A stretch of DNA of 10,091 nt from Bdellovibrionota bacterium FG-2 (GCA_051382305.1 JBBCAV010000196.1:1-10091), one strand, 5' to 3'; numbered from the stretch's first letter, positions 1 through 10,091 are shown. Numbers and translations are program-made. Notes: generated by a model not told the origin, from the letters alone.

Positions 1-1
1 T

Positions 2-3000
2 TATACCACCCCTGGTGCGGTTGCTTACGTGGACTTTAGCGTTAACGAAGTTCCCAATGTGTCTTCGCCGCTTGAATACTACGGTCTGGAGCAATGTTTT
101 AGAGGTTTTACGGAGCGTCTCGCCATTGAGATTGATCAGCGTCACAAAAATAACCTGTTTAGCTTAGGTTTTACTCAGAAAACAACTTATGCGAGCAGTC
201 TTGAAGCCGGCTGTTCGGACCTCTATTCTTCGACCGGTCAGGCGAACTTTACTTTCCAAGAACGGATCGCCTTTCAAGAATACGTTCGTAAGAGTGGCGA
301 TGCCGAAAAACCGATGCGCTCCATCCCCTTTGATGCACAGAAGAAGCTTGGGTTTGGCTTGTTCACCGGTGAAAAACTCAATCCTGACCAATACGGTAAC
401 ATCGATAAGGACGGGACCCGTACTGCATTGGGCGAGATTTTTGATCTTCAAAACGGCAAGCAAATTACCTACGTCCTAGCGGGCGTTCCTGAAGAGGAGC
501 CTGCTCGCAGTACCATCATCAAAGCTACTCGCGATGTCGTTGCGGATATTAACGTCGGCTATCGCAAAGCGTTTGCAGGCACAACGTTGGAGCGTAAAGA
601 AGACGTGGTTGTTCTCAAAATTGAGGGCGAGGATATTGAATCTCGTCAGCTTGGTGATTTGGATCGCAACTACATTTATTACATTCCTAAGCAAACCAGC
701 TCCGGAGTCATTGGACTCGGTGGAGCGCACGCAAATCCGCGCACTGGAGAAGTGATCGCGGCTTCCGTATTTATCTACGGCGGCAATATCATCGGCGCGG
801 TGGATTCGATGAAGAAACGTGCGAAAGCTGAAAAAGCCTATAACAAACTTGTTGCAGTCAAAACTCCAAGCACCCCCTCCAGCGCGAGTCATGAAGTGAA
901 CCCCACACTTCCAGGCGCCGTGCTCGGGCTTAATGGAGGTGCTCCGGCTTCTTTTGTGGGCGCGAAGCTGCTCATGAAAGCAGTCGAAGAGCAATATGGA
1001 CCTTCCTCAGTTTCACTGCTGGGGGATTTGGGTAACAAGATGACAAATCTTCGCTCGGGTTCAAAAGTGGACTTTAGTTCGGCGCTCGGTGCGATCATGA
1101 AAAATCCCACCTTAGCAGAAGCTCGAGGCTTTAGTTTGATGAAGGGCTTTGATGAAGCTAGAAAACGCGGAGTCGTGGGTAATGAGCGCTTGACGACCAA
1201 CTTCGTTAACGAATCGCTCGCCACATCGTTTAAGACTCTTGCTCCTGAAGCCGCCCGTCAGAAGGCGATTAGCGGAGTCCTCGAGCGCCTCGAGAAGGCA
1301 CATTATTGTGCCTATGATGCGAGTCAAGTTGCGGTCTCTCCTCAAGCCATTGAAGACATGAGTGACTTGGATGCGGCCATGGCGCTTTATCGGCCAACCC
1401 TTGCGCACGAAATTGGGCATAACTTGGGTTTAAGACACAATTTTATCGGATCCTTCGATAAAGATAACTTCAAGTTCGAGGCTTCTGAAAAGACTCCTCG
1501 AACTTACTCCTCTGTCATGGACTATCTCGTCGATGATATGGAGACCTATGATGGCCTGGGCCCTCAAGACGTTTCAGCTTTGCGGGCGGCTTACGCAGGT
1601 CTTTTGGAGTTAACACCTGATGCGGCCAAAGCGGCAGCTTCTGCTAAGAACCCTGTTCCTCTGGTCTCGGGTAAGTACGTCAGTCTCGAAGACTATAAAA
1701 CTCTTCTGGGAATTAATTCTTGGATTGGGCTGACTCCTAACGCGATGGAGAAGGCTCCTTTGAAGAAGTACATGTTCTGTACCGATGAAGATGCAGGGGA
1801 ATCACCTACTTGCTATCGCTTCGATAAGGGTACGACCCCGAGTGAAGTTGTGGATTACTACATTCATCAGTATCAGAGTCTCTATTCTCTTACGAACTTT
1901 GCTGGGGATCGCCTTGAGTTCCCTTATTATCGAGTCGGTGCCTATATCGGAAGAATCTTTGGAATCTTCACTCCGATTCGTCAGTTCATGGAAGAAGGGA
2001 TTTTCCAGGCGATTAGTGGTGCCGACCAAGAGACGGTTGGGCCCTACATTGACGCCGCAGTGAAGAGCTTGTTCTTCCTTCAGTCGGTGGTCAGAACGCC
2101 GGATGCGCCGGCTTCGATGAAGCCCGAAGATCGCTTTGTCACATTGACCGGAGAAGATAAAACCCAAATTAGGGTTGAGCGAAAATGGCTCAAAGACATG
2201 AGCGCGGATTCAAATTCTGAGCGAATCGATATCCGCGGTATTGAATTTGATAAAATGATCGCCCTGATTCTCTTGACGGAACGTGAGATGGGTTTTGCGC
2301 GCTACGAGCGAGTTTCGCTCAGAATTTCGTTCCCCCAATTTGAACAGATGCTCATTGGTAAAGAGGAGAGCCCTCTCTCTTATCCGACCATCGGGCTGTT
2401 GAATGAGCTCTTTTCTGACAGTGTGACTGCCGGAGCTTTGAGTGACGGAAAACTCGTGCAGTTGCCGGGTCAGTTCAAAGTTGAAACCAGCGAAAGCATG
2501 CGCATGTACGCGGTCTTGGGTGCGATGTTGAGCCTCGATGTTTCTGGTCTGGAGAGTTCATCGAACCTCTCTGCCCTTTTCAGAGTGAAGAGCGCGACCA
2601 CGCCACCTAAAGGAGTGACCGCGCTACTTGAACCGGGCCTCGCTTCAAAGACGAACCGCTCTGACCTTAGGCTTTTTGCGATGGACTCTGCGGTCGCAGC
2701 CAAAGCCTTGGTTGATCAGGCTTACGCCGGTCAGGTTGTCGAGGAGAACAGTGCGTTGGTCACGACCTTAACAGCCTATCTTTTGGATAATTTTGCTGCA
2801 GCTTCGGCAAAGGCTCCCTCTGCAAAGGCTCAGCTTAAGCAAAAGCAAAAGGAGAAGGCGTTTAACCTGCAACTCTCCAAGCTCCCTGAAAGTGTCGGTC
2901 CACGTAAGGTGGCTGAGATCCAGGGGATGGTCCAGCAGGTGCTGGTGTTGGTGGCAAAACTTGAGTTGGCGAAGACAAAGCTTTCAGGTGAAGCCCTTCT

Positions 3001-3226
3001 TGCTCAAATTACCCAGACCAAGGATCTCTTAGAGTCTGTAGCCAAGGGTACCCCCCTGATCGGGAGTGTATTGGAGGCAATCACAGGCGAGCAGGTCGGA
3101 ATGGAACTCTACGATCAGGTCAAGCCAGACGGGGTTATTGCATCATCCCGGGGTATGATCTTCTCGAATGCCAAGACCTTGAGTGATCTCTTCTACATGA
3201 GTCACCCTAAGGAGGCCTCAAATTAG
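2..3226 (+). CDS. Large zinc-dependent metalloprotease, Met-zincin (DUF4953/EcxA-like) family; 5'-truncated by the window edge
   Basis: Extended zinc motif HEIGHNLGLRH (HExxHxxGxxH, nt 1406-1438), Met-turn SSVMDY (nt 1508-1525), upstream 'NPRTGEVIAA' and downstream 'FCTDED..CYRFDKG' segments typical of this family. The frame is open from nt 2 (YTTPGAVAY then V at 29), so the GTG at 29 is probably not the true start. Stop TAG ends at 3226. Confidence 0.85.
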   Translation, partial: YTTPGAVAYVDFSVNEVPNVSSPLEYYGLEQCFRGFTERLAIEIDQRHKNNLFSLGFTQKTTYASSLEAGCSDLYSSTGQANFTFQERIAFQEYVRKSGDAEKPMRSIPFDAQKKLGFGLFTGEKLNPDQYGNIDKDGTRTALGEIFDLQNGKQITYVLAGVPEEEPARSTIIKATRDVVADINVGYRKAFAGTTLERKEDVVVLKIEGEDIESRQLGDLDRNYIYYIPKQTSSGVIGLGGAHANPRTGEVIAASVFIYGGNIIGAVDSMKKRAKAEKAYNKLVAVKTPSTPSSASHEVNPTLPGAVLGLNGGAPASFVGAKLLMKAVEEQYGPSSVSLLGDLGNKMTNLRSGSKVDFSSALGAIMKNPTLAEARGFSLMKGFDEARKRGVVGNERLTTNFVNESLATSFKTLAPEAARQKAISGVLERLEKAHYCAYDASQVAVSPQAIEDMSDLDAAMALYRPTLAHEIGHNLGLRHNFIGSFDKDNFKFEASEKTPRTYSSVMDYLVDDMETYDGLGPQDVSALRAAYAGLLELTPDAAKAAASAKNPVPLVSGKYVSLEDYKTLLGINSWIGLTPNAMEKAPLKKYMFCTDEDAGESPTCYRFDKGTTPSEVVDYYIHQYQSLYSLTNFAGDRLEFPYYRVGAYIGRIFGIFTPIRQFMEEGIFQAISGADQETVGPYIDAAVKSLFFLQSVVRTPDAPASMKPEDRFVTLTGEDKTQIRVERKWLKDMSADSNSERIDIRGIEFDKMIALILLTEREMGFARYERVSLRISFPQFEQMLIGKEESPLSYPTIGLLNELFSDSVTAGALSDGKLVQLPGQFKVETSESMRMYAVLGAMLSLDVSGLESSSNLSALFRVKSATTPPKGVTALLEPGLASKTNRSDLRLFAMDSAVAAKALVDQAYAGQVVEENSALVTTLTAYLLDNFAAASAKAPSAKAQLKQKQKEKAFNLQLSKLPESVGPRKVAEIQGMVQQVLVLVAKLELAKTKLSGEALLAQITQTKDLLESVAKGTPLIGSVLEAITGEQVGMELYDQVKPDGVIASSRGMIFSNAKTLSDLFYMSHPKEASN

Positions 3227-3267
3227 CTGTTTTCCTCTGGCGGAAAATCGACTAAGTTACTGCTTCT

Positions 3268-4152
3268 ATGAAAAGTAACGAAGTTGAGTCGATTGCTCTA
3301 CTAAAGAAGAAATATGCTGCCTTCGGAATCTCCGCCCCCTCCCTTCACATCGTGTTGGGATCAGGATTAGGAGTCGCATTTGAGACTACTGACGCGCCGA
3401 AGGAGTGGAATCTTCGAGGAGAAATAGGCTTCGGAGAGCTCCCCGGCCTGAAGGCGGCGACGGTTCCTGGTCACAGCGGGATCTTCAAGTACTACGAGCA
3501 CCGGGAAACCAAGAAGACGGTGACTTTTCAGTTGGGACGCCTTCACGGATACGAAGGGCTCCCTGCAAGGCAGGTCATTCAAACGGTGCTGTGTGCTAAA
3601 TTGGCCGGAACGGAGAGATTTGTTTTGACCAACGCCGCAGGATCCCTCTCGACCAAGTTTCCAGTTGGCTCCGTGATGCTGCTTAAGGATCACGTCAACA
3701 TGACCGGACATAATCCCTTGGTGGGTCCTAATCCCGCAATACCCGGAGGCCAGGTTTTGGGACCGCGTTTTCCGGATATGAGTGAAGTCTATGAAGAAGC
3801 CATGCGAAATCGGCTCGGTGCGTGTTTTAAGAAAAACGGTTTGGTCGTCAATGAAGGCACTTATTTAGGACTTCTTGGGCCTAGTTTCGAAACTCCGGCC
3901 GAAGTTGCCTTATTCGCTCGATGGGGTTTGGATGCAGTAGGAATGTCCACCGTCTGGGAAGCCATTATTCTTCGGCACATGGGCGCAAAAATCGCAGGTC
4001 TCTCTTTGATCAGTAACTTAGGTTGTGGATTGGGCGGTTCCAAAAACCTCAATCACGAAGAGGTGCTTGAAGAGGGTAAAAAAGCCGCGGTGGGGATCGT
4101 TCAAACGTTCTTCGAATTCTCAAAGCAAGAGTTCACAACTTCTGATCGGTAA
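3268..4152 (+). CDS. punA: Purine nucleoside phosphorylase, trimeric 6-oxopurine (inosine/guanosine)-type, PunA/XapA family; in context a probable methylthioinosine/5'-deoxyinosine phosphorylase
   Basis: Motifs VLGSGLG, VPGHSG, GRLHGYEG, TNAAGS, DHVNMTGHNPLVGPN, GPRFPDMS, GPSFETPAE, VGMSTV, LISN, NHEEV. The Glu in GPSFET and the Asn in LISN correspond to the 6-oxopurine specificity residues of human PNP (Glu201/Asn243). Confidence 0.92.
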   Translation: MKSNEVESIALLKKKYAAFGISAPSLHIVLGSGLGVAFETTDAPKEWNLRGEIGFGELPGLKAATVPGHSGIFKYYEHRETKKTVTFQLGRLHGYEGLPARQVIQTVLCAKLAGTERFVLTNAAGSLSTKFPVGSVMLLKDHVNMTGHNPLVGPNPAIPGGQVLGPRFPDMSEVYEEAMRNRLGACFKKNGLVVNEGTYLGLLGPSFETPAEVALFARWGLDAVGMSTVWEAIILRHMGAKIAGLSLISNLGCGLGGSKNLNHEEVLEEGKKAAVGIVQTFFEFSKQEFTTSDR

Positions 4153-4158
4153 TTCTTC

Positions 4159-5496
4159 ATGAAGGTTTTTGATCTCGCCGTTCGCTGTGACTTCCTTTTG
4201 ACCTTAGAAGGAGGAAAGTCAGATTGTTTGCGAGATCAGGTGATTGGGATCTGTGGGTCAACGATTGATTCGGTTTTTCCTTGGGCTGACGGGTTATGGA
4301 AAACACCATGGCGCGCCAAAGAATTTATTTACGCTAAAGATCAAGTCGTCCTGCCCGGCTTAGTGAATGCTCATACTCATTTGCCGATGAGCCTGTTTCG
4401 CGGCCTTGCCGATGATCTCCCTTTTAACGACTGGCTTTATAAGGCCATTCTTCCGGCCGAAAGTAAGCAAGTGGATGCGGAATTTGTTCGAGTAGGAACA
4501 CGACTTGCGGCACTTGAGAGTATTCAAAGCGGAGTCACCACAGTCTGTGACATGTACTATTTCGAAAATATCGTGGCCGAAGAGCTCGAAAAGGCAGGGC
4601 TTCGCGCGGTGGTGGGTGAAGCAGTTACTGATTTCCCTGCCCCCGATGATAAGTTTTTGAAGGGAGAAAAGTATAAGATTCTCGCCCAACTCGTGGAACG
4701 TTATCAATCATCGAAAACCATCACTCCTTGTGTCGCCCCTCATGCTCCCTATACTTGCTCGGATGAGACGATTCAAAAAGCGGTCAAGTTCGCATCTCGG
4801 CATCAGCTGTCGCTGATGCTTCATGTTTCTGAAACTCTGCCCGAGATTCACGAGTCATTGAAAAAATACGCGAAGACTCCCGTGCAGCGTCTTCACGACT
4901 TGGGAGTCATGAGTTCCCCTCATATTTTTGCGCATTGTACCCACGTTACGGATGATGACATCGAATTGATGGCGCGTGCGCATACGGGCATCGCTTATAA
5001 TCCTGAATCCAACATGAAACTCGGCGCAGGAGTTGCGCCCTTTTCAAAACTTGTTAAAGCAGGAATTGCAGTCGGGGTCGGCACCGACGGCGCCGCCAGT
5101 AATAAGGATCTCAGTATTTTGCGCGAATGTGATACGGCTGCTAAAATTCAAAAACTCTCGCAATCCAATAACACTGCGATGACCGCAAGCGACGCTCTTC
5201 GTGCAGCCACGATTGAAGGGGCGCGCGCGTTGGGCTTGGATAAAGTAACGGGGAGCCTAGAACCTGGGAAATTCGCCGATCTTATTTGCATCGATGTTTC
5301 AACGCCTCAAATGATTCCTCATTTTGATTTGCCAAGCCTTTTGGTTTATTCCTCGGCTGGTATGGGAGTAAAAACCGTGGTCTGTCATGGGGAAATTCTA
5401 TTGGAAGAGGGCATGCCGAAGACGTTAGATTCCAAACGCATATGCGCCGATGCCCTAGCGTATCAGCAACTCATCCAAGCGAGTATCACCCTATGA
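4159..5496 (+). CDS. mtaD: Amidohydrolase-superfamily 5'-methylthioadenosine / 5'-deoxyadenosine deaminase (MtaD/DadD family)
   Basis: PGLVNAHTH (HxH metal ligands), RGLADDLP..WL..I.PAE, SGVTT..DMY, APHAPYT, HVSE, AHC, NPESNMKL, GTDGAASN, GSLEPGKFAD. It sits between a PNP and mtnA. Confidence 0.85.
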   Translation: MKVFDLAVRCDFLLTLEGGKSDCLRDQVIGICGSTIDSVFPWADGLWKTPWRAKEFIYAKDQVVLPGLVNAHTHLPMSLFRGLADDLPFNDWLYKAILPAESKQVDAEFVRVGTRLAALESIQSGVTTVCDMYYFENIVAEELEKAGLRAVVGEAVTDFPAPDDKFLKGEKYKILAQLVERYQSSKTITPCVAPHAPYTCSDETIQKAVKFASRHQLSLMLHVSETLPEIHESLKKYAKTPVQRLHDLGVMSSPHIFAHCTHVTDDDIELMARAHTGIAYNPESNMKLGAGVAPFSKLVKAGIAVGVGTDGAASNKDLSILRECDTAAKIQKLSQSNNTAMTASDALRAATIEGARALGLDKVTGSLEPGKFADLICIDVSTPQMIPHFDLPSLLVYSSAGMGVKTVVCHGEILLEEGMPKTLDSKRICADALAYQQLIQASITL

Positions 5497-6143
5497 TTGA
5501 TCTAAAAATCGCAAAAGAGATTGTCGAGATCTGTCGCCGTCTCCATGCCCGAAACATGCTGGCTTCTGCCGATGGGAACGTCAGCATTCGAATCAGTAGT
5601 AATAAAATCCTGATTACCCCCAGTGGGATCAACAAAGGCTTCATTAAACCTTCTGATCTGTCGATCATGACCTTTGGAAATCAGATTCTAGATGGCGCGC
5701 CTTCCGGAGAGCGTCTCCTACACCTTGAGGTGTACAAGCTTTGTCCTCAAGCACGCTGTGTGGTGCATGCCCACCCGCCGACTGCGGTTGCGTGGAGTGT
5801 CGCACATCCACAATTACGCGAGCTTCCGCCTCACGCGCTCTCTGAAGTGATTCTGGCCGTCGGGAGTATTCCGATTGTTCCCTACGCCCGTCCGACAACG
5901 GCAGCCGTTGCCGAAGGGGTTCGCCCTTATCTGCCTTCTCGGCGTGCGATGATTCTTGCACGTCATGGGGCCTTGAGTTGGGGCGAAACAGCAGATGAGG
6001 CATACAACGGCATGGAGCGCATCGAGCATGCGGCAACGATCCTCGCTTCAGCCGTTTCTTTAGGAGGTCTGACGGATCTTCCTGAGCCCGAGGTTCAGGC
6101 TCTGCAGGCCATGCGCGCGAAGATTGGAGATAGAACTTTATGA
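5493..6143 (+). CDS. Class II aldolase/adducin family protein (FucA-like); probable methylthioribulose-1-P / 5-deoxyribulose-1-P aldolase
   Basis: DGNVSIR, ITPSG, PSGE (catalytic Glu), HAHP and RHG zinc-binding His residues, PYARPTT. Start placed at the ATG at 5493, which forms an ATGA overlap with the deaminase stop (5494-5496); 216 aa. Confidence 0.85.
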   Translation: MIDLKIAKEIVEICRRLHARNMLASADGNVSIRISSNKILITPSGINKGFIKPSDLSIMTFGNQILDGAPSGERLLHLEVYKLCPQARCVVHAHPPTAVAWSVAHPQLRELPPHALSEVILAVGSIPIVPYARPTTAAVAEGVRPYLPSRRAMILARHGALSWGETADEAYNGMERIEHAATILASAVSLGGLTDLPEPEVQALQAMRAKIGDRTL

Positions 6144-7123
6144 GAAATCTAAATTCGATGGGGCTGCGCTATGAATCGGGCCGACTCTTGGTTTTGGATC
6201 AGACCCGCTTACCTCATGAAGAAGTATGGCTTGAATCTCGGGCTCCTGAAGACATGATTGAAATGATTCAATCCCTTCGCATCAGAGGAGCACCCCTCAT
6301 CGGAGTGGGAGCGGCTCTGGCACTTGCTCATTTTTCAATAACGGGTGTAACGAAAGCACAGTTTATAGACGCGGCTCGAAACCTACGTGCAGCAAGGCCC
6401 ACGGCCGTGAATCTGATGGCGGCCGTGGACCGCATACTTGCGGCAATGGGTCCCGGACCTTTGGAGACCGAGACAATTGTTCGATGCGCTGAAGACTTTT
6501 TCGACGAAGATGTCCGCCTTTGCGAAGGGATGGCCGCGCAGGGCGCACCGTTGATTCAAAATGGCGACAATATTCTTACTCATTGCAATACAGGCGGCTT
6601 GGCCACCGTAGGAATTGGCACTGCGCTTGGCGTGATCAGGCGCGCCCATGAAAGTGGAAAGCGACTTCATGTCTTTGTTGATGAAACCAGGCCTCTCCTT
6701 CAGGGCGCGCGCCTTACGGCATGGGAACTAGGAAAACTCAGAGTTCCTTACACCCTGATCTGTGACAATATGGCCGCTATGTTGATGAAAAAGGGCAAAA
6801 TCAATCGCATTTTTGTGGGTTCAGACCGTATCGCTGCTAACGGAGATGTTGCAAACAAGATCGGCACCTATAGTGTTGCCGTGAATGCGGCTTTTCACGG
6901 AGTCCCTTTTTATGCGGTGGCCCCGGCCACCACCGTTGATTCGAACTGCCCAACGGGCGAGCAGATCCCCATTGAAGAGAGACCTCCCGCTGAAGTTCGA
7001 AATCAATGGTCACCCCGGGAATGTAATGTCTTTAATCCGGCATTTGATGTGACGCCGATTCAGATTGTTTCAGGAGTGGTTTTGGATGATCGAATTATTC
7101 AGGGGGGGCGCTGGAAAAAATAA
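6140..7123 (+). CDS. mtnA: S-methyl-5-thioribose-1-phosphate isomerase (also 5-deoxyribose-1-P isomerase), eIF2B-like family
   Basis: LDQTRLP, IRGAPLIG, ARPTAVNL, THCNTGGLAT, DETRPLLQGARLTAWEL, GSDRIAANGDVANKIGTY, IPIEER, NPAFDVTP. ATGA overlap with the aldolase stop at 6140-6143. Confidence 0.96.
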   Translation: MRNLNSMGLRYESGRLLVLDQTRLPHEEVWLESRAPEDMIEMIQSLRIRGAPLIGVGAALALAHFSITGVTKAQFIDAARNLRAARPTAVNLMAAVDRILAAMGPGPLETETIVRCAEDFFDEDVRLCEGMAAQGAPLIQNGDNILTHCNTGGLATVGIGTALGVIRRAHESGKRLHVFVDETRPLLQGARLTAWELGKLRVPYTLICDNMAAMLMKKGKINRIFVGSDRIAANGDVANKIGTYSVAVNAAFHGVPFYAVAPATTVDSNCPTGEQIPIEERPPAEVRNQWSPRECNVFNPAFDVTPIQIVSGVVLDDRIIQGGRWKK

Positions 7124-7127
7124 GTCC

Positions 7128-7376
7128 CTAATCGATGGCCCGAATGGCGTCTTCAGTACAAACTTGAACGCAGATTTCGCATCCAATACAATCATCGGTA
7201 TCAATGACGAAGTGTTTGCTACCAAAAAAAATGGTGTCCGTCGGACACAGCGTTTGACAGGTTTTGCAGTTCGTACATTTTAGGGTGATTCGATAAATCT
7301 TAGGCGGCGCTTCGGTCTCGATTTCCCCTTCGGCGGATTCATCATCTTCGTACTCTTGTTCTTGGAGATTAGACAT
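7128..7376 (-). CDS. Small 2x[4Fe-4S] dicluster ferredoxin with an acidic N-terminal extension
   Basis: Two CxxCxxCxxxC motifs, CTNCKTCQTLCP and CIGCEICVQVCT..AI. The ATG at 7376 overlaps the last 8 nt of the upstream minus-strand gene (stop 7369-7371); 82 aa. Confidence 0.88.
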   Translation of the reverse strand: MSNLQEQEYEDDESAEGEIETEAPPKIYRITLKCTNCKTCQTLCPTDTIFFGSKHFVIDTDDCIGCEICVQVCTEDAIRAID

Positions 7377-8448
7377 CGTAAGCTTTCTGTCGGATTTGGG
7401 CGAGAACTTCTTCTCCGATTCCGACCTCACCTAACCATTCCATATGAAATGACTCAAGGTGCTCCGAAAGAACGGGGGTGTCTCGCGGGAGGCACGCAAG
7501 CGCGTCTGCCACCGACACAATCATTGCAAGTTGAAAAAGCTCAGGCTCTCCTTCTCTTAGGAAATAGGGTTCTTTGTAAAAGAAAACTGCTTTTTCAATC
7601 GGCGCCAGCAGCTCAAAAGCGGTCATATAAAGCGCGGCGAGCTCATTGTCGAGAATGGGAAATCTGCTTTTCTCAAGCGAATGGATGGCTTGCCTTTTTT
7701 TGGGGCGATAGACTTCGCAATCGGCCAAGAAAGAGGGCCAGGGCTTCTGGCCACCGGCGGTCTTTCCTGCGGGAAAAAGCTGGTCCATTAAGAGTCGGCC
7801 AAGGGGAAGAACGAGTCCCACCGCAAAAACATAGCGATCCATTTTTACCGAAGGAACCATTCGTGCAATTTCATAGGCAATTTTGCCAATGAATAGCCCC
7901 TCTTTATAAAAACCGTCGACGACTTTCTTGATCTCCTTGGATGCCCCGGAGGTCAGGAGGATGTTTAGGATCCAGTCATAGTGAAGGCCGGCATTATAGG
8001 CTTCTTCGGGGTGAATAAAGCTGCGTTCAAGACAAAAATCCTCGGCGGCAATGGCGAAGCGAAGTTGCTCATTTGGTTTGATCGCCATCTTTTCGCCCTG
8101 TTTTTTGGGCAAACCTGTTCCGCGACCACGATTCATTCGAGCGCTCGCCACGAGATTTCGGATGGGCCCCTTTCCAAGAAGACCCAAAATCCGAAGGATA
8201 ATCGCTTCATCATTGTCTATGCCTTCAGGGTCGTCGGCCTTCCACTGGGTCACTTTTTTTGAAAGAAAATCAAGCATGAGCAAACATTGCCCATAGGCAG
8301 GGTTCTTCTGAAATAGGGGAAGTAGGCCTTGAACCATAACGCGCTCGTCTGCTGAATGGGCGATGATATCCATGAGCGTCGAGCCCAAGCGCGAAGGCAT
8401 CAGGTAGTCCTTAATGACCTTTGAAAAAGGCTCAACCTCCGTGCTCAT
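7369..8448 (-). CDS. HDOD-like (HD-related output domain) signalling protein, degenerate
   Basis: 359-aa ORF with HDOD-like segments recognised by eye: 'ILGLLGKGPIRNLV' (cf. Ai.lLG...vrnlv), 'EEAYNAGLHYDW' and 'VFAVGLVLPLGRLLMDQLFP' (cf. af.aGLlHDiGklvl...fP), 'NELAA', and 'IEKAVFFYKEP...LAMIVSVADALA'. No HMM search was run. Confidence 0.6.
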   Translation of the reverse strand: MSTEVEPFSKVIKDYLMPSRLGSTLMDIIAHSADERVMVQGLLPLFQKNPAYGQCLLMLDFLSKKVTQWKADDPEGIDNDEAIILRILGLLGKGPIRNLVASARMNRGRGTGLPKKQGEKMAIKPNEQLRFAIAAEDFCLERSFIHPEEAYNAGLHYDWILNILLTSGASKEIKKVVDGFYKEGLFIGKIAYEIARMVPSVKMDRYVFAVGLVLPLGRLLMDQLFPAGKTAGGQKPWPSFLADCEVYRPKKRQAIHSLEKSRFPILDNELAALYMTAFELLAPIEKAVFFYKEPYFLREGEPELFQLAMIVSVADALACLPRDTPVLSEHLESFHMEWLGEVGIGEEVLAQIRQKAYDV

Positions 8449-8456
8449 CTGTCTTT

Positions 8457-8485
8457 AGATTACGGAGAGTTTCAATTGAAGTCAA
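8457..8485 (-). promoter_or_regulatory. Predicted sigma70-type promoter for the HDOD-ferredoxin genes
   Basis: Minus strand reads TTGACT (8485-8480), a 17-nt spacer, TAATCT (8462-8457), then 8 nt (AAAGACAG) to the ATG at 8448. Confidence 0.65.
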
Positions 8486-8504
8486 TGTAACATCCTCGTA
8501 TAAT
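8476..8504 (+). promoter_or_regulatory. Predicted sigma70-type promoter for the CBS-STAS genes
   Basis: TTGAAG (8476-8481), a 17-nt spacer, a perfect TATAAT (8499-8504), then 6 nt (CAAGTC) to the ATG at 8511. Confidence 0.75.
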
Positions 8505-8510
8505 CAAGTC

Positions 8511-8912
8511 ATGGAAACTACCGCCGAAGAAATCATGTCTACAGAACTCACTACCCTAAGTGAAGACGCAACACTTGAAGACGCATTAAAGACGCTTTCT
8601 CTGAAGCGAATTACGGGTGTTCCTGTGGTCGATGGAGAGGGAAAACTATTAGGAATTTGCTCGGAGTTCGATGTTCTGCTTCACGTCCGAAAACATAAGA
8701 CATTGAATGCAGGTCTTTTTCAGGAAAAAATCATTTTTTCGCGGGAACCTCAAGTGATAAAGAGGTCGACGCCTTTGAGAGAAATATTAGAAAGTTTCGT
8801 GGAGCGCAGATTTAGACGGTTGCCTGTGGTCGACGAAGAAGGTCGCTTGGTAGGGATCATTACCCGTCGTGACCTGATGCGAGTCTATTATTATAGGGCG
8901 AAGCTCTCTTGA
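8511..8912 (+). CDS. Stand-alone CBS-pair (Bateman module) protein
   Basis: Two CBS repeats, 'AEEIMS...ITGVPVVDGEGKLLGICSEFDVL' and 'FRRLPVVDEEGRLVGIITRRDLM'. The ATG at 8511 is where the domain begins; 133 aa. Confidence 0.92.
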   Translation: METTAEEIMSTELTTLSEDATLEDALKTLSLKRITGVPVVDGEGKLLGICSEFDVLLHVRKHKTLNAGLFQEKIIFSREPQVIKRSTPLREILESFVERRFRRLPVVDEEGRLVGIITRRDLMRVYYYRAKLS

Positions 8913-9706
8913 AGCTTTCGCGCGTAGTCGAAAAGAATATTGAGATTCTTCAGGCCACTGGGCCAATCACGGCGCAAGAGGCTCTCGTATTAAGGGCAGG
9001 AATTAGTAAACTTCTAGGCCTCGGGAAAAACATGCTGATCTTGGAGCTTACGGATTCCACGGGTATTGCTCTCGAAGCGCTTCAAGAACTTGCGAAGCTC
9101 AATGATTTAGCACGAGACCTAGGAGGAATGATTGCGCTTTCCGGTGTGACCCCTGAGATGAAACAGGTTATTGATAAATTCTCTATGCCTCCGCCTGTAC
9201 CTTGTTTTCGCGATCGAAATAGCGCGATGATGGCGTTTTTGAAGCCTCCTAAGGCTGGAACTGGATCGAAGGCGCCTCATTTTTCAGGGCCAGCGGTTGC
9301 AGCTAAGGCGTCGGTTACCCCTCCGCCTGCGGCACCGACGCCAGCCCCAGCAAAACCAGGAGTAGCCCCACAGGTAGCGGCAAAGCCTGGCGCAAAACCC
9401 GGAGCCCCTAAAGCGAAGGTCCCCGCAGCTCCCCAAGCGGTTTTGCCGCCGATGACGCTTGATGAAAAGGAAAAAGAGATTCTTCGTCTTCGAGAAGAGC
9501 TTCGAAAAAGAGAAGAGGGCGAATTGGGCGCTTTACGGCGTGAACTTGCGACTTTGAGGCTCGACAATGACGCGATAAAAGAACAACTCAAGAAGATGGT
9601 GTTCGTGCGAAGAAATCCTCCTGACGAGGGAGCTTATCAAAAGAAGATTCAATTGCTTGAGACGCGTGTGGTGGAATTATTGGGAAGAATCGCCGCAAAA
9701 CATTAG
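8909..9706 (+). CDS. STAS (anti-sigma-factor antagonist-like) domain, Pro/Ala/Lys-rich linker and C-terminal coiled coil
   Basis: The N-terminal ~110 aa follow the STAS pattern (ILQATGPIT...LRAGISKLL..GKNMLILELT...LARDLGGMIALSGVTPEMKQVI...CFRDRNSAMMAF). A low-complexity linker and a heptad-rich charged tail follow. The TTG start overlaps the CBS gene stop (TTGA, 8909-8912). Confidence 0.7.
   Translation: MKLSRVVEKNIEILQATGPITAQEALVLRAGISKLLGLGKNMLILELTDSTGIALEALQELAKLNDLARDLGGMIALSGVTPEMKQVIDKFSMPPPVPCFRDRNSAMMAFLKPPKAGTGSKAPHFSGPAVAAKASVTPPPAAPTPAPAKPGVAPQVAAKPGAKPGAPKAKVPAAPQAVLPPMTLDEKEKEILRLREELRKREEGELGALRRELATLRLDNDAIKEQLKKMVFVRRNPPDEGAYQKKIQLLETRVVELLGRIAAKH
9350..9403 (+). repeat. 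Three AKPG peptide repeats in the Pro/Ala-rich linker
   Basis: GCAAAACCAGGA (9350-9361), GCAAAGCCTGGC (9380-9391) and GCAAAACCCGGA (9392-9403), differing only at synonymous positions. Confidence 0.7.
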
Positions 9707-9716
9707 GCGGATAGGA

Positions 9717-9985
9717 TTAGCCCGTGGAAGTTTCTCTGTCTTCCCTTATTTCTGCTTCTTCAGCGGATCTTGAAACAGGCGCCTCTCTTTTGATCTCGTC
9801 AAGATAAGCATCTAGGACTCGCTTCTCCACTTGTGTGCGAGTCCCTTGATTCAAGGGATGAGCGATGTCTTTAAAGGTGCCATCTTTTCGACGTTTGCTC
9901 GGCATGGCAACAAAGAGTCCGGCGTTGCCGCTGATAATTTTGAGATCGCGAATAACAAAACAATCATCCAAAACAATGGTGATGT
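9717..9985 (-). pseudogene. spoVG: spoVG (nucleic-acid-binding regulator), 3' part only; native N-terminus apparently separated by an insertion
   Basis: ITIVLDDCFVIRDLKIISGNAGLFVAMPSKRRKDGTFKDIAHPLNQ.TR is a clear SpoVG signature. The usual ~18-aa start (M.IT.V.v.......LKAy) is absent, and an in-frame TGA lies 8 codons upstream of the TTG at 10022. Confidence 0.75.
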
Positions 9986-10091
9986 CGGAAAATTTCAAGG
10001 AAGATGTCGCATCGGTTTTCAAGCGGCTTGATTTCTTAACTTTTCAATCTCTTTTTTTGTCTCCTTCCCTGGGTTGAGACGGACTTCGTTG
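9986..10091 (-). mobile_element. Right end of a probable IS3-family-like insertion sequence, including the last 23 codons of its transposase (10090-10019)
   Basis: The minus strand encodes NEVRLNPGKETKKEIEKLRNQAA*, which resembles the 'V.LNP....AA*' C-terminus I recall for a subgroup of IS3-family transposases. It is followed by ...TGCGACATCTTCCTTGAAATTTTCCG, resembling the terminus I recall for that subgroup. SpoVG similarity begins abruptly just after it. The boundary is 9986, or 9983 if the end is the canonical ...CA-3'. Only about 106 bp is visible. Confidence 0.6.

Follow-up and report, generated by a model that had tools for sequence, protein, structure and literature searches.

The window analyzed here, a stretch of DNA of 10,091 nucleotides, originates from a MAG of an uncultured predatory-type bacterium of the phylum Bdellovibrionota. 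The open reading frame listing places four co-oriented genes on the plus strand between positions 3268 and 7123. They encode a PunA-type purine-nucleoside phosphorylase (PNP) and an MtaD-type deaminase, followed by a class II aldolase and MtnA:

3268..4152, plus strand: PNP, PunA family, 294 aa
4159..5496, plus strand: MtaD-type deaminase, 445 aa
5493..6143, plus strand: class II aldolase (first ATG at 5442; start at 5493 preferred)
6140..7123, plus strand: MtnA-type isomerase, 327 aa

The co-orientation, the 6-bp gap, and the two ATGA overlaps described in the original prediction were all seen at the junctions. The PNP stop codon (TAA, 4150–4152) precedes the deaminase ATG (4159) by 6 bp, the deaminase TGA (5494–5496) overlaps an in-frame aldolase ATG (5493–5495), and the aldolase TGA (6141–6143) overlaps the MtnA ATG (6140–6142). 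The aldolase start at 5493 is supported by orthologue alignments, which begin at residues 1–9 of this form, and by the Pfam domain, which starts at residue 26 when the protein is read from 5442. Because a promoter and terminator scan of the locus stayed at chance level, it is their spacing alone that suggests co-transcription of the four genes.

Family assignments and conserved residues

The PNP contains a PNP_UDP_1 domain and exceeds the cut-offs of the purine-nucleoside phosphorylase model NF006054 (232.5 bits, cut-off 218) and of TIGR01697 (209.8 bits, cut-off 197.1), but not that of the narrower equivalog TIGR01700 (203.5 bits vs 293.35). Among solved structures, mammalian-type PNPs match it best (E 8e-48). 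Assignments as MTAP (TIGR01694, 63.2 bits vs 274.85) and as MTI phosphorylase (NF006599, 53 bits vs 223) were rejected. The protein is 38% identical to the second PunA of its genome and belongs to a distinct clade with clade-specific features (SH-aLRT 100), referred to here as operon-type. It keeps the residues aligned to S33, R84, H86, Y88, F200, E201, M219, S220, N243, and H257 of human PNP. The position aligned to N243, an Asn that presumably sets 6-oxopurine specificity, is Asn in 11/11 operon-type PNPs, which would explain the need for a deaminase. His257, the 5'-OH contact in human PNP, is also kept, so the PNP shows no obvious adaptation to 5'-deoxy substrates. We propose that this trimeric, 6-oxopurine-type member of the PunA family cleaves MTI and 5'-deoxyinosine to hypoxanthine and a sugar-1-phosphate.

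The deaminase (Amidohydro_1, 237 bits) reached no equivalog cut-off in the NCBIfam profile search, its top match being NF006549 (427 bits, cut-off 540), with NF005557 (275 bits, cut-off 522) and NF012037 (245 bits, cut-off 779) further below theirs. Among solved structures, the best match is 4f0r (E 1.3e-84), an entry whose deposited name is '5-methylthioadenosine/S-adenosylhomocysteine deaminase'; 4dyk and 4gbd, which we take to be the Pseudomonas aeruginosa MTA deaminase, match at E 1.2e-82. In the profile search, lower-scoring members of the family include guanine, 8-oxoguanine, and other deaminases. The HxH motif (H72, H74), H222/E225, H259, and D309 are kept in 12/12 aligned orthologues. 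We propose membership in the MTA/SAH deaminase (MtaD, TRZ/ATZ) group, with conversion of MTA to MTI and of 5'-deoxyadenosine to 5'-deoxyinosine. The other deaminase of the genome passes the '5'-deoxyadenosine deaminase' model (547 vs 522 bits).

The aldolase (Aldolase_II, 159 bits) likewise reached no NCBIfam equivalog, scoring 81.5 bits on the MtnB model TIGR03328 (cut-off 137.05) and, weakly, 69.1 bits on the haloarchaeal ribulose-1-phosphate aldolase model NF053831 (cut-off 300). Solved-structure matches were 2irp (E 1.2e-21), the DrdA entry 6btd (E 1.7e-15), and human MtnB 4m6r (E 1.5e-7), so that likeness to 6btd, the one solved DHAP-shunt aldolase, is only distant. Across 88 orthologues, conservation reaches at least 97% at S71, E73, H92, H94, and H158, and the proposed activity is that of a 5-deoxyribulose-1-P/5-methylthioribulose-1-P aldolase (the Ald2/DrdA role). 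The fourth product carries an IF-2B domain, exceeds the cut-off of TIGR00512 (370.8 bits vs 279), and matches 1t9k (E 1.5e-76); the motifs HCN..G.LAT and GD.ANK.GTY are kept in 79 orthologues. It is thus predicted to be an MtnA-type 5-methylthioribose-1-phosphate/5-deoxyribose-1-phosphate isomerase. Ribose-1,5-bisphosphate isomerase was rejected (TIGR00511, 166.6 bits, cut-off 314.1). Profile and solved-structure searches therefore uphold all four originally predicted families.

Distribution across Bdellovibrionota and metagenomes

Among 401 Bdellovibrionota genomes, 104 encoded an aldolase orthologue (E ≤ 1e-30). Of the 87 orthologue loci retrieved, 80 had MtnA next to the aldolase. The aldolase-MtnA pair of the window is orthologous (50–66% identity) to these sister pairs, including those of the 41/87 loci in which an MTAP gene then follows, forming the classical DHAP-shunt trio. 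The 51 phosphorylases neighbouring aldolase-MtnA that were scanned comprised 41 MTAP-type and 10 PunA-type proteins, and at no aldolase locus (87 loci plus the window) were both types found. The order PNP-deaminase-aldolase-MtnA occurred in nine of the 87 loci as well as in the window, spanning five Bdellovibrionota families. Among 80 metagenome loci, it was found in six complete loci and one cut locus. This recurrence indicates more than a chance arrangement. Just downstream of four of the nine other four-gene loci lie a SpeD-SpeE fusion (SAM decarboxylase-spermidine synthase) and an agmatinase-family gene, and a radical SAM gene adjoins the aldolase-MtnA-MTAP form in 20 loci. These neighbours represent by-product sources near the shunt genes.

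At the genome level, MTAP (E ≤ 1e-55) was present in 203/401 genomes, yet in only 4/59 genomes with an operon-type PNP. The 88 aldolase-bearing genomes included 67 with MTAP only, 13 with the PNP clade only, one with both, and seven with neither, although such counts overstate independent events because the genomes are related. MTAP and the PNP clade are thus nearly mutually exclusive in this set. In the ten four-gene genomes, MTAP above cut-off, MtnK, and the ARD dioxygenase were each absent (0/10), MtnN was found once (G260), and AhcY was found in all ten. The window's own genome gave no match at cut-off for MtnP (best MTAP score 95.9 bits, cut-off 274.85), MtnN (28 bits, cut-off 73.8), or MtnK (no match), in line with the predicted absences; these are weak alone because this genome (G000) is 85% complete, and MTAP, MtnN, and MtnK were likewise absent from a 98% complete genome of the same genus (G263).

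Adenine phosphoribosyltransferase (APRT) was not found in any of the ten four-gene genomes (0/5 at E ≤ 1e-10; 0/5 at E ≤ 1e-30). APRT-like matches, many of them under the curated cut-off, occurred in 28/31 MTAP-type genomes, and 11/59 genomes with an operon-type PNP had such matches. HGPRT was present in 5/5 four-gene and 5/5 MTAP-type genomes, as tested. Within family f21, one genome (G298) has the four-gene operon without MTAP or APRT, and eight others have aldolase-MtnA-MTAP together with an APRT-like gene.

Away from the aldolase, the operon-type PNP had an adjacent deaminase in 36/48 loci of the phylum sample, 18 of them also with deoA. In metagenomes, the PNP-deaminase pair was found in 44/80 loci (18 with deoA), and any shunt gene in only 11. 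The operon-type PNP is the sole PunA-type PNP found in families f3 (16/16) and f16 (19/19), in which no aldolase orthologue was detected (0/17 and 0/20, respectively); in these families its role must be the breakdown of purine nucleosides in general. The PNP-deaminase pair is consequently an independent module that is not intrinsically specialized for the shunt. The original prediction had not foreseen this free-standing module, which occurs also with deoA and without shunt genes, nor a second PNP and deaminase set in the deo operon of the window's genome. This deoB-deoA-punA-cdd-deaminase operon (on C50) probably provides a separate route for ordinary nucleosides, and a deo-type cluster with deoA beside a housekeeping punA was present in 8/8 other operon-type-PNP genomes examined (seven four-gene genomes plus G193).

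A predicted deaminase-first DHAP shunt and its alternatives

Taken together, comparative genomics supports the deaminate-first DHAP shunt originally predicted, and we consider it probable that the four genes break down nucleoside by-products of SAM, with a deaminase and an inosine-type phosphorylase replacing MTAP. The MtaD-type deaminase would convert the adenine nucleoside to MTI or 5'-deoxyinosine, releasing ammonia, and the 6-oxopurine-specific PNP would yield hypoxanthine and 5-methylthio- or 5-deoxy-ribose-1-phosphate. MtnA would then turn the sugar-1-phosphate into the ribulose-1-phosphate, which the class II aldolase would split into DHAP and 2-(methylthio)acetaldehyde or acetaldehyde. 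Deaminase and PNP would stand in for the MtnP that sister lineages join to the same aldolase-MtnA core. Purine economy is the likely reason for deaminating first: since APRT was not seen and HGPRT is present, the purine would be recoverable as hypoxanthine only.

The operon could instead serve general purine nucleoside catabolism, in which adenosine is converted via inosine to hypoxanthine and ribose-1-phosphate, and the latter via ribulose-1-phosphate to DHAP and glycolaldehyde. Such a pentose route without mutase or kinase would be useful to a predator on prey nucleic acids, and it would fit the association of the PNP-deaminase pair with deoA (including 18/80 metagenome loci of the form deoA-PNP-deaminase), its status as sole PunA-type PNP in f3 and f16, the kept His257, and the weak aldolase match to NF053831. 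This role is nevertheless unlikely, as the genome encodes a complete deo-type operon for ribose-1-phosphate, which includes phosphopentomutase, a canonical PunA, and a separate deaminase. The isomerase exceeds the equivalog cut-off for MTR-1-P isomerase, 41 loci combine the orthologous aldolase-MtnA pair with an MTAP-type gene, the pair also adjoins radical SAM or spermidine synthase genes, and the four-gene genomes, G260 apart, showed no other enzymes cleaving MTA or 5'-deoxyadenosine.

Alternatively, two unrelated pairs may simply abut, with PNP-deaminase acting in purine salvage only, or the deaminase on a base or SAH, and aldolase-MtnA fed by another enzyme. Most PNP-deaminase loci are without shunt genes, yet five families and six to seven metagenome contigs retain the four genes in this order, and the window shows the 6-bp gap and ATGA overlaps. 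Separation does occur: G215 has the two pairs on different contigs, and in G371 no PNP was seen close to deaminase-aldolase-MtnA. However, another entry enzyme was not found in 9/10 four-gene genomes. The breadth of the deaminase family, with its lower-scoring guanine and 8-oxoguanine deaminases, would allow for a different substrate, but AhcY in 10/10 genomes indicates that SAH has its own route. We regard this arrangement, too, as improbable. Canonical methionine salvage, with the aldolase-fold protein acting as MtnB dehydratase and the pathway continuing to methionine, is very unlikely: MtnB shares the fold and the metal ligands are common to both activities, but the TIGR03328 score of 81.5 bits is under the cut-off, among solved structures human MtnB matches the sequence far less well than the aldolases do, and the ARD dioxygenase was absent from all 11 genomes searched, of which nine have a completeness of 90% or more.

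Relation to known pathways

In keeping with the original prediction, no single bacterial operon of this make-up was found described in our literature search (North 2020 was outside its scope); the DHAP-shunt pathway itself is already known. In the parts of the sources consulted, the DHAP shunt of Rhodospirillum rubrum, Rhodopseudomonas palustris, and extraintestinal Escherichia coli proceeds through MtnP, or MtnN/Pfs plus MtnK, followed by MtnA and Ald2 (PMC10986504, PMC12632272). The predicted route shares the MtnA-type isomerase and class II aldolase, with DHAP and an aldehyde expected, and 41 sister loci in the phylum have exactly the MtnP form. By contrast, the window enters by a deaminase and a PunA-family 6-oxopurine phosphorylase, and the purine would leave as hypoxanthine, not adenine. 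The 5-deoxyribose salvage by DrdK-DrdI-DrdA in Bacillus thuringiensis likewise passes a sugar-1-phosphate through an isomerase and then a class II aldolase; that account also lists clusters with an MTAP homologue replacing the kinase, and the sections consulted describe no deaminase for such clusters (Beaudoin 2018, PMC6079011). The aldolase of the window differs from DrdA, matching 6btd at E 1.7e-15 only.

Deamination before phosphorolysis has precedents. According to a review, P. aeruginosa uses an MTA deaminase and an MTI phosphorylase (Guan 2011, 2012, via PMC6302742), so that, as summarized there, MTA is deaminated first and hypoxanthine released. Its phosphorylase belongs to the MTAP family (NF006599), for which the PNP of the window scores 53 bits vs the cut-off of 223. 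The Pseudomonas genes are not known to share an operon with an aldolase gene. In Methanocaldococcus jannaschii, as outlined in two secondary accounts, DadD, an MTI/5'-deoxyinosine phosphorylase, and an MTR-1-P isomerase provide deamination first, phosphorolysis of 5'-deoxyinosine or MTI, and isomerization to the ribulose-1-phosphate (Miller 2014, 2018, via PMC6302742, PMC6079011). Unlike the window, this system is archaeal, and its 5-deoxyribulose-1-P has been proposed to enter the synthesis of 6-deoxy-5-ketofructose-1-P instead of undergoing aldol cleavage (PMC6079011). The M. jannaschii genes are dispersed, and the phosphorylase is of the MTAP family. Plasmodium purine recycling, as far as the source describes it, employs adenosine deaminase on MTA and PNP on MTI (PMC2721837). 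This system is eukaryotic and without a downstream isomerase-aldolase shunt. The Plasmodium PNP is of the hexameric type, and we know of no APRT in Plasmodium. As in the route predicted here, that source has a general PNP also cleaving MTI, with the purine of MTA regained as hypoxanthine.

The operon and its proteins

Comparative genomics supports the original prediction that the four-gene operon of Bdellovibrionota bacterium FG-2 (G000, a metagenome-assembled genome that is 85% complete) serves a deaminate-first DHAP shunt, the salvage of SAM by-products via an MtnA-type isomerase together with an aldolase of class II. The full pathway is probable: methylthioadenosine (MTA) or 5'-deoxyadenosine (5'-dAdo) would be deaminated, cleaved by a purine nucleoside phosphorylase (PNP), isomerized and split, converting 5'-deoxynucleosides to DHAP with four enzymes and no ATP. 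Four plus-strand open reading frames (ORFs) occupy positions 3268-7123 of the window, which is contig C196 at its full 10,091 bases:

3268..4152, +, PNP
4159..5496, +, deaminase
5493..6143, +, class II aldolase-fold protein
6140..7123, +, MtnA

The window sequence confirmed the predicted junctions of these co-oriented genes, namely a 6-bp gap separating the stop codon of the PNP gene (4150-4152) from the deaminase ATG (4159), and ATGA overlaps between deaminase and aldolase (5493-5496) and between aldolase and MtnA (6140-6143). The aldolase start at 5493 is favored over the first ATG (5442) because orthologue alignments begin at residues 1–9. Promoter and terminator counts across 3000-7600 were no higher than in shuffled sequence.

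The first protein is a PunA-family PNP (NF006054, 232.5 bits vs a cut-off of 218), far under the models for MTA phosphorylase (MTAP; 63.2 vs 274.85) and methylthioinosine (MTI) phosphorylase (53 vs 223). The second is an amidohydrolase deaminase, closest among solved structures to MTA/SAH deaminases (4f0r, E 1.3e-84); it reached none of the NCBIfam equivalog cut-offs checked, and its HxH, H222/E225, H259 and D309 are conserved among 12 sequences. The third has a class II aldolase fold and by E-value lies closer to aldolases (2irp, 1e-21; the DrdA entry 6btd, 1.7e-15) than to human MtnB (1.5e-7), with S71, E73, H92, H94 and H158 conserved among 88 orthologue sequences. The fourth exceeds the MtnA equivalog cut-off (370.8 vs 279), and the MtnA motifs are conserved among 79 sequences. 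Contig C292 of the same genome holds another gene of the class II aldolase fold (L002:1447-2139, minus strand), which shares 32% identity with that of the operon and scores under all equivalog cut-offs; rsmH is next to it, and a gene for a sugar-phosphate MFS transporter lies opposite.

The operon is flanked in the window by the following ORFs:

29-3226, +, 1065-aa protein ending 41 bp before the PNP gene; its one match, to Met-zincin DUF4953, is short (38 bits); 71% identical to its same-genus counterpart
7128-7430, -, small 4Fe-4S ferredoxin-like ORF, convergent with MtnA and 4 bp from its stop; kept in the same-genus genome (63%)
7369-8448, -, 359-aa ORF without family match, its end overlapped by the ferredoxin-like ORF; also kept (79%)
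8421-8912 and 8909-9706, tandem-CBS and STAS-domain proteins with a 4-base overlap
9717-10022, SpoVG gene, on the strand opposite to the CBS/STAS pair

A shared aldolase-MtnA core with two entry modules

An aldolase orthologue search (E ≤ 1e-30) found the gene in 104 of 401 sampled Bdellovibrionota genomes. Neighborhoods of ~6 kb per side were compared around 100 matches, comprising 87 orthologues (at least 45% identity) and 13 distant matches (34–42%), with other distant matches left out. MtnA adjoined the aldolase in 80/87 orthologue loci and in 0/13 distant ones. Among the 51 loci in which a neighboring phosphorylase-superfamily gene was scanned, 41 carried an MTAP-type and 10 a PunA-type enzyme, and none carried both. 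The MTAP-type genes (TIGR01694, 234–283 bits) lie downstream of MtnA, and aldolase-MtnA-MTAP is the classical DHAP-shunt trio; one of the 41 loci (L083) has MTAP directly after the aldolase, with no MtnA between. The order PNP-deaminase-aldolase-MtnA was complete in 9/10 PunA-type loci, and the tenth (genome G193) has aldolase-MtnA-PNP without a deaminase, with a true MTAP elsewhere in the genome. Aldolases from both locus types are equally similar to that of the window (about 50–66% identity); the loci therefore share one core of orthologous genes, to which either of two entry modules is attached. Two unrelated gene pairs that merely abut could give the same arrangement, and PNP-deaminase pairs do occur away from the aldolase; set beside the neighborhood comparison, which recovered the four-gene order in nine other loci as expected of a cluster conserved in relatives, this explanation is improbable.

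Several neighborhoods carried further genes. Radical SAM and Methyltransf_30 genes adjoin aldolase-MtnA-MTAP in 20 loci (e.g. L070:5754-7501), mostly of families f25 and f31, and in several of these the aldolase is immediately preceded by the radical SAM gene in the same orientation. Ten loci of family f21 have a divergent ~185-aa phosphorylase-superfamily ORF (PNP_UDP_1, 53.7 bits, partial; e.g. L072:6759-7319) upstream of the trio. Genome G371 (L064, on the same contig as L012) contains deaminase-aldolase-MtnA with no PNP within about 4 kb upstream, and G354 (L128), which also encodes MTAP, has a divergent deaminase homologue (37% identity) 1.5 kb upstream of aldolase-MtnA.

Probable substrates and a possible reason for deaminating first

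Contig C50 of G000 carries a complete deo-type operon separate from the four-gene operon (L290:35-5207, minus strand), which encodes:

phosphopentomutase (NF003766, 452 bits)
thymidine/pyrimidine phosphorylase
canonical PunA (NF006054, 344 bits; TIGR01700, 301.5 vs 293.35)
cytidine deaminase
amidohydrolase deaminase, over the '5'-deoxyadenosine deaminase' NCBIfam equivalog (547 vs 522 bits)

The genome thus holds two parallel PNP-deaminase sets. A deo-type cluster surrounds this second, housekeeping PunA in 8/8 other genomes examined that encode a PNP of the same clade as the window's PNP (hereafter operon-type; seven four-gene genomes and G193), so ordinary ribose-1-phosphate has its own route via phosphopentomutase. 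Neither 5-deoxy- nor 5-methylthio-ribose-1-phosphate can be converted to a 5-phosphate, and a route by isomerase and aldolase would suit them. Ribose-1-phosphate catabolism in place of a SAM by-product shunt is accordingly unlikely. That the MtnA-like isomerase and aldolase accept ordinary ribose-1-phosphate as well is quite doubtful; if they did, adenosine and inosine would yield DHAP and glycolaldehyde with neither mutase nor kinase, the bacterial equivalent of the ribulose-1-phosphate aldolase pathway of haloarchaea, and a predatory bacterium would burn prey nucleosides along with its own SAM waste.

As for by-product sources, four genomes of family f13 encode a fusion of SAM decarboxylase and spermidine synthase (AdoMet_dc + Spermine_synth, 427–461 aa) just downstream of, and convergent with, the four-gene operon (fusion and neighbor spans L047:8469-10853, L051:2610-3995, L066:7644-9974 and L107:1030-3334), with an arginase-family gene there in 3/4. 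The radical SAM genes next to the aldolase in 20 MTAP-type loci are likewise candidate sources. For spermidine synthase in the window's genus, G000 lacked any match, and the same-genus genome G263 scored just 47 bits; 5'-dAdo, not MTA, may therefore be the main substrate there.

Whole-genome searches of the ten four-gene genomes, 8/10 of which are at least 90% complete, largely agreed with the predicted absence of other entry and salvage enzymes: MTAP (over cut-off), MtnK and ARD dioxygenase were each found in 0/10, whereas MtnN exceeded its cut-off in one (G260). SAH hydrolase (AhcY) was present in 10/10. MtnB-type methionine salvage is very improbable, with ARD found in none of these genomes and the aldolase-fold protein under the MtnB cut-off (81.5 vs 137.05). 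Membership of the operon-type PNP clade was set at 230 bits or more against the PNP of the window; the following tier is clearly separated, at ≤198 bits. MTAP (E ≤ 1e-55) occurred in 203/401 genomes but in only 4/59 with an operon-type PNP, and 48/59 had neither MTAP nor MtnN over cut-off; a hand cross-tabulation of 88 aldolase-bearing genomes gave 67 with MTAP only, 13 with operon-type PNP only, one with both and seven with neither, all raw counts from related genomes that overstate the number of independent events.

Aligned to human PNP, the window's enzyme keeps all classical active-site residues, including Asn at human N243, the residue conferring 6-oxopurine specificity. Such a PNP should refuse adenine nucleosides, so an upstream deaminase would be needed. 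A 5'-pocket change argued simply from loss of the 5'-OH contact was rejected, the residue aligned to human His257 being kept. Three features, namely Trp in place of human Pro223, a 5-residue insertion preceding the LGPRFPD loop (which holds human Phe159) and the motif GRLHGYEG, occur in 11/11 operon-type and 0/9 housekeeping PNPs.

Purine salvage, a further and independent pattern, may offer a reason for this entry. APRT (TIGR01090) was found in 0/10 four-gene genomes (0/5 at E ≤ 1e-10, 0/5 at E ≤ 1e-30) and an APRT-like gene in 28/31 MTAP-type genomes (14 over the curated cut-off); HGPRT was present in 5/5 genomes tested of each group. Within family f21, G298 has the four-gene operon and neither MTAP nor APRT, and eight other genomes have aldolase-MtnA-MTAP plus an APRT-like gene. 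Without APRT, adenine released by MTAP would be wasted and hypoxanthine would be salvageable, which may explain deaminating first and yields a testable rule for entry type: the purine must exit in salvageable form. Plasmodium likewise is not known to have APRT, and the same salvage logic applies. Its PNP acts on MTI (PMC2721837).

The PNP-deaminase pair as a module

Away from the aldolase, operon-type PNPs occurred in 48 loci of the phylum, with an adjoining deaminase in 36 (deoA also near in 18 of these) and alone in 12. We also scanned metagenomes with an alignment of 11 operon-type PNPs. Of 417 confirmed loci the best 80 were kept, and among these 44 carried the pair (18 with deoA), 11 had any shunt gene, and the four-gene order was complete in six and cut in one. 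The operon-type enzyme is the sole PunA-type PNP in families f3 (16/16) and f16 (19/19), where the aldolase orthologue was found in 0/17 and 0/20 genomes, respectively; a specialized paralogue was thus rejected as a general claim. In a quick tree, all 58 operon-type PNPs formed one clade (SH-aLRT 100) apart from nine housekeeping PunAs, and subclades tracked host families. Examined for a single origin of the aldolase-linked PNPs, this tree required six label changes, of which well-supported branches force only one. The pair is most readily understood as a module of general use, converting adenine nucleosides to hypoxanthine and sugar-1-phosphate, which some lineages joined to the shunt core while keeping the deo-linked set for ribonucleosides.

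The original prediction knew of no characterised single bacterial operon of this make-up, and our full-text literature search yielded no description of one, with supplements outside its scope and an earlier listing there possible. In the relevant passages, Beaudoin 2018 (PMC6079011) has clusters initiated by a kinase or MTAP, the Sekowska 2018 review (PMC6302742) mentions no deamination-first organisms besides P. aeruginosa and M. jannaschii, and papers of 2024 and 2025 (PMC10986504, PMC12632272) begin prokaryotic MTA/5'-dAdo disposal with MtnP (MTAP) or MtnN. E. coli K-12, which is without the shunt, served as a recipient in PMC10986504. The operon would be a variant of the known DHAP-shunt pathway, entered by a deaminase and a PNP of the PunA family, which had no earlier tie to MTA- or 5'-dAdo-derived substrates. 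Together with the wider module, the operon suggests a third entry route in a whole bacterial phylum, and annotation would be corrected for genes that now carry the names 'TRZ/ATZ hydrolase', 'class II aldolase' or an unspecific PNP label. One metagenome contig (L197:6001-9130) carries PNP-deaminase-MtnA, where no aldolase match interrupts or follows these genes, and may represent a variant without an aldolase or with an unrelated cleavage enzyme.
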